Shown: positions 1 to 64,000 of the stretch, piece by piece
Layout of the letters: every line of letters begins with the position of its first letter
How positions within the stretch are numbered: position 1 is the first letter of the stretch
DNA from: Candidatus Sulfomarinibacteraceae bacterium
GTDB taxonomy: Bacteria; Acidobacteriota; Thermoanaerobaculia; Thermoanaerobaculales; Sulfomarinibacteraceae
DNA length: 64,000 bases
Reading direction: 5' to 3'
Assembly (NCBI GenBank): GCA_963741385.1
Contig: CAVUHO010000003.1
Location: 257,129 to 321,128 of the forward strand
Made by a program: the position numbers and the translations under genes
Notes under the pieces: generated by a model
The model's database searches: none
Told to the model about the DNA's origin: nothing
Seen by the model: the letters and a program-made list of their open reading frames with translations, nothing else

Positions 1-180
1 CTCGGAGAGTTGGAGGGTTCAGAACAGCCGTTCCTCCACCCGCGGGTGCGACCCCTGACGGGGCAGCTCAAGGGGGACTACCGCGTGAGGGTCGGGGGGT
101 GGCGGATCCTCCTGACTCCCGATCAGGATTCGAGAGTGCTCTTCGTCTACGCGATCCTTCCAAGAGGTGACGCGTACTGA
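1..180 (+). CDS. RelE/ParE-family type II toxin, 3' part (runs off window start)
   Basis: Frame +1 from base 1 translates to LGELEGSEQPFLHPRVRPLTGQLKGDYRVRVGGWRILLTPDQDSRVLFVYAILPRGDAY* (stop 178-180). YRVRVGxWRI...VxAIxPRGxAY is the RelE C-terminal signature. Not in the ORF track. Confidence 0.75.
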   Translation, partial: LGELEGSEQPFLHPRVRPLTGQLKGDYRVRVGGWRILLTPDQDSRVLFVYAILPRGDAY

Positions 181-240
181 GGTTGCGAATCTCCCCGGTC
201 CCAGCGCGGCGATCGAACTACGGTGTAAGTGCAGACCCGC

Positions 241-249
241 TGGTATACT
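241..249 (+). promoter_or_regulatory. possible extended -10 element (TGgTATACT) upstream of the methyltransferase
   Basis: TGnTATACT ~33 nt before ATG 282; no convincing -35. Confidence 0.3.
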
Positions 250-281
250 CGACCACCTTTTACGTTTCGGGAAAAGAGGCC

Positions 282-1124
282 ATGCAAAAGACCGATGTCG
301 AAACCTGCTTGTTGTGCGGCAGCGCGGATGCGAGCGTGGTCTGCGAATTTCCGGAGTTCACGTGGGTCCGGTGCGGATGCGGTCTGATCTATAAACGGGA
401 CGGGGCGGAGTTTGAGGTCGAGTATAACGAGGACTACTTCGTGGACCGCAAACACATCCGCCGGCTGTACAACTCGCGGGAGGGGCGACGAGTCCGCAAG
501 TCGCGGTCACAGATCCTTGACGTGCTCAACCACGTCGCGCCGGGTCCGCTGCTCGACCTCGGCTGTTCCCTTGGCTATACCCTTCAAGCGGCAAGTGATC
601 TCGGCCTTGCTGCGACCGGTGTCGACATCAGCGAGCACGCCGTGACATTCTGCCGGGAGCGCGGTTTTCGAGCGGAGCTCGGCACGATCGACAAACTGCC
701 GTTCCCGGACGCCGCTTTTCAACTGGTGATCGTGAAGCACGTGCTCGAGCACACCGCGAAGCCCCGCGAGGCGCTGAGGGAGATCGCGCGGGTGCTGCGG
801 CCGGGCGGCGGGCTCTTCCTGGCCGTGCCTCACGGCGGCTACATCAAGGCGCGGGTCGATCCGACCACCTCCCGGCACTTCCGACCCGAGGTCCACGGCA
901 CCGAGCACTTCGTCTACTACGTTCCGGCGACGCTCGCCCGTCTGCTGCGCGAGGAGTCGTTCCTTCCGGTGGCGACGGCTCATCCCCAGCTTGTTCACCG
1001 CCGCGCGGGCGCTCTCCGCAAGGCGGCCGAGATCGCTATCGCGCCGCTGCGGTTCGTCGCACAACGGGCACGCTCCCTGGCCTCCCTCGACAAGGAGTTC
1101 TGGGTCACCGCCGTGCGCCTGTAG
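282..1124 (+). CDS. class I SAM-dependent methyltransferase with N-terminal Cys cluster (CxxC...CxC)
   Basis: LLDLGCSLG (motif I), GVDIS, KHVLEH, LRPGGGL; ATG 282 preceded by AAGAGG. Confidence 0.85.
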   Translation: MQKTDVETCLLCGSADASVVCEFPEFTWVRCGCGLIYKRDGAEFEVEYNEDYFVDRKHIRRLYNSREGRRVRKSRSQILDVLNHVAPGPLLDLGCSLGYTLQAASDLGLAATGVDISEHAVTFCRERGFRAELGTIDKLPFPDAAFQLVIVKHVLEHTAKPREALREIARVLRPGGGLFLAVPHGGYIKARVDPTTSRHFRPEVHGTEHFVYYVPATLARLLREESFLPVATAHPQLVHRRAGALRKAAEIAIAPLRFVAQRARSLASLDKEFWVTAVRL

Positions 1125-1258
1125 TCTGCCACTCCCACCTGGGTCGAAACATCCATTTCAACCACGACCTCGCCTCCGTTGCGGGCTCGAGGTGTGCCAG
1201 ACTGGCGGCGCGGTGCGACCGAATCTTCGTGCGCCGAATTTTGTCGGAGGTGATTCCC

Positions 1259-2140
1259 ATGGCGAAGGACAAAAGGAAGAAGAGCAAGAAGAAGAACAAG
1301 AACAAGGCGGAGCTCGAAACGCAACCGGTCGATGCTGGTAACTCCGCGAACGAGGGAGGGTCTCGACCCAAGATGCGCCGCAAGGAATTCGAAAAGGCGC
1401 TCGAGCCCCTGCAGGTCGAACTGGTCAAGCTCCAGGAGTGGGTCAAGGTCAGCGGGGCCAAGATCTGCGTCGTGTTCGAGGGCCGCGATACGGCGGGCAA
1501 GGGCGGTGTCATCAAACGAATCACCGAACGGGTCAGCCCGCGGGTCTTTCGGGTCGTCGCCCTTTCGGCGCCAACCGACCGCGAGAAGTCCCAGATGTAC
1601 TTCCAGCGCTATATGTTCCACTTGCCGGCGGCCGGTGAGGTCGTGCTCTTCGACCGCAGCTGGTACAACCGGGCCGGGGTCGAGCGGGTGATGGGGTTCG
1701 CGACGAAGCAGCAGGTTGACGAGTTCCTGGAGAATGCCCCGACGATCGAGAGGGCGATCATCCGATCCGGGGTCATTCTGATCAAGTACTGGCTCGAGGT
1801 GGACATGGCCGAGCAGGCCAGACGTTTCGAGGAGCGCAACACCGACGCCCGCAAGATCTGGAAACTCAGCCCGATGGACCTCGAAGCGCAGGCGCGCTGG
1901 TACGACTATTCGAGGGCGCGCGATGCGATGTTCGCTGCCACCGACACCTCGGAGTGCCCCTGGTACGTGGTGCCCTCGAACGACCAGCGTAGGGCCCGCC
2001 TGAACTGTATCTCCCACTTCTTGAGTCAGGTCCCTTACAAAGAGGTGCCACGCCAACCGATCAAGTTTCCCAAGGCCCAGGCCAGGGGGAAATACCGGGA
2101 ACCGGACTGGCCGTTCAACCTCGTTCCCGAGCAGTATTGA
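1259..2140 (+). CDS. ppk2: polyphosphate kinase 2
   Basis: FEGRDTAGKGG (Walker A), FDRSWYNRAGVERVMGF, KLSPMD, RARLNCI; RBS GGAGGTGA before ATG 1259. Confidence 0.95.
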   Translation: MAKDKRKKSKKKNKNKAELETQPVDAGNSANEGGSRPKMRRKEFEKALEPLQVELVKLQEWVKVSGAKICVVFEGRDTAGKGGVIKRITERVSPRVFRVVALSAPTDREKSQMYFQRYMFHLPAAGEVVLFDRSWYNRAGVERVMGFATKQQVDEFLENAPTIERAIIRSGVILIKYWLEVDMAEQARRFEERNTDARKIWKLSPMDLEAQARWYDYSRARDAMFAATDTSECPWYVVPSNDQRRARLNCISHFLSQVPYKEVPRQPIKFPKAQARGKYREPDWPFNLVPEQY

Positions 2141-2197
2141 GTCCCGGTCTGAAGCGGGCCATTTCCTGCTACCCTCTGGCACGAATACGGGAGACGG

Positions 2198-3892
2198 GTG
2201 ATTCCGCCTCCAGGAGGTGGTTTCGTGGCGGCTTCACGATCGGTCGCGTTTTGGATCGCTGTTCTTTTCACAGTTGGCGTAGCCCCGGCCGCCTTCGCCC
2301 AGGCCGCTGGGCCCGGCTCCGAGCCGGAAGTCAGCGAGCTGGCCGGGGAGACGCAGGTCCCCATGGCGCCGGTGACGATCGACGGCACGGTGCTTTTCAG
2401 CCTGCGCGGCGTCACGGCCCTGCCTGCGGAAGAGCGGGCCGCGCGCATTTCCAAAAGGATCGAAGGGGTGGCCCGCGACCCGGCCTTCGACCCCGCGAAT
2501 CTGACGACCTCGGACGACGGAAACATCACCAAGATCATGGCCGGAGAGACCCTGATCCTGGGACTGGTCGACGCCGACGCCCGAGTGGAAGGCGTCGGGC
2601 GCCGCGAGTTGGCGGTGGTCGTCAGCGATCGAATTCGAAAGTCGATCCAACAGTACCGAACCGACCGGCAGCCCGGAGCGATACGCGCTGGCGTGCTGAA
2701 GGCCTTCGGCGACACCGTGGTTCTGGTGCTCGGCCTTGCTTTCTTTTTGTGGCTCTGGCGACGCCTTGACGACAAGCTCTCGGAGCGACTGAAGCGGCGT
2801 CTCAAGGCGATGGGCGTCGAATCGGTCCAGACCGGCAGCGCCGAACGGGCCGGAGATGCGCTGAGCGGTGGGCTGCGGGCCGTCCGTACAATGGTTCTCC
2901 TGGCGACGGCGTTCCTGTACTCGAACATGGTCCTCGGCCTGTTCCCCTGGACCCGCCCGATCCACGCCAAGCTGACGAGTTGGTTTCTCGACCCGCTGCG
3001 GGTCATGGGCCGCGGAGTGGTGGATGCCATCCCCGACCTCATCTTCCTGGCGATCCTCTTCCTCCTCCTGCGCTGGACGGTCGGGCTGATCCTGCTGTTC
3101 TTCAATGCGGTGGAGCGGGGTTCGGTGACCCTGGCAGGTTTCGACCCCGAGTGGGCGAGGCCCACCTTCAAGATCGTGCGTCTTCTGGTGATCGCGCTCG
3201 GGGTCGTGGTGGCCTACCCCTACATCCCCGGGTCGAGCTCGTCGGCCTTCAAGGGGGTGTCGCTCTTCGCGGGTGTCATCTTCTCCCTCGGTTCGTCGTC
3301 GGTGATTTCGAACCTGATCGCCGGCTTCGCCATGACCTACCGGCGGGCATTCAGGGTCGGCGACCGCGTGAGGATTGGCGCTGTGGAGGGAGACATTGCC
3401 GAGGTCCGGCTCCAGGTGACCCACCTCAGGACTCCCAAAAACGAGGACGTGGTGATCCCGAACTCGATGATCCTGAATGGTGAGGTCACCAACTACAGCA
3501 CGTTGGCGCGGTCCCGCGGTCTGATCCTCCACACCACCGTCGGTATCGGCTACGAGACCCCGTGGCGGCAGGTGGAGGCCATGCTGCTGATGGCCGCGGA
3601 ACGGGTCGACGGCCTGCTGCGCGAACCCACGCCGTTTGTTCTCCAGAGGGCGCTCGGCGACTTCTGCGTGACCTACGAGCTCAACGTCTACTGCAACCGC
3701 CCGCAGGCCATGCACGAACTCTACACCGAGCTCCACCGATCGATCCTCGACGTCTTCAACGAGTACGGGATCCAGATCATGACTCCGGCCTACGAGGGCG
3801 ACCCCGAGCAGGCCAAGGTGGTACCCAGGGACCAGTGGTTCGCGGCGCCGGCGACGGCTCCGGCGGACGTCAGCGATCCCGAATCGAAGTGA
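2198..3892 (+). CDS. MscS-family mechanosensitive channel with signal peptide and N-terminal periplasmic extension
   Basis: SNLIAG...FRVGDRVRIG..EG.I.E..L..THLRT..NEDVVIPNS; TM helices; C-terminal GIQIMTP. Confidence 0.9.
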   Translation: MIPPPGGGFVAASRSVAFWIAVLFTVGVAPAAFAQAAGPGSEPEVSELAGETQVPMAPVTIDGTVLFSLRGVTALPAEERAARISKRIEGVARDPAFDPANLTTSDDGNITKIMAGETLILGLVDADARVEGVGRRELAVVVSDRIRKSIQQYRTDRQPGAIRAGVLKAFGDTVVLVLGLAFFLWLWRRLDDKLSERLKRRLKAMGVESVQTGSAERAGDALSGGLRAVRTMVLLATAFLYSNMVLGLFPWTRPIHAKLTSWFLDPLRVMGRGVVDAIPDLIFLAILFLLLRWTVGLILLFFNAVERGSVTLAGFDPEWARPTFKIVRLLVIALGVVVAYPYIPGSSSSAFKGVSLFAGVIFSLGSSSVISNLIAGFAMTYRRAFRVGDRVRIGAVEGDIAEVRLQVTHLRTPKNEDVVIPNSMILNGEVTNYSTLARSRGLILHTTVGIGYETPWRQVEAMLLMAAERVDGLLREPTPFVLQRALGDFCVTYELNVYCNRPQAMHELYTELHRSILDVFNEYGIQIMTPAYEGDPEQAKVVPRDQWFAAPATAPADVSDPESK

Positions 3893-3936
3893 TGGGTGAG
3901 GTAGTGGAACGCTCGTGGAGCTGCTATCCCGAGGGG

Positions 3937-5082
3937 ATGCTGCCCACGCGACGCGCCTTTTTGAGGACGCTGGCGGCAGCTGCAGCCGCTGCCGGCGCCG
4001 GGATCGCCACGGCAGCCCAGGACGAAAGCGTTGTGGTGGTCGACGAGCCGATACCGGTCTTCCCCGCAGACGGCTTCCCGGCCGGGTCCGTACGTTTGAA
4101 CTTCAACGAAAACCCGCTGGGTCCGTCGCCGAAGGCGATCACCGCGATCCTCGAGGACGGGTTTGGCCGCGCCAATCGTTACAACTTCATCGAGCCGCTG
4201 GTGGAGGCGATCGCACAGAACCACGGCGTGCCGAGCCGAAACGTCCTGGTCGGCTGCGGCTCCACCGAGTTCCTCCAGTTCGCCCCGTGGGCCTTCCTTG
4301 CAGACGGCGGCAGCCTCGTGCTGCCGACGCCGAGCTACGGATGGTCGGCCGGGGTCGCGGAGACCATGGGCCGGCTGGTCGTACGGGTGCCAATCGGTGT
4401 GAGCGGTGCGGTCGACGTCGCCCGCTTGAAGAAGGCTGTCCGTCCGGACACGCGCATCGTCTACGTCGCCAACCCCAACAACCCGACCGGGGCCCATATC
4501 CGCGCCGCCGAGATCCTCGCCCTGATCGAGGCCCTGCCCCGGGGCGCGATCCTGATGGTGGATCAGGCCTACCACGACTTCCTCGCTGATGCCGGCCGGA
4601 CAATTGACCTCGTCCGGGACGGAGCGCCGGTGCTGGTCCTGCGCACGTTTTCCAAAGCGTACGGCCTGGCGGGGATCCGGCTCGGTTACGCCATCGGGCC
4701 GGACCCGGTGCTCGAGAGTCTCGGCACCGTGTGGTGGGGCGACCTCGGGATCAACACAGCGGCGCTGGTGGCCGGGCCGGCAGCCCTCGCCGATCGCGGT
4801 CATGTGCAGAACTACGTTGAGCAGGTCGATCGGGGCCTCGCGCAGCTTCGTTCCGGCCTCGAGGCCCTCGGCCTCAGGCCTTACCCACACCGCGCGCCGT
4901 TCCTGATGGTGGAGTGCGGCCGGCCGACGGATCCGGTCGTGCGATCGCTCCGCGAGCGGCGGGTCTTCATCCAGCCGGGGAGCAACTGGGACATGCCGAC
5001 CCTCATCCGGGTCTCGGTGGGCACGGCCGCCGACAACCTGGCGTTCCTCGAAGCTCTGCGAGAGGTCCTGGCGCCAGCCTGA
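3937..5082 (+). CDS. HisC-like class I/II PLP aminotransferase with twin-arginine (Tat) signal
   Basis: RLNFNENP, YVANPNNPTG, DQAYHDF, RTFSKAYGLAGIRLGY (PLP Lys); N-terminus PTRRAFL followed by an Ala-rich h-region. Confidence 0.85.
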   Translation: MLPTRRAFLRTLAAAAAAAGAGIATAAQDESVVVVDEPIPVFPADGFPAGSVRLNFNENPLGPSPKAITAILEDGFGRANRYNFIEPLVEAIAQNHGVPSRNVLVGCGSTEFLQFAPWAFLADGGSLVLPTPSYGWSAGVAETMGRLVVRVPIGVSGAVDVARLKKAVRPDTRIVYVANPNNPTGAHIRAAEILALIEALPRGAILMVDQAYHDFLADAGRTIDLVRDGAPVLVLRTFSKAYGLAGIRLGYAIGPDPVLESLGTVWWGDLGINTAALVAGPAALADRGHVQNYVEQVDRGLAQLRSGLEALGLRPYPHRAPFLMVECGRPTDPVVRSLRERRVFIQPGSNWDMPTLIRVSVGTAADNLAFLEALREVLAPA

Positions 5083-5132
5083 GTGGGCGGATTGGCTCTG
5101 CATCTCGTGATAGGTGGAGAAAAGAATGAAGA

Positions 5133-5264
5133 CTTGGAGACAATCTGATCGTCTGGCAGCCGCTCCAATTCCTGGTCGCGCAAGTGCACGACGTCATGAC
5201 CCTGTTGTCTCAGATACTCTGCGGTGGAACGGGCAATACCCATGTCCAGGAGGAAGCGAATCAC
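5133..5264 (-). pseudogene. DUF5615 PIN-like toxin, truncated after ~44 codons
   Basis: MIRFLLDMGIARSTAEYLRQQGHDVVHLRDQELERLPDDQIVSK, then unrelated sequence; the expected ILTxDxDF motif is absent. GTGA-coupled to DUF433. Confidence 0.75.
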
Positions 5265-5494
5265 GCAGTCTCCGTGGCAGGGATGAAGAGATCATCCGAG
5301 GCCCAGGCCGCGTAGCGCAGGGCTTGCACGACATCCTCTTCCTCGAGGTCGGGATATTCAACGACGATCTCCGGAATTGTCATGCCGTTTGCAACGAGGT
5401 TGACGATCAACGACACCGAGATTCTCATGCCGCGGATGCACGCCTTCCCACCCAAGATGTTGGGGTCAAAGATGATTCTGTCGAAACCGAGCAT
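5261..5494 (-). CDS. DUF433 antitoxin-like protein
   Basis: RIIFDPNILGGKACIRGMRISVSLIV...EYPDLEEEDVVQAL; RBS GGAGG before ATG 5494. Confidence 0.9.
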   Translation of the reverse strand: MLGFDRIIFDPNILGGKACIRGMRISVSLIVNLVANGMTIPEIVVEYPDLEEEDVVQALRYAAWASDDLFIPATETA

Positions 5495-5666
5495 GGGAGC
5501 CTCCATCGACAGTATACGTGGTGTGATCGCGCGGGTGTCATTTTGAATTGAGGCACGGTGAGGGTGCCACCCATCGGAGCCACCACGACAGGCGAGCGTT
5601 CCTCAACGCGTTTCGGGAGGTTGTGGCGTAATCTCTTCGTGAATAAGAACGGTGGAGGGCGCCGCG

Positions 5667-6650
5667 ATGTTGGTTCTGACCCATTCCCAGGTGCGCGAGC
5701 TGCTGCCGGTGCGGGACTGCATGGAGGTGGTGGAGGAGGCCCTGGCCGGCCTCGCCCGCGGCGAGGGCGTGCAGCCGCTGCGAGCAGGTTTTCTGCTGCC
5801 CGACCGGAGCGGCGTGCTGGCCTGGATGCCGGGATCGCTGGCGGCAGGGCAGGTCTTCGGGGTGAAAATCCTCAGCGTGGTGGAGAACCCGGGCGACCTC
5901 GGGGTCGACTCGCACCAGGGCGGGGTGATGATCTTCGACCCGGCCACCGGCGCGCCGCTGGCGCTGCTCGAGGCCGGCGCCATCACCGCCGTGCGGACGG
6001 CGGCCGTGTCCGCCCTCGCCACGGATCGCCTTGCCCGGCGGGACGCCTCTACTCTGGCGATCCTCGGCGCCGGCACCCAGGCGCGCTCGCACGTCGAGGC
6101 CATGCTCGCGGTCCGTCCCATCGAGCGGGTCAGGGTGTGGAGCCGCGATCCGGAAAAGGTCCAGGCCTTCGCTGAAGAGCAGGCGACCCGCCACGGCGTG
6201 GCCGTGGAGCCGGCTGCCAGCGTGCAGGCGGCGGTGGAAGGCGCCGACCTCGTCTGCACCACCACCTCGGCCAGCGAACCCGTGTTCTTCGGTCACATGA
6301 TGGAGGACGGGATGCACGTCAACGCCGTCGGCGCCTCGATCCCGGAGTGGCGCGAGCTCGACACCGAGGCGGTCAAGCGAGCAGCGCTTTTCACCGACCG
6401 CCGCGAGTCGCTGGAGCACGAGGCCGGGGAGTACCGTCTCGCGCTCGAGGAGGGCGCCATCGGCCCCGACCACCTGCAGGCCGAGCTCGGCGACGTGCTC
6501 ATCGGCACCCACCCCGGCCGCACGTCGGATACCGAAATCACCCTCTTCCGGTCGCTCGGGCTGGCGGTGGAGGATGTGGCAGCCGGGTGGTTGGTCTACC
6601 GGCGTGCGCTGGAACGCGGCGTCGGCGCCCGGGTCGATCTCGGCGGGTGA
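5667..6650 (+). CDS. ornithine cyclodeaminase / mu-crystallin family protein
   Basis: ITAVRTAAVSALA, ILGAGTQA (NAD binding), HVNAVGA, ITLFRSLGLAVED. Confidence 0.9.
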   Translation: MLVLTHSQVRELLPVRDCMEVVEEALAGLARGEGVQPLRAGFLLPDRSGVLAWMPGSLAAGQVFGVKILSVVENPGDLGVDSHQGGVMIFDPATGAPLALLEAGAITAVRTAAVSALATDRLARRDASTLAILGAGTQARSHVEAMLAVRPIERVRVWSRDPEKVQAFAEEQATRHGVAVEPAASVQAAVEGADLVCTTTSASEPVFFGHMMEDGMHVNAVGASIPEWRELDTEAVKRAALFTDRRESLEHEAGEYRLALEEGAIGPDHLQAELGDVLIGTHPGRTSDTEITLFRSLGLAVEDVAAGWLVYRRALERGVGARVDLGG

Positions 6651-6697
6651 ACCTGCCTCGGCAGCGGTCAGTCGCGAACTTGGCCCACCATCGCGTT

Positions 6698-9016
6698 TTA
6701 CATGACGGCGCTGAGGACTTCGTCCAGCGCGGTGATGGTCGCATCGACGTCGTGTGATTGGATCACGAGCGGTGGTTTGATCTTGATGACGTTGTGGTGC
6801 GGCCCGTCGGTGGAGAGCAGGAAGCCGCGCCACTTCATCTCGTTGACGACCAGGGCGGCCTCGGTGTCGGCGGGCTCCAGGGTCTCGCGGTCGCGCACCA
6901 GCTCGATGCCGAGAAACAAACCGATGCCGCGGACATCGCCGATCAAGGGGTGGCGATCCCGGAGGGTGCGCAGCCCGGTCAGGAATCGGTTGCCCATCTC
7001 GTGGGCGTGCTGTTGGAGGCCCTCGCGCTCGATAACTTCGAGCACCGCCAGACCTACCGCGCAGGAAACCGGGTTGCCGCCGAAGGTGCTGAAGAACTCC
7101 ATGCCGGTGTCGAACGAGGCGGCGATCTCGGGGGTGGTCACGACCGCCGCCATGGGGTGGCCGTTGCCGATGGGTTTGCCGAGGGTGACGATGTCGGGCA
7201 CCACGCCCTGGGTCTCGAAGGCCCAGAAGTTGGTGCCGACCCGGGCAAACCCCACCTGGACCTCGTCGGCGATGGTCACGCCGCGCGCGGCGTGCACCAT
7301 GCTGGTGGCGGCGGTGAGAAAGCCGTCTGCGGGGATGACCTGACCGCCGCAGCCGATCAGCGACTCGGCCATGAAGGCGCCGAGGCGGCGTCCGGAGCGC
7401 TCGATTCCGGCGATCGCCGTCCGCACCTCGTCGGCGTAGCGGAGACCCGCGAACGGCCCCAGGTGCGGCCCCCGGTAGGGGTCCGGCATCGGGACCTTAT
7501 GGGCGTGAGGGCCGAGGCCTTCGCCCCCCGGCCCTTCGCACTTGTAGGGCGAGATCTCGACCAGCGACGGCGAGTGGCCGTGGTAGGCGTGGTCGAGAAC
7601 GATGATCTCCTTCGACCCGGTGTGAGCCCGCGCGAGCCGGAGCGCCAGGTCGTTGGCCTCGGTCCCGGAGCAGACGAAGTAGCAGACGCTCAACGGTTCA
7701 GGCAGGGTTGCCGTGAGCCGCAGCGCATACTCGACGAGGTTGTCGTGCAGATACCGGGTGTTGGTGTTGAGTTCGGCCATCTGCCGCGCGGCTGCCTCGA
7801 CCACCCTGTGATGGCAGTGACCGACGTGGCACACGTTGTTGACCAGATCGAGATAGCGGCGACCGCCGTCGTCGTAGAGGTACTGGCCGTGTCCGCGGAC
7901 GATCTTCAGCGGCTCCGAGTAGGCGACGCTGAGGTTGCGGCCCACGAAGCGGCGTCGCAGATCCAGGATGTCCCTGGCGGTCCGCGCGGGCGCAGTTGCC
8001 GGGGCGCAGGCGTCCATCAGCCTCTGGATGGAGCGCTCTCGATCGAGGGTGGAGATGCGCTCGAGGAGCCGCCAGACCGGCTGGGCCGAGATCTGGTGAT
8101 ACTCGTTGTCGGGCTCGAGGTGGCGCCGTCGCGCCGAAGTCAGCAGCGAGGCGCACAAGCGGGCGATGATGAGGTCGAAGACCAGCGCCTGCTCAGTCGT
8201 GGAGAGCGGCCGGACGGCGTGGTAGCCGGCGATGAGGTGCGCCGCGTCCGCCAACGGCTCGTCGCGGTCGAGCATGAGATACGCGCACGAGATCGCGGGC
8301 TCGGCGACGGTGACGGTGTGGAGGATGTCGCCGAAGTCGATCAGACCGGCGAGGGCCGGTTCGCCCCCGGCATCGTTCTTGACCAGGATGTTGTGGTCGT
8401 TGGCGTCGTTGTGAATGACGCCGCGGTCGAGCGGTGCGAGCCTGGGTACCACGTGGGTCGTGAAGTGATCGAGGTGGCGTTCGATGAGAGCCCGCCTGGC
8501 GGCGTCCGCGATGTACCCGGCGTCCTTCGCGAGCCCGGCAGTCTGCTCGATGTCCCAGTTCATGGCCCGGTGTGCGCCGGGGTGGTCGAAATCACCGAGG
8601 GCGAGGTCGAGGCGGCCGAGGGTCCGGCCGATGCTCTCGAGGAAGCGCGTCGGGCGTTCGCCGCGGTGGACCAGCGGCGTCCCGTCGAAGTATGTGACGA
8701 GCCGCGCCCAACAGGTCGCGCCGTCGAGGTCCAACTGCAGGACTCTTTCACCGTCGCGCGTCGGCAGAATGTGCGGTACGAACTCGGCCACCGGCGTGCC
8801 GGCGAGGTGGCTCAGCGCCTCGACCTGGCACTCGACCATCTGCCGGTGGTCGCCCGGCGGCGTCACCTTGAGCACGAGGCGGTCGCCGCGCGCGGTGACG
8901 AGGACGAAGTTGCGGTCGACCTCGCCGGCGAGTGACTGGGCGCGTGATTCGATGTTCCAGTGTTCGCGGGCGATGCGCTCCGCGATCTGGGGTGCGAGGT
9001 TGTCGGCTGCTGTCAC
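6698..9016 (-). CDS. fusion of APH-like (hydroxylysine kinase-like) phosphotransferase and class III PLP aminotransferase (phospho-lyase-like)
   Basis: N-part [12 protein letters not shown] and LIDFGD (kinase catalytic loop). C-part [46 protein letters not shown] 9016 after GAAGGAG. Confidence 0.9.
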
Positions 9017-9193
9017 GCGATGATCTCCTTCAACCCGGTTTTTCGCCACCCACCCACAGTATCGAAGTACGGGGGCACTCGTCGAGAACCGTCGCGAACC
9101 CCGTTCTCACCGCATCACCTGCGCGGGTTCGATTCTACAGAAAAGCGCGCGGCCAGGCGGCCGCGCGCTGCGGGGCGGGGTTGAGAAAGTTGG

Positions 9194-12100
9194 CTATTCG
9201 TCGATTTCAGCCAGCAGGACCTCCACCGCTTTCTCGAGCTGCTGATCCTGCCCAATGGCCTCGAGGGCCGGATCGTTGTCGACCACGTAATCGGGGTCGA
9301 GGTGCTTGTTCTCCATCAGATCGCCCTCGTTATCGAGGTAACCCACCATGGGGATACCGAAGTTCATGCTGCTGTCCTGCATGGTCTCCCACCACACCGA
9401 GGTACAGGTGCCCGGCACCTGCATGCCCACCGTCTTGCCGATGCCGAGCGAGGTGTAGGCCGCCGGGAAGCAGTGGGCGTCAGAGTAGTTGCCCTCGTTC
9501 ATGACGACGATCGAGGGTCTGGTCCAGCGGTGGACCGGCTCGACGCCGAGGTATTGGCCCCGCGGCACCGCCCGCGCATAGATCTCGCCGGTCAACAGGA
9601 TTGTCAGCGCCTCGACCAGGTTGCCGCCGTTGTTGAAACGGGTGTCGAGGACGATGCCCTCCTTGTCGACCGCCTTGCCGAAGATATCCTCGAAGATCTC
9701 GCGGTAGCGCGAGTCGCTCATGGAGCGGATGTGCGCATACCCGAGCCGTCCACCCGACAGACGGTCGACCTCGGCGCGGCGCCCCCGCACCCAACGCTGG
9801 TAGAGGAGTTCGGACTCGTCCCTCTGTGAAATCGGCTTGGCCGTTTCCTGCCAGGTGCTGCCGGTGTCGGGGTCGGACAACGAAAGCCGGATGAGATCGC
9901 CGGCCTTGCGGTTGAAGAGCGGGTACCAGTTCTCGCCGGTGGCGATCTCATGGCCGTTGACGGCTTTGATGACGGTGCCGACCTTGACCTTGGTGTCGGC
10001 GTTCTCGAGCGGTCCGCCGTCGATGATCTCGCCGATCTTGACGCCGGGGCCGTCGTACACGGGGTCGGGGAAGAACGCCAGGGTGGCGGTGGCGTCGGCC
10101 GCGGGGTCGCGCGGCCGATAGTAGCAGCCGAGGTGGGAAGCGTTGAGCTCGCCCTGGAGCTCGGACACCAGCTCGCAGAAGTCGCGGTCGTTGTCGATCG
10201 ACGGCAGGAAGCGCACATAGGCCTCTTTGTAGAGATCCCAGTTCACGCCACCCATGTCGACGGCGTAGAACTTCTCCCGGGTCTGGCGCCAGGCGTGCTC
10301 GAAGAGGTACTCGCGTTCGGCGGCTGCGTCGAGGTCCATCGTGGCCTCGAGCGGCACCGGTTTGACCTTGCCGCCGTCGATCTCCACCGACATCAGCTTG
10401 CCGTCGGCGAGGAGGAAGCCCTTCTCGCCGTCCTCGTCGAGCACCAGCCCGTCGGCGTCGTCAGCGTCGAGCTTGGCCAGCAGTTTGACCTCCTTTTTGC
10501 GCGGCTCGTACACCCACAGGTCGTAGCCCTTCTCGAATTCGGCCAGGTAGAGGATCTTCTCGCCGTCGGGGGTGATCTGCGCGTCGGCGAGGCGCGCCGA
10601 GTGCAGGGTCAGGCGGACGGTGCGGTCCTCGGTTCCGTCGAGCTGAAACACCACCGGATCGGGCAGCTTGATCTCGTCGCCCTTCTTCTTTTTGGCATCG
10701 TCGTTCGCGCCCTTTTTCTTGTCGTCACCCTCGTCCTCTTTCGTGTCTCCGTCCTTTTTCTCGTCCTTCTCCTTTGCCTTGAGCTGCTCGAACTCGGCTT
10801 CGGAGAGGTGGAAGCGGTCCCACGCCTCCTGGGTGAGGAAGGCGGCGTAGACGTCGAACTTGGACGGCCATCCCGACTGCTGGCGCTCGCCGTGGCGGTC
10901 GGTGAACCAGAAAACCGCCTCGCCCTTGAAGGCCCACCGTGGCACCGCGTCCTCGTAGCCGCTCTTGGTGAGATTGATCAGCTCGCCGTCGCCGGACGAC
11001 GCGATCAGCCCGACCTCGGACGACCACCGGCTGGGACTCAGGTACTCGACCAGAAACCACTGGCCGTCGGGCGACCACTGGTACCACTGGTCGCCGTCGC
11101 TGTACGAGTAGTTGAAGCTGCCGGGCAGGATGACGCGGCTTTCGTTCGAGGCGAGGTTGAGGACCTTGAGCGTCGTCCGCTCCTCGAGGTAGGCGACCTC
11201 CTTGCCGTCGGGAGAAAAGTGGGGTTGGAACGTCTCGAGGTCGGTCACCACCACCGGTTTCTCGACGAACGCCGTGGCGTTGAAGAAGTCCGGTTCCCCG
11301 TCGTCGGTGAGGTTGGTGCGGTAGATGTTCCAGCTGCCGCCCCGTTCCGAGGCGTAGATCAGGCTTCGCCCGTCGGGGTGGAAGCTCACCGACCGTTCCT
11401 GCTCGGGGGTGTTGGTGATGCGGCGGGTGTCGCCGTGCTTCGTGGAGGTGACAAAGATCTCACCGCGCGCGACAAAGGCGATCTCGCTGCCGTCGGGAGA
11501 AAGGTCGAAATCGGTAATGTTTTTTTCCACGTCGGTGAGCTCGACCTCGTTGAACCGGCTGTCGGCGGCGATGGTGACTGGAAGCCGTCGGCTCTCCGTT
11601 GCACCGATCGGGCGGACCCAGATGGCGCCATCATAGCCGTAGGACAGGTCGCCGTTTTTCGAGATGCTGAGAAACCGCACCGGGTGGGTGTCGTGGTGCG
11701 TGATCTGGACCGGCTGCGCACCTTCACCGAGATCGAGGGCCCAGACGTTGAAGCTGCCGCTGCGTTCCGACAGGTAGTAGATGGACTGTTCGCCGGGCGC
11801 CCACACCGGCTGGCGGTCGTCGGCGCCGAACGCAGTGAGCCTGGTGTGCTGCCCGGTGGTGGCGTTGTAGACCCACACGTCGCGCGCGAACGACGAGGTG
11901 TCATGTTTGCGCCACTCAGTCTCGAGCCCCTTCTCGTCGGAGTAGATCATCATCGTTCCTGAGGCGTTCCACACCGCGTAGATGGCTGGGGTGGTGAGCA
12001 CCTGCTTCGGCATCCCGCCGCCGAGCGCCACCGAGTAGAGCTCGGGCTGGGACCCGCGCCGCGGGTAGCCGACCATGGCTTGTGCGTCGAGTCTGCCGGA

Positions 12101-12493
12101 CGAAAACAGCACGTGCTCGCCGTCAGGGGTGAAGCTCGCGGGGTAGTCGTCCGCCGAGTGAAAGGTGAGCCGTGTCGCGGTGCCGCCGCGGGCGGGCATG
12201 ACAAAGATGTCGTAGTCGCCGTGGCGGTCGGACGCAAAGGCGATCTTCGACCCGTCCGGTGACCACACCGGCATGAAGTCGTGGGCCTCGTGGACCGTCA
12301 GTTGGATCGCCTGGCCGCCGCTCGACGGCACCCGCCACAGATCGCCTCGATAGCTGAAGACCACAGTCTGACCGTCGGGCGAGATCGACGGGTAGCGCAG
12401 CCACTGGGCGGGATCGTCCGCAGACGCAGTCCCCACCGCCGCCAGAATTGAACACAGAGCGACCGCACCAAACACCAGGTTTCGAACACGCAT
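9194..12493 (-). CDS. tricorn protease homolog (S41 peptidase with PD40 propellers and PDZ), secreted
   Basis: Signal peptide MRVRNLVFGAVALCSILAAVGTASA; repeated SPDG/WSPDG units; DTRFNNGGN, YSDAH (catalytic Ser), GKTVG. Confidence 0.92.
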   Translation of the reverse strand: MRVRNLVFGAVALCSILAAVGTASADDPAQWLRYPSISPDGQTVVFSYRGDLWRVPSSGGQAIQLTVHEAHDFMPVWSPDGSKIAFASDRHGDYDIFVMPARGGTATRLTFHSADDYPASFTPDGEHVLFSSGRLDAQAMVGYPRRGSQPELYSVALGGGMPKQVLTTPAIYAVWNASGTMMIYSDEKGLETEWRKHDTSSFARDVWVYNATTGQHTRLTAFGADDRQPVWAPGEQSIYYLSERSGSFNVWALDLGEGAQPVQITHHDTHPVRFLSISKNGDLSYGYDGAIWVRPIGATESRRLPVTIAADSRFNEVELTDVEKNITDFDLSPDGSEIAFVARGEIFVTSTKHGDTRRITNTPEQERSVSFHPDGRSLIYASERGGSWNIYRTNLTDDGEPDFFNATAFVEKPVVVTDLETFQPHFSPDGKEVAYLEERTTLKVLNLASNESRVILPGSFNYSYSDGDQWYQWSPDGQWFLVEYLSPSRWSSEVGLIASSGDGELINLTKSGYEDAVPRWAFKGEAVFWFTDRHGERQQSGWPSKFDVYAAFLTQEAWDRFHLSEAEFEQLKAKEKDEKKDGDTKEDEGDDKKKGANDDAKKKKGDEIKLPDPVVFQLDGTEDRTVRLTLHSARLADAQITPDGEKILYLAEFEKGYDLWVYEPRKKEVKLLAKLDADDADGLVLDEDGEKGFLLADGKLMSVEIDGGKVKPVPLEATMDLDAAAEREYLFEHAWRQTREKFYAVDMGGVNWDLYKEAYVRFLPSIDNDRDFCELVSELQGELNASHLGCYYRPRDPAADATATLAFFPDPVYDGPGVKIGEIIDGGPLENADTKVKVGTVIKAVNGHEIATGENWYPLFNRKAGDLIRLSLSDPDTGSTWQETAKPISQRDESELLYQRWVRGRRAEVDRLSGGRLGYAHIRSMSDSRYREIFEDIFGKAVDKEGIVLDTRFNNGGNLVEALTILLTGEIYARAVPRGQYLGVEPVHRWTRPSIVVMNEGNYSDAHCFPAAYTSLGIGKTVGMQVPGTCTSVWWETMQDSSMNFGIPMVGYLDNEGDLMENKHLDPDYVVDNDPALEAIGQDQQLEKAVEVLLAEIDE

Positions 12494-12617
12494 GAATCTT
12501 CCCCCTCCATCCAAGAGTGAAGCGTCGTTCTGAGACGGCGCTTCTCCAGTGTACGAAAGTGGGGGCGGGGGAGTTCTGCGTTTCGTGAGAGGTGTTTCGC
12601 TCATCCGGCGTCCCGCG

Positions 12618-12785
12618 GGGATCGGATCTTGGATATTGATTTCTGATATTGGATCCGTCCACCCATTCGGCAGCCGGGACGGCTGCCCCACAACCGTCTG
12701 TCAGCATCTTGTGGGGCACGCGTCTCGCGTGCCGGGCGGGTGGATGGATCGAGCACCGAGTATCGCGCATCCAGTATCATCCTCT
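12618..12785. repeat. composite intergenic repeat: degenerate 7-mers, CCACCC core and inverted REP pair
   Basis: GGCAGCCGGGACGGCTGCCCCACAA (12669-12693) faces TTGTGGGGCACGCGTCTCGCGTGCC (12709-12733), flanked by CCACCC/GGGTGG and degenerate 7-nt periodic tracts. Confidence 0.7.
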
Positions 12786-12787
12786 GC

Positions 12788-13162
12788 ATGCCACGCATCT
12801 CGCGGTTCTCCGAGTTCGACCTCACCGAACAGCGATCGCGTTTCTACGCCGCTGCCGTGCCGGCAGGAACGCTCGACGATGTCAAGGAGGCGCTCGCTGA
12901 ACGCAAGAAGAAGTACCACAAGGCGCGCCACCACTGCTGGGCGTGCCGGGTGCGGGACGAAAACGGGCAGGTGGTGGAGCAGGCGCGGGACGACGGCGAG
13001 GTCGGCCGACCGGGGATGAAGATGCTCGAGCTGCTTCGCCACCACGACCTCGAGGGCCTGCTGGTGGTGTCGCGGATCTTCGGCGGCGTCAAGCTCGGCC
13101 CGGGAGGCGTGGGTCGTGCCTTTCGCGATGCCGCCGAGGGTGCACTGCGAGGCCTCTCGTAG
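12788..13162 (+). CDS. yigZ: YigZ/IMPACT family protein (N-terminal domain only)
   Basis: SRFYA, ARHHCWA, DDGE..RPG, VVSRIFGGVKLGPGG. Confidence 0.85.
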   Translation: MPRISRFSEFDLTEQRSRFYAAAVPAGTLDDVKEALAERKKKYHKARHHCWACRVRDENGQVVEQARDDGEVGRPGMKMLELLRHHDLEGLLVVSRIFGGVKLGPGGVGRAFRDAAEGALRGLS

Positions 13163-13221
13163 GGCGTCCGCGAGGCGGTCATTCCGCAATCCGAAATCCG
13201 AATTCTGGATGGGTGGGCTGG

Positions 13222-13323
13222 GTCCAATCTCTCCATGTGCCACGGTTTTTTTCCCGCGGTGTATGGGAGTTGGCCTGAATTGTGGGCGTGGAGTCTTGTC
13301 GTGAGGTTGCTGGTGGAGCCGAA
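13222..13323 (-). pseudogene. GIY-YIG endonuclease fragment
   Basis: FGSTSNLTTRLHAHNSGQLPYTAGKKPWHMERL matches the GIY-YIG core pattern G-x-T-x-N-L-x-x-R-L-x-x-H-N-x-G...YT...PW; no intact start or C-terminus. Confidence 0.6.
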
Positions 13324-13479
13324 GGCGTCGACACTGCGGGACAGCGGCGCAATGTGAACGCGGTCGGGTCGCAGAGCGAGCCGGCCTGCGGTCACGCGGC
13401 GACGGTCCGTAGACCGATTCCCTTCGGCTGAGCCAGAGACGAGAAAAGCCGCCCGTAAGGGCGGCGAATTCGAAGTCTC
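13311..13479 (-). repeat. 169-bp tRNA-Ala-3'-end-tagged unit (third copy)
   Basis: Same unit as 20191-20359 and 20360-20528; contains terminator hairpin 13448-13465. Confidence 0.95.
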
Positions 13480-13505
13480 TGGTGGAGCCGCGAAGAATTC
13501 GAACC
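13480..13505 (-). other. att-like displaced tRNA-Ala 3' end (T-arm mimic plus CGGCTCCACCA)
   Basis: Minus strand GGTTCGAATTCTTCGCGGCTCCACCA versus tRNA GGGTTCGATCCCCTTCGGCTCCACCA. Confidence 0.7.
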
Positions 13506-13697
13506 ACAGCGTTCATCCCAATCGAAGTGCCGATCCTCGAGACCAGGATGCCGCCGATTTATCAGCGAATTGCCGTGAAGGCGAATCTACTCCATGAGCT
13601 TGGGTTGAGTCAGTCAGAGATTGGGCGCCGGTTGGGGGTTGATCGTTGGGCTGTCGGAAAGGCCCTTCGGTGGCTCGCAAAACAAAAGACAGGTTGA
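13482..13697 (+). CDS. small helix-turn-helix protein starting inside the att-like site
   Basis: LHELGLSQSEIGRRLGVDRWAVGKAL is an HTH pattern; start codon uncertain. Confidence 0.5.
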   Translation: MEPRRIRTTAFIPIEVPILETRMPPIYQRIAVKANLLHELGLSQSEIGRRLGVDRWAVGKALRWLAKQKTG

Positions 13698-13699
13698 AC

Positions 13700-14533
13700 T
13701 TACTCTTTCCCGTCGAGCTTTACTCCACCTTTCCAGGGTTCGCCAGGCAAGCGTGACACCAGGCTTTCGAGAACTGCATCCATGGCTGTGTCGCAATCCC
13801 AGGACAAGCCTGGGCGTAGGAGCGGCCGCACGTCATCGCGGAATTCGGGCTGTTGACGTTTTTTGGCCAGATTTTCTTCCAACTGCGCTCGGCTGACTCT
13901 GTGTCCGTCTTCGGCCATGTACCGGTCGAAGCAGGCGAGAAGTGTTGCTGGGTCGCAGCGCGCAGTGTCCAGCGCGTACCAGACATCGAAGAGGTCTCGG
14001 CCCTTCCTCCTCTGGTACAGCGCCCGCAGCTTGGTACAAAGCAGCTCGTTGATAGAGTAGGTCGCAACGTTTGCCACACCGCTGAACCAGGGGTTCGTCA
14101 CCTCGAACGGCACCTTTTTCACGCCCGATCCGGTGAAATGTTCGCGGGTGTTGATCTCGATCTTCAGCCGAAGCGTGAGCGGTGGAACATCCTCGGACTC
14201 GAATCGATACACGAGGGTGACGCGGCCCTCTTTGAGAGTGCGGCGGGGCTTCCCGAGCCATGGATCCAAGATGGCACGCGCCCGATCGAGGGTCTCGCCG
14301 ATTGACTCGGCCCTCTCCTGAACCAGATCGATGTCCTCGGAATATCGAGCCGGAGGTGTGAGGTAGATCTTGTACAAAGCGGTCCCGCCACGAAACGCCA
14401 GGCTATCCGCCAATTGGGTATCGGAAAAGAGGTTGACGATCGCGCGGCTTATCACCAGATCTTGCTCGACCTGAGCGTCGAGCGGCCACGGCGCTTGAGC
14501 TCTCCATGCGGTGATGTAGTCCTTGGGGATCAT
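13700..14533 (-). CDS. abiEii: AbiEii/AbiGii nucleotidyltransferase toxin (type IV TA)
   Basis: LAFRGGTALYK...RYSEDIDL, KIEIN, KLRALYQRRKGRDLFD; ATGA-coupled to the upstream antitoxin. Confidence 0.9.
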   Translation of the reverse strand: MIPKDYITAWRAQAPWPLDAQVEQDLVISRAIVNLFSDTQLADSLAFRGGTALYKIYLTPPARYSEDIDLVQERAESIGETLDRARAILDPWLGKPRRTLKEGRVTLVYRFESEDVPPLTLRLKIEINTREHFTGSGVKKVPFEVTNPWFSGVANVATYSINELLCTKLRALYQRRKGRDLFDVWYALDTARCDPATLLACFDRYMAEDGHRVSRAQLEENLAKKRQQPEFRDDVRPLLRPGLSWDCDTAMDAVLESLVSRLPGEPWKGGVKLDGKE

Positions 14534-15312
14534 TCGTCCGGCTCCACTTCGACGTTGACGATGATCTTCCAGCGAGGGTTCCTGACTCCACCGGCGATTG
14601 GCGCAGCGCGCCGCAGCGGGGTATAGCTCCGGGCATTCTCAAGCACGAAAGGCCTGAGAATTTGAGCGACATCTTCTCGCCTGACCAGCTCCAAGAGATA
14701 TCCCAAACGCTGTGACCAACTCACGGGACAGAGACGAGCGGTTTCGAGCAGTCCTTCAGCCACCATCTCCTCGGAGAGCTCAGACAGGACTGTGGCGACG
14801 TTGTCGAGACCACCAGCACGATTGGGGTAGCCGACCAGCTCGAGCGCCGTTCCTTCCGGGGTCGAATACCGCAGCACCCCGCGCGGCGTGTTGAGCCTGG
14901 TGACCGGCATTCTTTCGATGTCGCCACGGGCGATGAACTCGACTCTCACCTGCCCACAGGTGATGGCCTGACGGTTTTTGCGTACCATCACCTGGGTTGC
15001 CTGAGGTCGTTGATGCGCGGCGCCGTGCCTTTCGGCCGCACTCAACAGACAGAGGTAATAGGGCTCATCCCAGAATTGCATCAGATGGTCGACAAATTGC
15101 TCCGCCGGCAGGCAACCCAGGCGTTTGTACTCGGGCGGAACGATGACATGAAAGCTGCGCACGGGCTGCGCGATCAGTCCTTGCCGCTTCAGTCGGAGCA
15201 ACTGGGCACGCACTGCCGGAGGATTACCCTCGACAGCTTTGACAGCGTCCGCCGTTGTGAAGTGGTAGCGCCCATTCGATGCCAACTCCCGTATGTACTC
15301 ACTCGCTCGCAT
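14530..15312 (-). CDS. abiEi: AbiEi-family antitoxin (type IV TA)
   Basis: N-terminal wHTH (GRYHFTT), YYLCLLSAAERHGAAHQRPQ, STPEGTALELV; RBS AGGAG. Confidence 0.85.
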   Translation of the reverse strand: MRASEYIRELASNGRYHFTTADAVKAVEGNPPAVRAQLLRLKRQGLIAQPVRSFHVIVPPEYKRLGCLPAEQFVDHLMQFWDEPYYLCLLSAAERHGAAHQRPQATQVMVRKNRQAITCGQVRVEFIARGDIERMPVTRLNTPRGVLRYSTPEGTALELVGYPNRAGGLDNVATVLSELSEEMVAEGLLETARLCPVSWSQRLGYLLELVRREDVAQILRPFVLENARSYTPLRRAAPIAGGVRNPRWKIIVNVEVEPDE

Positions 15313-15356
15313 AACGTTACGATTCTCCTATAAAGTAATGTCAATCATCGTATCAA

Positions 15357-15392
15357 AGAAGAAACGTCCTGTTCTTTTGTTACGTTTCTTCT
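15357..15392. promoter_or_regulatory. 11-bp perfect inverted repeat upstream of abiEi, candidate autoregulatory operator
   Basis: AGAAGAAACGT-N14-ACGTTTCTTCT in an AT-rich patch 45-80 bp upstream of the abiEi start. Confidence 0.5.
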
Positions 15393-15656
15393 CCAAAATA
15401 ATATTTTTTGTGATATTTTGCAAGAATTGTATTTCTGAAGAGTCTGTTCAGGGGAAAGGAGGTTCTTTTCGGGCGCCTTCCGTTTCACCGTGCCGGGTCC
15501 CGAGGATGATCCGTTCAGCCGCGTCGAATTCTGCCCGAGAAATGACATTTGAAACAAACAAAATGTGTCTTTGCACGACGGTCGCCTTGACTGTAGGGGC
15601 CGTTCGGGTCACGCTGAGGCAGCCCGTCCACGCTGCAGGAGACGTCGGGCGTCACT

Positions 15657-16670
15657 GTGGCTCAAAGCTGCGCGGCCCGCTACCGGGCCCGGAATCCGCG
15701 TGCGACTCCCCTTTACCGGCTCTTCGAGACCCACTTCGACGAGGTGAGGGGGCAGTGGGAGGAGCGCTTCGAGCGGCGGTGCGGATTCTGGCGCGGCTTC
15801 GTCGACGAGGGGATGCGGCCGGGGATGGTCGCCGTGGTCCAGACCGCGGGCGACCTGGCCAATTGGCACCCACATGTGCACGCGATCGTGTCGCGCGGCG
15901 GCTGGATGCAGGATGGTGAGTGGATCCCGATCGCCTTCGTCGATGAGCACTCAGCGGAGCTGCTCTACCGGCACAAGGTGATGCGCCTGCTGCAGGATGA
16001 GGGGTTGCTCTCAGACGAGCGGACCGAGCTCCTACTGTCGTGGCGACACACCGGGTTTTCGGTGCACAACCGGGTTCGGGTGGAGCCCGAGGATCAGCCG
16101 GCGCAATTCGTCCGACGAATTGCAGCGTACTCCAACGTGTCGAGGGGCAAGCGCCGGAAGGCTGAGGCTGAGAATGGGGGGGTTGGGGGTGCGGGCGCCG
16201 GCCCGGCCTCCCGTGCGGCTCGTGCCGAGGCCCGCAACGCCCGCGCGCTCAGGCGAAGCTGGGCACAGCTGATCAAGCGGATCTACGAGGTCGACCCGCT
16301 GGTGTGCCCGTCCTGCGGTTCAGAGATGAAGGTGATCGCGTTCATCACCGAGCACGACGTGGTCGACGCGATCCTGAGGCATCTCGCGAAGACGGAAACG
16401 CGGTCTCCCCGCGGCCCGCCAGGCGCGGCGACCCTCCCCGCCACCCCCTGACTCCATCTCGGCTGCGGCCGTCCGTGCGGGGTGCGTCTATGGAGGCGGC
16501 GGCCGCACGGGGGGCCGAGGTTCGTAGCGTGTTGTCCCGGGACACGCTCTCCCTAACCCCGGGATCTGCCGTATCGGAGGCCGCTCGGGGCATGCGAGCC
16601 CATCTTGGGCCCCGAATAAGCGCCTCAGCCCCGTGCTAGGCTGGCGCTGAACGAAAGGAAATTCCTATCC
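15657..16670 (+). mobile_element. IS91-family (HUH/Y2) element, internally deleted transposase 15657-16451 plus oriIS-like end
   Basis: YRARNPRATPLYRL start, WHPHVHAIVSRGG (HUH), SWAQLIKRIYEVDPLVCPSCGSEMKVIAFI end. The Zn-finger block and the Y2 catalytic block are missing. AAATTCCTAT at 16659-16668 matches the IS91 oriIS motif. Confidence 0.8.
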
Positions 16671-16825
16671 CTCAGCTCGACCGCGTGCTCGATCGCAGCC
16701 ACCTGATGCCCCCCGGCGTGGTCGAGTCCTTGCTGCAGGGAATGAAGGCCGGCGACGACGTTTGATCTGCCGGCCTTTGAACGGGTGAGGTGAACAAACC
16801 AGTGAGTAACTCAAAGAAGACCGTC

Positions 16826-18253
16826 ATGAAAATGACCACCAGGATTCCGCCGGAGATCACCACGCCGGATTCGGTCGAGACCAGTCTCGGCACCTTGAAG
16901 TTCTTCGATGGCCTGCCGGACCAGGACACCGTCCAGAAGGTTTATGACAACCTTGACCGCATGCGTGGCGTCGAGGTGTTCCTGAACACGATGGCGCCGG
17001 CTTCCCTCCTCGCTAACATCGAGGGGCTGAAGAGCGTGGGCTGTGACAGTTACTCCGCTGTCATCCATGAAGACCGTGTGGATGCCAAGACGCTGTTGCT
17101 GACGCCGAATACGCAGACGGCCACCCTCTGGGCGTTCATGGACTTGAAGGACGGGCCGCTGGTGGTTGAGGTCCCGCCCGGCGTACTCGGTGTGGCCGAT
17201 GATGCGTGGATGCGATACGTCGTCGACCTGGGCTTGGTCGGCCCCGACAAGGGCAAGGGCGGCAGGTATCTCTTCTTGCCTCCGGGCTATACCGGTCCGG
17301 TGCCGGAAGGCTACTTTGTGGCGAAACTGCGCACCTATAAGGTCTGGCTTGTTGCCCGAGGATTTTCGGACAAAGGTGACACCGGCCCGGCTGTAAGAGC
17401 CTTCAAGGACCAATGGAAAGTCTATCCCTTGGCGGCGGCGGCCAATCCGCCGAAGATGAAGTTCATCAACGGTTCCGGCCTCTATTTCAACACCATCCAC
17501 GCGGTGAACTTCGCATTCTACGAAGAGGTCAACAAGGTTATTCAGGAAGAGCCGGCGGATTCAGCCGACCCTGAGATTCTCGGTCAGCTTGCCGCCATCG
17601 GCATCGTGAAAGGCAAGCCTTTCGCACCCGACGCGCGGATTAAGAAGATCCTTACCGACGCAGCGGCCATTGGCAACGCCACGGCGCGTGCCCTGTCGTT
17701 CAAATCTCGTGATGAGCAGATGTATTTTTACCCAGGCAAGTCCTGGTTCACGCCATTCGTCGGTGGCAGCCACGAGTTCATTCAGAACAACGTCCGCCTG
17801 CTCGACGCGCGAACCGTGTTCTTCTACATGGCCACGGGTATCACCCCAGCCATGAGTGTGAAAATCATCGGCGCTGGGTCGCAATACGCGGGGGCCACGT
17901 TCGACGCTGATGGCAATTACCTGGACGGCGGGAATAACTACCGGCTGCAACTGCCACCCAATGTCCCCATCAACAACTTCTGGTCGATCATTCCCTACGA
18001 CACGCAGACCCGCTCGGTCCTGCAGACCGACCAGCGCGACACCGCCCTGACCAGCAACTCGGGCACGGTGGCATCCAACCCCGATGGCTCGGTGGACATC
18101 TACTTCGGACCGAATGCGCCAGCGGGCAAGGAAAGCAACTGGGTGCAGACGACCCCTGGCAAGGGCTGGTTCACCATCCTGCGCCTCTACGGCGCGCTCG
18201 AACCTTGGTTCGACAAGACCTGGCGGCCGGGCGAGATCGAACTGGTGAAGTGA
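16826..18253 (+). CDS. DUF1254/DUF1214 domain protein (copy A)
   Basis: LLLTPNTQT, DLKDGPLVVEVPPG, GPDKGKGGRYLFLPPGY, NNFWSIIPYD, DGSVDIYFGP, LRLYG; no signal peptide. Confidence 0.9.
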   Translation: MKMTTRIPPEITTPDSVETSLGTLKFFDGLPDQDTVQKVYDNLDRMRGVEVFLNTMAPASLLANIEGLKSVGCDSYSAVIHEDRVDAKTLLLTPNTQTATLWAFMDLKDGPLVVEVPPGVLGVADDAWMRYVVDLGLVGPDKGKGGRYLFLPPGYTGPVPEGYFVAKLRTYKVWLVARGFSDKGDTGPAVRAFKDQWKVYPLAAAANPPKMKFINGSGLYFNTIHAVNFAFYEEVNKVIQEEPADSADPEILGQLAAIGIVKGKPFAPDARIKKILTDAAAIGNATARALSFKSRDEQMYFYPGKSWFTPFVGGSHEFIQNNVRLLDARTVFFYMATGITPAMSVKIIGAGSQYAGATFDADGNYLDGGNNYRLQLPPNVPINNFWSIIPYDTQTRSVLQTDQRDTALTSNSGTVASNPDGSVDIYFGPNAPAGKESNWVQTTPGKGWFTILRLYGALEPWFDKTWRPGEIELVK

Positions 18254-18282
18254 GCAAACCAATTGGTAGCTCAAAGGAGACC

Positions 18283-19680
18283 ATGATGAAAATGACCACC
18301 AAGATGACCGACGGTCAGCCGCTCCCCGGCACCAGGCAATCCGTTCCTGATCTCGAAGAACAGGTGGCTTACCACCGCGCGTTCGAGGCCGTGGTGTGGG
18401 CGATACCCGCGTTGGCCATCCACCGCTTTCGCGAAGGGCTTTATGAAGTGCCCGGCGTTGAGGACAACGTCGTTCTCGCCTTTTCAGGGACGTTGAAAGC
18501 GCGGCATGAAGTCATCACCGCCAACACGGCGGTCCCGTACATCTCGGCGTTCACCGACCTGCGAAAAGGTCCGATGGTCGTCGAAGTGCCCGCGGCCACT
18601 GACAAGGCGAGCCTGTACGGCCAGGTGGTCGACGCCTGGCAGGTCACTATCGCCGGCGTCGGCCCCTCGGGACCGGACAAGGGGGCCGGCGGCAAGTACC
18701 TGTTCATCCCACCCGGTTACCAGGACGCGATTCCGGAAGGTTTCTTCCCGATCCGTTCCACCAGTTACCGGCTCGCATTGGCTTTCCGTTCCGTTCCGGG
18801 CAAGGGCGCCAGCCAGGCCGACGCCTACGCCTACACGAAGACATTGAAGATGTATCCGCTCTCGGAAGCCGACAACCCCAAGCCCACACGATTTGTGGAC
18901 GGCTTTCCGCTTGCGATCCAGACGCTCCCGTACTACGACATCCGCGCGCTGCAGGACATCCATGACTTTGTCAGCGTCGAGCCGGTGGAAGAGCGCGACA
19001 AGGTCATGATCGGAATACTCGCCACCATCGGCATCGAGAAGGGCAAGCCGTTCAATCCGGCGCCGAAGATGCAGGCGGCGATGGCACGGGCTGTCGTCGA
19101 TGCCTACCACTACATGCAGGGACTGACCCTGAAGTTGCTGCAGGAGAACCTGTGGTGGCCCGATCGGCATTGGGCCATGGTCCTGGTTCCGGACGAAAGC
19201 GGCGGGTTCGAGTTCATCACGGATCGGGCTGTCGAAATCGACAAGCGTGCCGCGATCTGGTTCCCCGCCATTTTCCTCCCTCCCAAGTTCAATGAAAACG
19301 CCGCGACGGTGTACGTGTCGCCGATTGCCGACAAAGACGGGAATGCCGTGGAAGCGGGCAAGCTCTACCGCATCCGGATCCCCAAGGACACCCCGGCCAA
19401 ACAGTTCTGGTCGATCACCGTGTACGACAACGCGACCTGGGGCTTCATCATCAACCCGCAGGATCGTTCCGGATTGGGGATGTTCGACAAGGACAAGATG
19501 ACGGTGAACGACGACGGGAGCGTGGACGTCTACGTAGGGCCGAAGGCTCCCGACGGCCTGGAATCCAACTGGATTCCGAGCATGGACAAGAAGCCCGTCA
19601 TCTGGCTGCGGCTGTACGGACCGGATGAGCCGTTCTGGAAGAAGACCTTCAAGATGCCCGACATCGAACTGGTGAAGTGA
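18283..19680 (+). CDS. DUF1254/DUF1214 domain protein (copy B)
   Basis: ITANTAVPY, DLRKGPMVVEVP, GPDKGAGGKYLFIPPGY, QFWSITVYD, DGSVDVYVGP, LRLYGP; RBS AAGGAG. Confidence 0.9.
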   Translation: MMKMTTKMTDGQPLPGTRQSVPDLEEQVAYHRAFEAVVWAIPALAIHRFREGLYEVPGVEDNVVLAFSGTLKARHEVITANTAVPYISAFTDLRKGPMVVEVPAATDKASLYGQVVDAWQVTIAGVGPSGPDKGAGGKYLFIPPGYQDAIPEGFFPIRSTSYRLALAFRSVPGKGASQADAYAYTKTLKMYPLSEADNPKPTRFVDGFPLAIQTLPYYDIRALQDIHDFVSVEPVEERDKVMIGILATIGIEKGKPFNPAPKMQAAMARAVVDAYHYMQGLTLKLLQENLWWPDRHWAMVLVPDESGGFEFITDRAVEIDKRAAIWFPAIFLPPKFNENAATVYVSPIADKDGNAVEAGKLYRIRIPKDTPAKQFWSITVYDNATWGFIINPQDRSGLGMFDKDKMTVNDDGSVDVYVGPKAPDGLESNWIPSMDKKPVIWLRLYGPDEPFWKKTFKMPDIELVK

Positions 19681-19744
19681 CCACGCAACCACGTGCCGGT
19701 GGACGCTTTCTGCTGCCAGCCTTCCTTTCCTCAAGGAGGTCCTA

Positions 19745-19888
19745 ATGAAGGTGACGCCTGAGACCTACGTGCGCGCGGAAACCGATCGACAGTTCGGCAT
19801 CGTCGCCCGGATGGCGGGCGGCGTGAACCAGCTCTTCCATTTCCGTCGTCCCACCCCCCTGGACCAGCAGAACATCGTGCGGATGAAT
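19745..19888 (+). pseudogene. third DUF1254-type gene truncated after 48 codons
   Basis: RBS AAGGAGG; MKVTPETYVRAETDRQF...PTPLDQQNIVRMN stops resembling the family exactly where RDTLYS is expected, at a 63-bp hairpin. Confidence 0.7.
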
Positions 19889-19951
19889 GGGTGCCAGGTA
19901 CGGAGTTACGGAGTTGTGAGGTGTAACTGCGTAACTCCGTATCCGGCACCC
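19889..19951. repeat. 63-bp imperfect palindrome at the island right junction
   Basis: 27-nt arms GGGTGCCAGGTACGGAGTTACGGAGTT / AACTGCGTAACTCCGTATCCGGCACCC with 3 mismatches and a 9-nt loop. Confidence 0.85.
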
Positions 19952-19955
19952 AGTG

Positions 19956-20370
19956 GGCGGTGTCAATCTCGGCCCGGGAGGCGTGGGTCGTGCGTTTCGC
20001 GATGCCGCCGAGGGTGCACTGCGAGGCCTCTCGTAGGGCGTCCGCGAGGCGGTCATTCCGCAATCCGAAATCCCCAATCCGAATTCTGGATGGGTGGGCT
20101 GGGTACAATCTCTCCATGTGCCACGGTTTTTTTTCGCGGTGTATGGGAGTTGGCCTGAATTGTGGGCGTGGAGTCTTGTCGTGAGGTTGCTGGTGGAGCC
20201 GAAGGGGTCGACACTGCGGGACAGCGGCGCAATGTGAACGCGGTCGGGTCGCAGAGCGAGCCGGCCTGCGGTCACGCGGCGATGGTCCGTAGACCGATTC
20301 CCTTCGGCTGAGCCAGAGACGAGAAAAGCCGCCCGTAAGGGCGGCGAATTCGAAGTCTCTGGTGGAGCCG
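19956..20370 (+). repeat. direct repeat copy 2, starting with an orphan yigZ 3' end (19956-20036)
   Basis: GGVNLGPGGVGRAFRDAAEGALRGLS* duplicates the yigZ C-terminus; the rest matches 13163-13490. Confidence 0.95.
20102..20203 (-). pseudogene. GIY-YIG fragment, second copy with a -1 frameshift in a T-run
   Basis: FGSTSNLTTRLHAHNSGQLPYTAKK then shifts frame relative to copy 1. Confidence 0.55.
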
Positions 20371-20528
20371 AAGGGGTCGACACTGCGGGACAGCGGCGCA
20401 ATGTGAACGCGGTCGGGTCGCAGAGCGAGCCGGCCTGCGGTCACGCGGCGATGGTCCGTAGACCGATTCCCTTCGGCTGAGCCAGAGACGAGAAAAGCCG
20501 CCCGTAAGGGCGGCGAATTCGAAGTCTC
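20191..20528 (-). repeat. two tandem 169-bp units, each ending in the last 17 nt of tRNA-Ala
   Basis: TGGTGGAGCCGAAGGGG recurs at 20191, 20360 and 20529 (period 169). Confidence 0.97.
20493..20514 (-). terminator. Rho-independent terminator after tRNA-Ala (repeated in each 169-bp unit)
   Basis: Minus strand GCCGCCC-TTAC-GGGCGGC followed by TTTTCTC. Confidence 0.7.
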
Positions 20529-20604
20529 TGGTGGAGCCGAAGGGGATCGAACCCTCGACCTCAGCATTGCGAACGCTGCGCTCTCCCAATTGAGCTACGG
20601 CCCC
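20529..20604 (-). tRNA. tRNA-Ala (anticodon CGC)
   Basis: 76 nt GGGGCCGTAGCTCAATTGGGAGAGCGCAGCGTTCGCAATGCTGAGGTCGAGGGTTCGATCCCCTTCGGCTCCACCA; cloverleaf, G3:U70 pair, encoded CCA. Confidence 0.98.
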
Positions 20605-20615
20605 ACGCGCGGCGG

Positions 20616-20644
20616 ATAATACCCTGATCGGCAACGGGTTGCAA
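20616..20644 (-). promoter_or_regulatory. sigma70-type promoter of tRNA-Ala
   Basis: TTGCAA-17 bp-TATTAT, followed by a GC-rich discriminator. Confidence 0.7.
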
Positions 20645-20677
20645 GGGTGGCGGTTGGTGAGCCTTGCTCACGAATTG

Positions 20678-20884
20678 CTAGTCGACCTTGAATGCGACCT
20701 CGATGGCGGCCTGCCACTCGATCCGGCCGTCGGCGCCGAGCCCGCCGCGGAGTTCTTTGACCTCGAACCAGGCGATGCCGCGCAGGCTTTCGGAGGCTTT
20801 TTCGATTGCGGTCTCGATGGCCTTTTCATAGCTTTCGGACGAGCACCCGGTCACCGAGATTCTTTTGAAGACTTTTTCTGCCAT
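20678..20884 (-). CDS. dodecin (flavin-binding)
   Basis: VFKRISVTGCSSESYEKAIETAIEKASESLRGIAWFEVKELRG...WQAAIEVAFKVD, 68 aa. Confidence 0.9.
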   Translation of the reverse strand: MAEKVFKRISVTGCSSESYEKAIETAIEKASESLRGIAWFEVKELRGGLGADGRIEWQAAIEVAFKVD

Positions 20885-20961
20885 GTCGCGCCCCTTTTCG
20901 TCGTGAGATTCTGTTTTCGAGAACAGCCGGACCGGTGCTGCTGTTCCCTGGATGAAGGGAA

Positions 20962-21969
20962 TTACTTCTTCTTTTTCTTGGAGGCTTCGGGTTGGCCGTC
21001 GAGACCCGACCACAGGTGCCATGCGGCGTCCAGCGGTTCGCCGCCGTTCCACACGGCACGGGTGAAGCTCTCCACCCACGTGTCGAAACCGGGGATGATC
21101 CGCAGGTTGTCCTCCATGGCAAGGGTTGCGGGGTCGTTGGGCAGCCGGTCGAGTGCCGAGGCGGCGCGGCGGAGGCGCCAGCCCCATGAGGCCTCTTCGT
21201 GGCACTGGTCGAGACGCCGGGCCCACAGCCGGAGCACCGCGGCGGTCCGGACGGCGTTGGGTTCGGCCCCGAGCGGCACCATGCACGGGACAAACGGGTC
21301 CATTCCGACGTTGTGGAGAGTCACGCCGGCGGTTCGTTCGAGCGCGTGCAGCCCGCGGCTGACGTCGGCGTGAAAGAGGGCGTTCTCGAGCTCCGCTTCG
21401 ACCCCGGTCCCCTCGCAGCCGTCGAGGATGCGGTGGCGATCCTTGGGAGTCAGCAGGAGCGGCGCGGTGACGGCGAACCGGGCGCCGGCGGTCTTGAGTT
21501 GTCCGATCCGGCGTTCCACCTCGGCGGCGGCGCCGGGAAAAGGGAAGAGACCGAGGACGGCGCCCCAGGGGCTCGAGTGCCACGCGGACGGGATCTGCAG
21601 GCCTTCGCTCAAGGGATAGGGCAGGATCGGCAGCACCATGGTCACACGTGGGGTTTCGCCGGACGCGTCGAGATCGAGGTCGCTCGGAGTGACCTCGGGA
21701 TCGTCCAGAACCACCAGCGCAAATCCGCCCCGCTCCAGAAAACGGTGCAGGATGTCGCGGCGTTGGACCGCGACGCGGGCGAAGATCATCGCGCGGACGG
21801 GTTCTCTGGGGATCGAACCCTCGGCGGGAAGGATCCTGACTGGAGCGTCTTCCCACACGACACCGAGCTTGATCGGGTCGAGCGTCACCTTTTTGCCGGG
21901 GAGGTACCCGGGTCGCAGCACGTGGGTCACGGGCAGGAGGTCGGGGTAGGCGGGTTCGATCCTACGCAC
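20962..21969 (-). CDS. hypothetical protein; SPL/radical-SAM-like barrel without CxxxCxxC, plus a C-terminal HhH-8-like module
   Basis: Middle region resembles SPL-family barrels (weak). C-terminal RLRRAASALDRLPNDPATLAMEDNLRIIPGF resembles the PolX N-terminal HhH domain. 8-nt overlap with ribE. Confidence 0.55.
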   Translation of the reverse strand: MRRIEPAYPDLLPVTHVLRPGYLPGKKVTLDPIKLGVVWEDAPVRILPAEGSIPREPVRAMIFARVAVQRRDILHRFLERGGFALVVLDDPEVTPSDLDLDASGETPRVTMVLPILPYPLSEGLQIPSAWHSSPWGAVLGLFPFPGAAAEVERRIGQLKTAGARFAVTAPLLLTPKDRHRILDGCEGTGVEAELENALFHADVSRGLHALERTAGVTLHNVGMDPFVPCMVPLGAEPNAVRTAAVLRLWARRLDQCHEEASWGWRLRRAASALDRLPNDPATLAMEDNLRIIPGFDTWVESFTRAVWNGGEPLDAAWHLWSGLDGQPEASKKKKK

Positions 21970-22600
21970 CGTGGACTCCTCCGAACATCTCGTCGATGGC
22001 GGACGGTGGGGCGCCCCCGACCCGGCGCGCCACGTACTTGGCGAGGACGTCGGTTTCGAGGTGGAGTTCGGCGCCGGTACGGAGCTTCCCGAGGCTGGTC
22101 CCCTCGAGGGTGGTGGGAATCAGCGCGACCTCGAACCAGTCGCGCCCGAGACCGGCCACCGTCAGCGATACACCGTTGAGGGCGACGCTGCCCTTTGCCG
22201 CCACTTCACGTGCGTGTTCAGCCGGCAGTGACATCCGCCATCTTTGAAATCCACTCTCGGTCTGGGTCGACAGGATGCGCACGACACCGTCCACGTGTCC
22301 CTGGACGATGTGGCCGCCGAGGCGGTCGCCGAGGCGGAGGGCTCGTTCGAGGTTGACGGGCTGCCCGGGGCGCGCCGCCCGCAGAAGGGTCCGCTCGAGG
22401 GTCTCGGGGGAGAGGTCTGCGGCAAAGCCGCCACTCATGGGTTCGCTGGCTGTCAGACACGCGCCGTCGACCGCGATGCTGTCGCCGGTCTGCGGGAGAT
22501 CGCCGTCGGGCCAGGTCACGAAAACCTGAAGCCTGGCCGCGGCGCCCGATTTCGTCAGCCGCCCGACGGAACCGACGGCCTCAATCAGTCCCGTGAACAT
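21962..22600 (-). CDS. ribE: riboflavin synthase (alpha chain)
   Basis: MFTGLIE start, GDSIAVDGACLT, VNLERAL..GDRLGGHIVQGHVDG, KGSVALNGVSLTV. Confidence 0.97.
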   Translation of the reverse strand: MFTGLIEAVGSVGRLTKSGAAARLQVFVTWPDGDLPQTGDSIAVDGACLTASEPMSGGFAADLSPETLERTLLRAARPGQPVNLERALRLGDRLGGHIVQGHVDGVVRILSTQTESGFQRWRMSLPAEHAREVAAKGSVALNGVSLTVAGLGRDWFEVALIPTTLEGTSLGKLRTGAELHLETDVLAKYVARRVGGAPPSAIDEMFGGVHGA

Positions 22601-23804
22601 CTGCGTCCTCCACCCGCACCGCCCGTATCTCCAGGTCCAGCCCGTGGCGCTCTACGACCTCGAAGTGAAATCGACGCGCCATGTCGAGCGTCGGGATCCC
22701 CCGTCCCGCCACCGTCGCGGGGGCCGGACCGCCGATCAGGAAGGGCGCCACGAACATCGCGATCTCGTCGACCAGATCGGCGTCGTGGAAGGACCCGTGA
22801 ACCGTCGGTCCGCCCTCGACGAGGAGCGAGGCCACCTCCTTCCGGGCGAGAAAATCGAGGAGGGCGTCGAGGTCGATGCGGCCATCGTCTCCGGCCCGCA
22901 ATTCCACCAACTCGACGCCCGCTTCGCGCAGTCGCCGGCGATTCCCGGCCGCGGCCTCGCCGGTGTGGACGATGACCGTGGTCTCGGGTTGCTGTTGGAC
23001 CACCTTGGCGGCGCTCGGTGTTCTCAGGGTTGAATCGAGGATGATCCTCTTCCACCCGCCCGCCGGGTTGAGATCGAGCCGCCGCGTCAGTTGGGGGTCG
23101 TCGGCCAGCACGGTTTCGACGCCCACCAGGATGGCGTCGTGCTCTTCACGCAGTTCGAGCCCGCGGTGGCGGGCCTCCTCGCCGGTGATCCACTTCGACT
23201 CGCCGGTGCGGGTCGCGATCCGCCCGTCGAGGGAGACGGCCGACTTGAGCGTCACCCACGGGCGGTGGAAATGAGCCCAGCGCAACCAGCGCCGGTTGAG
23301 AATCCGGGATCGTTCGCCGCCCGGCCCCTCCTGAACCTCGACCCCTTCAGCCCGCAGACGGTTGATGCCGCCGCCGGCCTTTGGTGTGGGTTCGCCCAGC
23401 GCGCAGACTACCCGGCGCACCCCGGCGGCCAGTACCGCTTCGGTGCAGGGCGGCGTCTTGCCGTGGTGGGCGCAGGGTTCGAGGGTGACGTAGAGCGTGC
23501 CGCCCCGGGCTCTCTCGCCGGCCTCGGCAAGGGCCATCACCTCCGCGTGCGGCCCGCCGAAGACGGCATGGTAGCCCTCGCCGGCGAGACGCCCCGCGGC
23601 GTCGAGGACGACGGCGCCGACCATCGGGTTCGGTGAGGTGCCGTAGCGACCGAGGGCGGCGAGTTCGAGGGCGCGCCCCATCCAACGCTCGTCGGGGTCG
23701 CCAGGCGATTGGCTCGGCGCAGGCGGTTGCCCGGGGCCGACTCGCGCCGGTCCAGAAGGAGCGACGTCCTTTCGTATCGATCCCCCCGGTCGAGGTGGCC
23801 TCAC
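22581..23804 (-). CDS. ribD: bifunctional diaminohydroxyphosphoribosylaminopyrimidine deaminase/reductase (start uncertain)
   Basis: SPNPMVGAVV, HAEV, TLEPCAHHGKTPPC, KSAVSLDGRIA, LLVEGG. Confidence 0.95.
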   Translation of the reverse strand: MRPPRPGGSIRKDVAPSGPARVGPGQPPAPSQSPGDPDERWMGRALELAALGRYGTSPNPMVGAVVLDAAGRLAGEGYHAVFGGPHAEVMALAEAGERARGGTLYVTLEPCAHHGKTPPCTEAVLAAGVRRVVCALGEPTPKAGGGINRLRAEGVEVQEGPGGERSRILNRRWLRWAHFHRPWVTLKSAVSLDGRIATRTGESKWITGEEARHRGLELREEHDAILVGVETVLADDPQLTRRLDLNPAGGWKRIILDSTLRTPSAAKVVQQQPETTVIVHTGEAAAGNRRRLREAGVELVELRAGDDGRIDLDALLDFLARKEVASLLVEGGPTVHGSFHDADLVDEIAMFVAPFLIGGPAPATVAGRGIPTLDMARRFHFEVVERHGLDLEIRAVRVEDADVHGTD

Positions 23805-24787
23805 ACTAGTCCATCCCTGGTGTTGATCGCTTCCACAGTTTGCGGGGACCGGTCCCCTGAATCGGTTTCGAGTAACGAGTCCACGAATTCGTCGGCGTGG
23901 AAAGGTAGCAGATCGTCTTCGGATTCACCCACACCCACCCATCGTACCGGGAGCTTGAGCCGATCCGCAATGGCCAAAATCACACCACCCTTCGCCGTGC
24001 CGTCGAGCTTGGTGAGAACGACCCCGGTGACCCCGGCGGTGGCCCCGAATTTCTGCGCCTGTTCGATGCCGTTGGAACCGGTGGTGGCGTCGAGTACCAG
24101 CAGGACCTCGTGCGGCGCTCCCGCGACCTCACGGGCGGAAATCCTGGTCACCTTCTCCAGTTCCTTCATCAGGTTGGCTCGGGTGTGAAGACGCCCCGCG
24201 GTGTCCACCAGGACCTCGTCGATCCCCCGGGAGCGTGCCGCGGCGATGGCATCGTAAACGACGGCCGCTGGATCGGCCCCCTCCTGCTGGTGTATGACCG
24301 GAGCGTCGACCCTTTCGGCCCACACCATGAGCTGTTCTACGGCCGCTGCCCGGAAGGTGTCGGCGGCGGCGAGGATGACGGTCTTGCCGGATTCTTTCTT
24401 GCGTTTCGCGAGCTTGGCGGCGGTTGTCGTCTTCCCGGTCCCGTTGACGCCGACCAACAGGGTCACCCGGGGCGGCGACGTATTTTCGGCTAACGGTCGG
24501 GCGGCATCGGCCGTCTGGAGCAGAGCGAGGAGTCTCGCGCGCACCGCCGGTCGAAGCTCTTCGGCGGTTGAGATGCGTTTGGCCCGGACCTCGTCCCGGA
24601 GCTCGTCCACCAGTCGAACCGAGAGGGCGACACCAGCGTCGGAGGCGATCAGGGCTTCTTCGAGACCGTCGAGGACAGACGATTCCACCGGTCCGGTGCG
24701 GCGGAAGGTGTCTCCCGCTTTTTCCAGGAACTCGGTGTGGGTCATGAACAGACCCCGTTTCAGCTTGCCGAGAAAAGAACGCGCCAT
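23801..24787 (-). CDS. ftsY: SRP receptor FtsY (NG-only, short N-terminus)
   Basis: GVNGTGKTTT, DTFRAAA, DTAGR, TKLDGTAKGG. Confidence 0.97.
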   Translation of the reverse strand: MARSFLGKLKRGLFMTHTEFLEKAGDTFRRTGPVESSVLDGLEEALIASDAGVALSVRLVDELRDEVRAKRISTAEELRPAVRARLLALLQTADAARPLAENTSPPRVTLLVGVNGTGKTTTAAKLAKRKKESGKTVILAAADTFRAAAVEQLMVWAERVDAPVIHQQEGADPAAVVYDAIAAARSRGIDEVLVDTAGRLHTRANLMKELEKVTRISAREVAGAPHEVLLVLDATTGSNGIEQAQKFGATAGVTGVVLTKLDGTAKGGVILAIADRLKLPVRWVGVGESEDDLLPFHADEFVDSLLETDSGDRSPQTVEAINTRDGLV

Positions 24788-24829
24788 GCAACCCCCACGC
24801 AGCGTGGATCGTCGGCGGGCGCGCAGTCT

Positions 24830-25192
24830 TCAGGCGAGCTGTTCGGCGAACACCCGAGCGGCGCGGCGCAGGCGGTCGAGGGCCTGCGCGCGTGAAGCCG
24901 ACCGATCCACGACGAGCACCACATAGTAGCCGTCAGGGAGCGCTTGCGTCAACGTGACGAGATGGGTGCCCTCGAGGACGAAGCTGTCGATGGGTCCGGC
25001 GTCGGCTGATGCCGTGAGGTTGTCCAGCCGGCGGAGGAAGATACTGTGATAGGCGCCCTCGACCTTGAGATCGTAGGGGTCGCCGTGCCGGGTGACCAGG
25101 TCGACCGATTCACCCTCCGGGTCGACGAAGATGGCGCCCAGCGCCTGCGGCACATCCACCAGGAGGTTTGTCAGCAGGTAGTTGAAGGGCAT
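24830..25192 (-). CDS. roadblock/LC7 (MglB-like) domain protein
   Basis: 120 aa; VPQALGAIFVDPEGESVD...YYVVLVV alpha/beta pattern. Confidence 0.7.
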   Translation of the reverse strand: MPFNYLLTNLLVDVPQALGAIFVDPEGESVDLVTRHGDPYDLKVEGAYHSIFLRRLDNLTASADAGPIDSFVLEGTHLVTLTQALPDGYYVVLVVDRSASRAQALDRLRRAARVFAEQLA

Positions 25193-25992
25193 CAGCCCTT
25201 CCCGAGCAGCGTCCGTGCGATGGCGGCCTCGTCCGATCGGGGAGCATCGGCGATGACCTGCTCGAGATACGGTCGCGCCTGCTCCTCGTCCCCCATGATC
25301 ATCAACAGCTTGCCGAACTCGAACGCGACCTCGGTCGAGTCGGGGAATTCCAGCTTCGCTTCTTCGAGAATTGCCAGGGCCGCGTCCAAATTTCCCTGCT
25401 GTTGCGCCAACTGGGCGAGCTTGAGGTAGCCGTCGAACACCGGGTTCGGAGGAAGGATTGATTTCCGGAAGTTCTCCTCGGCGGCGCCGAGCTGTCCACG
25501 CTGCATGTATGTGAGGCCGAGGTTGTAATGGACCTGTCTGCGGTAGGGATAGGTCGAGTCGGCGAGGACGGCCACGAAATCCACCTCCGCAAGGTGGTAC
25601 TGACCCAAGGCGAGGTAGGTGGCGCCGCGATTGTTGCGGGCGTCGGTGAAGGCCGGGATGAGGCGCAGCGCCTGGTCAAACGACAATAACGCCTGGTCAA
25701 GCTGGTTCAGATCGAGATAACAGAGCCCTATCATGTTCATATTGGTCACATTGCCCGGGGCGATCTTGTCGGCGACCTTGAACTCTTCAAGGGCGTCCTC
25801 ATACCGCCCCTGTGTCATGAATACCGAACCCTGCCGCATGTGGGTCAAGGACTGGAGGGGGGCGCTCGTAGCCTCGGACGACTCCTGCTGTGAGGATTTC
25901 GAGTTGGGCTGTTTGGTCGCCGCGTTGGAGCTCGCACAGGCGGTGACGAGTGACACGATCGGAAGGACAACGACGGCGACGAGACGGTTCAT
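25192..25992 (-). CDS. TPR lipoprotein, PilF/PilW/Tgl-like
   Basis: Lipobox LVTAC; TPR units (NMIGLCY, ARNNRGATYL, VHYNLGLTY). Confidence 0.75.
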   Translation of the reverse strand: MNRLVAVVVLPIVSLVTACASSNAATKQPNSKSSQQESSEATSAPLQSLTHMRQGSVFMTQGRYEDALEEFKVADKIAPGNVTNMNMIGLCYLDLNQLDQALLSFDQALRLIPAFTDARNNRGATYLALGQYHLAEVDFVAVLADSTYPYRRQVHYNLGLTYMQRGQLGAAEENFRKSILPPNPVFDGYLKLAQLAQQQGNLDAALAILEEAKLEFPDSTEVAFEFGKLLMIMGDEEQARPYLEQVIADAPRSDEAAIARTLLGKG

Positions 25993-27722
25993 GAGACCTC
26001 CGAGGGGGCGGGCATTTGAGATTCCCTGGGTGGGGGGCTGACGTCTCCCGTTTCCACCGCCGCCAGGAAGGCGTCGATGACCAGCGGGTCGAATCGCGAC
26101 CCGGACATGGAGCGCATCTTCGCAAGCACGTAATCGAGGGTCATGGCCTGCTGGTAGGGCCGGGTCGTGGTCATCGCGTCGAAGGTGTCGGCGACCCCGA
26201 TGATCCTCGCCACCATCGGGATCTGATCGCCCTTGAGGCGGTCCGGATAGCCGTTGCCGTCCCAGGTCTCGTGGTGGTTGCGGATGCCCGGAATGATGTC
26301 CTTGAGCATCCGAATCGGGCTCATGATCTGGGCGCCGATGGACGGGTGCTGGCGCATGATTTCAAATTCTTCGTCGGACAGTCCCCCGGGTTTGTTGAGG
26401 ATCCCGTCCTTGACGCCGAGCTTGCCGACGTCGTGCAGAATCGCTGCGATGTGGATTTGGAAGACCTCTTCCTGTTTGAGACCGAGTTGACGCGAAAGGG
26501 CCATGGAGTACGAAGCAACCCGTTCCGAGTGGCCGCGGGTGTAGGGGTCCTTGGCATCGATGGCGGCAGCGAGCGTCCGGATGGTCTCGAGGAAGAGCTC
26601 CTGGTTCTGGCGCAGGGCCTGTTTGAGCCGCCGCACCAGGGCCTCGATGTTGCCCGCCATGTGGTTGAAGTTGTTGCCGAGCTTGGCGAGCTCGTCCTCT
26701 CCGCGGACGGTTGCGCGCACCGCGAGATTGCCCTCGGCGATCTTGGACGAGGTGTCGGCGAGTTCCTGGAGTGGGCTGATCAGCCTGCGGCTGAGCAGAA
26801 AACCGATGCCCAGGGAGACCAACGCGGCGACGGCGGTGAGGCCCAGGGTGCGCAGCTGGCTTGCGCGAACCGGCGCGTACGCCTCTGCGGCGCTGCGCTC
26901 CATCAACACGCTCCATCCCTGGGTGCCCACCGGGGCCATGGAACCGAGCACCATCCCGGCCTCGAGATCCCGGGGGTGGTTGTAGGTCAGTGTCAGGCGC
27001 TGCGGCTTCCTCAGGTAGTCGCTGACGAGCGGCGAATCTGACAGGTCGTCGCGGCGAAGGGCGGGGCTCGACGAGATGATGACCTGACCTTGCGCGTCGA
27101 TCAGGCTCACCAGCAGACCGGCATAGGTCGGCGCGGACAGTTGGGCCTCCAGCGGTGCGAGGTCGAGCACCCCTGACAGGGAGCCCCAGATCCGCCCGGT
27201 GCTCGAACGCAGCGGAAACGCCATCACGGCCTTGGGTGGCTGATTGCGCGGCATATCGAGCAGAACCCGTTCGACCACCTCTCCGAGGGCGGTGCGCTCA
27301 TGCGCCTCGCGGATCGCCGCGTCCAGTCGTTCGATGGTCTCTTCTCCGAGGGACGGCGCCATGGCGAACGCCCCGGTGCCGCGTTCGGGAATGATCTGGA
27401 GGTAGACAAAGGCGCGTCCGGGTTCGGCGGCCATCCCCTCGAGGAGTGTGGCGAAACCGTCGACGTCGATCCTCTCGGCGGCTGCGAGGGCGAGGGCAGC
27501 GCTCGCCAGCTGGGTGCGGTGGCCGTCGTAAAACAGTGCTGTCTCACTGGCCAGGCTCACCGCCTGCCGACCCAGGTAACGGTTTTCCACCGTCGTCAGG
27601 TGGATTCGGCTGGCCTTGGTCAGCAGCAGACCCACAGCGACCATCGGCACCACCGTGACCAGTACGAGAGTGGCGGCGATAGGGTAGGTGAGGCTGGATC
27701 GGAGTCGTGCGAAGATGCCCAT
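25989..27722 (-). CDS. membrane HD-GYP phosphodiesterase with Cache-like sensor and HAMP
   Basis: Two TM segments, HAMP (DELAKLGNNFNHM), KDPYTRGHSERV, LHDVGK, HHETWDGNGYP. Confidence 0.92.
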   Translation of the reverse strand: MGIFARLRSSLTYPIAATLVLVTVVPMVAVGLLLTKASRIHLTTVENRYLGRQAVSLASETALFYDGHRTQLASAALALAAAERIDVDGFATLLEGMAAEPGRAFVYLQIIPERGTGAFAMAPSLGEETIERLDAAIREAHERTALGEVVERVLLDMPRNQPPKAVMAFPLRSSTGRIWGSLSGVLDLAPLEAQLSAPTYAGLLVSLIDAQGQVIISSSPALRRDDLSDSPLVSDYLRKPQRLTLTYNHPRDLEAGMVLGSMAPVGTQGWSVLMERSAAEAYAPVRASQLRTLGLTAVAALVSLGIGFLLSRRLISPLQELADTSSKIAEGNLAVRATVRGEDELAKLGNNFNHMAGNIEALVRRLKQALRQNQELFLETIRTLAAAIDAKDPYTRGHSERVASYSMALSRQLGLKQEEVFQIHIAAILHDVGKLGVKDGILNKPGGLSDEEFEIMRQHPSIGAQIMSPIRMLKDIIPGIRNHHETWDGNGYPDRLKGDQIPMVARIIGVADTFDAMTTTRPYQQAMTLDYVLAKMRSMSGSRFDPLVIDAFLAAVETGDVSPPPRESQMPAPSEVS

Positions 27723-27810
27723 ATCGAACGTTGGAAATATATCATGAACGCGGTGGGTATTCCCTGACGGAAGTTCTTTTCTGTTTGCATCCATTGACTT
27801 TGGAGGTTGG

Positions 27811-29514
27811 ATGACCATCGATCGCAAGACCGCCGCGCGAACCCTCCGTGAGATCGCCACCCTGCTCGAGGTCGCGGGCGACAACCCGCACCGGGTGCGT
27901 GCCTTTGCCAACGCGTCACGGTTGGTGGAACGCATGGAGGGTGATCTGCCGGCGATGATCGCCGGTGGAGAGCTGCTGGAGGTCAAGGGTCTGGGTCGTG
28001 GGACGGTGGCGGTGCTCGAAGATCTGGCGGCCGGCCGGCAACCCGAGGCCCTCGCTGAAGCGCTTTCGGCGGTTCCGGAAGGGGTGCGGGACCTGCTCGG
28101 AGTCAGGGGACTGGGGCCGAAAAAGGTCCGTGCCGTGTGGCAGGATTTGGGCGTGACGAGTCTCGGCGAACTCGAGTACGCCTGCCGCGAAAACCGGTTG
28201 GTCGAGCTGCCGGGATTCGGCGCTGCGACCCAGGAAAAGATCCTCGGCGGGGTGGCGTTTGCACGATCCGCGGGCGAGCGGCGGTTGATCAACGAGGCCT
28301 GGGCGATGGCCGGGACCTTCGAGGAGTCGCTGCGGTCGGCTCCGGGAGTTCTCGACGTCGTCGTCGTGGGCGAGGTTCGCCGCTGCTGCGAGACAGTGGG
28401 TTCGGTCCAGCTCGTGGTGGTGGCGGAGGACACCGACGCAGTGGGTGCGGCGGTGGCGACGGCCCTCCCGCGAGTGGAACGCGGGTCCGATGGGTGGTGG
28501 ACCGGAGTGGCCGATTCAGGGCTGCCGATCGGAGTGCGTGGCGTGGCGCCGTCCGGCGCAGGTGCGGCCTTCGTGTGGTCGACCGGATCCGACGCTCACC
28601 GCAACAGTCTGGCCGACCGTGCCCGTGGCCTCGGGCTGGTGTTCGACGGCGGCGGGCTGCGGCGCGACGGCCGGCCCGTCGCCTGCCCGGATGAGGCGGC
28701 TCTCTACGAGGCGCTCAGTTGCGCCTGGGTGCCGCCGGAATTGCGCGAGGGCGAGGACGAGGTCGAGCTGGCGGCCCGTCGCGCGTTGCCCGCGTTGGTG
28801 TCGGCAGACGACCTGCTGGGTGGGCTCCACAACCACACCACCGACTCCGATGGCGTGGCAACCGTTGAAGAGATGGCGCGCGCCGCCGGTGCGCTCGGTT
28901 GGCGTTTCTTCGGAGTGGCGGACCACTCGCCGATCGCGGTCTACGCCCACGGTGTCGATGGCAACAGGCTGCGCGACCAGTGGCGTCGCATCGACGCCTT
29001 CAACGCGGCCGGCAACGGCCCGCGGATCGTCAAAGGACTGGAGGCGGATATTCTCGCCGACGGAGAGCTCGACATCCCCGACGGATGCGAGGACGGGCTC
29101 GAGTACGTCGTGGCCTCGGTCCATTCGAATTTCCGGTTGAGCGAAGAACAGCAGACCGAACGGGTGGTGCGGGCCGTGGCCCACCCCGCCTGCCGGGTGC
29201 TCGGCCACCCCACCGGACGTCTGTTGTTGGCCCGTCCCGGCTATGCGGTCGATCTCGAACGGGTGCTCGAGGCCTGCGCCGAACACGGTGTGGCGGTGGA
29301 GATCAACGCCAGCCCCTACCGCCTCGATCTCGACTGGCGCTGGGCCCGGCGCGCGCTCGAACTCGGGCTCAAACTCATCGTCAACCCGGACGCGCATTCT
29401 CCCCAGGGCCTTGCCGACGTGCGTTGGGGTCTCGCGGTGGCGCGAAAGGCCGGCGCCACCGCCGCGGATCTCGTCAACTGCGCACCGATCGAGGAGTTTC
29501 TTGGGGAAAGGTAA
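27811..29514 (+). CDS. polX: PolX-PHP family protein with a degenerate polymerase site
   Basis: HhH N-terminus, GEVRRCCETVGSVQLVV (DxD absent), PHP motifs HNHTTDSDG, DHS, GHPTGR, NPDAH. Confidence 0.92.
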   Translation: MTIDRKTAARTLREIATLLEVAGDNPHRVRAFANASRLVERMEGDLPAMIAGGELLEVKGLGRGTVAVLEDLAAGRQPEALAEALSAVPEGVRDLLGVRGLGPKKVRAVWQDLGVTSLGELEYACRENRLVELPGFGAATQEKILGGVAFARSAGERRLINEAWAMAGTFEESLRSAPGVLDVVVVGEVRRCCETVGSVQLVVVAEDTDAVGAAVATALPRVERGSDGWWTGVADSGLPIGVRGVAPSGAGAAFVWSTGSDAHRNSLADRARGLGLVFDGGGLRRDGRPVACPDEAALYEALSCAWVPPELREGEDEVELAARRALPALVSADDLLGGLHNHTTDSDGVATVEEMARAAGALGWRFFGVADHSPIAVYAHGVDGNRLRDQWRRIDAFNAAGNGPRIVKGLEADILADGELDIPDGCEDGLEYVVASVHSNFRLSEEQQTERVVRAVAHPACRVLGHPTGRLLLARPGYAVDLERVLEACAEHGVAVEINASPYRLDLDWRWARRALELGLKLIVNPDAHSPQGLADVRWGLAVARKAGATAADLVNCAPIEEFLGER

Positions 29515-29522
29515 TGAGGCTA

Positions 29523-29574
29523 TTGTGGCGCAGGCGTCCCGCCTGCGCGTGCAGCCGGGACGGCCGCACCACAA
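29523..29574. repeat. REP doublet (REPIN-like)
   Basis: TTGTGGCGCAGGCGTCCCGCCTGCG...TGCAGCCGGGACGGCCGCACCACAA, inverted pair just after the polX stop. Confidence 0.8.
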
Positions 29575-29596
29575 CTCTCCGGTGACGCTCTTCCGA

Positions 29597-29721
29597 CATC
29601 CCGCCTTTGACCACTGTATTGCCCGTGAGTGCCCCCTCAGACGATGATTGGGCCCGAGATGTAGGCTCGCAACAGGCGTTCGAGTTCCCAACATTGTCAG
29701 AGAGGCACGTCCGGTGAACGC
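29597..29721 (+). ncRNA. structured non-coding element copy 1 (IS110 non-coding end / bridge-RNA-like; strand uncertain)
   Basis: Shares the scaffold TTGCCCGTGAGTGCCCCCTCA...TTGGGCCCGA...CCCAACAT...GGCACGTCCGGTGAACGC and upstream CATCCCG with 56696-56823. Confidence 0.6.
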
Positions 29722-29783
29722 GGCTCGTATTAGCAGGCTCTTCAGACGTGAGCACTCGTACCAAGGTTAAAGGCTGCGATGGA

Positions 29784-29823
29784 AAATCCGAAATCCGAAA
29801 TCCGAAATCCGAAATCCGAAATC
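29784..29823 (+). repeat. heptamer array (AAATCCG)5
   Basis: Five exact copies plus a partial. Confidence 0.95.
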
Positions 29824-29893
29824 TGTTCTCCGGGCGCCGCCGCACGCGACTCGTGTCAGCTCGCCAGCTTTCCGCTCGCGAACTCTCTCAAAC

Positions 29894-30162
29894 TGTCATC
29901 CCGAGCGAGCGAAGCGAGCCGAGGGATCTGGGGGGTGGCTTCAGGAAGATTTTTCCTTCAGCCCCCGCCCAGATCCCTCCGCTCGGTCGCTGCGCTCCCT
30001 CGGTCGGGATGACAGAGGGGGAACCGCTGCGCTCCCTCGGTCGGGATGACAGAGGGGGAACCGCTGCGCTCCCTCGGTCGGGATGACAGAGGGGGAACCG
30101 CTGCGCTCCCTCGGTCGGGATGACAGAGGGGGAATCGCTTTGCTCCCTCGGTCGGGATGACA
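29894..30162. repeat. TGTCATCCCG...CGGGATGACA palindromic REP-type element with a 37-bp unit amplified five times
   Basis: CGGGAT at 30005, 30042, 30079, 30116 and 30153; unit CGCTGCGCTCCCTCGGTCGGGATGACAGAGGGGGAAC; no spacers. Confidence 0.92.
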
Positions 30163-30200
30163 GAAAGTTGGACGCTGCTGAGTTCGTGCATCCTGGAATT

Positions 30201-30241
30201 GGGAGGGTGGGTGGGAAATCCGAAATCCGAAATCCGAAATC
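30201..30241 (+). repeat. GGGTGGGTGGG core plus (AAATCCG)3
   Basis: Direct reading. Confidence 0.9.
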
Positions 30242-30268
30242 TCTAGTACAGTCGTGGCAGGAGGATCC

Positions 30269-30724
30269 GTGTCAGATCTCGTGCTCGTGGTGGAGGATGA
30301 CCCGGCCAACGCGGTGTTGGTGGAGGCGATTCTGACCACGGTCGGCAACTTCGACGTCGTCTGGTCGGACGATGGCGACGAGATTCTGCAGGTGGTGGCC
30401 GGGCAGCCGGTGGCGGCGGTGCTCATGGATGTTTCGCTCAGCCACACCCGGGTCGCCGGCGACCGGGTCGACGGGGTCGAACTGACGCGCCGGATCCGCG
30501 ATCTGCCGCAGGGCCTCAATCTGCCGGTGGTTCTGCTGACCGCTCACGCTATGAAGGGGGACCGGGAACGTCTCCTCTTCTCGTCGAGCGCCAACGACTA
30601 CGTGGCCAAGCCCATCGTCGACCAGAAGGGTCTGGTCTCGCTGGTGGAACGCCATATCCGCGCCGCCAAGGCGGTCAAGGCCGAACTCGAGGCGCGGCAC
30701 CGGGACGGTGATGGGTCCTTCTGA
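30269..30724 (+). CDS. single-domain response regulator (DivK/CheY-like)
   Basis: VLVVEDD, VLMDVSL, LTAHAMKGDRE, DYVAKP; RBS AGGAGG. Confidence 0.92.
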   Translation: MSDLVLVVEDDPANAVLVEAILTTVGNFDVVWSDDGDEILQVVAGQPVAAVLMDVSLSHTRVAGDRVDGVELTRRIRDLPQGLNLPVVLLTAHAMKGDRERLLFSSSANDYVAKPIVDQKGLVSLVERHIRAAKAVKAELEARHRDGDGSF

Positions 30725-31358
30725 GGGTGAGTTCGGCCCCTGGATCGACATCAGTCGTCCCGTTCGCCGGACGACCCCGGTGTGGCCGGGAGACCGTCCC
30801 TTCCTCCTCAGCCAGCGGCGCGAGCCGGGGTTCGTTCTGAGCTCCTTCGAGACCACATGCCACATCGGAACCCACGTCGATGCGCCGCTTCATCTGGACG
30901 CCGCCGCTTCGCCGGTCGAGGATGTGCCGATTGGCCGTTGCGTGGGGCCGGCGGACGTCGTGCGGATTGAGGGGCCGGGCCGCGCGCTGACACCGGCCGA
31001 CCTGTCTGGCGGCTGGGAGCCGCGGTCGCCGCGAGTGCTGCTGCGGACCGACACCTCTCCCCTCGACCGCGAGATCGGCCCGGGCTTTGCCGGGCTGTCG
31101 GCAGAGCTGGTTCACTGGCTGGCCGACCGCGGGGTCGAACTGGTGGGCATCGACACGCCGTCGGTGGACGTCTTCGAATCGCAAGAACTCCCCGCTCACC
31201 ACGCCCTGCTGGAGCGTGGACTCACCTGGATCGAGGGCCTGTGGCTTGCGGACGCGGAGCCCGGTCGCTACTTCCTCGCCGCACTGCCGACGCTTCTCGA
31301 AGGCGCCGAGGCCGCCCCCGTCCGCGCAGTCCTCGCGCCGCTGCGCGGCGAATTTTGA
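30711..31358 (+). CDS. cyclase family protein / kynurenine formamidase-like
   Basis: CHIGTHVDAPLH (HxGTHxDxPxH), GIDTPSVD, IEGL; the stop codon lies in the heptamer array. Confidence 0.9.
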   Translation: MGPSEGEFGPWIDISRPVRRTTPVWPGDRPFLLSQRREPGFVLSSFETTCHIGTHVDAPLHLDAAASPVEDVPIGRCVGPADVVRIEGPGRALTPADLSGGWEPRSPRVLLRTDTSPLDREIGPGFAGLSAELVHWLADRGVELVGIDTPSVDVFESQELPAHHALLERGLTWIEGLWLADAEPGRYFLAALPTLLEGAEAAPVRAVLAPLRGEF

Positions 31359-31454
31359 ATTTTGAATTTTGAATTTTGAATTCCTCCACCCACCCACCTT
31401 TTCCGGGGGAGGGCGGGCGGGAATTCAAAATTCATAATTCAAAATTCATAATTT
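31351..31454. repeat. inverted heptamer arms around a CCACCCACC...GGGCGGG core
   Basis: (AATTTTG)4 left; AATTCAA/AATTCAT x4 right, which is the reverse complement of AATTTTG/AATTATG. Confidence 0.92.
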
Positions 31455-32493
31455 AGTCCCTGTCCGGATCGGCCTCGGTGAGGAACCGCGCGGCTTCCTC
31501 GGGCGGCGTCGGATTGATGGTGTAGCCGGAACCCCACTCGAACCCGGCCGGGCGGGTGATCCGCGGCGCGAAACCGATGTGCCAGTGGTAGTCCTGCTCG
31601 ATGGTGGTCCAGTAGTCGGGCTGGCCGGGGCGCGGGTGCGGGCTCGGCGCGGTGTGGAGCACCAGGTTGTACGGCGGGTCGTTCAGGAGCGATCGGATGC
31701 GGCGCAGGAATTCGCGCAGAATCACCGCCAGGTCGTGGAGTTCGTCGTCGGTGGCGATGGCGAAGTCGTGGCGGTGCTGCCTGGGGAGGATCCAGGTTTC
31801 AAACGGCACGGTCGCGGCGAAGGGGGCGAGGGCGACGTAGCGTTCGGTTTCGAGGCAGACGCGTTCGGCGAGACGCAGCTCCTGGCCGATCACGTCACAG
31901 AACAGGCAGCGCTCCTTGCCCCGAAAGTGGCGTCGGCACGAGTTGAGCTCCTCGATCACCGCGGTGGGAATGATCGGGGTGGCGATGAGCTGGGAGTGGG
32001 CGTGATCCACCGAGGCGCCTGCCTCCCGGCCCTGGTTCTTGAAGATCAGCACATAGCGCAGCCGCACGTCCCTCCGCAGGTCGATGAGCCGCGCCCGCCA
32101 CGCCTGAAAAACGAGGGCGATGTCGTCCGCATCCATGTCGGCCATCGCGAGGTCGGTGGCCGGCGTTTCGACGATGACCTCGTGGGCGCCGACGCCGGCA
32201 ACCGAGTCGTTGAGACCCACGGCCTCGCGTTTGACCTCGCCCTCGACCCGAAGGGCGGGAAAGCTGTTGGCAAAGACCCGCACCTGCCAGAGGGTGGGGT
32301 CGCCCGGCTGCGGGATCGAAAAAATGGTCGGAGGCGTTTCGCTCTCCCTGCCCGGGGCGAACGGGTCTTCGGCCGCCGGCGGGCCGGCGGCGGGTTCCAC
32401 CACGAATTCGCCGGGGCGTTGTTTGCGTTCCGGGGCGATGATGGTCCAGCGGCGTTGGATCGGGCAGTAGCGGATCTCGGACACGTCAGTCAT
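31453..32493 (-). CDS. galT: galactose-1-phosphate uridylyltransferase family (GalT)
   Basis: RRWTIIAPERKQRP, VFANSFPAL, GAHEVIVE, FKNQGREAGASVDHAHSQ, CLFCD, GFEWGSG. Confidence 0.92.
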   Translation of the reverse strand: MTDVSEIRYCPIQRRWTIIAPERKQRPGEFVVEPAAGPPAAEDPFAPGRESETPPTIFSIPQPGDPTLWQVRVFANSFPALRVEGEVKREAVGLNDSVAGVGAHEVIVETPATDLAMADMDADDIALVFQAWRARLIDLRRDVRLRYVLIFKNQGREAGASVDHAHSQLIATPIIPTAVIEELNSCRRHFRGKERCLFCDVIGQELRLAERVCLETERYVALAPFAATVPFETWILPRQHRHDFAIATDDELHDLAVILREFLRRIRSLLNDPPYNLVLHTAPSPHPRPGQPDYWTTIEQDYHWHIGFAPRITRPAGFEWGSGYTINPTPPEEAARFLTEADPDRD

Positions 32494-34517
32494 TCCTTTC
32501 GCCCGCCGCCGCCGTACTCGCGGTCGACCGCATACGGTTCGAGCAGCAGCGCTCCGCCGGCGGGCAGCTGCCACTCACCGAGCCGCACTTCGAGGCGCGA
32601 GCCGCCCCGGCCGTCCCACGGCAGCGAGACCTCGGCGACACTGCCGACGGCGCAGGCAGCCGTCACCGGCATGGATTCCCGATGACCGATCACGACTTCG
32701 GTCGCCGTGCCGTCGACCGCGGTCAGCCGGATGACCAGCCGGTCGCCGTTGAGCAGCGGTTGCACGGCGCTCGATCCCTCGACGAGGAGATGCAGCCGAT
32801 CCCGACCTCCCCAGACCGCCAGCCTCCGCAACGGGCCGTCATCCGACGCCGTCACCCACTGGGCCAGCGACCACTCGAAGTAGGTGGTGACCCGGCCGTC
32901 GAGGGTCGGCGCCGGCCAGCTCTCGGAGACCGGGACCCGCAGCAGCCGGGTTGCGGTCTTCAGCGCCTGGGCGAGATCGACGGGACTCTCGATCCCGGCC
33001 TGCGCGCAGGCGTCGGCCAGGTGCTGTCGGAAGATCCTGTCATAGAGCGGCGCGAGGGCGGTCGGGTTGTCATCACCGAGCCACCAGAACCAGTCGGAGC
33101 CCTCCGCCAGCAGCAGTGACGGCGGGCGGTCGCCGCCGGCGGCGGCGATGGCCGCGCGGACGGCGGCCAGGATCTCCCAGGCGTGGGTCTTTTCGTGATG
33201 CCCGATCCAGGTCGCAAAGATCGAGTTGATCCACGATCCGGGGTGAAGCCGGTCCAGACGCTCAGGTGGGGCCACCTCCGCCGCGTGCGCGAGAGTCACC
33301 GGCCGGAGCCCCGACGGGTGGTTGTTGAGCCGGTCGAAAAGCTCTCGGAGGAACCGGCCGCCACCCTCGGGGTAGTAGAGCCATGGGTTCTCTCCATCGA
33401 GGGCGATGGTGATGCAGGCGTCGTCGGGGAGCGTGCGCGAGAGTTCCTCCAGCTTGCGGACGAGGTCCAGGGCAGCCACCCCCTCATCGTGCCAGCTGCC
33501 GTACTGGAAACCGATGGCGTCCGAGAGGTGGCGATCGCGGAAGAACAGCGCCGGCCCGCCTTGCAGAGCGAGCCAGGGCCGGTAGAGATCGTGCTCGGCG
33601 CCGCCGCCGTTGCGCAACTGGCGCCCGAGGCTGCGTTCGAGGATGCCTTCGTCGGTGACCAGCCACTTCACTCCGGCTTCGGCGTACACCGCTACCGCGT
33701 CAACCGACACGGACCCTTCGGGCGGCCAGCAGCCGCGGGTTTCGAATCCGTGCTCGCGCATGAATTGACGACCCTGGTCGAGCTGCCAGGCGGCGTCCTC
33801 CGGGTGGCGGAAGACCGGCACCGCCGGCGCCGCGTGGGGTGCCCAGCTGTCGACCACGATTCCGGAGTCGATCAGCAACGGCATGATGGGGTGGGCGTAG
33901 GGGCTGGTCGAGATTTCGACGCCGGCCAACGCGCCCGCTCGCCGCCACAGATCCGCCAGTTCGCCGGGTTGCGCCCGCAGCCAGTCGCTCATCGCCAGGT
34001 GGTCGTCGGCGCCGTAGTTCCCGCCGCGGCTGTGCAGCGGCGCCAACCGCTCGTCGGTCCACGCCTGTTCGCCGGCCTGGGCGAGCACGAAGAGGACCTG
34101 GAGGTCGCGCAGGTCGCCGCGGCCGAAGCGGCTGTCGAGACGGTCGTTCGACGGTTTCGAGGGCCGCCTCCGGGCGAGCTCCGCCAGCCGCGGGTAGCGT
34201 TCGAACTGTCTCGGGTTGACGTGGACTCCCCACGACACCAGGATCTCGCGTTGGGCTGCGGTGAGATCGCCGGCCGGCGTGACGATCGCCTCGATCACGG
34301 GGTCCACGACTGTTCCGTCGCGGTAGGCGAGGAGCTGTTCGAGCAGGGTCGGCACGATGTTCAGGATCTGGCCGCGGCCTCCGCCCGCCTCGATCGCGCG
34401 GGCCAGCGTCGTGTAGGTGCCGCCGGCGTGGAGGGCGACCCACGGCGCGTGGGAAACACCGTCAGCGGTGCGGTAGGCGGGCTGGTGGAGGTGCCAGAGA
34501 AAGGAGATGGTCGCCAT
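32490..34517 (-). CDS. glycoside hydrolase family 57
   Basis: LWHLHQP, SPYAHPIMPLL, WPPEGSVS, FFRDRHLSDAIGF, ALDGENPW, AEGSDWFWW. Confidence 0.95.
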   Translation of the reverse strand: MATISFLWHLHQPAYRTADGVSHAPWVALHAGGTYTTLARAIEAGGGRGQILNIVPTLLEQLLAYRDGTVVDPVIEAIVTPAGDLTAAQREILVSWGVHVNPRQFERYPRLAELARRRPSKPSNDRLDSRFGRGDLRDLQVLFVLAQAGEQAWTDERLAPLHSRGGNYGADDHLAMSDWLRAQPGELADLWRRAGALAGVEISTSPYAHPIMPLLIDSGIVVDSWAPHAAPAVPVFRHPEDAAWQLDQGRQFMREHGFETRGCWPPEGSVSVDAVAVYAEAGVKWLVTDEGILERSLGRQLRNGGGAEHDLYRPWLALQGGPALFFRDRHLSDAIGFQYGSWHDEGVAALDLVRKLEELSRTLPDDACITIALDGENPWLYYPEGGGRFLRELFDRLNNHPSGLRPVTLAHAAEVAPPERLDRLHPGSWINSIFATWIGHHEKTHAWEILAAVRAAIAAAGGDRPPSLLLAEGSDWFWWLGDDNPTALAPLYDRIFRQHLADACAQAGIESPVDLAQALKTATRLLRVPVSESWPAPTLDGRVTTYFEWSLAQWVTASDDGPLRRLAVWGGRDRLHLLVEGSSAVQPLLNGDRLVIRLTAVDGTATEVVIGHRESMPVTAACAVGSVAEVSLPWDGRGGSRLEVRLGEWQLPAGGALLLEPYAVDREYGGGGRKE

Positions 34518-34587
34518 CGAGAACGGATTCTACCCCTTTCCGGCGCGGGACCGGTGAGGGGTCGCGAGATGTCGGGACAACCTCAGG

Positions 34588-34782
34588 TCAACTTTCCGAC
34601 CGTCCGAAGGTGCTCTCGTTCAACGCCGACATTTCTTCAATTTCCTCCTCGGTCGAGAACAGGCCAGCCTGGTCGTTCCCACAGGCCGGACAGACGGCCT
34701 CCTTGACCCGCACCCCATCCCACTCGAAGGCGTAGACGGGGCTTTCGCACTCGAGGCAGATGACGAAATCCGGTGTGCTCAT
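34588..34782 (-). CDS. small CxxC...CxxC putative metal-binding protein
   Basis: ICLECESP...VCPACGN; RBS GGAGG. Confidence 0.65.
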   Translation of the reverse strand: MSTPDFVICLECESPVYAFEWDGVRVKEAVCPACGNDQAGLFSTEEEIEEMSALNESTFGRSES

Positions 34783-34886
34783 TTTCGACCTCCCGCTCGG
34801 ACTCCATTGTCGTTGTTTCCGCCGGGCCTGTCACGCCGGGTGCGGCGAATCGTCGCCCGCGACAGGACGCTGGAGAGATCTGCTGG

Positions 34887-37625
34887 CTACTGCCGGTCGG
34901 CGGCGGGGACTTTCAGGTCCAACAGTTCGATGAGTTCGCTGCGGCCGAGCCCGCCGATCACGTCCTCGGTGGGCGCCACGACCCGTTCCATGAGGTCAAC
35001 CTTGGCGCGGATGAGCTCGTCGATGCGCTCTTCGATCGTGTCGCGGGTGATCAGCTTGAAGACCTGGACAAACCGCCGCTGACCGATGCGGTGGACGCGG
35101 TCGGTGGCCTGGTTTTCCTTGGCCGGGTTCCACCAGCGGTCGTAGTGGAGGACGACCGACGCGCCGGTGAGGTCGATGCCGACCCCGCCCGCAAGCAGGC
35201 TCGCCAGCAATACGCGCTCGTGCTGCTCGGAGTTGAAGCGGCGGATGATCCGGCCGCGGTCGCGGGTCTCGCCGGTGAGGACGAGGTGCGAGGTCCCGCG
35301 GCGGTCGAGGTGCTGCGACAGGAGCTTGATCATCTTGACGTATTGGGAGAAGACCACCACCTGAAGACCGCCGTCGAGGGCCTCGTCGAGGATTTCGTCG
35401 AAGATCTCGGTTTTGGCAGACTCGGAGGCCTTGCCTTCGCCGTCCTGGATCAGGGCGGGATGGTCGCAGATCTGTTTGAGGCGTGTGAGGAGGGCGAAAA
35501 TATGCATGTACGGGATATCTTCGCGTTCGTCTCGGAGCATCTCGACGATCTTGGCCGAATACTGGTCGTGGGTGGAACGGTAGAGGGAAGCCTGCGACGG
35601 CAGGAGGTGGCAGTAGCGGAGATCCTCCATCTTGTCGGGAAGGTCGGCAAGCACCTGGTCCTTGACCCGGCGAAGGGTGAGAACGCCGAGGCGTTGGCGA
35701 AGGACGTGGAGCTGGTGGTGCGAGGGGTCCCGGTGGGTGGTTCGGAACTCCCGCTCCGAACCGAGGTAGCCCGGGACGATCAGGTCGACCACCGACCACA
35801 GCTCGAGGAGGCGGTTTTCGAGCGGGGTGCCGGTCAAGGCGAGCCGGAAATCGGCGGGGATCTTGCGGGCTGCGCGGGCGGCCTTGGTACGCGGGTTCTT
35901 GATCCGTTGGGCCTCGTCGAACACCGCCACCGCCCACGACTGTTCGAGCAGTTCGTCGGTGGACCGGAAGAGAATATCGTAGGTCGTGAGCACCACCCCG
36001 CCACCGCGCAGTCCTGCAAGCGATCGCGACGGGCCGTGAAAGAGGTGGACGGCGAGGTCGGGGGCGAAGCGGCCGAGCAGCGTGCACCAGTGTTCGAGGA
36101 CGCCGCGAGGACAGACCACGAGAGTGCGGGTTTCCGGGTTGCGTTGGGCCAGCAGGCACAACAGGCCCATCACCTGGTGGGTCTTGCCGAGACCCATGTC
36201 GTCCGCCAGCAGGGCCCCGACCCGAACCAGATAGCGGCTCCACAACCATGCGACCCCTGCCGCCTGGTAGGGCCGCAGCTGCGATCGCAGACCGGGCGGA
36301 TGGGCGACGTCGTCGGTTGATCGACCCTGCAGCACGGCGGCGAGCTCGCAGAGCTCCTCGTCGGGCCCTTCGACCGGCAGCCCGGTCTCTGCGACCAGGC
36401 GGATAAAGGCCACCCGGCTGCCGAGAAGTCCGAGGTCGCAGCGTCTGCGGGGCATCTTGAAACCGAGTCCCTCGAACAGCTCGAGGTCGGGCGCCCGGAC
36501 GATGGACTCCCCGATCCTCGTAAAACCGATTTCCATCAGCGCCAGCGCCGCGGGCCACTCGACGACCTCGCCGGCGGCCGAAAACCTGGGCCGGATCCGC
36601 ACCTTGCCGTTAGGCGTCTGCTCGGCCTCGAAGGCCACCGGGTCGGGAGCCAGGGGCTGGCGGAAGGACGCCAGTTGGCCCAGCGGCAGGTACCACGAGT
36701 GGTTGCGCAGCTGGGGGTGATCGAGGTTGAGGTAGCGGAGCGCGTCTTTGCCTTTGAGAACCCGGCGGCCCAGGCGGTGGAAGGGGACCAGAGGGGTCGC
36801 AGGATCGAGGAGGCGGCAGAGGTGGTTGCCGATCCGGGCCCACCGCCCGTGAATGCGGCCGTTGAGGTCGGCGCCGGTCAGCACCTGGCCGGAGCCGAGA
36901 CGATAACCGGGCTCGAGAACGATGCCCTTGTCGTCCCAGTCGGCGATCAGGACCGGCCGCAGACGCGCTTCCGAGAGCTCGAGGTCCGCGAGCTCGCCTT
37001 CGAGTCGGATCGAGGGTAGCGACCGCAGCATCGGCAGGGCGCCGGGAAGATTGGAGGCGGTAAAGAAAACCAATCGCGTGTCGTCGGACGGCAGGACGAT
37101 TTGGACCTCGACCTCGTTGCCCTCGAGTCGGGCGACCGCAGATCCCGTCCTCTGCAGCGACAGCTGCAGCTCGAGTGCGGATCGGAGGTCCTGTCCGGTG
37201 AGGTGGCTGAGATCCACCCGCTCGGCGGCCGATTTGCCGGGCGAGATGAACGGGTGCCGGGAGTTGGCGCGCCACATGGCTCCTGGACCGAGCCGCTGCA
37301 TGGTCGCTCTGATGTCGAGCCATTGCAGGAGAGTGGCCGCAGCGTGGTAGCACAGTGAGTCCTGCTCGCCGCACGAGGAGCAGGCGCTGGCCAGAAACTC
37401 TTCCTGGCCGACATCGGAGATACGGACCGCGCACGCGGGCGACACCAACTCGGCGTCGAGATCCTCTCCCGTCCAGGTGATCTTCACCACCCGCCGCCCC
37501 TGGTAGAGATGGTAGCCGCGTTCGGCGACGCTTCGCGGCAGCTTGCCCAGCACCTCGCCGGTGTGGATCTCGAAGAGACCGGATCGGGAGTAAAACATCC
37601 GTCCGGGGGTGGAGTCCGACGTCAT
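34887..37625 (-). CDS. SNF2-family helicase with N-terminal SWIM zinc finger
   Basis: CSSC...CYHAAA (SWIM), LADDMGLGKT, DEAQRIKN, LTGTPLEN, YDRWWNPAKENQATDRVHRIGQ. Confidence 0.95.
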   Translation of the reverse strand: MTSDSTPGRMFYSRSGLFEIHTGEVLGKLPRSVAERGYHLYQGRRVVKITWTGEDLDAELVSPACAVRISDVGQEEFLASACSSCGEQDSLCYHAAATLLQWLDIRATMQRLGPGAMWRANSRHPFISPGKSAAERVDLSHLTGQDLRSALELQLSLQRTGSAVARLEGNEVEVQIVLPSDDTRLVFFTASNLPGALPMLRSLPSIRLEGELADLELSEARLRPVLIADWDDKGIVLEPGYRLGSGQVLTGADLNGRIHGRWARIGNHLCRLLDPATPLVPFHRLGRRVLKGKDALRYLNLDHPQLRNHSWYLPLGQLASFRQPLAPDPVAFEAEQTPNGKVRIRPRFSAAGEVVEWPAALALMEIGFTRIGESIVRAPDLELFEGLGFKMPRRRCDLGLLGSRVAFIRLVAETGLPVEGPDEELCELAAVLQGRSTDDVAHPPGLRSQLRPYQAAGVAWLWSRYLVRVGALLADDMGLGKTHQVMGLLCLLAQRNPETRTLVVCPRGVLEHWCTLLGRFAPDLAVHLFHGPSRSLAGLRGGGVVLTTYDILFRSTDELLEQSWAVAVFDEAQRIKNPRTKAARAARKIPADFRLALTGTPLENRLLELWSVVDLIVPGYLGSEREFRTTHRDPSHHQLHVLRQRLGVLTLRRVKDQVLADLPDKMEDLRYCHLLPSQASLYRSTHDQYSAKIVEMLRDEREDIPYMHIFALLTRLKQICDHPALIQDGEGKASESAKTEIFDEILDEALDGGLQVVVFSQYVKMIKLLSQHLDRRGTSHLVLTGETRDRGRIIRRFNSEQHERVLLASLLAGGVGIDLTGASVVLHYDRWWNPAKENQATDRVHRIGQRRFVQVFKLITRDTIEERIDELIRAKVDLMERVVAPTEDVIGGLGRSELIELLDLKVPAADRQ

Positions 37626-37679
37626 AGCCCATCAATATAGCAGGGAACTCCTCGAGTTTCCGGGCTGCGGGCGCGCCTT

Positions 37680-38888
37680 TCAGATTCTGCGGCGAAGGGG
37701 CTTTGACAGCGCCGCGAATCCAATGCCGAGGAAAATCCCGATCACGCCGACCCCGAACCACAGGACGTCCGGTCCGAGGTGCTGGTAGACGGCGGTGCCG
37801 GCAACCGGTCCGATGACAAACGCGGTGGAGAACGCGAGGGTGTAGATCCCCATGTAACGGCCCGTCTGGCCGCGACCGGCGCGTTCGGCGACCACCGTGT
37901 TGGAGATCGGCATGGCCAGCATTTCTCCCAAGGTGAGGATGACCATTGCCGCGACAGCATACAAGTAGGGCGGACCGAACGGCAGGAGGGCGAGGCCGGC
38001 GCCCACCAGCAGCGCACCGACACCCACCGTGCGCAACCCGTCGAGCCTTTCGACCGCCCGAATCACCAGCATCTCGGTGAGCGCGATCAGCAGCGCGTTG
38101 ATCGACAGGAGAAGCCCGATGGAGCGCTCGGACACCCCGTAAAAGGCCCGTAGGAAGAGCGGCATCGTGGTCCACACCTGGAAAAAGGCCATTGCGAGGA
38201 TCACGATGAGGCACAGGAACAGGAGGAACGGCCCGTCTTTCCAGGGCGACCGCCCGGGCGGCTCCGTCGAGCCAGGATCATCCTCCTGCGGTCGAAAGCC
38301 CGCACCGAACACCACGACGAGCACCAGCGCGGCCATCCAGCAGGTCATGGCGTCGCCGACGAACAGCCAGGCGTATCCATATGGGGCGAGCAGACCGGCG
38401 ATCGAGGGACCGATACCCATGCCGAGGTTGGCGGCGAGGCGGATCAAGGCAAACGAGCGTTTTCTGGTTCCCGGTGCGCAGTAGTGAGCCACCGACGCCA
38501 TGAGCGCCGGGCGAAAGGCGTCGGAAACCACGGCAAGTACGAAAATGCCCAGAGCCAGCGAGAAAAAGCTCTCGAGTCGGGTGAAGGCGAGAAAGCCGAC
38601 GCCGCTGGCGGCCAGCGACAGCTGTTGGACCCGGAGCGGGCTCACGCGGTCAGAAAGCCATCCGCCGGCGTAGGAACCCACCATGGAGCCGAACCCGAAA
38701 CAGCCGATGATCTGTCCGGCGCGGACCGCCGTGAGGCCGAGATCGTGGGTCAGATAGAGGCTCAGGAAGGGCAGCACCATGGTCCCCGCCCGGTTGACGA
38801 GGAGTGCCCCCGACAGCAACCACACCTCGCGCGGAAGACCCGCGAACGAGGCGCGGTAGGCGGCGGTCACGGCGCGGAAAAAACCCAT
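37680..38888 (-). CDS. MFS transporter
   Basis: About 12 hydrophobic segments, GGWLSDRV motif A, GRYMGIY. Confidence 0.92.
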   Translation of the reverse strand: MGFFRAVTAAYRASFAGLPREVWLLSGALLVNRAGTMVLPFLSLYLTHDLGLTAVRAGQIIGCFGFGSMVGSYAGGWLSDRVSPLRVQQLSLAASGVGFLAFTRLESFFSLALGIFVLAVVSDAFRPALMASVAHYCAPGTRKRSFALIRLAANLGMGIGPSIAGLLAPYGYAWLFVGDAMTCWMAALVLVVVFGAGFRPQEDDPGSTEPPGRSPWKDGPFLLFLCLIVILAMAFFQVWTTMPLFLRAFYGVSERSIGLLLSINALLIALTEMLVIRAVERLDGLRTVGVGALLVGAGLALLPFGPPYLYAVAAMVILTLGEMLAMPISNTVVAERAGRGQTGRYMGIYTLAFSTAFVIGPVAGTAVYQHLGPDVLWFGVGVIGIFLGIGFAALSKPLRRRI

Positions 38889-39174
38889 CGAACGACAACG
38901 CCAGCCGGAGCGATCGGCTCCGGGTTGAGCTGAGGAGTATAGCCGGTTGGCTGACGCATTCTGCTGCCGGACCCGGCCGCCGATGGGGCTCCCTCTCCGG
39001 GTGTGTCAAGGCGTCATGCGACGACGGGTCGAGTGACGCCTTGTTGGAATCTACGACCCAAGCGTGAGGAGTCCAGGCTGCGTTCGGTCAAGATCTAGGT
39101 CGAAAACGCAGAAAACGGTTTCTGTTGACGGGCGCAAGGGTTGATGACACATTCCCCGGATCCGGGAGGTGCCG

Positions 39175-39812
39175 ATGTTCGAGACCCTGGGCCCCGCGCT
39201 GCTGATTTTCTGCCTTCGCTGCATCGATGTCTCGTTGGGGACCATGCGAATGATCCTGACGATTCAGGGCAAGCGAACGTTGTCGGCGGCGATCGGGTTT
39301 GTCGAGGTGACGGTGTTCATCACCGCCGTGGCCTCGGTCGTCCGAGGACCCCTCGATCCGCTGCGGATGCTGGCCTACGGCGGCGGATTCGCGGCCGGGA
39401 CCTTTCTCGGCGTGACGCATCGACCGCCGCCTCGGGCTCGGCGACGCCGTGCGTGCGAGTGATCTCGAAGTCGCACAAACAGCTGGTCGCCGCCCTTTCG
39501 GCCGTCGGCTTCGGTCTGACTCTGGTTGACGGCCGCGGCGGTCGCGGGAGCGAGGTGGGGGTCGTGTTCTCGGTGTGCCACCGCAACCGTCTTCAGGAGC
39601 TCCTCGAGATCGTTCGCCAGGTCGACCGCAGCGCGATCGTGACGGTGCAGGAGGTCCGCGAGCAGGTGCATGGTTTTTTCAGCCGCAAACGGCCGGCGCC
39701 GCCCGCGACGCGGGCCGCTCGAGCCGACCCGAGTGAGGCGGAGTCAGAACACTCGGTTCGCCGCCGATTCCGGGTTTGTCTGTCGGGTAGAGGTATCCGT
39801 CGTGGAGCTTGA
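39175..39812 (+). pseudogene. DUF2179/DUF5698 (YebE-like) membrane protein broken by two single-C insertions; 3' end uncertain
   Basis: IFCLRCIDVSLGTMR...AIGFVEV...YGGGFAAGTFLG; removing C39418 and C39452 restores GVTIDRRLGLGDAVVRVISK...GFGLTLVDGRGG. Confidence 0.75.
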
Positions 39813-40812
39813 CGGCGTCGGGCGCAGGATCACCAATCAGACCGATGTGGCCGTCGAGATCGGCGAACTCGACGTTGGGGCGAGCCAGTGCGAAGTGCAG
39901 CCCGGCCGCGATGGAGAAGGCCGACTCGTCCATGCACCCGACCATCACCTCGAGCCCTGCCGAACGGGCGACCGCATTGACCTGCAGGGCGTCGGCGATT
40001 CCGCCGACCTTCATCAGCTTGACGTTGAACATGTCCACCAGGTCCCTTCGGGCGAGGTCAAGCGCGTCCCGGAGGTCCATCAGGCTCTCGTCGGCCATGA
40101 CCGGAATCGATACCGCGTTGGTCACGAGCCCCAGCCACTCGGGGTCGCTGCGTGGCGTGGGTTGTTCGAAGATGGCGATTTCTGCGGCCTGACATTTTTT
40201 GGCGAACTCGACCGATTGAGCGACCGAAAAGCCCTGGTTGGCGTCGAAACGGAGTTCTATGGACTGGCCGACGGCTTCCCGGACCGCCGTGACCCTTTCC
40301 GCGTCTTCGAGATGGTTGGCGCCTCCTTTGAGCTTGAGGCATTTGAATCCGCGGCCGACCCAGTGCCGCGCCCGCTCGACAGTATCTGGCAGCGGCAGAA
40401 TGCCGACGGTCATGCTGGTGAGCATCCGATCCCGGTATCCACCAAGCACCTTCCATAGCGGAAGGCCCGCCGTCTTTCCGAGAATGTCATGGAGCGCCAT
40501 GTCGACCGCCGCTCGTGCCGACGGATGGGCCGCGAGCGGTTCCCGCACCCGCTCCAGGAGCATCGCGAGGCGCAGCGGGTCCGCATCCATGAGGAGCGGG
40601 CGGGCGATCTCGTCGAGCACGGCGAGTACGGTTGATGGTGTTTCGCCGGTCACTTCCAGGTCGGGCGCCGCACAACCGAACCCGACCGGCCCCGATCCCG
40701 TATCCAGCCGCAGGAACACGTTGCTCGCCGAGTCGAACGTGTCGTAGGCGATGGTGTAGGGCTCCTCGAGCCCCATCGTGACCTCGAACGTCTCGATGCC
40801 GGAAATTTTCAT
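39679..40812 (-). CDS. L-Ala-D/L-Glu epimerase family (enolase superfamily; DgcA-like)
   Basis: KLKGG (KxK), DANQ, EQP, ADES, NVKLMKVGG, GCMDES, DLDG. Confidence 0.92.
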   Translation of the reverse strand: MKISGIETFEVTMGLEEPYTIAYDTFDSASNVFLRLDTGSGPVGFGCAAPDLEVTGETPSTVLAVLDEIARPLLMDADPLRLAMLLERVREPLAAHPSARAAVDMALHDILGKTAGLPLWKVLGGYRDRMLTSMTVGILPLPDTVERARHWVGRGFKCLKLKGGANHLEDAERVTAVREAVGQSIELRFDANQGFSVAQSVEFAKKCQAAEIAIFEQPTPRSDPEWLGLVTNAVSIPVMADESLMDLRDALDLARRDLVDMFNVKLMKVGGIADALQVNAVARSAGLEVMVGCMDESAFSIAAGLHFALARPNVEFADLDGHIGLIGDPAPDAVKLHDGYLYPTDKPGIGGEPSVLTPPHSGRLERPASRAAPAVCG

Positions 40813-41891
40813 CGGTGTTGCCGCTCGATCACCACCTTGGCAAGACCTCCTGCGCCGTCCCGCAGGACGTCGAACGCGGGCAGCCCGGTTTCGGCCGTGA
40901 TGGCGGCACACGCGGCGTCGACCGCGTTGCCCGCAAGCTCCTCGTGATTGAGAGTGACGGCCACCACCGGTCGTCCGGAGATCAGCTCGATGGCCTCGAT
41001 CTGACGCGAAAGCGGGTGCATCGGGTTGCCCGGGAACCCGTCGTACTCGAGCCGGGCCGGGGCGTGCTGGATGACCACCATGTCCGGCCGACCCGCGGCA
41101 AGGATCTCGAAACCTCCCGGATAGGCGGGGTTCATGAGGCTCCCCTGGCCCTCGATGATGATGACCTTCGGATGGCGTTCGGACCACGCCGACCACACCG
41201 CGTGCTCGATCTCTCCGGCTACGAAGTCGTTGACGATGGAGTCGAGGATGATGGAGAAACGCGCGCCCTGCAGCCACGCCGTCTGGCCGGTGCCGACCAT
41301 TTCGGCGCTGACGCCGCGAGTCTCGAGCTCGTCGGCGAGCAGCCAGGCGGTGGTGCGTTTGCCCACCGCCGAATCGGTCCCGAGGATGGCCACCTTGAGG
41401 CTGCCGACTTCCTCGATCTTGCCGGCGAAGAAGTGGAGTTCGGCGGTCGGTTTCGGTTTGCGAACGTCGTACAGGGTGACGCCGCGGGCGCGGGCCAGCT
41501 GCGCCAGGTCGGCGTCGTCGGACAGGTAGTCGTGCAGACCCGAGACCACATTGAGACCGAGGTCGACGGCGCGCCGGACGTCGCCGCGCGCAGCGGTGTC
41601 GAGGCGGCCGCCGTCGGGTGCGATCCCGATCACCAGGTGCGTCGCGGGCAGGCCGCGGCCGACCGCTGCGTCGACGGCGGTCTCAATGTCGGCCTCGATG
41701 GGGATGCCGAGGGTTCGGCCGTCGAGCACGTCGCCGGCGTCCTTCCCCGCGTGGTGTGAGTCCACCACCGACACCACACGGTAGCGTCGCGACCGGCGGA
41801 CGAGACCGTGCGCGGTCTTGCCGTAGGTGGTGCCGAAAGCCCCCTCACAGTAAACGATGGCCTTGCCGTCGACGCTGTCAGGCGTTGTCAT
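40809..41891 (-). CDS. DUF1611 protein (DgcN-like N-acetyltransferase)
   Basis: KTAHGLVR, GLHDYLSDD, GTDSAVGKRTT, GTGQT, IEGQGSL; ATGA-coupled to the epimerase. Confidence 0.9.
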   Translation of the reverse strand: MTTPDSVDGKAIVYCEGAFGTTYGKTAHGLVRRSRRYRVVSVVDSHHAGKDAGDVLDGRTLGIPIEADIETAVDAAVGRGLPATHLVIGIAPDGGRLDTAARGDVRRAVDLGLNVVSGLHDYLSDDADLAQLARARGVTLYDVRKPKPTAELHFFAGKIEEVGSLKVAILGTDSAVGKRTTAWLLADELETRGVSAEMVGTGQTAWLQGARFSIILDSIVNDFVAGEIEHAVWSAWSERHPKVIIIEGQGSLMNPAYPGGFEILAAGRPDMVVIQHAPARLEYDGFPGNPMHPLSRQIEAIELISGRPVVAVTLNHEELAGNAVDAACAAITAETGLPAFDVLRDGAGGLAKVVIERQHR

Positions 41892-41932
41892 GTTGTCCTC
41901 CCGGCTCTCCCACCATCGGCGCAGGGCCAATC

Positions 41933-42817
41933 ATGCCGCAACCGCAGGTGTTTCGCTACACTGACATGGTGAAGGAACCCCGCGTCACGTTGGCTCTCGG
42001 CGGCGGTGCCGCCAAGGGCCTCGCCCACGTCGGCGTCCTCCGTGGTCTCGAGGAGGACGGCGTCGAGGTCTCCGCCATCGCCGGCACGTCGATGGGGGCC
42101 ATTGTCGGAGCATTGTCGGCCCGCGGGATGAGCGCCGCAGAGATGGTCGGATTTTTCGGTGCGGTCGATTGGAACCGCCTCGGGTGGATCATGGCTCGAT
42201 CGATCGGAGGCGCCGCCTTTCGAGACCTGGTGGCGGAGACTCTCGGTTCGGGCTCCATCGAAGATCTGCCGCTCCCTTACGCCGCGGTGTGCTGCGACCT
42301 CGCAACCGGCGATGAGGTCGTGCTGAGGAGTGGAATGCTCGAGGAGGCGGTGCGCGCGTCGTCGGCCATACCGGGGCTCCTCCCCACGGTCGAGATCGAG
42401 GGACGCACTCTGGTGGACGGGGCGATGGTGACGCCGGTACCGGTGGCCGCCGCCGGCTCGCTGTCCGGTGAGCCCGTGCTGGCGGTCAACGTCCTGCGCC
42501 TCGGTGCGCCACCGGAGGGAGCCAGACCGGCGGTCGGCCGCCTGCTCGAGGCGGCGACGCCGACGCCCATCTTCCGACGGGTCGAGAGGCTTTTCGGACG
42601 ATATCGGCAGCGCCTGTTCGAGCGCCGGCCGGTGGCCCTCAACCGTCTCGAGGTGCTGATGCGGTCGTCCCACGTCATGCAATACAACCTGTCCCGTCGG
42701 TGCGACCCGTCGACCCGCGCGATCGAGCCCGACGTGAGCCGGTTCGGGTGGTTCGACTTTCACCTCGCCGATCAGATCATCGACGAGGGGTATCGCGCCT
42801 ACCGTGAGTTCGCCTGA
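41933..42817 (+). CDS. patatin-like phospholipase (NTE/RssA type)
   Basis: ALGGGAAKGLAHVG, GTSMG, LVDG. Confidence 0.92.
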   Translation: MPQPQVFRYTDMVKEPRVTLALGGGAAKGLAHVGVLRGLEEDGVEVSAIAGTSMGAIVGALSARGMSAAEMVGFFGAVDWNRLGWIMARSIGGAAFRDLVAETLGSGSIEDLPLPYAAVCCDLATGDEVVLRSGMLEEAVRASSAIPGLLPTVEIEGRTLVDGAMVTPVPVAAAGSLSGEPVLAVNVLRLGAPPEGARPAVGRLLEAATPTPIFRRVERLFGRYRQRLFERRPVALNRLEVLMRSSHVMQYNLSRRCDPSTRAIEPDVSRFGWFDFHLADQIIDEGYRAYREFA

Positions 42818-42824
42818 CGGGGTT

Positions 42825-43400
42825 TCACAGGTTGCCGGCCGCGAAATCCCAGTTCACCAACTCCCAGAAATGTTCGAGATACTTCGGCCGCGCGTTGCGG
42901 TAGTCGATGTAGTAGGCGTGCTCCCAGACGTCGCAGGTCATAAGCGCCGTGCACGGGTGGGTGAGCGGGGTCTCGGCGTTGGCGGTTGTGATGATGGCGA
43001 GCCCGCTCTCCGGTTTGTTCACCAACCACGCCCAGCCCGAACCGAAGCGGCCGATGGCGGCCTTGGTGAACTCTTCCCGGAATGCGGCGAAGGAGCCGAA
43101 ACCGGCGGCGATTTTGTCGGCGAGGACACCCTTTGGTTCGCCGCCGCCGTCGGGGCTGAGGGACGACCAGTAAAAGGTGTGGTTCCAAACCTGGGCGGCG
43201 TTGTTGAAGAGAGCGCCGTCGGAGCCTTTTACGATGTTCTCGAGGCTCTGATTTCCCCACTCGGTTCCAGCCGTGAGCTTGTTGAGGTTGTCGACATAGG
43301 CGCGGTGGTGTTTGCCGTGGTGATAGGCGATAGTCTCCGGCGAAATGTGCGGGGCGAGTGCGTCGTCCGCATACGGCAGCGGCGGCAATTCGAATGCCAT
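42825..43400 (-). CDS. sodB: Fe/Mn superoxide dismutase (Fe-type signature)
   Basis: [32 protein letters not shown]. Confidence 0.97.
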
Positions 43401-43500
43401 GATGTCCTCCTTTGTTCGACGGCATCATACACCCGTGGTCCACGTCTCCGGTTGAGATTAGGGAGTCGAAACAGGCGTTGAGCTGAGAACGGAGGAATCG

Positions 43501-45441
43501 TCAGACCGGTTCGGTCGGTTTGCCGGCGCCGCCTTCGTCGGAGGTGTCGGGAGACCCGGGCTCGGCAGGGGGGCTCCGGCGCGGCGTGTTGGCCGCGACG
43601 TCCTCGACGACTGTCGTCTTCTCTTCGGTCGAGACCCGGTGTGCCTCGAGGGTCTCTAGCGGCCGTCCGTCGGCCACCAGCAGGATGAGACGGTCAAGTT
43701 GCGGCAGGTGTGCGTCGTCGACCTTCAGCGTCGGTTCGCCGTCCTCGGAGCCTACAAGTCGTAACACGCCTTCACGGTGCTCCCGTTCGACCGCAATCAG
43801 GGCCGCGTACGACTCTGGCGAGCGGGGGTCGATCGTCACCTCGGAGGCCTGACCATTTTCGATGCGGCGGTTCCACCCGGGCACGTCGATGCTGACACCT
43901 CCGAGCAGGTCGATCCAGGCCCGCGATCGGCGACCGAGTTCTTCCGGTGGTTGTTGGATGGCCACGACAGGATGTTCGACGCCGAATTCAGCCCGGACCA
44001 TCTCGGCCACCAGGAGGTTGAGTTCATCGTTGGTGGTGGTCGCGATCACCAGCGAATCACGCTCCACTCCGGCGTCCTCGTAGGTGGCTGCGTCGCGGGC
44101 GTCTCCGACGACGATCGGCAGCCCGGCAGCGCGAAACCCGTCGAGACGCCACGACGCGGCGTCGATTCCGACGGTGGTTCGTCCGGCCGACGTCAACAAC
44201 CGGGCGAGGCTTTCGCTGAGGGCGTTCGCTCCCACGAGAACCGCCTTGCGGCGTGCTGGATCGTCGGTGTAGCCGAGGAGCTTCGGCAGAACCAGCGCTC
44301 CCACCGTGGCCCACGCTCCGGTGACCAGGATCGTCAGATAGACCAACCCTTCGAGCTCGGCCGCGCCGGCCAGACCGGCCTTGCCCATCTCGCGGGCTGC
44401 CAGCGACGCCACGGCCGCAGCGACAATGCCGCGGGGCGCGGTGAGGGCGATCACGATTCGCCCGCGCACATCGAGTTGTTGCGGCCAGATGGACAGCGCC
44501 ACGGAGAGAGGGCGAACCAGCACGATCAAAGCCGCCACTGCGACGACCCCGCTCCATCCCAGAGAAACGACGGCGCCGAGATCGAGCTGGGCCGCGAGCA
44601 GGATGAAGAGCATCGAGATGATCAGCGTGGTGAGTTGACCCTTGAACGCCCGCACCGTGACCAGGTCGGGGAGGTCGGCGGCGGAGATGGTGAGACCCAT
44701 CACGGTGGCGGCGAGGATGCCGGACTGGTGGGCTTGGTTTTCGGCCACCAGATAGCACACCATGAGCAGCGCGAGGATGCTGAGGTTCCTCAGCTCGCCC
44801 CCCACCAACCGGGTGCGAAGGATCATCTTTGCAATCGCCCCGGCGACAAAGCCGAGGACGATCCCGGTTGCGGCCAGGGTCAAGACCTCGCCGGTCAGGG
44901 CGCTGAAGGGGATGCCGGCCCGCTCGATCCACTGCAGCACCAGATAGGCGAGGATCGCGCCGATGGGATCGACGATGAGGCCCTCGGAGAGGAGGATGGT
45001 CTTGACCTCGCGAGGGGCGATCATGTGGCGGAGGAGGGGCACGATGACGGTCGGTCCGGTGACCGTGACGATGGCCCCGAAGAGCGCCGCAGTCGTCCAT
45101 GGCATGCCCACCGCCCAGTGGGCGACGGCGGCTGAAGCAACCCCCGTAACGCCGACGCCGATGGTCAGGAGGTTGCCCACGGCCGACCCCACCCGGGAGA
45201 GGCGTTGCGGATCGAGGGAAAGCCCTCCCTCGAAGAGGATGATCGCGACGCCGAGGTGGATGAGGGCCTCCAACGCATCGCCGAGGGCCTCCGGGTGAAC
45301 GAAGGCAAGACCGAAGGGCCCGAAGAAGATCCCGAGCACCAGCAGCGGCATGATCGCCGGCAGCTGGAACCGTTCGGCGAGGATCTGGCCTGCGATGCCC
45401 AAGGCCACCGCGGCGACGAAGGTTGTGAGAATGGTCTCCAT
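43501..45441 (-). CDS. CPA1 cation:proton antiporter with TrkA-N/RCK domain
   Basis: ILFEGG, VTGPTVI, SEGLIVDPIG, APRGIVAAAVA; C-terminal VLVGAN Rossmann fold. Confidence 0.92.
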   Translation of the reverse strand: METILTTFVAAVALGIAGQILAERFQLPAIMPLLVLGIFFGPFGLAFVHPEALGDALEALIHLGVAIILFEGGLSLDPQRLSRVGSAVGNLLTIGVGVTGVASAAVAHWAVGMPWTTAALFGAIVTVTGPTVIVPLLRHMIAPREVKTILLSEGLIVDPIGAILAYLVLQWIERAGIPFSALTGEVLTLAATGIVLGFVAGAIAKMILRTRLVGGELRNLSILALLMVCYLVAENQAHQSGILAATVMGLTISAADLPDLVTVRAFKGQLTTLIISMLFILLAAQLDLGAVVSLGWSGVVAVAALIVLVRPLSVALSIWPQQLDVRGRIVIALTAPRGIVAAAVASLAAREMGKAGLAGAAELEGLVYLTILVTGAWATVGALVLPKLLGYTDDPARRKAVLVGANALSESLARLLTSAGRTTVGIDAASWRLDGFRAAGLPIVVGDARDAATYEDAGVERDSLVIATTTNDELNLLVAEMVRAEFGVEHPVVAIQQPPEELGRRSRAWIDLLGGVSIDVPGWNRRIENGQASEVTIDPRSPESYAALIAVEREHREGVLRLVGSEDGEPTLKVDDAHLPQLDRLILLVADGRPLETLEAHRVSTEEKTTVVEDVAANTPRRSPPAEPGSPDTSDEGGAGKPTEPV

Positions 45442-45554
45442 GTCCGGGGCCCATCATACCGGGACGTCGGGTGAGGCGGAAACAGGGGTCAAATCGACGC
45501 CTTTTCTGGTAACTTGGTTCGAGGAGCTGGAAGGAATTTGTCGGTGAGGTCAGT

Positions 45555-45764
45555 ATGAGCAGCCCGGACAAGCGTGGAAAACGCGTACCGAAGAGTGAAG
45601 AGGCCGAAGAATTCGAGGTTGAAGTCTCGATCCACCGTCCTCGCGTCGAGCGCGATGAACAGAAGGAATACGAAGAGTGGCGCAAAGAGCGGGGAGAGCG
45701 CGGCCGAAAACGGCGCAGCCACCGCGATCACGAGCACCATCGCAAGGACGAGGACGAAATCTGA
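45555..45764 (+). CDS. small highly charged hypothetical protein
   Basis: 69-aa ORF filling the gap, with GAGG before ATG; no recognisable motif. Confidence 0.45.
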   Translation: MSSPDKRGKRVPKSEEAEEFEVEVSIHRPRVERDEQKEYEEWRKERGERGRKRRSHRDHEHHRKDEDEI

Positions 45765-45840
45765 CCGCGCCCCTGTGGCCGCCACCCACCCGCGATCACG
45801 ATCCAGCAGAACTCAAGAGGACGCGGATCGCAGGCAGGGG

Positions 45841-46959
45841 CTAGAACCAACGTTTCCGCCGGAAGTAGATCAGCAGCCCTCCGGCGACTGCCGCCATCAA
45901 CATCAATGCCGCCGGGTATCCCCAGTACCAGCTGAGTTCGGGCATGTTCAGCGGGCTCGCCGCGGTGTTGAAGTTCATCCCGTACAGCCCGGCAATGAAT
46001 GACAGCGGGATGAAGATGGTCGCGATGGTTGTCAGCACTTTCATGATCTCGTTCATTCGAATCGAGATTCTCGTCAGGTAGAGGTCGTTGAGGCTCGCCA
46101 CCATTTCGCGATAGGTTTCGATGATGTCGACAGCCACCGTAGCGTGGTCGGCGGCGTCTCGAAGATAGACCTGGGTCTGCTCTCCGATCAACGGCGAATC
46201 GATCAGCAGACGGTTGCGGAGCAGGTCCCGCGTCGGCCACATCGATTTGCGCAACAGCAGCAGGTCGCGTTTGACAACGTGGAGCGCGCTGAGATCCTCC
46301 TTGGTCGGTTCGTCCAGAATCGAAGCTTCGAGTTCCTCGAGTCGGTCGCCGATGTGCTCCAACACCGGAAACACGTGGTCCACGACGATGTCGATGAGGG
46401 CGTAGGCAAGATAGCCGGCCCCGCCGGTGCGGATTCGGCCCTTGCCGGACTGCAGCCGTTGATACACGGGTTCGAAAAGATCGGAGGCGCGCTCCCGAAC
46501 CGACAGCACGAGGTCGTCCTGGATCACCAAACTGACCTGCTCTTTGGCCAGCCTGGCGCCGGTGCCGTTCACCGAGAAATGGTCGAGAACGAGAAACAGG
46601 GACTCCTCGTAGTCCTCGACCTTCGGGCGCTGCCCCACGTGGAGGACGTCCTCCAACGCCAGGGAGTGCACCTCGAGGCGCGCTCCGAGGTCTGCGATCA
46701 GCTGCACATCGTGTCCCTCGATATCGAGCCACGCCGTGAGACCGTGGTCGATACGGTCGAGACCGGCCGGGTCGAGCAGGGCGGCGTCCGTCAAGACCTC
46801 GGGGTTGAAGGTGACGATCCGCGTCCGGGTCGGCTCCGAGGTTTCAGTGCGCGCGGGAAGCGTTCCCGGTGAGGTGCCCGGAGGGTGCCTCTTTTTCATG
46901 ACCCGCTGGTTGATCTTGCCGGGCCACCGTTTCGGATCGAAGCGTGGTTGTTTTGGCAT
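45841..46959 (-). CDS. corA: magnesium/cobalt transporter CorA
   Basis: HSLALEDVL..GQRPKVE, MNEIMKVLT, GLYGMNF, MPEL. Confidence 0.96.
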   Translation of the reverse strand: MPKQPRFDPKRWPGKINQRVMKKRHPPGTSPGTLPARTETSEPTRTRIVTFNPEVLTDAALLDPAGLDRIDHGLTAWLDIEGHDVQLIADLGARLEVHSLALEDVLHVGQRPKVEDYEESLFLVLDHFSVNGTGARLAKEQVSLVIQDDLVLSVRERASDLFEPVYQRLQSGKGRIRTGGAGYLAYALIDIVVDHVFPVLEHIGDRLEELEASILDEPTKEDLSALHVVKRDLLLLRKSMWPTRDLLRNRLLIDSPLIGEQTQVYLRDAADHATVAVDIIETYREMVASLNDLYLTRISIRMNEIMKVLTTIATIFIPLSFIAGLYGMNFNTAASPLNMPELSWYWGYPAALMLMAAVAGGLLIYFRRKRWF

Positions 46960-47026
46960 GACGCGATTGTAGACCGTTTTCCAGCTTGCCCCTGCGCCCG
47001 CGCGGAGGCTGACGGCTGCGCAGCTG

Positions 47027-47866
47027 TCAGAACAGGCTGCGGCCCATTTCCTCGGCGCGCCGGAGGCCGCCCGACAGCGACTCCGGGACCTCGGCCGAGG
47101 GACAGATCGCGTTGAATCCGCACCACGAGCAGAGGACACCGGGCCGGGCCGGAAAATCGCCCGCCGCCTCCACGTCTTCAACGAGTTCGAGGAACCTCTG
47201 CACCAGCTGCCGCGCGCGGTCGCGGTCCACCTGCTGCCATCTGGTGGTCCCGTGACGGAGATAGTGGTAGCCCGCGAGCGCCTCGTCGTCATCGTGGTGA
47301 TCGAGAACGCAGGCCGCGTAGAGGGGCGCCTGGAGCCCCTCGGAAAACTCGGATCCATCCCCTTCGGTTCGCGAGGTCTTGTAGTCGATGACGAACAGCC
47401 GGCCGTTGTCGGTGCGGCCGACGCGGTCGGCGACCCCGGTAAAGAGCACCGTGTCGGAGAGCCGCATTGACAGGCGTTGCTCGAGGGAAACCGTCTGCGA
47501 GAGGTCGCGGGTGAATGTCTCGTTGAAGAAACGGCTCAGCATTTCGCGGCCGAGGCGGAGGTAGTCATCGTCGGCGTCTTTGACCCGGATGACTGCCACG
47601 GTGCGATCACGCCCGTCCGTCCAACGCCGCGCGAATTCATCGAGAATTGCCGCTTCGCCGAGGTCGTCGCCGTCGCCGCGCCGGGAATAGAGCCACTCGA
47701 GGACGTCGTGGACTGTGGATCCGAGGAAGGACTCGATCGAGCGGAATGCCTCCCTGCGGCCCTCGATGTAGCGGAAGCGGTAACGCAGCGTGCATTGCTG
47801 GAAGCACTTGACCCTCGAAAACGAATACGTGTTGGCCGGGGTCGGGGCGAGGGTTCCTTCACTCAT
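47027..47866 (-). CDS. PD-(D/E)XK RecB/AddB/Cas4-like nuclease with Fe-S-type cysteines
   Basis: YSFSRVKCFQQC, GVADRV..., VIDYKT, LCSWCGFNAIC. Confidence 0.88.
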   Translation of the reverse strand: MSEGTLAPTPANTYSFSRVKCFQQCTLRYRFRYIEGRREAFRSIESFLGSTVHDVLEWLYSRRGDGDDLGEAAILDEFARRWTDGRDRTVAVIRVKDADDDYLRLGREMLSRFFNETFTRDLSQTVSLEQRLSMRLSDTVLFTGVADRVGRTDNGRLFVIDYKTSRTEGDGSEFSEGLQAPLYAACVLDHHDDDEALAGYHYLRHGTTRWQQVDRDRARQLVQRFLELVEDVEAAGDFPARPGVLCSWCGFNAICPSAEVPESLSGGLRRAEEMGRSLF

Positions 47867-47889
47867 CCGGAGGAGTGTAACTGAGCGGC

Positions 47890-48146
47890 AATTTTGAATT
47901 TTGAATTTTGAATTCCCCTCCACCCACCCGGCAGCCGGGACGGCTGCCCCACAACGGAGGCAATTGTGGGGTACGCCGCCCTGATCTTGAGGACAACATC
48001 AAACGCTCTCACGTTTGAACGTTCAACGTTGAACGTTTTGGGGCACCTCCACCGCGCGCGGTCCCACCCACCCTGAGCACTCGAGCGCCTCCCGTCGCCA
48101 GGAAGCCGTCCGAAATTCAAAATTAAGAATTCAAAATTGAGAATTA
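47890..48146. repeat. composite repeat: (AATTTTG)3, core, REP, (ACGTTNA)n, core, inverted AATT heptamers
   Basis: REP at 47930-47954; right arm AATTCAA AATTAAG AATTCAA AATTGAG AATT overlaps the nif3 stop. Confidence 0.88.
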
Positions 48147-48902
48147 AATGGGGTTCGGCAGGTCGATGAATTCGACCTCGAGACCGTGCCGGTCGGTGAG
48201 CCAGCGACCGAGGGCGCGGATGCCGAAGCGTTCGGTGGCGTAGTGGCCAGCGGCGAGGTAGTGGACGCCGTCCTCGGCGGCCTGGTGCAGCACCCACTCG
48301 GTGGCCTCGCCGGTGACGTAGGCATCGAGCCCGGCCGCCACGGCCTGGTGGAACTCCCGCTGGGCGCCGCCGGTGACGATCCCGACCGAGGAAATGGCGC
48401 CGGACCCTCCGGGGAAGACCTGTGGTTCCCGTTCGCACGCTTCGGCGACGGCGGCGTAGAACTCGAGGGGGTCCACGGGCTCATTAAAGACGCCGCACAC
48501 TCCGGTCGGCGCGCCGGCATGGAAGCCGAACGGTTCGAGCTCCTCCAACCCGAGCCTGCGGGCGAGCTGGGCGGCGTTGCCGAGCTCCATGTGTCTGTCG
48601 AGCGGCAGGTGATAGGCGATCAGGGAAATTTCCTGATCGATCAGGATCCGGATTCGCTCACGCAGCGAGCCGACGATCCGGGCTGCTTCGGGAGCATTCC
48701 ACAGAATCCCGTGGTGAACGAGAATCGCGTCGGCGTCCCGGGCCGCAGCAAGCTCGAAGAGCACGCGCGATGCGGAAACAGCCGTCACGACTCTGCGGAC
48801 TTCGTTCCGCCCCTCGATCTGGAGACCGTTGGGGCAGTAGTCGGTGGTGCCCTCGGTCTCGAGGAGTTCGTCGAGCTCGGCCACCAGCTGCAGCAGATCC
48901 AT
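48144..48902 (-). CDS. Nif3/YbgI dinuclear metal centre protein
   Basis: DYCPNGLQIEG, VHHGILW, YHLPLDRH, YVTGE, AGHYATE. Confidence 0.95.
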   Translation of the reverse strand: MDLLQLVAELDELLETEGTTDYCPNGLQIEGRNEVRRVVTAVSASRVLFELAAARDADAILVHHGILWNAPEAARIVGSLRERIRILIDQEISLIAYHLPLDRHMELGNAAQLARRLGLEELEPFGFHAGAPTGVCGVFNEPVDPLEFYAAVAEACEREPQVFPGGSGAISSVGIVTGGAQREFHQAVAAGLDAYVTGEATEWVLHQAAEDGVHYLAAGHYATERFGIRALGRWLTDRHGLEVEFIDLPNPI

Positions 48903-48948
48903 GGCTCATGGTACCTCAGACCGGGAGCGGCAGTAGAATGGTCGGACA

Positions 48949-49908
48949 ATGAGACGATCGTGTCGCGCTGCGGGTGCGGGTCTGGTTGCGTGGATGATCG
49001 TCATGGCCGGGTGCGCGCAGCAAGAACCGGTCGCGCCTCCGCGGTTTTCGGTGCGATTGCTGACCTCGCCCAATATCAGCGGGCGTTGGGAAGCAGCGGC
49101 GGAACGAGGCCTGGGTCTGATCGCCGCCGAGCTCGACGCCGAGGTCGCTCGCCACCGGGTCGGTGACGATCCCGAGGGCGAGGGGCCCATGACGACAGAG
49201 GGCAGAGCCGGCGTCGATCTCGTGTTCTGCGTTGGCGGAGGTTTCGAAAGGGCTCTCTACGCAGAGGCGGTCGCCTTCCCCGCGACCGTTTTCGTCCTGC
49301 TTCCGGGGCGCGCCCGGGCCGCCAATGTGGCCGGTATCGAGTTCCTGCCCGAAGGGGCGGGGTATCTCGCTGGCGTGGTTGCGGCTGCCCTTGCCCCCAA
49401 CCAGCGGGTCGGCATCCTCCGTGGCACGGGGGGGCCGTGGTTGGAGGCTCTGGAGAGAGGTTTCGAGGCGGGCTTTCACACCAACCGGAACCGGGCCGCG
49501 GTCGAAACGAAGCAGGGCGTGGAAGGTGTGTGGGCGCTCAACGTGACCGACGTGGGCGTCGCGCTGTATGCAAGCGACGAACCCGAACCCGGGGTGCTGG
49601 ACGCCGCCCGTGAGGCCGGACTCCGCCTGATCGTGACCGACCCGGACCTGATGGCGGAATTCCCGGACGTGGTGGTGGCGGCGGTGGACGTTGACGTGGC
49701 CGAGGCCATGCTGCGGGTGGCTCGGGAGGTCCGCGACGGGACGTTTGTGGGCCGGGTGTACTCCTTCGACCTCGGTTCCGGTGTCCTCGAGGTGGCGATC
49801 AACAGCGGTCTCGATCCGGCCGTGCTGGGGCAGGCGACCGACGCCCTGGAAGCCGCGCGAGCCGAGGTCACCGCCGGGCTCGTCGAAATCGACCGCCTCG
49901 GGTTGTAA
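48949..49908 (+). CDS. BMP-family (PnrA-like) substrate-binding lipoprotein, divergent
   Basis: Lipobox MAGC; EGAGYLAGVVAA, VGIL.G..GP, VDVDVAEAM. Confidence 0.75.
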   Translation: MRRSCRAAGAGLVAWMIVMAGCAQQEPVAPPRFSVRLLTSPNISGRWEAAAERGLGLIAAELDAEVARHRVGDDPEGEGPMTTEGRAGVDLVFCVGGGFERALYAEAVAFPATVFVLLPGRARAANVAGIEFLPEGAGYLAGVVAAALAPNQRVGILRGTGGPWLEALERGFEAGFHTNRNRAAVETKQGVEGVWALNVTDVGVALYASDEPEPGVLDAAREAGLRLIVTDPDLMAEFPDVVVAAVDVDVAEAMLRVAREVRDGTFVGRVYSFDLGSGVLEVAINSGLDPAVLGQATDALEAARAEVTAGLVEIDRLGL

Positions 49909-49984
49909 ATTTCGGATTTCGGATTTCGGATTTTCCACCCACCCTCCCACCGACGGGAAACGTCCGAGTGCTGAGGGTGGGTGG
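49908..49984. repeat. (ATTTCGG)3 plus CCACCCACC...GGTGGGTGG core
   Basis: Begins at the BMP stop; the core shares CCACCCACCCT(C/G)AGCACTCG with 48063-48082 in inverted orientation. Confidence 0.85.
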
Positions 49985-50085
49985 AGCCACGTGCGGCGGA
50001 GGTGCCATTTTCAACATTGTTGGACACCCGAACACCCACTTCGGCAAGCCGCCTCGTGCCAACAATTTTGAAGGTGGCTCCTCTC

Positions 50086-50137
50086 TTGACAGCGAGCGGC
50101 TATAGACTTATTGTGGCGATATCGCTACATATGTAGC
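50086..50137 (+). promoter_or_regulatory. sigma70 promoter and BlaI/CopY-type operator
   Basis: TTGACA-17 bp-TATTGT (50086-50114); perfect palindrome GCTACATATGTAGC (50124-50137) containing TACAnnTGTA. Confidence 0.8.
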
Positions 50138-50163
50138 ACAGTCATTCGAGAGGACTCGCCATC

Positions 50164-50556
50164 ATGGTCAACCTCAAGGACCTGCCGCAGCTCAACCCGA
50201 CCGAACTCGAGGTGATGAAGATCCTGTGGGAGGCGGACGGCCTGAGTGCGCGCGAGGTCCACCAGCGGATCGGCGACCACATGGACTGGGCCTATTCAAC
50301 GACCCGAACCACGATCGAGCGGATGGTCCGCAAGGGTCTGGTCAGGAAGAACGTCTTTCACGGGCTTCATCTCTACACGGCTTCGGTTTCACGGGCCTCC
50401 GGTCTGGCGCGGATGGTGCGGGATTTCGCGCGCCAGGTGCTCGAGACCTCACACGTGCGGGTGGTGTCGCTGTTTGCCGACGGCGGATCCTTGAACGCCG
50501 ACGAGATCGACGAGCTCAGCCGTCTGCTCGATGATCCGGATCGTGGGGAGGCATAA
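50164..50556 (+). CDS. BlaI/MecI/CopY family transcriptional repressor
   Basis: ELEVMKILWE, WAYSTTRTTIERMVRKGLV, LNADEIDELSRLL. Confidence 0.93.
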   Translation: MVNLKDLPQLNPTELEVMKILWEADGLSAREVHQRIGDHMDWAYSTTRTTIERMVRKGLVRKNVFHGLHLYTASVSRASGLARMVRDFARQVLETSHVRVVSLFADGGSLNADEIDELSRLLDDPDRGEA

Positions 50557-50580
50557 TCGTCGATGAGGAGGTGCGGCATC

Positions 50581-50928
50581 ATGCCCATAGTCGTCTGGCA
50601 CAACCCCGGCTGAAGTACTTCGCGGAAGGCGGTCAGCCTCCTGCGCGAACGCGGCGTCGAACCCGAGATTGTCCAGTATCTGAAGAACCCGCCGTCGGCC
50701 GCCGAGCTCGACCGGGTCCTCAAGGCTCTGGGGATGAAACCCAGGGACCTCATGCGCCGCAAGGAAAGTGAGTTTGGCGAGCTCGGTCTGGCGGAGCAGT
50801 CGCTCAGCCGCAGACAGCTGATCGCGGCGATGGTGGAGCACCCTCGTCTGATCGAGCGCCCGGTGGCGCTTTCAGGCGATCGCGCCGTTCTCGGTCGTCC
50901 TCCGGAAAAGGTTCTCGAGCTGATCTGA
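50581..50928 (+). CDS. arsC: ArsC/Spx-family arsenate reductase-like protein, probable selenoprotein (UGA at 50611-50613)
   Basis: RBS GAGGAGG; MPIVVWHNPG-TGA-STSRKA...VQYLKNPP...HPRLIERP. TGA occupies the catalytic Cys position of HNPxC and the frame continues intact to 50928. Confidence 0.88.
50621..50645 (+). promoter_or_regulatory. SECIS-like hairpin
   Basis: CGCGGAAGGC-GGTCA-GCCTCCTGCG; the apical loop starts with G, 17 nt after the UGA. Confidence 0.65.
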
Positions 50929-50983
50929 CTCAAACCAATCTGCGCCATCTGCGGGCAGAATATTTAGGCAGTATCAGGTGCTT

Positions 50984-51051
50984 CCCACCCACCCGGCAGC
51001 CGGGACGGCTGCCGGGTAGGTGGTGGAATGGAAAATCCGAAATCCGAAATC
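50984..51051. repeat. core, REP palindrome, core and (AAATCCG)n
   Basis: CCCACCCA-CCCGGCAGCCGGGACGGCTGCCGGG-TAGGTGG...AAATCCGAAATCCGAAATCG. Confidence 0.85.
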
Positions 51052-51071
51052 GACTATGAGAGGATATCTCC

Positions 51072-51674
51072 ATGCAACAGGTCCGCGACGATCTTCTGAC
51101 CCTGTGGTTCGGTGACAACCCCGACGACTCCGCTGTAGCGGCCGAGAAGAAGCAGCTGTGGTGGGGCCGCAGCCCCGAGACCGACGAGACGCTCAGCGAA
51201 CGGTTCGGCACGGCGTGTGCGTCCGCTGCGGTGGGCATTCTGGACCACTGGACGGGTTCCCCGCGCGGCCGCCTCGCCCTGATCCTCCTGCTCGACCAGA
51301 TTCCACGCGCCATCCACCGCGGACAGCCCGAGTCCTTCGCGCTTGACGCCGACGCGCGCAAGGTGGCGGCACAGGGGTTGGCCTCGGGGGCGGATCGTTT
51401 GCTGCGACCGATCGAACGGGTGTTTTTCTATCTGCCCTTCGAACATTCAGAAGAGCTGACCGACCAGGAACGGAGCGTTGCACTCTTCCGCGAGCTCGCC
51501 GATTCGGTTCCCGATGACGACCGCGAGACCTTCGACTTCTTTCTCGACTACGCGGTCCGCCACCACGCCGTCATCGCGCGCTTCGGACGCTTCCCCCACC
51601 GCAACGCCATCCTCGGGCGTCAGTCCACCTCGGAAGAGATCGCCTTCCTCGACCAACCCGGTTCGTCGTTCTGA
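51072..51674 (+). CDS. DUF924 family protein
   Basis: LILLLDQIPRAIHRG, FFYLPFEHSE, HHAVIARFGRFPHRNAILGRQST. Confidence 0.95.
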   Translation: MQQVRDDLLTLWFGDNPDDSAVAAEKKQLWWGRSPETDETLSERFGTACASAAVGILDHWTGSPRGRLALILLLDQIPRAIHRGQPESFALDADARKVAAQGLASGADRLLRPIERVFFYLPFEHSEELTDQERSVALFRELADSVPDDDRETFDFFLDYAVRHHAVIARFGRFPHRNAILGRQSTSEEIAFLDQPGSSF

Positions 51675-51700
51675 GCCGTATCAGTGCTCGCTTCCCGGGA

Positions 51701-51917
51701 GGAGCCAGGCACCTCCGCCGCACGCCGTCCCACCCGCCCGGCAGCCGGGACGGCTGCCCCACAAGGGAGGAACCACCGGGATAGTTGTGGGGCACGCGTC
51801 CCGCGTGCCGGGTGTGTGGCGAGTCATTCCAACAACCCTGAGTTCCCGGAACTACATTTACGGTGAATGGTTGGGGCGGGTAATTCCTAATTCCGAATTC
51901 CTAATTCCGAATTCCTC
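51701..51917. repeat. composite repeat: inverted REP pair plus (AATTCCT/AATTCCG)5
   Basis: REPs at 51740-51764 and 51785-51809; heptamer arm at ~51878-51917. Confidence 0.85.
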
Positions 51918-51931
51918 TTTATACTGAGCCG

Positions 51932-52678
51932 ATGACCGAAAACGAAACCACCCCTGATTCCTGCACCGACTGCGGCGGCACCGGCTGGGTTCTGACCCTG
52001 AGCGACGGCGTCGAGCTGGTCCGGCGCTGCAGCTGCGCCGAGGGCCGGGTGCGCGAGCGGCTCTTGACGCAGGCTGAAATTCCCGCCCGCTATCGGCACT
52101 GCACGCTCGACTCCTTCGAGCTGTGGAACGTGAAGGACCCGACCCTGGTGAAAGCCAAACGCCAGGTCCAGGAGTTCGTCGATCTCTACCCGGGAGACAA
52201 CAAGGGCCTCCTGTTGATGGGTTCGGTGGGCACCGGCAAGACCCACCTGGCGGTGGCGGCACTGCAGCAGATCATGAATGAGAGACGCCCGCCGGTGCAC
52301 GGTCGTTTCGTCGATTTCACGTCGTTGGTGCTCGAGATCCAGATGACCTTTGACGGCTCGGGATCGAGCCGGGCGATTCTCGAACCCCTGGTGACGTCGG
52401 ACCTGCTCGTGCTCGACGAACTCGGCGCCGGCAAGGCCACCCCGTGGGTCATGGATCTGCTCTACTACCTGGTCAACACCCGCTACCTCGAGGGGCGGGT
52501 CACCGTCTTCACGACCAACTTCTCGGACTTCACCAAGAATCACGAAGAGTCGCTCTCCGATCGGGTGTCGCAGAGGATCCGATCGCGGCTCTACGAGATG
52601 TGCCGCCCGGTCGAGCTCCGCGGACAGGATTACCGGGCCGAGCGCCTCGCCTCCCGTGAGGGGGGCCTGCGGCTGTGA
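51932..52678 (+). CDS. DnaC/IstB-like AAA+ ATPase with N-terminal Zn-binding motif (likely helicase loader)
   Basis: CTDCGGTG...CSC, IPARYRHCTLDSF, GSVGTGKTHLA, LLVLDELG, RIRSRLYEMC. Confidence 0.85.
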   Translation: MTENETTPDSCTDCGGTGWVLTLSDGVELVRRCSCAEGRVRERLLTQAEIPARYRHCTLDSFELWNVKDPTLVKAKRQVQEFVDLYPGDNKGLLLMGSVGTGKTHLAVAALQQIMNERRPPVHGRFVDFTSLVLEIQMTFDGSGSSRAILEPLVTSDLLVLDELGAGKATPWVMDLLYYLVNTRYLEGRVTVFTTNFSDFTKNHEESLSDRVSQRIRSRLYEMCRPVELRGQDYRAERLASREGGLRL

Positions 52679-54798
52679 GGGGCGCGGCAGCCATCTTCCT
52701 CGCAGCGGCCATCGGAGGGTGCGCCAGCGCACCACCCGCCCCGGCGCCGGTACGCCCGAAACCCTCCGGTCCGACGCCGACCCCGACTGCGACCCTGGCG
52801 ACAAGCCCGACACCGCCGCCGGTGCCGACCAGGGTCCCCACGGTTCCACCGCCGGCGGCGATGCCGGCCCGTGACATGGACCCGCCGCTGGTGCGGGTTC
52901 TGCTGACGAGATCGAGCGCGCCGGTGGTGCTGCCGCAACCCGGACGCGCCTACTGGGTCACGGTCGACTCCAGATCTTCCTGGCTGTGGGGCCCCCTCGA
53001 GTTGACTGTGTCCGCCGCGGGCCCGAACTGGTGGCAGGTGGGAGCGTTTTCGGATGAAGCCTCGGTGTCCTCAGCGATCGCCGGGATCCAGCGGGGCCTC
53101 GGTGCAGGGGTGCAGATCAGCCGGGGCTCCACCGCGACCGGGCTGACGAGGCTGCGCGTGCGGTGGACCGCGGCGGCGCCGGCGGATCCCGCAGCCGCCC
53201 TGGCGGCGCTCGGGTTCCAGGGCGCGTTTAGGGTTGCCGAAACGGGAGCTCTGAGGATCGAAGGCGCGGAAGGGGTGGTTGTCACCGGCGCGGGCGAGTT
53301 TGTCATCGAGCCCGCCGGCGACTGGCCGGTAGCGGTGGGCGACCGGCGCTACCGCGGGATTCTGCTGGCGCGGGCGGTGGGAACCGAGACTCTCGTCATC
53401 AACCAGCTCAACCTGGAGCGTTATCTCCAGGGGGTGGTGCCGGCCGAGATGGGGCCTTCGCAGTTCCCCGAACTCGACGCCCTCAAAGCGCAGGCGGTGG
53501 CCGCCCGCACCTACACGGTGGCGCACCTCGGCGATCACGCGGACGAGGGCTGGGATCTTTGCGATACCCCTGCATGCCAGGTCTACAACGGCGCCGGCGT
53601 CGAGCATTCGTTGTCGAACCGCGCGATTGCGGAGACTGCCGGGCTGATTGCGGTCTTTGACGGTCAGCCCATTGACGCCATGTACACCTCGACCTGCGGC
53701 GGCCACACAGAGGACGCTTCGCTGCTCTTTTCGGGCCGCGCCCAACCATACCTCGTCGGAGTCCCCTGCGCCTGGGAGCGTCCGATCCCGCTGGTGGGAA
53801 CCGGCGCCGACGGACCGTGGGTGTCGACGGTCGATTTTTCGGCTGCGGTGGCCCGCGACGTGCTCCCGCTGGCGCCGGGAGCAGCCCCTGCCGACGTCGT
53901 GCGGATGGTGCAGCAGTTCTCGGGCCGGGTGGCGCCGGTACCCGAGATGACCGGCGCCGCCGGGTATGCGGACGCGCTCCTGGCTGCGGTCGGCGTGGAA
54001 CCGCCGGAAGGGATCGCACCTGCAGCAAACGGCCTCGATCGGCTGCTCTTCCTCGCCGATCTTTACATCATTCCCCTCGACCCGCCGATGAATGGGCTCG
54101 AGGGAGCCTGGCCGGCGGCGGCGGCGCTCGCCGCCCTCGAGCTGAGCGGTGAGATCGAACGGGACTCCGGGGAGGCGGTCCCCCGACCGGCCGGCGCCGG
54201 GATCTTTCCGCGCCGCGCGGAGCACGGCGAGGACCTTCCGATGCCGCTGCCGCTGTGGGAACGATGGAGTGGCGGGTTTCGGCGTCGCGCCGACGCGGAG
54301 GTGTTGCCGGGCACCCTGCTCGAACGGCTGCGGCACGGCGACCGGGTGGTGGCGTTGACCATCGGACAATCCGGCGGCGGCGGCGAGGCGGACCGGCGCT
54401 CGGCGTGGCGCGAGTGGGTTCGCGAGCGTTCGTGGCCCGAGATCGAGCGCTCCCTGGGCGTTCAGAATCTGGAACGTCTGACGGTGACCGCGCGTTCTCC
54501 CTCGGGGAGGGTCATTGGTTTGACGGCAGTGAGCCGGTCGGGCTCGGTCAAGGAAATCAAGGGTTTCGACGTTCGGCGGGCGCTCGACCTTCCGGAGACA
54601 TTGTTCAGCATGAACCCGAGAACCACCCCGGATGGTGAACGGCGCGTCCATTTCCTCGGCCGCGGCTGGGGGCACGGGGTCGGCCTGTGTCAGAACGGCG
54701 CCTATGGCCTCGCCCGGTCGGGTATGGAGTTCGAGCAGATCCTGAAGCACTATTACACTGGGATCCAGATCGTGCGCTGGGCGGGGCCGGCCAGTTGA
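52675..54798 (+). CDS. SpoIID/LytB domain lipoprotein
   Basis: Lipobox GGC; YLQGVVPAEM, LKAQAVAARTY, DLCDTPACQVY, GWGHGVGLCQNGA. Confidence 0.92.
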   Translation: MRGAAAIFLAAAIGGCASAPPAPAPVRPKPSGPTPTPTATLATSPTPPPVPTRVPTVPPPAAMPARDMDPPLVRVLLTRSSAPVVLPQPGRAYWVTVDSRSSWLWGPLELTVSAAGPNWWQVGAFSDEASVSSAIAGIQRGLGAGVQISRGSTATGLTRLRVRWTAAAPADPAAALAALGFQGAFRVAETGALRIEGAEGVVVTGAGEFVIEPAGDWPVAVGDRRYRGILLARAVGTETLVINQLNLERYLQGVVPAEMGPSQFPELDALKAQAVAARTYTVAHLGDHADEGWDLCDTPACQVYNGAGVEHSLSNRAIAETAGLIAVFDGQPIDAMYTSTCGGHTEDASLLFSGRAQPYLVGVPCAWERPIPLVGTGADGPWVSTVDFSAAVARDVLPLAPGAAPADVVRMVQQFSGRVAPVPEMTGAAGYADALLAAVGVEPPEGIAPAANGLDRLLFLADLYIIPLDPPMNGLEGAWPAAAALAALELSGEIERDSGEAVPRPAGAGIFPRRAEHGEDLPMPLPLWERWSGGFRRRADAEVLPGTLLERLRHGDRVVALTIGQSGGGGEADRRSAWREWVRERSWPEIERSLGVQNLERLTVTARSPSGRVIGLTAVSRSGSVKEIKGFDVRRALDLPETLFSMNPRTTPDGERRVHFLGRGWGHGVGLCQNGAYGLARSGMEFEQILKHYYTGIQIVRWAGPAS

Positions 54799-54907
54799 GG
54801 ACGAAGGGGAGTGACAGGTTGGATTTGAAAACCGCCGGTGAGGGATCGTCCGAAATCCGACACCCGGTGATCGCGCGTGAAATTTGGATGCTGCTGGAGA
54901 CCGCCTG

Positions 54908-55327
54908 ATGGGAGAACGACCCGTGCTCGATCACATCGGCATCGCCGTCGAGTCGATCGCCGAGGGCCGCCGCCTCTACGAGGCGCTGGGGCTCGCCGTC
55001 GAAGGTGAGGAGAACGTGCCCGCTCAGGGTGTTCGGGTGGCGTTCCTGTCGGTGGGCGACGGCCGCCTGGAACTCCTGGAGCCGACAACACCGGACTCTC
55101 CGATCGCCCGCCACCTCGAAAAGCGCGGCCAGGGTCTGCACCACATCTGCCTCAGAGTGGCAGATATCCGCCGATCGATGGCCGACCTGCGGAAAAGGGG
55201 TTTCGAGCTTCTCTCGGAACAACCGCAGTCCGGAGCGCACGGTTGCCTGGTGGCGTTCGTCCACCCCCGGTCAACGGGCGGTGTGCTGCTCGAACTGTCG
55301 CAGAGCGAAAGCCCGGACGGAGACTGA
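54908..55327 (+). CDS. mce: methylmalonyl-CoA epimerase (VOC family)
   Basis: DHIGIAV, LELLEP, GQGLHHICLRV, FVHPRSTGGVLLEL. Confidence 0.92.
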   Translation: MGERPVLDHIGIAVESIAEGRRLYEALGLAVEGEENVPAQGVRVAFLSVGDGRLELLEPTTPDSPIARHLEKRGQGLHHICLRVADIRRSMADLRKRGFELLSEQPQSGAHGCLVAFVHPRSTGGVLLELSQSESPDGD

Positions 55328-55339
55328 GGGGCGCGGCGC

Positions 55340-55669
55340 ATGGACGGCATCGGCACCGGATCGCTGGTCATCGTGAACTGCAGCAACCCACGCGAGAAGA
55401 TGTGGGGCGCAGTGGTGCAACTGGACACCTCCGGCGTGGTGATCCGTGGCCTCGATCTCGAGGCGGTCGATGACTGGGTGCGACAGGAGCGCTCGAGCGG
55501 CGAATCGCTGATCGGTCCCAGCACCTTCTTCATCCCCATGCACAGGGTGGTGCGGATCGACCTCGACGAGAGCCGCGGCGCCGTGGAGAGCACTGCGGAT
55601 CGTTATCGCTCAGCGTGCGGCCGCGACGTCCGCGAAGTCCTCGGCTCGCGCAACGGAAGCGACGAGTGA
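55340..55669 (+). CDS. conserved hypothetical protein, possibly Sm/Hfq-like beta fold
   Basis: LVIVNCSNPREKMWGAVVQLDTSGVVIRG...TFFIPMHRVVRI; well-placed ORF within the operon. Confidence 0.7.
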   Translation: MDGIGTGSLVIVNCSNPREKMWGAVVQLDTSGVVIRGLDLEAVDDWVRQERSSGESLIGPSTFFIPMHRVVRIDLDESRGAVESTADRYRSACGRDVREVLGSRNGSDE

Positions 55670-56565
55670 GGCTCCTCCCTCCGGTCTTCGCCGCGATTGC
55701 AGTCGCAGTCTGCACGCTGCCCGGCGTGGCTGTCGCCCAGTACCAGGGGGAGGTGGAGGTCGATGCGGTGGTCGTGCCGGTGACCGTCCGCAACAGGTCG
55801 GGCAGAGTGGTGACAGGCGTTCCGCAGAAGAGCTTCCACATCCGGATCGACGGCATCGAGGTGCCCATCCGGGACCTCGATCTGGAGAGCGACCTGCCCA
55901 TCAGCCTGTGCTTCATCCTCGACACCTCCGGTTCGATGGCGGGTCACAAGATGAGCGGCAGCCTGCAGCTGATCACGTCCTTCCTGATGCACCGTCGGCA
56001 GGACGACGAGCTTGCCCTGTGGACCTTCGGCAACGACCAGGTGGTGGAGCGATTCCCCTTCGGGATGGGGTGGTATCTGCTGCCGAGAGTCCTCGAGACC
56101 ATCAAGCCGTGGAGCACGACCGCGCTGTATGACATGGTGCTGCGGGTTCCCGAGACGCTGGAGAAGGCGAGCCACCACCGGCGTGCGGCGATTCTGCTCA
56201 CCGACGGGGTCGATAACGCCTCGAAAATCGGACCCGACGAGGCCACAGCGGTGGCGCGGCGTCTCGAGACTCCCATCTACGTGCTCGGTGTCGAGCCACC
56301 GACCTTTCTCGAGGTTGGGGATGGTCCGTCGTTCGAGGAGATCCTCACCCTGATCGCCGATTCCTCCGGCGGCCACTACCGCCGCATCCCGGCCGCCGAC
56401 GACATGCCCCAGGTGGTGGACGACATGCTGAACGAGTTGTCGTCGCGCTACATCCTCACCTTTGTCACGTCGGGCGTCGGCCAGCGCAAGTGGCGCACGA
56501 TCGAGGTCACCGTTGACGGTTACCAGGCCACGACGAGGTCGGGCTACATGGGGACATTGCCGTAG
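55666..56565 (+). CDS. VWA-domain protein (acidobacterial type)
   Basis: ILDTSGSM (MIDAS), TALYD, ILLTDGVDNAS; N-terminal signal peptide; GTGA coupling. Confidence 0.9.
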   Translation: MRLLPPVFAAIAVAVCTLPGVAVAQYQGEVEVDAVVVPVTVRNRSGRVVTGVPQKSFHIRIDGIEVPIRDLDLESDLPISLCFILDTSGSMAGHKMSGSLQLITSFLMHRRQDDELALWTFGNDQVVERFPFGMGWYLLPRVLETIKPWSTTALYDMVLRVPETLEKASHHRRAAILLTDGVDNASKIGPDEATAVARRLETPIYVLGVEPPTFLEVGDGPSFEEILTLIADSSGGHYRRIPAADDMPQVVDDMLNELSSRYILTFVTSGVGQRKWRTIEVTVDGYQATTRSGYMGTLP

Positions 56566-56592
56566 CCCCGTTTTTGTGCGTCGTTCCCGAGA

Positions 56593-56662
56593 GGATGCCA
56601 GGCACGCCGCCATGATGTTGAGGACAACATCATGCCGGGATGCCAGGCACCTCCGCCGCACG
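56593..56662. repeat. hairpin flanked by direct repeats
   Basis: CATGATGTTG-AGGA-CAACATCATG (56611-56634) between two GGATGCCAGGCAC copies; CCAGGCACCTCCGCCGCACG also occurs at ~51706. Confidence 0.7.
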
Positions 56663-56695
56663 TGATCCCCCCGGGAGGCGGTGTCACGAAGGGAT

Positions 56696-56823
56696 CATCC
56701 CGATGCTCACGGTGTTGTTGCCCGTGAGTGCCCCCTCAAACGATGGTTGGGCCCGATACCCTTACCTCACAACAGACGATCCGGGATCCCAACATCGTTT
56801 GAGACGGCACGTCCGGTGAACGC
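56696..56823 (+). ncRNA. structured non-coding element copy 2 (IS110 non-coding end / bridge-RNA-like; strand uncertain)
   Basis: Perfect 11-bp stem CTCAAACGATG/CATCGTTTGAG; same scaffold as 29597-29721 with different inner segments. Confidence 0.6.
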
Positions 56824-56981
56824 ATCCAGCATCTAGGATCGGCATCCAGGATCTTCCGAGTGCCCTTCAGGGCCCGAGGAGGCCGTGCGGCGGCATGGTG
56901 TATTACAATTATCCCGACAGAGCAGTCGTCGTTTCGAATCGAATAATTGAATAATTGAAAATCGGAGTGGTGGAGGTATAC

Positions 56982-57521
56982 ATGCGCAAGGCTCTTCTCG
57001 TTCTGGGGATCTGCATCCTGGCCGTCCCCGCGTGGGCGGGTGGCGGATACAGTCTTTTTGGCACGTGGACTGAAATCAACGAAGACGCATCTGCGCTGGG
57101 GGCAGGCGTGCGTGTTTCAGTCGGCGGGCAGAACTGGGTCGGCGATCTGACCTGGACGTGGCTCGAGGGACAGGACAACGTCAGCACCATCGCCGGATAT
57201 GAAGACAGCGTTCAGGTGATTCCCACCGACCTCGGTATTCGCTACCTGTTCAACACCCAGGGTTCCTTCAAGCCCTACATCGGTGTCGGTGCGACGTACT
57301 TCTGGGTCAACCTCAACGATGGCGGCGCGGAAAACCCATGGGGCGGCTACGGCATCCTCGGTTTCAGCATCGGTCAAAGCCGGGCCAGGTTCTTCGCCGA
57401 GGCGATCTACCGCTATGGCAGCAGCGACGTGACGTATCAGGTGACACCGGTCGCATCCGTGACGGGCTCGATGGATGTGGGTGGTTGGGGAGCCAACGCG
57501 GGCGTTATCTGGACGTTTTAG
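56982..57521 (+). CDS. outer-membrane beta-barrel protein (OmpW/OmpA-like)
   Basis: Signal peptide ...VPAWA; FKPYIGVGATY; C-terminal GVIWTF; RBS GGAGG. Confidence 0.85.
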   Translation: MRKALLVLGICILAVPAWAGGGYSLFGTWTEINEDASALGAGVRVSVGGQNWVGDLTWTWLEGQDNVSTIAGYEDSVQVIPTDLGIRYLFNTQGSFKPYIGVGATYFWVNLNDGGAENPWGGYGILGFSIGQSRARFFAEAIYRYGSSDVTYQVTPVASVTGSMDVGGWGANAGVIWTF

Positions 57522-57846
57522 CCGGCTCGTCGTCCTCGACGACGACTGCGGTGCCATAGGCGAGGAGTTCCGACGCGCCCTGCATGAGTTCTGACGTGGC
57601 GAACCGCGTCATGATGACCGCGTTCGCGCCCAGCTCTTCGGCCTCTTCCACCATCCGGTCGAGGGCCTGCTCGCGGGCCTCGGCCATCATCTTGGTGTAC
57701 TCGGAGATCTCGCCGCCCACGATGTTGCGCAGCACGGCCAAGATGTCCTTTCCGATATGGCGCGCACGAATTGTATTGCCCCGCACCAGACCGAGAGTTC
57801 GGACCACCCGCTTCCCCACGATGCGGTTGTCGGTGATGACGATCAT
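57505..57846 (-). CDS. YbjQ/UPF0145 family protein
   Basis: LGLVRGNTIRARHIGKD, VGGEISEYT, AREQALDRM, YGTAV. Confidence 0.95.
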   Translation of the reverse strand: MIVITDNRIVGKRVVRTLGLVRGNTIRARHIGKDILAVLRNIVGGEISEYTKMMAEAREQALDRMVEEAEELGANAVIMTRFATSELMQGASELLAYGTAVVVEDDEPAKTSR

Positions 57847-58286
57847 TTCTTCACCTCCCGGTAGCGGTCGGTCTTCGCCGAGGCGATGCGGTCCAGTACC
57901 ACCGAGGTGAAGAGGAGAGCCAGCGCGCTCAACCCGCCGAACACCAGCACGCGCTCGAAGAGATTGGCCGACGACTGCCAGAACTGCCACAGACCGTAGC
58001 TGATGACCGCCGCCAGCCACACCAGCCCCAGCGCCCAGCCCGAGCCCCGAGCCAGAAAGCTCGAAGTGGTGCGGGGCAGTTCGTCCCACTGGTCGTCGGC
58101 GGGTTTCGAGAACACGGTGGACATGGTTGCCTCCCGGAGAGCCTGCAGGTCCGCCAGCAAACCGCGGCAGTGGGCGCAGTCCTCGAGGTGAATCGTGACC
58201 TTCTGCTCCGCGGACTGGGTCAACTCGCCGTCGAGATGTCCCGAAAGCATGGTCTCGTCAAATGCGCGGGGGCACTGATCAGGCAT
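57843..58286 (-). CDS. zf-HC2 anti-sigma factor (membrane)
   Basis: LSGHLDGEL...HLEDCAHC; two C-terminal TM segments; overlaps the sigma stop. Confidence 0.88.
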   Translation of the reverse strand: MPDQCPRAFDETMLSGHLDGELTQSAEQKVTIHLEDCAHCRGLLADLQALREATMSTVFSKPADDQWDELPRTTSSFLARGSGWALGLVWLAAVISYGLWQFWQSSANLFERVLVFGGLSALALLFTSVVLDRIASAKTDRYREVKK

Positions 58287-58905
58287 CTCTGGCCTCCCCG
58301 GTGCTGCGCTGTCTGTCATGCACCAGATCGTGCAGGAGACGGCGCGCCCGGTGCAGGCGGGACATCACCGTTCCCCTGGGTATGTTGAGTGTGGACGCGA
58401 TGTCAGCGTAGGCGAGGTCCTGGTAGTCGCGGAGGACCAGCACCTCGCGGTAACCCGACGGCAGCTCCTGCAGACACTCCCAGACCAATCGCTGGAGCTC
58501 GCGGCGAACCGACTGCGCCTCGGGGTCGGGGCTCTCGTCCCTCGGTTCGAACCGCAGCGCGTCGTCGTCCGCGGGCTCGAGGGACTCGGTCCTGCGGATG
58601 CGGTTGCGGCGGGCGCGGTCGCGGACCAGATTGCGGACTATCCGCAGCAGCCAGGGGCGGACCGGCCGGGTCGGGTCGAATCTCCCGAGTGAGCGGAAAA
58701 ACCGCACCATGGCGTCCTGGGCGACGTCGAGGGCGTCGTCGGGGTTGCCGATGAGTTGGAGGGCGAAGACGTAGGCCTGCTGCCGGCAACTGCGCGCGAG
58801 TTCGTCGAGCGCCGCCGCTTCGCCGTGCTGGGCGAGCACGACCGTGTGCGATTCAACCGGCAGATCGGCCGCAAAAGCGGCAGGCACTGGCTGGCGGCTG
58901 GTCAT
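58279..58905 (-). CDS. ECF RNA polymerase sigma-70 factor
   Basis: DALDVAQDAMVRFFRSL..FD, PWLLRIVRN, YADIASTLNIPRGTVMSRLHRAR. Confidence 0.95.
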   Translation of the reverse strand: MTSRQPVPAAFAADLPVESHTVVLAQHGEAAALDELARSCRQQAYVFALQLIGNPDDALDVAQDAMVRFFRSLGRFDPTRPVRPWLLRIVRNLVRDRARRNRIRRTESLEPADDDALRFEPRDESPDPEAQSVRRELQRLVWECLQELPSGYREVLVLRDYQDLAYADIASTLNIPRGTVMSRLHRARRLLHDLVHDRQRSTGEARDA

Positions 58906-59010
58906 GGCGATGCTCACTCCGTTCTGTACGCGCCCGGTTCCCACAAATTCCCTGGCGCTCTCCCATTGCCTCGCCCGGCCGAGCAGCGGTCGAGGTGAGT
59001 TCGTCGTTCC

Positions 59011-59511
59011 TCAGTCGAGCGCCGCGAGGGCCGCTTCGTAGTCCGGCTCGGTCGTGATTTCGTCCACCAGCTGTGTGTAGAGGACGACGTCGTTGTCGTC
59101 CAGAATAACCACTGCGCGGGCACACAAACCGGCCATTGGACCGTCGATCTGCAGGATGCCGTAGTCACTCGCGAATTTCTTGTCCCGCATCATCGACAGC
59201 GGCACGACGTTGGCGAGGCCTTCGGTGGTGCAGAATCGCCCCTGCGCGAACGGCAAGTCGGCGGAAATCACCAACACGGTCGTGTGATCGAGCGATGCTG
59301 CTGCCTGGTTGAAGAACCGGGCCGAGGCCGCACAGACCGCGGTGTCGAGGCTCGGGACGATGTTGAGGACCTTTCGCTTGCCGGCGAACGCCCCGAGGCC
59401 CACGTCGGCGAGCGAGCCGTTGGTCAGCTTGAAGGCCGGCGCGGGACTCCCCACAGCGGGCAGCCGGCCGTTGGTGTTGATCGGGTTTCCTCTGAGATGA
59501 GTTGTCGCCAT
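59011..59511 (-). CDS. tpx: thiol peroxidase (atypical 2-Cys)
   Basis: [38 protein letters not shown]. Confidence 0.97.
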
Positions 59512-59525
59512 TGTGCTTCCTTTCG

Positions 59526-59999
59526 TTACCGGTTCCAGCGTTTTTCGAGGAGCCCGACGACCCGTCCGTATCCCTCCGCGTCGATCGCGTCGAAATGCGC
59601 AGGCTGATGCGAGTCGATGTCGAGGACACCGATCGGCCTGCCGGTGGCGTCGTGGATGGGCACCACGACTTCCGACCTCGTCCTATCGTCGCAGGCGATG
59701 TGGCTCGGGACGGCGTGGACATCGTCGACGACCTGGGTCGCGTCGGCGTCGATGGCCGCCCAGCACACGCCCTCGTGCCGCTCGAGCACCTGGCACGCGA
59801 CCGGGCCCTGGTAGGCATCCACGACGAGTTCGCCGCCCTTGAGGAAGTAAAAGCCCGTCCACGACACGCCGGGCACCTTGTGGTGGAGCAGCGCTGCGGC
59901 GGTGGCGCAGTGAGCCGTGCGGTCGTCAGTTTTCGCGAGCAGCTCTTCGAGCTGTTTCGCGATGCGTTCGAAGAGGCGTCTTTTTGAATCTTCGTTCAC
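59526..59999 (-). CDS. GAF protein, free methionine-(R)-sulfoxide reductase-like
   Basis: [37 protein letters not shown]. Confidence 0.9.
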
Positions 60000-60034
60000 G
60001 GTTGCCTTCCCCTTCACAGAACTCGTCCTCTGCT

Positions 60035-60065
<31 letters not shown>

Positions 60066-60075
60066 TTTCGGACGA

Positions 60076-62247
60076 TCACATCTCCTCCGGCACCGGGATC
60101 CCCAGCAGCTCCTCGAGCAGCACCTGCATCTCGTCGCTGAACACGGTGAAAACCGCCCTGCGAAGCCTCCGTTTGTGGTCATCGTCCTCGGGGACCACGG
60201 GGTGGTTGTGATAGAGACGGTGAAACAGCTGCGCCATCTCGTGGGCGTGCTGGGCGAGCAACGAAAACTCCAGGTTTGCCACCGCCTGGGCGACGATCTC
60301 GCGGCGGCGGGCCATCTGCAGCACCAGATCCCACAGATCGTCGTCCAGCTCGACTCCCGCGAGTTCAGCGATTTCGGAAGGCTCGAAGCGGCCTTCGCCA
60401 CGGCGTTCGGCGAGCTTGGTGAAGATCTTCCGCGCTCGCACCGCCGAGTACTGGAGATAGGGACCGGTGTCCCCCTCGAAGGCGAGGGCCTCGTCGAAGT
60501 CAAAGGCCAGGACCCGGTTGCGGGACTGGCGGGCCATCAGATAGCGCAAAGCGCCGACCGCGATAGCCTGCGCGCGGTCGGCCACGTCGGCTGGCGCACC
60601 GCTGCCCTGGAGACGGCCGACGACGGCGTCCTCCGCGGAATCCACCAACACGTCGAGGAACTCGTCGGCCTTGACGCCGATGCCGCGGCGGCCCGACATC
60701 TCGACATAGGCCTTGGACATCTCCTCGTCGCTGAGACCGAAGGAGGTCCCGGTCCGCTCTTCGATGACCCGCACCGCGGCCGGCGTCAGGGCGACCATCT
60801 CGTAGGCGAAGTGGATCGAGTTGTCGGCGGCCTCCGGGTGGCCGAGCACCCTGACCGCCTCCTTGACCACCTTCTGGGGATAGGATTGGCGGACGTCGAT
60901 GACGTTGTAGACCCGCTCGCCAGCGCCGAAAGAACGGCATGGGACCGACTCCCCGACGGTCGAGGTGGTTTGCACGAGAAGGTCGGGGCCGCTGCCGTAG
61001 TGCACCGGCGCCGCGGGCCCGGCGCGGAGCCAGTCGGCGAAGGGGCGGTATCCGAAATCGTGGCGCGAGCCGTCACGGTCGCGCAGCAACCCGAGCTTCC
61101 ACAGCTGGTAGGCGATGTCCTTGGCGGTGTAGGTGATCGTGCCGTTGGAACGCACCAGGATCTTGTCGGGGTCCTCCATGTCGGCAAACTCGGGGCTCGC
61201 TGCGAGGGACATCACCCAGCACCCCGAGTTCTTGCCGGCCTCCTCGAGACGGATGGCGCCGGCCTCCTCGAGCAACACGAAGGCGCGGTCCCAAAAGCCG
61301 AGCCGGATGATGTCGGACTCGTGAGGCAGCAGATCGTACGGCACGGCAAGACGCGCCATGGTGGCGAGGTGGCAGCGCACGTTCCCGTCGGCGATGGCGG
61401 CCGCGAGCCGGGCCACCGCGCGGCCGTTGAAGGCCTCGCCTGCCACCACCGACCCGCGCAGCAGGTGTAGCGCCTGGTCGAGCTCGAGATCGCCGTATCC
61501 CGCCTCGATGTGGTGCAGGATCTCGGCGCGGTGGATCGTGAAATCCGGGTCCTCAGCATAGCGGTTGGTGACCCGGGGGTAGATCTCCCAGCACAGGTCG
61601 TCGAAGTCCTTTGTCGAGGCGGCGGGCACGCCGTCCCCCGGCGCCCTTTCCATCACCATCTCGATGAGCTCGTCGCGGCGGCAGGGCTCGACACCGAGGC
61701 TGGCGGCGAGCCCGGTCTCGGGCAGGTAGAGCAGACCGACGACCACGTCCGCGACCTGGACGCCGGTGTCGTCGATGTAGTTCTGGACTTCGACGTCGGA
61801 GCCGAGGTGGCGCAGGCAGCGCACCAGGATGTCGCCAAGCACGGCGTTGCGCAGGTGGCCGATGTGGGCGGCCTTGTTGGGGTTGATGTTGGTGTGCTCG
61901 ACGATGGTCTTGAAAGCCACCGCTTCTACCGCGTCCGCTTCGCCCCCGAGGAGTCCGGCGAGCATGCGGTTGCGGTGGAGAAAGAGATTGAGAAAACCCG
62001 GACCGGCGATTTCCACGCGCTCCACTTCGTCATGCCACACCGCCTTCTCGACAACCGCCTCGGCAATCTGCCGCGGCGCCCGGCGCAGGACCTTGGCCAA
62101 AGGCAGCGCGCCGGGCCAGGCGAGATCGCCGAGATCGCGCCGCGGCGGCACCTCGAACACCACCTCCTCGGGCCGGTGGTCGAACTCGGCCTCGAGGGCG
62201 GCGGCAACCGCCTCCGCGGCGCGTTTCTTGATCGATTGCAGCGGCAT
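60076..62247 (-). CDS. argS: arginine--tRNA ligase
   Basis: EHTNINPNKAAHIGHLRN (HIGH), MSGRRG, GDTGPYLQYS; DALR anticodon-binding domain. Confidence 0.97.
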   Translation of the reverse strand: MPLQSIKKRAAEAVAAALEAEFDHRPEEVVFEVPPRRDLGDLAWPGALPLAKVLRRAPRQIAEAVVEKAVWHDEVERVEIAGPGFLNLFLHRNRMLAGLLGGEADAVEAVAFKTIVEHTNINPNKAAHIGHLRNAVLGDILVRCLRHLGSDVEVQNYIDDTGVQVADVVVGLLYLPETGLAASLGVEPCRRDELIEMVMERAPGDGVPAASTKDFDDLCWEIYPRVTNRYAEDPDFTIHRAEILHHIEAGYGDLELDQALHLLRGSVVAGEAFNGRAVARLAAAIADGNVRCHLATMARLAVPYDLLPHESDIIRLGFWDRAFVLLEEAGAIRLEEAGKNSGCWVMSLAASPEFADMEDPDKILVRSNGTITYTAKDIAYQLWKLGLLRDRDGSRHDFGYRPFADWLRAGPAAPVHYGSGPDLLVQTTSTVGESVPCRSFGAGERVYNVIDVRQSYPQKVVKEAVRVLGHPEAADNSIHFAYEMVALTPAAVRVIEERTGTSFGLSDEEMSKAYVEMSGRRGIGVKADEFLDVLVDSAEDAVVGRLQGSGAPADVADRAQAIAVGALRYLMARQSRNRVLAFDFDEALAFEGDTGPYLQYSAVRARKIFTKLAERRGEGRFEPSEIAELAGVELDDDLWDLVLQMARRREIVAQAVANLEFSLLAQHAHEMAQLFHRLYHNHPVVPEDDDHKRRLRRAVFTVFSDEMQVLLEELLGIPVPEEM

Positions 62248-62320
62248 CAGGCTCCTCCAGACTCGACGGGCGATTCTACTGCATCCCGGGCCGTCGCCTG
62301 CAACGTCCGCCCCACCACGC

Positions 62321-62548
62321 TGTCATCCCGACCGAAGCGTACACCGCTCCATCTTGTCATCCCGACCGAAGCGTACACCGCTCCATCTTGTCATCCCGAC
62401 CGAGCGAAGCGAGCGGAGGGATCTGGGTGGGGGCTCCAGGCAACGCTGTTCCGCGAGCCACCCCCCAGATCCCTCCGCTCGGTCGCTGCGCGCCCTCGGT
62501 CGGGATGATAGACGAGGGGTTACTGCGCTCCCTCGGGTGGGACGACAG
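62321..62548. repeat. second TGTCATCCCG REP-type element with a 34-bp left unit tandemly amplified
   Basis: TGTCATCCCG at 62321, 62355 and 62389; the same GAGGGATCTGGG/CCCAGATCCCTCCGCTCGGTCGCTGCGC core as 29894-30162. Confidence 0.9.
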
Positions 62549-62589
62549 AGGATCCGACAGGGTGAGGGCGATCCGGTGAACAGAGGAGA

Positions 62590-62691
62590 TTACGGTTCCG
62601 ACACCGAGAAATCACCGGGCGGTTCCCGGTAGGTGAGCCGGTCATTGACGTCCCGCCGGTGGCCGATCTGGAGGATCCAGATCTCATGGTT
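62590..62691 (-). pseudogene. RelE-family toxin C-terminal remnant
   Basis: NHEIWILQIGHRRDVNDR matches the RelE VxILxIGHRRDVY end; no N-terminal part is present. Confidence 0.5.
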
Positions 62692-62702
62692 GGGGGCAGA
62701 CG

Positions 62703-64000
62703 TCATCCGTGTGCGAACCGGCGAACCGCGAACACCAGGGCGACCACCGACAGGAGCGAGATTCCGAGGCCCGCAGGGAAGCCTTTTGGAACGTGGCGCC
62801 TGTCGACAACGTGAGTGCCTGCAGGTACGAAGACCGCCGAAAACGCGAAGTTGGCGTGCAGTTGAGCTGTCGTTTCGCCGTCGAGCGAGACCCGCCAACC
62901 GGGATTGAACGACTCCGAGAAGACGACCCATCCGGCGACCGCGGTGTCGATCATCACCGTCCAGTGATTCGTGCGCCGGTGCACCGACATGGCCGCTTGA
63001 CAGTCCTCGGCTTCGGCGGGGCTCGTATCGACTGCGGAAGGCCCCGGAGGCCCGGCCGTTCCAGGTTCGTCCAGAACCACTTCCGACCGCGGGTCGAACC
63101 CAGGCTCCGTCATGAGGCGAAGGGATTCTTCCGGGGATCCGGCAAGAAGCGCCGTGCGAACGAACCCCACCATCGGTGCCGATCCGAGGTTTCGGTATAC
63201 GAAAAAACGCCGATTCGAGGCATTGGGAATCTCGAACAGCGGCTCGAGTTGCGGGTGGTCGAGCCTTTCGTGACTCACGATCCAGCGCACCGCGGCAGCT
63301 GATAGCAGCGGAACCCGGCGCTGCCAACCGGATGCGGTGACCAGATCGGTCATCGAACGGATGCGTGACGCGGCCAACCCGTCAAAGTCGTCGTGGAACA
63401 CGACCGGCAGGCCATAGAGCCACGGCAGGTAGGTGTTCAGCACGTCGAGGTTCCACCTGTATCGGTGGTAGGGATCGTTCGATGGTGCAAAGAGCACCAG
63501 GTCAGAAGGTTGTGGCGTGCTGTAGACCCGACCTTCCTCGTCGAATGACAGGATCGCGGCCGCTGCTGCCAGTTCGTTCTCGAAAACGGACCGAGGCGCC
63601 GTCGGATTCACCGGCAATCCCGCCCACACGAGGTCGACGAGAACCAGCCCGACTATTACGGCAGGCTGCCACGGATGGACTCGGAGGGTTCGGGACAGGA
63701 ACACCAGGAAGCCCAGGGAAACAATCAGTGTGGTGCGGCCGAAAGCGGTCTCAAGGCCCTCGGCAATCAACGGCGAGTGGATGCCGAACAGGATTTCCTG
63801 GATCCGCACCGTGGCCTCGGGGGCATACCGGAGAACGGCGAAAGCTACCGCAACCACGATTCCGGAGATCCCGGTGATGACGGCGAGAATCCTGGACGGG
63901 CGTCTGGAGGCTGCCCCTGAATCGAAAATGAAGTGGGCCGCCATTGCGGAGAGGAGAGCGATGGGCAGCAAAGCGGCCGCCAGGAACTTGACCGGGAAGC
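62703..64000 (-). CDS. YfhO-like membrane protein (GT-C type), 5' end outside window
   Basis: TM segments followed by WVVFSESFNPGWRVSLDG...ANFAFSAVFVPAGTHVV and a terminal TM helix. Confidence 0.8.
   Translation of the reverse strand, partial: FPVKFLAAALLPIALLSAMAAHFIFDSGAASRRPSRILAVITGISGIVVAVAFAVLRYAPEATVRIQEILFGIHSPLIAEGLETAFGRTTLIVSLGFLVFLSRTLRVHPWQPAVIVGLVLVDLVWAGLPVNPTAPRSVFENELAAAAAILSFDEEGRVYSTPQPSDLVLFAPSNDPYHRYRWNLDVLNTYLPWLYGLPVVFHDDFDGLAASRIRSMTDLVTASGWQRRVPLLSAAAVRWIVSHERLDHPQLEPLFEIPNASNRRFFVYRNLGSAPMVGFVRTALLAGSPEESLRLMTEPGFDPRSEVVLDEPGTAGPPGPSAVDTSPAEAEDCQAAMSVHRRTNHWTVMIDTAVAGWVVFSESFNPGWRVSLDGETTAQLHANFAFSAVFVPAGTHVVDRRHVPKGFPAGLGISLLSVVALVFAVRRFAHG

Follow-up and report, generated by a model that had tools for sequence, protein, structure and literature searches.

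Tandem repeats linked to tRNA genes in Escherichia coli (tyrT/rtT type) consist of units, every one of which closes with a copy of the tRNA 3' end, and integrase-borne genomic islands target the 3' ends of tRNA and tmRNA genes and carry direct repeats of that end at their flanks. The locus described here lies in a 64-kb window (the whole stretch of DNA that was analysed) and resembles both. Its 169-bp units stand in tandem directly behind a tRNA gene and end in the last 17 nt of that tRNA, as the E. coli repeats do; however, they belong to another phylum, differ in sequence, and are tRNA-Ala/tmRNA mosaics that coexist with GIY-YIG cassettes of the same layout. Like the islands, the inserts lie at a tRNA or tmRNA 3' end and are flanked by direct repeats of it, but they measure only 170–560 nt, and neither the cassette, nor the units, nor the 6.5-kb segment of the locus contains an integrase.

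Two GIY-YIG systems are also comparable. SegB is a free-standing GIY-YIG homing endonuclease of the tRNA gene cluster of phage T4/T6 (PMC2330249; PMC13096335), and it shares with the present genes a position among tRNA genes, a patchy presence of the selfish type, and segmental amplification of neighbouring DNA. SegB is a larger, phage-encoded protein, whereas the proteins considered here are chromosomal putative nucleases of 82 aa known from their sequences. The Ssn family (cd10448) comprises GIY-YIG nucleases of a single domain that act on ssDNA and have SRM/NTS hairpin repeats at their flanks (Chenal et al. 2025, PMC11893778). Set beside our subfamily by architecture and SRM pattern, it appears to be the closest described system: the intact relatives are likewise single-domain GIY-YIG proteins, their 82 aa fall within the Ssn size range of about 80–100 aa, and their conserved flanking hairpin is also a dispersed repeat, which gives an insertion-sequence-like architecture. 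In contrast, the C-terminal half of the proteins differs (FERYLKSHSGRAF), the published SRM pattern HGTCWY...RNCYNB occurred within 500 nt in only 4 of 80 loci, a different hairpin being conserved, and the subfamily is fixed behind tRNA and tmRNA genes, which the Ssn paper does not mention (PMC11893778). We found no published description of a GIY-YIG subfamily behind tRNA/tmRNA genes.

Organization of the tRNA-Ala(CGC) locus

The features of the locus, in window coordinates, are as follows.

12740..13162, plus strand: yigZ/UPF0029 gene (PF01205, 92 bits), convergent with tRNA-Ala(CGC)
13232..13310, minus strand: GIY-YIG gene relic, copy 1, corresponding to codons S25 to about I50 of an 82-codon gene; reads SNLTTRLHAHNSGQLPYTAGKKPWHM
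13311..13321, minus strand: junction zone, copy 1; tRNA-end copy CGGCTCCACCA and ancestral gene CGGCCGCACCA agree at 9/11 bases, with the crossover inside the zone (pairwise alignments)
13311..13479, minus strand: 169-bp tRNA-linked repeat unit, 13-kb copy, differing at 2 positions from the 20-kb units
13480..13512, minus strand: decayed tRNA-Ala 3' scrap GGTTCGAATTCTTCGCGGCTCCACCA, adjoining a small HTH ORF
13491..19955, no strand: 6.5-kb variable segment between two ~410-bp repeats (Pfam scans)
20113..20190, minus strand: GIY-YIG gene relic, copy 2, with a 1-nt deletion in an A-run that causes a frameshift
20191..20528, minus strand: two identical tandem 169-bp units (20528 to 20360 and 20359 to 20191), each closing with CCCCTTCGGCTCCACCA
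20529..20604, minus strand: tRNA-Ala(CGC) gene (ARAGORN), the orthologous locus being present in 24/25 genomes of the genus

On the minus strand, tRNA-Ala(CGC) is followed by the two 169-bp units, by a tail beginning GCAACCTCACG..., and by an orphan copy of the yigZ 3' end, the last 81 nt of yigZ being repeated at 19956–20036 (repeat families D1–D3). A second copy of unit, tail, and yigZ end runs from 13479 to 13082 and abuts the complete yigZ gene. The minus strand contains TTCGGCTCCACCA at four places, namely the tRNA-Ala(CGC) end (20529–20541), the two unit ends (20360–20372 and 20191–20203), and 13311–13323, whereas shuffled sequences give an expectation of 0.18. An Rfam search of 13100–13800 at E ≤ 10 returned no match.

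Pfam analysis of the 6.5-kb segment identified an HTH ORF, an AbiEii/AbiEi pair, a remnant of an IS91-type Y2 transposase, and two DUF1254/DUF1214 genes; none of the large ORFs at 13482–19680 encoded a tyrosine or serine recombinase, as an integrase-type tRNA island would require. Blocks of this segment recur, reordered, in genomes G004, G007, and G016. yigZ and tRNA-Ala(CGC) are convergent neighbours throughout the genus, separated by 2.4 kb (G004) to ~31 kb (G024), and this interval is an insertion hot spot behind the tRNA. The blocks shuffled among genomes (L179–L182) include the AbiE pair, the Y2 transposase remnant, and the HTH ORF with its tRNA scrap. The frame of this ORF (13482–13697, plus strand) begins within the decayed tRNA scrap of the opposite strand. 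The HTH-plus-scrap block was also found in G004 and in G005 (L012/L051), where it precedes an intact GIY-YIG cassette.

Identity of the GIY-YIG relic

The 13-kb copy translates in frame as FGSTSNLTTRLHAHNSGQLPYTAGKKPWHM, that is, RVHIAPLSRSVDAF-GST-SNLTTRLHAHNSGQLPYTAGKKPWHM. An earlier note, made from the letters of this DNA, had reported the same reading in both copies; the letters do agree up to the A-run, but the 20-kb copy lacks one A there and shifts frame before KKPW (...YTAKKNRGT). Because the 20-kb copy alone is frameshifted, the two copies are decaying independently.

Against PF01541 the relic scored 15 bits (E 0.032), below the gathering cut-off of 22.6, whereas intact orthologues scored 40–53 bits, so that the HMM support sought for the peptide was sub-threshold for the relic itself and clear for its orthologues. 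Given this difference, the relic is a piece of a PF01541 member and not itself one. The alignment began at the G of GST and left RVHIAPLSRSVD outside the match. NCBIfam assigned no family to either the relic or the intact protein.

Nucleotide comparison revealed that the relic (13232–13321 and 20113–20201) is 92% identical over 90 nt (E about 1e-31) to a gene lying behind tRNA-Ala(CGC) in G016, and 81% identical to an intact gene of G021. The derivation of the relic from this putative nuclease gene is proven by the orthologues, not by the Pfam score. A six-frame search of 60 relatives gave matches to the relic that span its residues 14/15–45 only, the best of them behind tRNA-Ala genes. The intact gene of G021 lies at such a place; across tRNA-linked homologues, the resemblance of the coding sequence to the tRNA 3' end did not exceed chance.

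Aligned with the intact protein, the relic retains G22, T24, R30, H34, and N35. It lacks Y8 and Y20, the place of Y20 being occupied by an F from the tRNA copy, as well as residues 1–21 and 51–82, including the glutamate of FE(R/D)YL; the full set of two motif tyrosines, catalytic Arg, and catalytic Glu is thus not present. With the motif tyrosines and the glutamate-bearing C-terminal half missing, it cannot encode a nuclease, and the proposal that amplification of the unit could make the gene fails on the same absent residues. The gene has also lost its 3' third, at another junction (GGCACATGGA|GAGATTGG), and about a third of the gene survives. By its alignment, the relic is a dead internal fragment (about 79–90 nt, codons ~22/25–50 of 82) of a small gene predicted to encode a single GIY-YIG domain. 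It represents ordinary gene decay and advises caution in inferring function from chimeric junctions.

Orthologous genes within the genus

The intact homologues are 82-aa proteins that contain only the GIY-YIG domain; among proteins of solved structure, they are closest to the UPF0213 proteins BH0048 and EF2693 and to SLX1. At tRNA-Ala(CGC), G021 carries an intact 82-codon ORF that starts 98 nt after the tRNA: MAPYHYVYILISERDATRRYTGRTKNLEKRLCAHNSGQLPYTAEYKPWHIEMAIAFRSPQKAAKFERYLKSHSGRAFASKHF. The orthologous gene is frameshifted in G016 and has lost its start codon in G010, and in other relatives it is cut to 16 codons or represented by its leader alone. Across the genus, the gene at this site is intact once and broken in four ways, with the leader only in five genomes and a plain terminator in about nine. 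In G016, the Y2 remnant (equivalent to window positions 15545–16672) is followed in turn by the GIY gene, 170 nt, tRNA-Ala(CGC), and dodecin. In G021, tRNA-Ala(CGC) is closely preceded by two Acido-Lenti-1 motifs (RF01687, 51 and 58 bits) in opposite orientation (L048, 1078–1123 and 1227–1272).

At the tRNA-Ala(GGC) site, G004 and G020 carry an intact gene and G000, G007, and G016 have none; in G021 the gene is present (tblastn residues 1–78), with a TAG reported there. Close relatives are thus polymorphic for presence and absence at one site, as is expected of homing endonuclease genes, and the patchy distribution at tRNA-Ala(CGC) is typical of selfish genes.

In G000, the genome to which the window belongs, the tRNA-Ala(GGC) gene beside tRNA-Sec is followed by a two-hairpin leader without an ORF and then by a stretch resembling the start of module B of the 169-bp unit (L183, C10:1071700–1074700). 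The only intact small GIY-YIG gene of this genome (C10:1748308–1748595, L004/L187) encodes 96 aa, scores 59 bits against PF01541, and belongs to another subfamily; it is flanked on both sides by tandem CTGTCATCCCGACCGACGGCTCGCCCC-like units, and no tRNA lies nearby. HHalign comparison of our subfamily with this gene, which is not tRNA-linked and whose Ssn membership is unestablished, aligned 44 N-terminal columns only.

The hairpin leader

Between the tRNA and the start codon lies a non-coding leader that is conserved across phyla. The word (G/C/T)CT(T/A/C)C(G/A) occurred 0–5 nt after the tRNA end in 49/54 loci, at +1 in 39 of them, against a control rate of 5.7%. This word opens a long hairpin, which is followed by a second hairpin (H2) of the form TGCC.CGGCGTAGCC-loop-GGCGAAGCCGGGC. 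In H2, 91.5% of cells were paired and the inner stem exchanges CG for UA; because the search expression fixed the outer stem, only covariation of the inner stem counts as evidence. The G021 leader folded with z = -7.3 (as DNA).

H2 is also dispersed, with 0–62 copies per genome in the genus against 0–2 for the reversed pattern; 11 copies are present in this genome, and the pattern was not found in the 64-kb window itself. Rfam searches of 16 related loci at the gathering threshold identified only tRNA, tmRNA, tRNA-Sec, and Acido-Lenti-1, and the leader had no match. At one G021 locus (L033, C1 about 775.3–776.4 kb), a tmRNA gene is followed by one module-B unit and at least four tandem GIY-type leaders without a nuclease ORF, each leader repeat consisting of hairpin 1, hairpin 2, and CTACGCCCTGGCAAGCC; from this array, leaders appear to multiply on their own.

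Composition of the repeat unit

A DNA search across 77 genomes of the family resolved the 169-bp unit into module A (a terminator hairpin), module B, and a 15–17-nt copy of the tRNA-Ala(CGC) 3' end. Module A (unit positions 1–60) is the ordinary trailer/terminator of tRNA-Ala(CGC) in many relatives. Module B (positions 61–169) is a separate repeat that lies behind the tmRNA gene in relatives, in one copy or two tandem copies, each closing with a 22-nt copy of the tmRNA 3' end, GTCGATTCCCACCGCCTCCACCA. The tmRNA-linked module-B units of the relatives contain no nuclease ORF, and none follows them directly. By this composition, the 169-bp unit is not nuclease-derived. With its copies lying directly 3' of a tRNA, in tandem, and each closing with a tRNA 3' copy, it has the arrangement of a tRNA-linked repeat.

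A comparable insertion is seen at tRNA-Ala(GGC): in G016, a 192-nt unit with a terminal 22-nt tRNA copy stands between the tRNA and the hairpin leader, whereas in G000 and G007 the leader abuts the tRNA directly, giving an empty site against the filled site of G016. This comparison indicates that such units do insert at tRNA ends with duplication of the tRNA 3' end. One layout, an insert that begins right after the tRNA end and closes with a tRNA 3' copy, is common to the 169-bp unit, which has no ORF, and at least some GIY cassettes.

Origin of the chimeric junction

The three sequences that meet at the junction were compared. The tRNA ends as ...GATCCCCTTCGGCTCCACCA|GAGAC, the unit end joined to the relic reads ...GTCGACCCCTTCGGCTCCACCA|GCAACCTCACGACAAG, and the G016 gene at the matching place reads ...CACTACACCGGCCGCACCA|GCAACCTCACGAAAAG. 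Upstream of CGGC, the window matches the T-arm/acceptor of the tRNA (GTCGACGCCTTCGG) and not the gene (CACTACACCGG); downstream of CACCA it matches the gene; and between these two points the tRNA end and the gene agree at 9/11 bases. The earlier note had described a GIY-YIG remnant whose G-S-T codons are the tRNA 3' end. The fragment is real and the reading is in frame, but it is the tRNA-end copy at the close of the 169-bp unit that supplies the F, G, S, and T codons. The ancestral codons Y-T-G-R-T (ACC GGC CGC ACC A) resemble the tRNA end (TTC GGC TCC ACC A) at these 9/11 bases, and through this resemblance the F-G-S-T reading may have arisen. A recombination scar would best explain the overlap of G-S-T with the tRNA sequence. 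In G010, the G-x-T codons are GGC TCC ACT; the ancestral codon could likewise have been TCC (Ser), in which case the G-S-T codons would be partly original. By our estimate, roughly 3% of 250-nt genes would hold a 9-of-11 look-alike by chance, and the microhomology is for that reason suggestive rather than proven.

We consider it probable that the relic is the middle piece of a GIY-YIG gene linked to tRNA-Ala(CGC), which was joined to the tRNA-end copy of the unit by recombination at the look-alike and was later duplicated. The ancestral position of the gene is directly downstream of tRNA-Ala(CGC), where relatives still carry it; in G016 the tRNA end and the look-alike in the gene form direct repeats 170 nt apart. 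This genome has lost the hairpin leader together with the 5' third of the gene, and what is left of the gene abuts the tRNA 3'-end copy of the 169-bp unit. A deletion or unequal recombination between the tRNA end and the look-alike would have joined the tRNA-end copy to codon 25 without a break in the frame; either earlier or later than this event, the 169-bp unit would have entered at the tRNA end and been duplicated there. The ~410-bp block comprising yigZ end, relic, and unit may then have been duplicated on both sides of the 6.5-kb variable segment. The order and nature of these events were not directly observed: the intermediate, a tRNA fused to mid-gene, was seen in no relative, and the yigZ-to-tRNA-Ala intervals of G004, G007, G014, and G016 have blocks in common from which no single event order emerges. 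Deletion or unequal exchange between the tRNA end and the look-alike would be the simplest reading.

A less likely explanation, to which we give a minor share of our confidence, is a mis-targeted insertion, in which a trans-acting machinery for tRNA-Ala/tmRNA ends (nuclease or recombinase) used CGGCCGCACCA in the gene as a secondary target and so placed the unit within the gene; a subsequent deletion between tRNA-end copies would have removed the leader and the upstream half of the gene. The precise insertion of units and GIY cassettes at tRNA ends with duplication of the tRNA 3' end fits this explanation, as does a junction that falls exactly on the 9-of-11 look-alike. However, neither the 5' half of the gene nor the leader is left between the tRNA and the units, one step more is needed than for a simple direct-repeat deletion, and the machinery is hypothetical.

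The earlier note itself proposed that unit and nuclease are one decayed tRNA-targeting element, with its attachment site in the G-S-T codons and its GIY motif supplied by the unit end. We regard this as very improbable, even though the reading is in frame, its V-H-I stands at a spacing resembling that of V-Y-I, and the gene lineage is indeed tRNA-linked. The bases read as RVHIAPLSRSVD (CGCGTTCACATTGCGCCGCTGTCCCGCAGTGTCGA) belong to the tmRNA-linked module B, which has no nuclease, and lie before the start of the Pfam alignment at G; the V-to-G spacing of this reading is two codons shorter than in true orthologues. The single element dissolves into an ordinary tRNA-Ala(CGC) trailer and a tmRNA-linked repeat. 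An attachment site within the coding sequence is contradicted by the intact homologues, whose start codons lie 77–476 nt past the tRNA end. The similarity of coding sequences to tRNA tails was also no higher than chance: the best match of the last 16 nt of the tRNA averaged 9.11 of 16 across 55 tRNA-linked loci, against 9.10 ± 0.09 for shuffled tails. The predicted constraint on the G-S-T codons at tRNA-linked loci did not appear either, the G-x-T codons varying freely (GGC CGC ACC, GGA CTA ACG, GGT ATA ACC, GGG TGC ACT, and others).

A chance resemblance without GIY-YIG ancestry, with which the sub-threshold Pfam score of the relic would agree, is refuted by its 90-nt match to a gene in synteny, intact alleles of which exceed the PF01541 cut-off, and we attach practically no weight to it.

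Subfamily distribution and tRNA linkage

More interesting than the relic is its lineage of 82-aa putative nucleases, whose genes in at least 10 phyla follow tRNA-Ala, tmRNA, and other tRNAs at a fixed distance. A profile built from an alignment of six intact proteins was scanned over one genome per species and recovered 157 relatives, of which the best 80 were analysed; the subfamily comprises 769 cluster representatives at E ≤ 1e-10. The best 80 loci came from Acidobacteriota, Verrucomicrobiota, Planctomycetota, Alphaproteobacteria, Bacteroidota, Cloacimonadota, Marinimicrobia, Desulfobacterota, Lentisphaerota, and candidate-phyla-radiation groups.

A tRNA or tmRNA on the same strand ended within 500 nt upstream of the gene in 49 of the 62 loci with at least 500 nt of upstream sequence, and never downstream, which bears out the tRNA association that had been predicted for intact homologues. 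The linked RNAs were tRNA-Ala in 21 loci, tmRNA in 15, and other tRNAs in 13, and the distance from RNA to gene was 77–480 nt, with at least ten phyla represented. Of the remaining 13 loci, five or more, one of them from Rhizobium phaseoli, carry tRNA/tmRNA 3' scrap in that place. We estimate the chance expectation of such linkage at well under 1%. In a control subfamily, drawn from small GIY-YIG genes of the same bacterial family, a tRNA lay within 1.5 kb in 2/22 loci, and in 0/18 for its close members.

A copy of the tRNA/tmRNA 3' end was found 18–40 nt after the stop codon in four candidate-phyla-radiation loci only, and not in acidobacterial loci. In one of the four (L116), the copy comprises about 18 exact nt and is followed by the start of the leader again, which is the layout of the ORF-less units.

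The 82-aa cassettes, which comprise hairpin leader and ORF and in some lineages close with a tRNA 3' copy, might together with the ORF-less units form one integrase-free mobile class, the former autonomous and the latter non-autonomous. Its members would insert exactly at tRNA/tmRNA 3' ends and favour acceptor ends of the alanine type (...CTCCACCA). Cleavage by the nuclease, either at this site or at its hairpin, would initiate insertion, and the relic junction would be an off-target hit. We hold this scenario to be doubtful. If the cassettes do move by their own enzyme, they would constitute a minimal tRNA-end-targeting mobile element, and the subfamily may yield very small site-specific nucleases, as the related Ssn family has been shown to do.

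Individual loci showed further variation. Two different GIY-YIG cassettes stand in tandem behind one tRNA-Ala(CGC) in Verrucomicrobia UBA1319 (L078), and the GIY ORF of a Holophagae MAG (L056) extends about 80 codons beyond the usual end. A third, distant GIY-YIG type, with about 40% identity to the L004 type, lies ~150–330 nt behind a same-strand tRNA-Arg(ACG) in two genomes (L202, G026:C107; L203, G093:C27), and since this type also adjoins a tRNA, tRNA linkage appears to recur in other subfamilies.

Follow-up and report, generated by a model that had tools for sequence, protein, structure and literature searches.

A tandem array of tRNA-linked hairpin cassettes behind tRNA-Ala(CGC) in Candidatus Sulfomarinibacteraceae

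The tRNA-Ala(CGC) gene and its two repeat units

The window analysed in this work (the whole stretch of 64,000 nucleotides, from a Candidatus Sulfomarinibacteraceae bacterium) contains a single tRNA gene, a tRNA-Ala(CGC) with an encoded CCA at positions 20529-20604 of the minus strand (ARAGORN; Rfam tRNA, 63.9 bits), preceded on the same strand by a sigma-70-like promoter, TTGCAA-17-TATTAT, at 20616-20644. Behind the gene, and in the same orientation, lie two units of 169 bp, U1 at 20360-20528 and U2 at 20191-20359, the first base of U1 being the very base next to the CCA. The two units stand head-to-tail and are identical at 169 of 169 bases (TRF: a tandem repeat at 20190-20550 with a period of 169, 2.1 copies and 99% matches). 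Read along the tRNA strand, each of them consists of a terminator (20490-20514 in U1, 20321-20345 in U2), a degenerate inverted copy of the tRNA end (20465-20485 and 20296-20316), a hairpin module (20377-20464 and 20208-20295) and, in direct orientation, a copy of the tRNA's final 17 nt (20360-20376 and 20191-20207). The terminator-like hairpin reads GCCGCCC-TTAC-GGGCGGC followed by TTTTCTC, at 20514-20497 and 20345-20328, and the direct copy, CCA included, is CCCCTTCGGCTCCACCA, a sequence found three times exactly and once with one mismatch for a shuffle expectation of 0.02. Allowing for one gap, the likeness of the unit end to the tRNA extends over 21 of 22 positions, back to the TCGA of the T-loop.

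An initial annotation of this DNA had described a tRNA-Ala followed by tandem 169-bp units, each with a terminator and a tRNA 3′ end, and the TRF, Rfam and identity checks agree with it. The layout of the array is as it was then given, but the strand had been missed: the tRNA is on the minus strand, so that the ‘downstream’ units lie at lower coordinates. Neither ARAGORN nor Rfam detected a pseudo-tRNA or a tmRNA within the unit. Protein coding in the module was considered and ruled out by reading its six frames, since the variable sites fall evenly (9/9/9) over the three codon phases and the module thus does not encode protein.

Together with its flanks the module folds into an imperfect hairpin of about 110 nt, running from the inverted tRNA-end copy through the module to the direct copy. 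The inverted copy, CTGGCTCAGCCGAAGGGAATC, precedes the module and is degenerate (16/20), with AGCCGAAGGG pairing with CCCTTCGGCT to form the closing helix; in G064, a relative carrying the same module, the inverted copy is a perfect 20-mer, and in the tmRNA-linked units described below the closing helix is absent. The fold energy is −78.9 kcal/mol (z = −6.5) on the plus strand of the window and −58.2 kcal/mol (z = −3.4) on the tRNA strand. The module, here called type A, is about 90 nt long (GGTCTACGG...CCGCAGTGTCGA) and contains GCGTTCAC twice in direct orientation, at a distance of about 42 nt. The initial annotation had proposed a fold and covariance analysis, which gave three compensatory pairs for type A (96.9% of the cells pair among ten homologues; 1/500 shuffles) and strong covariation for a sister family, type B, in which 18 of the 28 pairs are compensatory, 94.6% of the cells pair and none of 500 shuffles reaches the observed value. 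Changes in type B are almost entirely double (37, against a single one-sided change), with almost no G-U intermediates, which fits a hairpin formed by both strands of the DNA at least as well as one formed by RNA.

Type B is also found away from tRNA genes, at no fewer than 11 dispersed sites in addition to the tRNA-linked ones. The dispersed copies have GGATTTC heptamer arrays on both sides (e.g., C14:50286-50369, C6:707632-707715 and C4:51947-52030). Heptamers of this sequence occur in the window too, at 13176-13205, 20050-20093, 29766-29837 and 30212-30241, and a further repeated stretch of the window, at 29988-30172, consists of five tandem 37-bp copies (CGCTGCGCTCCCTCGGTCGGGATGACAGAGGGGGAAC) adjoining long inverted repeats at 29893-30015.

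A diverged third unit and the neighbouring island

A third unit, U3, with two differences from U1, is located at 13311-13479 of the minus strand. It lies inside the left copy of a direct repeat of about 410 bp, whose two copies (13082-13490 and 19956-20370) are 96% identical with two indels. The remainder of the left copy (13082-13310) comprises a remnant of a GIY-YIG gene, intergenic DNA and the 3′ end of an intact UPF0029 gene (12740-13162, plus strand), and the remainder of the right copy (19956-20084) comprises intergenic DNA with heptamer repeats and an orphan UPF0029 fragment, the final ~80 bp of that gene. The copy announced by the initial annotation some 7 kb away is therefore present, but as part of a 410-bp repeat flanking an island and not as an independent unit or array.

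The island, an insertion of 6.5 kb between the repeat copies (13491-19955), carries a small HTH ORF, an AbiEii/AbiEi pair, a remnant of an IS91-type element (Y2_Tnp) and two DUF1254/DUF1214 genes, and no integrase was found within it. About 3.3 kb of the island (13400-16673) are 93-98% identical to a region of the congener G009 (G009:C6:37095-40900), as opposed to only 78% for the flanking UPF0029 gene, so that the movement of the island is recent. The copy in G009 likewise ends with a pseudo-core and the first ~80 nt of a cassette, and is not beside a tRNA-Ala. In the window, the left edge of the island meets the chromosome inside a tRNA-end copy, at 13480-13490. The junction (13480-13511, minus strand) joins an element-borne pseudo T-arm, CGCTGTGGTTCGAATTCTTCGC, to GGCTCCACCAG of a host-type tRNA-end copy, so that a tRNA-end copy served as the joint.

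At the other edge of the island there is a 63-bp hairpin (19888-19952; GGTGCCAGGTACGGAGTT...AACTCCGTATCCGGCACC). It resembles the paired terminal inverted repeats of the Y1_Tnp insertion sequences of this genome (e.g., G000:C4 near 17659), and is probably a gene-less derivative of one of them.

Empty and occupied loci in the relatives

Comparison of the tRNA-Ala(CGC) locus across 21 genomes of the genus reveals what the locus looks like when empty. In at least nine congeners the CCA is followed directly by the native terminator and a REP-like element, and in G016, G021, G003 and G010 these are followed, on the same strand, by a GIY-YIG gene of about 90 codons, which among these four is intact only in G021, being frameshifted in G016 and diverging early in G003. 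The window retains the 3′ part of such a gene at 20085-20190 (minus strand; a weak match to PF01541), lacking about its first 27 codons and frameshifted in an A-run. At the nucleotide level, the DNA past the last unit is 92% identical to the GIY-YIG gene behind tRNA-Ala in G016 and 81% to that in G021, the match to the former starting from CGGC...CACCAGCAACC. The point of fusion falls in the codons G-S-T, where the gene reads CCGGC(T/C)(C/G)CACCAGC and over 11 nt resembles the tRNA end CGGCTCCACCA. Set against the empty locus, the native terminator, the REP-like element and the ~27 first codons have been lost and the end of the cassette has been fused at a microhomology. Aligned in this way, the loci demonstrate that the cassette was inserted at the tRNA-Ala(CGC) 3′ end and displaced the native terminator. 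We also considered whether the unit might encode the ‘GIY’ half of the nuclease, and rejected it because the true N-terminus (MAPYHYVYIL...) sits in the DNA deleted here.

The initial annotation had in addition seen in each unit a spare integration site. The island joined within a tRNA-end copy and the last unit fused to GIY-YIG at a look-alike of that end both point in this direction, if indirectly.

Two further arrangements were seen around these genes. In one metagenome contig (L205) a type A module lies directly after an intact GIY-YIG gene and not after a tRNA. In L194 (G009:C7) and L025 (G021:C1), tandem REP-like units of about 125 bp, GGCTTCG...CGAAGCCTGCCACGGCGAAGC...GCGAAGCCGGGC, follow the tRNA-Ala directly or a tmRNA cassette, and this motif recurs past the native terminator at many tRNA genes.

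Six genomes have cassettes at tRNA-Ala(CGC), and they do not all have the same module: type A is present in the genome under study and in G012, and type B in G008, G018 and G005, the last with an array of four units of 206 bp. Conversely, type A is found at other genes. It lies behind the tmRNA gene in G024 (two units of 161 bp), G021, G014, G005, G018, in G086, which belongs to another genus, and in at least eight metagenome contigs; there the cassette, with its own terminator, sits between the CCA and the native ssrA terminator and ends in the last 22 nt of the tmRNA. No unit was found behind the tmRNA gene of the genome under study. The tmRNA distribution could in part reflect vertical inheritance and loss instead of repeated insertion. 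Type A is also located behind tRNA-Ala(GGC) in G064, and as a half-module behind the same gene in the present genome. The relatives that possess the module belong to Candidatus Sulfomarinibacteraceae (Thermoanaerobaculia, Acidobacteriota). Across genera the module is 80-90% conserved, as opposed to the adjacent terminator, which keeps its structure alone.

In some cases the tRNA-end copy and its neighbour do not agree. The core in G027 has the T-stem of the own-genus tRNA-Ala(CGC) and not that of the resident tRNA, and at the tRNA-Ala(GGC) of G005:C2 the unit ends in a CGC-type core. Such mismatches show transfer between genes or species, with the exchange taking place inside CGGCTCCACCA. Other changes to the cassette were observed as well: in the metagenome contigs L206 and L215 the hairpin centre has been lost by deletion between the two GCGTTCAC direct repeats, and in L026 (G014:C11, ~1104100-1104520) a 272-bp element bounded by inverted repeats (GGGGCCTGTCCGAGTATTGG) splits the tmRNA-linked cassette.

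The four type A copies of the present genome are all next to genes of alanine-accepting RNAs, and the type A hosts taken together (tRNA-Ala with CGC or GGC anticodon, and tmRNA) could hint at a specificity for such RNAs. This was rejected in view of the arrays behind other tRNA genes. A script searching the whole assembly for tandem copies of a gene's own 3′ end behind tRNA genes recovered at least five further genes with arrays: tRNA-Leu(CAG) (C3:174809-174986, one unit of 178 bp), tRNA-Arg(TCG) (C6:141906-142355, at least two of 180 bp), tRNA-Asp(GTC) (C10:471753-472078, two of 163 bp), tRNA-Glu(CTC) (C10:814399-814741, at least three of 90 bp) and tRNA-Lys(TTT) (C10:1322877-1323232, two of 178 bp). 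Behind tRNA-Pro(GGG) there is just one incomplete module, which lacks a copy of the tRNA end (C14:82283-82375). The tRNA-end copies of these other arrays are 22-24 nt long. All arrays have the start of their identity to the tRNA in the T-loop, at T55 in five of them and 4 nt later at Asp; at this boundary the units have G(G/A)TCGA and the gene has GTTCGA. In the units behind tRNA-Arg, tRNA-Lys and tRNA-Leu the module comes after the T-stem 5′ strand, copied in direct orientation, and TT, and hence looks like an insert in the T-loop of a partial tRNA copy. The initial annotation had named a lack of homologous arrays among the things that would refute its reading; the four units of G005, the two of G024 and these five arrays show that such arrays exist.

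Origin and significance of the cassettes

tRNA-linked repeats (TLRs) have been known from E. coli since 1978, with a hint of function for a few of them. The term covers units that follow a tRNA or rRNA gene and repeat the end of that gene in their final 18-19 bp; E. coli has 22, spread over ten loci with one to five at each, and no maker has been established for them (PMC8144298). Three rRNA-linked ones (rrA/rrB/rrF), with two terminators and the module between, are sRNAs made by terminator read-through, the first function found for a TLR (PMC8144298). At the E. coli tyrT-tyrV locus, the 178-bp units end in the last 19 nt of the tRNA. The tRNA-Tyr end is also present inside these units as an inverted complement (GGGGAAGGAT), and their fold includes a closing helix. 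RttR, annotated as an sRNA, has its 3′ end at the CCA of a tyrT unit. The parallel with tyrT drawn in the initial annotation is thus apt, and extends to the inverted tRNA-end copy.

The acidobacterial cassettes share with the TLRs of E. coli every structural feature that defines them: location directly 3′ of a stable-RNA gene and on its strand, one to five tandem units of 160-180 bp, unit ends made of the last 17-22 nt of the gene from T-loop to CCA, several loci per genome, and, a feature read here from the tyrT units, an internal inverted complement forming a closing helix. The two groups nonetheless have no similarity in sequence or by covariance model (cmscan over 10000-32000 gave no match to Rfam RtT, RF00391, at E ≤ 1, but only the tRNA and chance miRNA matches). 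Unlike the E. coli units, the acidobacterial ones have their own terminator directly after the CCA and, as body, a single long hairpin with relatives among the dispersed repeats; the family also occurs behind tmRNA, and both insertion polymorphism and transfer between genes are visible.

Two other kinds of element resemble the cassettes in part. Like the attachment repeats of islands at tRNA and tmRNA genes, they repeat the 3′ part of the gene from the T-loop on, restore the gene end, bring a terminator and stack in tandem, and the neighbouring 6.5-kb island joins at such a repeat; unlike islands, the units have neither integrase nor cargo, there are only 152 nt between the repeats, and one and the same structured module is found at different genes. 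T-loop-type att sites are known from phage Ms6 at tRNA-Ala (PMC1762012) and from the Islander collection (PMC4383910). With REP/BIME/REPIN and ERIC elements and their RAYT (Y1 HUH) enzymes the cassettes share imperfect hairpins with covarying stems at the 3′ ends of transcription units, the sister type B module also has dispersed copies, and there are at least 16 Y1_Tnp loci in the genome. Type A differs from them in its four copies, its bracketing by tRNA-end copies and its dissimilarity to the inverted repeats that flank Y1_Tnp genes.

Of genes for tyrosine recombinases (PF00589) the genome has three, none of them beside a tRNA, and no recombinase was found linked to the units. No full-length element with cargo between the module halves turned up in a family model search, an order-wide pattern search (119 genomes), a scan across every GTDB species, which returned only family members and chance matches, or a metagenome scan. 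The 11.5-kb island at the tRNA-Ala(GGC) of G005:C2 (L034, 139500-153500), bounded by a 45-nt repeat from the anticodon loop, was considered as a source of integrase and dismissed, as it holds a TOTE primase-helicase, AbiE and DUF2971 and no recognisable recombinase; it also has a LytTR gene and a 400-aa ORF without assigned family. The Y1_Tnp genes (PF01797, IS200-like, with a DnaA-C-like HTH tail; e.g., C3:172100-173134, C15:150656-151663 and C6:190987-192015) are each flanked by inverted repeats of about 30 nt and AAAAGTGCCA iterons. Among seven loci (the six arrays and the tRNA-Pro module), two have such a gene within 3 kb (rough binomial p ~0.008). Kinship of the units with the ends of these elements was discarded, there being no BLAST similarity to the flanks of 12 Y1_Tnp genes. 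A Y1_Tnp insertion sequence was also seen inside the type A module of G012, after CCCGCAG, on three contigs.

These comparisons establish that the cassettes were inserted, passed between genes and recently doubled, that their hairpin is conserved, and that spare tRNA ends were used as joints. The reading that we prefer, at a probability of about 0.6, is that the units are recombination-made and amplifiable tRNA-linked repeat cassettes, inserted, self-contained and non-coding. Such a cassette consists of an intrinsic terminator followed by an imperfect hairpin, whose foot is formed by inverted and direct copies of the 3′ strand of the T-stem and acceptor, and ends in CCA. It would have been placed by recombination within the segment from T-loop to CCA; candidates for the maker are an integrase specific for the T-loop and working in trans, or whatever mobilises the kindred hairpin repeats dispersed in the genome. 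The doubling would then have come about by unequal recombination of one tRNA-end copy with another, which fits the identity of U1 and U2. The extra tRNA ends may in turn serve for landing or recombination in place of the functional gene, which would thereby be spared, as exemplified by the island junction. By analogy with RttR and rrA/rrB/rrF, transcripts running past the terminators could possibly be cut back at each CCA to give small RNAs, which the initial annotation had put at ~169 nt.

This last possibility can be taken further, to the units being small-RNA genes of the RttR or 3′-external-transcribed-spacer type, with the RNA itself under selection. We regard this as a tentative alternative, compatible with a recombinational origin. 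In its favour are the conservation of the module next to a terminator kept by structure alone, the stable fold and some covariation, and it agrees with the layout of two terminators with a module between known from rrA/rrB/rrF (PMC8144298), as well as with RttR being annotated to end at a unit's CCA. Yet a strong terminator (seven G-C pairs and a T-run) stands directly after the tRNA, double changes outnumbering one-sided ones by 37 to 1 in type B are better suited to DNA hairpins, the tmRNA-linked units do without the closing helix, and the deletion variants in L206 and L215 persist without the hairpin centre. Less probable still, in our judgement, are the units as cargo-less ‘attP-only’ remains of integrase-borne islands targeting the T-loop, the module halves being the P and P′ arms and the arrays arising by repeated integration or tandem accretion. 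The identity block from T-loop to CCA is indeed that of Ms6 (PMC1762012) and Islander (PMC4383910) sites, the terminator right after the CCA is matched in the true islands of G005:C2 and G022, the module has the two direct GCGTTCAC repeats, and in size the unit comes near to an attP. Against this stand the failure to find any integrase-bearing element with these arms, either in the order (119 genomes) or by scanning metagenomes, the lack of a tRNA-associated integrase in the genome under study, the dispersal of type B away from tRNAs, and a hairpin that covaries as a structured element and not as a set of protein-binding sites.

It is highly improbable that the array is just a local tandem duplication that happened once, or an artefact of assembly, with no wider meaning. 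U1 and U2 are identical and the genome is a metagenome-assembled draft of 17 contigs, as such an artefact might have it; but homologous cassettes in many independent genomes and at other genes make it unlikely, and the same holds for the empty sites in congeners and the diverged third copy on the same contig. It is tempting, on the other hand, to go beyond the preferred reading and to speculate that the cassettes are non-autonomous mobile hairpins that home to the T-loop in copies of tRNA and tmRNA 3′ ends and leave the gene intact, moved in trans by, for instance, the abundant Y1/HUH transposases working on hairpins in single-stranded form, or by an unrecognised recombinase, with TLRs resulting from their stacking. 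We consider this doubtful, though if true it would provide a mechanism for the origin of TLRs and make tRNA ends buffered docking platforms for islands.

In conclusion, the locus is, as judged from its relatives, one of a lineage-wide system of tRNA-linked hairpin cassettes. The same architecture in an acidobacterial lineage means that TLRs are no enterobacterial oddity. Unlike E. coli, this lineage offers empty and occupied sites, several modules at one gene and one module at several genes, and the exact T-loop boundaries together with the polymorphism of the sites make the origin of TLRs testable. For the annotation of such genomes, spare tRNA ends would mark places where islands dock, and may themselves pass for island borders.

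Follow-up and report, generated by a model that had tools for sequence, protein, structure and literature searches.

An ArsC-family gene with UGA at its catalytic cysteine codon, very probably encoding a selenoprotein, in a Candidatus Sulfomarinibacteraceae genome

Standard-code calling of open reading frames (ORFs) lists, at the locus studied here, only a 64-aa tail at positions 50734-50928 of the 64,000-nucleotide stretch of DNA that we analysed (the window). A sequence-only reading of the same DNA had claimed that the ORF track splits a longer gene at this place, namely an ArsC-family selenoprotein gene in which UGA stands at the catalytic cysteine. The locus raises the question of whether this UGA ends a broken gene or is read as selenocysteine (Sec), and of what the resulting protein would act on. 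The split is real, and our comparisons make it very probable that the locus holds a genuine ArsC-family gene for a 115-residue, thioredoxin-fold protein of the glutaredoxin type (TIGR00014/PF03960) whose nucleophilic Cys12 has been replaced by selenocysteine. Three lines of evidence support the selenoprotein reading: the Sec machinery of the genome, the alternation of UGA and cysteine codons among orthologues, and the presence of TGA in independent assemblies; on this basis, we infer that selenium is actually incorporated at Sec11. Standard gene calling cuts the gene down to a 64-aa fragment, and it does so in about 17 relatives as well; this is an annotation artefact, which the present reading corrects. 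The features of the locus are collected in Table 1.

Table 1. Features of the Sec-ArsC locus, in window coordinates.
Feature	Position	Strand	Remarks
Promoter-like TTGACA-17-TATTGT (50086-50114), then perfect palindrome GCTACATATGTAGC (50124-50137)	50086..50137	+	BlaI/CopY-type TACAnnTGTA operator (putative)
BlaI/CopY-family repressor gene, 130 aa	50164..50556	+	Pfam Penicillinase_R 1.5e-26
CATAAT, candidate -10 box of arsC's own promoter	50552..50557	+	Overlaps the stop codon of the upstream gene; suggested by orthologues
Shine-Dalgarno GAGGAGG	50565..50571	+	9 nt upstream of ATG 50581; read directly
Sec-ArsC coding sequence (predicted)	50581..50928	+	115 codons including Sec11; translated with TGA as U
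In-frame UGA, predicted Sec codon	50611..50613	+	Aligned to catalytic Cys12 of R773 ArsC; motif U-S-T-S (UxxS)
Putative SECIS hairpin	50621..50645	+	CGCGGAAGGC / GGUCA / GCCUCCUGCG; based on conservation across orthologues
GC-rich inverted repeat, 18-nt arms, downstream of arsC	50985..51023	+	No T-run
DUF924 gene	51072-51674		Neighbour of arsC

Reading frame, active site and orthologues

Translated from the ATG at 50581, the frame gives MPIVVWHNPG, the TGA at 50611-50613 and then STSRKAVSLLRERG, and the next stop is reached only at the TGA of 50926-50928. The downstream frame is undisrupted, as had been claimed from the letters, and the other observations made at that stage held as well: the strong ribosome-binding site (RBS) is the GAGGAGG of Table 1, and HNPG-UGA-STSR does lie on the HNPxCSxSR motif of ArsC, its UGA falling on Cys12 of the R773 enzyme. 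An AGGAGG-type RBS is found at the equivalent place in the orthologues, where RBS and start codon are conserved at codon 1, not at Met52.

Profile searches were run on the protein with Cys substituted for Sec. Pfam ArsC (PF03960) matched at 2e-20 (73.3 bits, cut-off 24), and the NCBIfam equivalog TIGR00014, arsC, arsenate reductase (glutaredoxin), scored 143.4 bits against a cut-off of 106.05. Models of the Spx type stayed below their cut-offs (TIGR01617, 52.4 bits against 75); this score, along with the motif UxxS in place of CxxC, speaks against an Spx/MgsR regulator. A search of the PDB returned full-length alignments to the ArsC structures 3f0i, 3rdw, 2mu0 and 1i9d, with E values of 1e-24 to 1e-29. 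In the alignment to R773 ArsC (1i9d/1jzw, E 3e-24), U11 corresponds to Cys12, R59 to Arg60, R93 to Arg94 and R106 to Arg107; because these four residues match, the catalytic set of a glutaredoxin-type enzyme is complete, with Sec as the nucleophile. The motif reads U-S-T-S in this protein and U-S-K-S, U-T-K-S or U-K-T-S in its orthologues, and every sequence-level feature that defines the selenoprotein family 'arsenate reductase, UxxS' is found in the gene.

Among 60 relatives searched in six frames, 22 have the gene. A single in-frame TGA, which translation places at the Sec codon, occurs in about 17 members of the genus and in one genome of another genus (G026); the identity of these TGA orthologues is 58-86%. 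Cysteine (TGT or TGC) occupies the codon in one member of the genus (G005) and in G036, G033 and G030. This is the alternation between UGA and cysteine that the sequence-only reading had proposed to look for, with about 17 TGA forms and four Cys forms. The orthologous loci have a Bmp-like gene upstream and DUF924 and DnaC-like genes downstream, and it is because of these syntenic neighbours that we treat the genes as orthologues. Outside the lineage, the 74 best homologues, mostly from Proteobacteria, carry TGC or TGT at this position in all 74 cases. In an even sample of the phylum, a homologue proved rare, being present in 15 of 401 genomes, and one other genome has an in-frame TGA somewhere in the gene.

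The mean dN/dS of 13 Sec-type orthologues was 0.26 for codons 1-10, 0.10 for codons 12-22, 0.15 for codons 23-51 and 0.17 for codons 52-115. These low ratios indicate that the segment before the UGA and the segment between the UGA and Met52 are translated in frame. Logan contigs from runs X1, X2 and X4, which belong to two studies, match the region over 50611-50613 at an identity of at least 99%, with no variant at the TGA; a strain variant adjoins it (50609 G>A). Reads with TGC or TGT at this codon had been named beforehand as one observation that would speak against a selenoprotein, and the contigs of all three runs carry TGA instead. The Cys form of G005 is nested among Sec forms and still has the hairpin described below; for these reasons, it looks like a recent change from Sec to Cys.

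The hairpin and the selenocysteine machinery

Following PMC1088965, we took a bacterial SECIS element to be a stem-loop that directly follows the UGA and whose small apical loop contains G. The hairpin of the Sec-ArsC gene, which had been reported as having a G-initiated loop 17 nt after the UGA, agrees with this description: its 5' arm CGCGGAAGGC (50621-50630) and 3' arm GCCUCCUGCG (50636-50645) form nine pairs and one A.C mismatch around the loop GGUCA (50631-50635), and the loop does begin exactly 17 nt after the UGA. When folded by itself, the hairpin has a dG of -13.9 kcal/mol, and the values in all genus members lie between -10.5 and -15.5 kcal/mol. It is important to consider that, against shuffled sequences, the single-sequence fold gave a z of about 0, the hairpin being no more stable than the controls, and that the minimum free energy structure of a longer piece favours a competing helix that takes in the UGA. 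With z about 0, single-sequence folding was dropped as evidence for a SECIS, and comparative conservation was used instead.

Among the 13 Sec-type orthologues, the third base is invariant in 11 of the 115 codons, and five of these are consecutive: codons 15-19, the core of the hairpin. The permutation P for a run of at least five such codons is 3e-4. The core CAGGC-GGUCA-GCCUG is nearly invariant within the genus, no other stretch of the gene is as conserved as the hairpin (in 15-nt windows, conservation peaks at nt 45-62), and dS is halved in the hairpin segment. Taken from the substitution pattern of the orthologues, these comparisons show that the hairpin is under constraint at the RNA level. 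The support comes from conservation and not from compensatory change, because near-invariance leaves covariation almost absent; no covariation is claimed, and only one-sided changes (A-U to G.U, G.U to A-U) were noticed by eye. The A.C mismatch belongs to this genome's copy of the stem, the congeners having C-G, and three extra pairs are gained at the foot. G005 retains the hairpin in its Cys form, and G026 has a different one, GCGCUGC-AGUU-GCUGCGC, at a similar place. An Rfam scan of 50500-51100 returned no SECIS family; its only hits were chance-level miRNA-like matches on the downstream inverted repeat.

The genes proposed as a check on the reading (selA, selB, selC and selD) were all located: the genome has a tRNA-Sec (Rfam, 76.2 bits; ARAGORN, SeC with anticodon UCA) along with selA, selB and selD. 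Of 61 relatives, 58 have a selA that scores over the cut-off. The selA of this assembly is broken in two by a 1-nt indel, an extra base that is absent from the short-read contigs of near-identical strains, and a NapA-like gene shows a similar split into two frames (C10:626740-629326). Both splits are probably indel errors of the assembly, a conclusion that in the case of selA follows from those contigs.

Our study identified a second selenoprotein gene in the same genome (G000 C10:337866), which encodes a peroxiredoxin with TGA at the peroxidatic Cys (PGDFTFV-U-ATE; AhpC-TSA, 2.7e-37). Its hairpin, UGUCGGC-GGUC-GCCGACA, has a loop that starts 17 nt after the UGA, as in the Sec-ArsC gene. The Sec system therefore appears to be in use, and the two genes share the geometry of their SECIS elements. 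This peroxiredoxin is the only case validated from genome-wide scans for UGA followed by a hairpin, which gave almost nothing but noise in a GC-rich genome, were too strict to recover arsC and do not amount to a census. Two further candidates were rejected: a Sec-type formate dehydrogenase had sub-threshold TIGR01553 matches only, free of internal stops, and the two-frame match at C10:626740-629326 turned out to be the NapA-like gene with its probable indel.

In the established pathway of bacteria, SelB brings in Sec-tRNA(Sec); here it would bind the hairpin at 50621-50645, and the UGA at 50611-50613 would then be read as Sec and not as a stop; at the TGA of 50926, which has no such hairpin, translation would end.

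Three other accounts of the TGA were weighed against this one. A nonsense mutation, in a pseudogene or in a locus of which only the 64-aa tail ORF is expressed, would agree with the output of standard ORF calling, but it is hard to reconcile with a TGA kept at one codon in about 17 species-level genomes across the range of identities given above. The intact frame, with dN/dS of 0.15-0.26 upstream of the TGA and from the TGA to Met52, also argues against it, as do the RBS and start conserved at codon 1 and the constrained hairpin just 3' of the TGA; we regard a nonsense mutation as extremely improbable. The apparent 1-nt indels in selA and in the NapA-like gene could raise the suspicion that the TGA, too, arose in sequencing or assembly and stands for TGC or TGT. 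What this assembly shows, however, are indel errors and not substitutions, and TGA recurs both in the independently assembled contigs of the two studies and in the orthologues of many other assemblies, which reduces the probability of an error to a negligible level. It could also be argued that the UGA is decoded in another way, through near-cognate read-through with Trp or Cys or through a reassigned code, or that it is a regulated termination point. Nothing found in the analysis favours this idea; in other systems, Cys is known to be inserted at Sec codons when selenium is limiting. Against it, TGA is the terminal stop of the gene and of many orthologues, so that the code has not been reassigned; the genome has the complete Sec machinery and the gene a SECIS-like element; and the site is a redox-active Cys, the hallmark of Sec/Cys pairs. 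We consider decoding of this kind very improbable, and selenocysteine is the reading adopted in what follows.

Locus and substrate

The gene directly upstream encodes a repressor of the BlaI/CopY family, although the NCBIfam CopY/BlaI models stayed below their cut-offs on it. It stops 24 nt short of arsC, and the stretch between the two genes shows no terminator-like site. Co-transcription of the BlaI-like gene with arsC in this genome is plausible, because the short gap has no terminator and the BlaI-like gene has a promoter-like site and a palindrome of its own. The same palindrome, GCTACATATGTAGC, also lies upstream of the BlaI-like gene of G012. This adjacency is seen only in the genome studied here (G000), in G012 and, at a distance, in G016. 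Most orthologous loci have neither repressor nor palindrome; the idea of the repressor as an intrinsic partner of arsC was rejected on these grounds, and on the gene content of the loci compared, the repressor is a lineage-specific neighbour. In most orthologues, a box that reads TATGAT, TATATGAT or TATCAT precedes the arsC start by 21-23 nt, which suggests that CATAAT is a possible -10 box of an arsC promoter in this genome. A search for RNA runs identified none. Downstream, the inverted repeat at 50985-51023 may end the arsC transcript; it is part of a genome-wide repeat element with (AAATCCG)n at 51033-51051. The further neighbours are a DnaC/IstB-like ATPase, a protein with a SpoIID domain and a Bmp-like binding protein.

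The sequence-only reading had called this an ArsC-family gene, and the membership stood firmly, the TIGR00014 score being well above the cut-off; the role of an arsenate reductase in vivo follows from homology, the locus lying outside an ars operon. No arsenic-resistance genes (arsR, arsB/acr3) occur among the arsC neighbours. Association with ars genes is typical of the ArsC family and does not strictly define it. An ars-type cluster is present on the same contig, about 100 kb upstream of the Sec-ArsC gene (G000 C3:202380-207880), with an ArsR/SmtB regulator, a permease, an ArsF-family protein, a membrane protein assigned by eye as DsbD-like, Acr3 and a thioredoxin-type ArsC of the LMW-PTP class. 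As for reducing partners, five glutaredoxin-domain genes passed the cut-off, and a GshB-like gene (168 bits, below the cut-off of 299) lies about 1 kb away from one of these; one GCS2-type ligase was found (87.5 bits). From this gene content, a glutathione/glutaredoxin partner system is plausible.

If the protein works as R773 ArsC does, the selenolate of Sec11, lying in an oxyanion pocket made up of Arg59, Arg93 and Arg106, would attack arsenate, and the Se-As adduct would be resolved by glutathione and glutaredoxin with release of arsenite. Compared with sulfur, selenium would bring a lower pKa and be a better nucleophile and leaving group.

By homology, arsenate may well be the physiological substrate of Sec-ArsC, and it is put forward in these qualified terms because the gene stands alone and is closest to YfgD-like proteins. 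The main competing view accepts a genuine selenoprotein and sees in it a YfgD-like selenol oxidoreductase with the ArsC fold, which acts on another oxyanion or on thiols and disulfides and leaves arsenic to the Acr3/LMW-PTP-ArsC cluster. Several observations agree with it: arsC is isolated among BlaI-like, DUF924, DnaC-like and Bmp-like genes; the ars-type cluster about 100 kb away is complete and includes its own thioredoxin-type ArsC; and the best PDB matches, 3f0i and 3rdw, are structural-genomics entries for YfgD-like proteins. Our literature search on yfgD with arsenate found nothing on function, and the 2026 review describes the functions of these selenoproteins as largely uncharacterised (PMC13188914). 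On the other side, the protein passes the arsC equivalog cut-off and keeps all the residues that R773 ArsC needs for arsenate reduction. Moreover, arsC copies that lie outside ars operons are known from many bacteria. We see the competing view as a possibility to be taken seriously, if not a likely one. A more specific version is tentative and rather unlikely: the Sec-ArsC of this Thermoanaerobaculia family would not serve arsenic detoxification but act on some other substrate, as a stand-alone selenol oxidoreductase of the YfgD type. The lineage would have kept it as a selenoprotein with a nearly frozen SECIS, and in this genome it would have been placed behind a sensor-less repressor of the BlaI/CopY type and its operator. 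If this were true, Sec-ArsC would belong here to a regulon that responds to redox state or stress. Between these views, arsenate reduction remains the reading that we prefer for Sec-ArsC, in the qualified terms used above.

Comparison with known selenoproteins and ArsC proteins

Selenoproteins of this type have been catalogued for two decades. In 2005, an 'arsenate reductase' with UxxS, represented by 14 sequences of the Sargasso Sea metagenome, was described as a selenoprotein family new at the time (PMC1088965), and in 2008 the GOS data again yielded it as 'ArsC 1, pfam03960, UxxS', with Sec in 77 sequences and Cys in 784 homologues (PMC2398784). ArsC-like selenoproteins have been noted in Desulfotalea and Desulfuromonas (PMC1794560), and the ArsC selenoprotein family is listed in reviews of 2022 and 2026 (PMC9312934, PMC13188914), in the latter under TIGR00014. 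The Sec-ArsC gene is a new member of a described selenoprotein family, and its novelty is low. The earlier description of Sec-containing ArsC-like proteins as rare and little characterised needs to be divided accordingly: little characterised they are, and the 2026 review states that no Sec-containing ArsC has been studied at the biochemical level (PMC13188914), but the family has been on record since 2005 and is not new.

Sec-ArsC and the UxxS 'arsenate reductase' selenoproteins are alike in their Pfam and NCBIfam family, in U-x-x-S with Sec for the catalytic Cys, and in a SECIS just downstream with a small G-containing apical loop. The metagenome members are marine and come mostly from proteobacterial-like reads, whereas the form described here is fixed across a Thermoanaerobaculia genus (Acidobacteriota; Ca. 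Sulfomarinibacteraceae MAGs). In this way, Thermoanaerobaculia are added to the lineages that use the UxxS ArsC selenoprotein family. The clade, with many Sec orthologues and a congeneric revertant (G005) that still carries the SECIS, offers a natural series on what selenium adds to the ArsC active site. Nothing in our results alters the known picture of Sec decoding.

The 'arsenate reductase-like' or 'ArsC 2' selenoproteins (cd03032/NF041106) of the Spx-like branch share with Sec-ArsC the ArsC/Spx fold and an N-terminal redox Sec; they are UxxC, in contrast to the UxxS and the Arg triad found here, and the Spx-type score of Sec-ArsC is 52 bits against 75. With ArsC of the E. coli plasmid R773 (1I9D, 1JZW), it has in common the HNPxC/U-x-TSR motif and the counterparts of Arg60, Arg94 and Arg107. 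That enzyme, however, uses Cys12, is encoded in an arsRDABC operon and has 141 aa, with a C-terminal extension that Sec-ArsC lacks. The best sequence matches are the YfgD-like proteins 3F0I of Vibrio cholerae (E 2e-29) and 3RDW of Yersinia pestis (E 4e-28). These resemble Sec-ArsC in length (about 116-120 aa), in a C-terminus of the form ...LIERP...GRPPE.VLE... and in being encoded by stand-alone genes; they differ in being of the HNPRCSKSR type, with Cys and not Sec.

At the RNA level, the closest comparison is with the SECIS of E. coli fdhF, a hairpin bound by SelB whose apical loop, GGUC, lies about 18 nt from the UGA. The hairpin of the Sec-ArsC gene likewise lies immediately 3' of the UGA and has a loop that starts with GGUC, at a spacing of 17 nt. 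It differs from the fdhF element in the sequence of the stem and in having an A.C mismatch in place of a bulged U, and its binding by SelB is predicted. Given the resemblance of its loop to that of fdhF, expression of the gene in E. coli may be possible.

Surroundings of the Sec-ArsC gene

The BlaI/CopY-family repressor gene that precedes arsC has a promoter-like site of the form TTGACA-17-TATTGT and a perfect operator-like palindrome, GCTACATATGTAGC (window 50124-50137), which is also kept upstream of the orthologous repressor gene in the related genome G012. The repressor lacks the C-terminal Cys motif, and no BlaR1/M56 sensor gene adjoins its gene in the window. Two mutually inverted repeat elements, each composed of tandem heptamers (AAATCCG)n adjoining a GC-rich hairpin, bracket the blaI-arsC pair. 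Across the genome there are 663 copies of the 14-mer AAATCCGAAATCCG; therefore, these elements are an intergenic repeat family that is spread genome-wide. At about window position 60038 lies a related heptamer, GAATTCG.

Features located in the source genome (G000; contigs C3, C10 and C14, with the window on C3) and in the related genome G005
Feature	Location	Strand	Remarks
BlaI/CopY-family repressor gene with promoter and operator-like palindrome	window 50086-50556
Repeat elements around blaI-arsC	window 49910-49985 and 50985-51051		inverted orientation
Further copies of the repeat element	window 29784-29812 and 30216-30237
Arsenic-resistance-type cluster	G000 C3:202380-207880		about 50 kb ahead of window start
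GshB-like ATP-grasp gene and glutaredoxin-domain match	G000 C14:428395-430419
Congeneric arsC orthologue (L027)	G005 C12:383786-384130		TGT (Cys) at Sec position
selA, two-frame split	G000 C10:1038073-1039402	-	L009 around 1478; one extra base
NapA-like molybdopterin oxidoreductase gene, two-frame split	G000 C10:626740-629326	+	near ...RMKDGRFDKQGDF / EVSWERAFDEM...
Peroxiredoxin gene	G000 C10:337866	+	outside window; AhpC-TSA 2.7e-37

The arsenic-resistance-type cluster encodes an ArsR/SmtB regulator, Acr3 (457 bits), an ArsF-family protein, an ArsC of the LMW-PTP (thioredoxin-type) family, a membrane protein judged by eye to be DsbD-like, and a permease whose matches to metal-efflux transporter families are sub-threshold. 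On C14, the best glutaredoxin-domain match (73.5 bits) has a GshB-like ATP-grasp gene about 1 kb away, which scores 168 bits and falls short of the equivalog cut-off; this may be a glutathione-system locus.

Cys form and frame disruptions

The Cys-form orthologue in G005 keeps the SECIS hairpin (GGCAGGC-GGUCA-GCCUGUU), and selA is still present in that genome. Its sequence is most similar to the Sec form of G006, which points to Sec having been converted to Cys recently, with the SECIS left as a fossil. The apparent frame disruptions in the orthologues L026 (G024) and L040/L046 (G007), which fall close to the N-terminus or in the region of codons 27-38, may be real or may be assembly indels. 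The split in the source genome's selA probably reflects an indel error of long reads rather than a broken gene, because short-read contigs of near-identical strains (metagenome runs X2 and X3) lack the extra base. The split in the NapA-like gene is probably another indel error; this gene was ruled out as a selenoprotein because its ligand position is Cys (NARHCMASAV).

A second selenoprotein

The peroxiredoxin gene carries TGA at the codon of the peroxidatic Cys (PGDFTFV-U-ATE), followed by the SECIS UGUCGGC-GGUC-GCCGACA, and its product is a second selenoprotein of the genome, beside ArsC. The UGA-to-loop spacing is 17 nt, the same as in the arsC SECIS.
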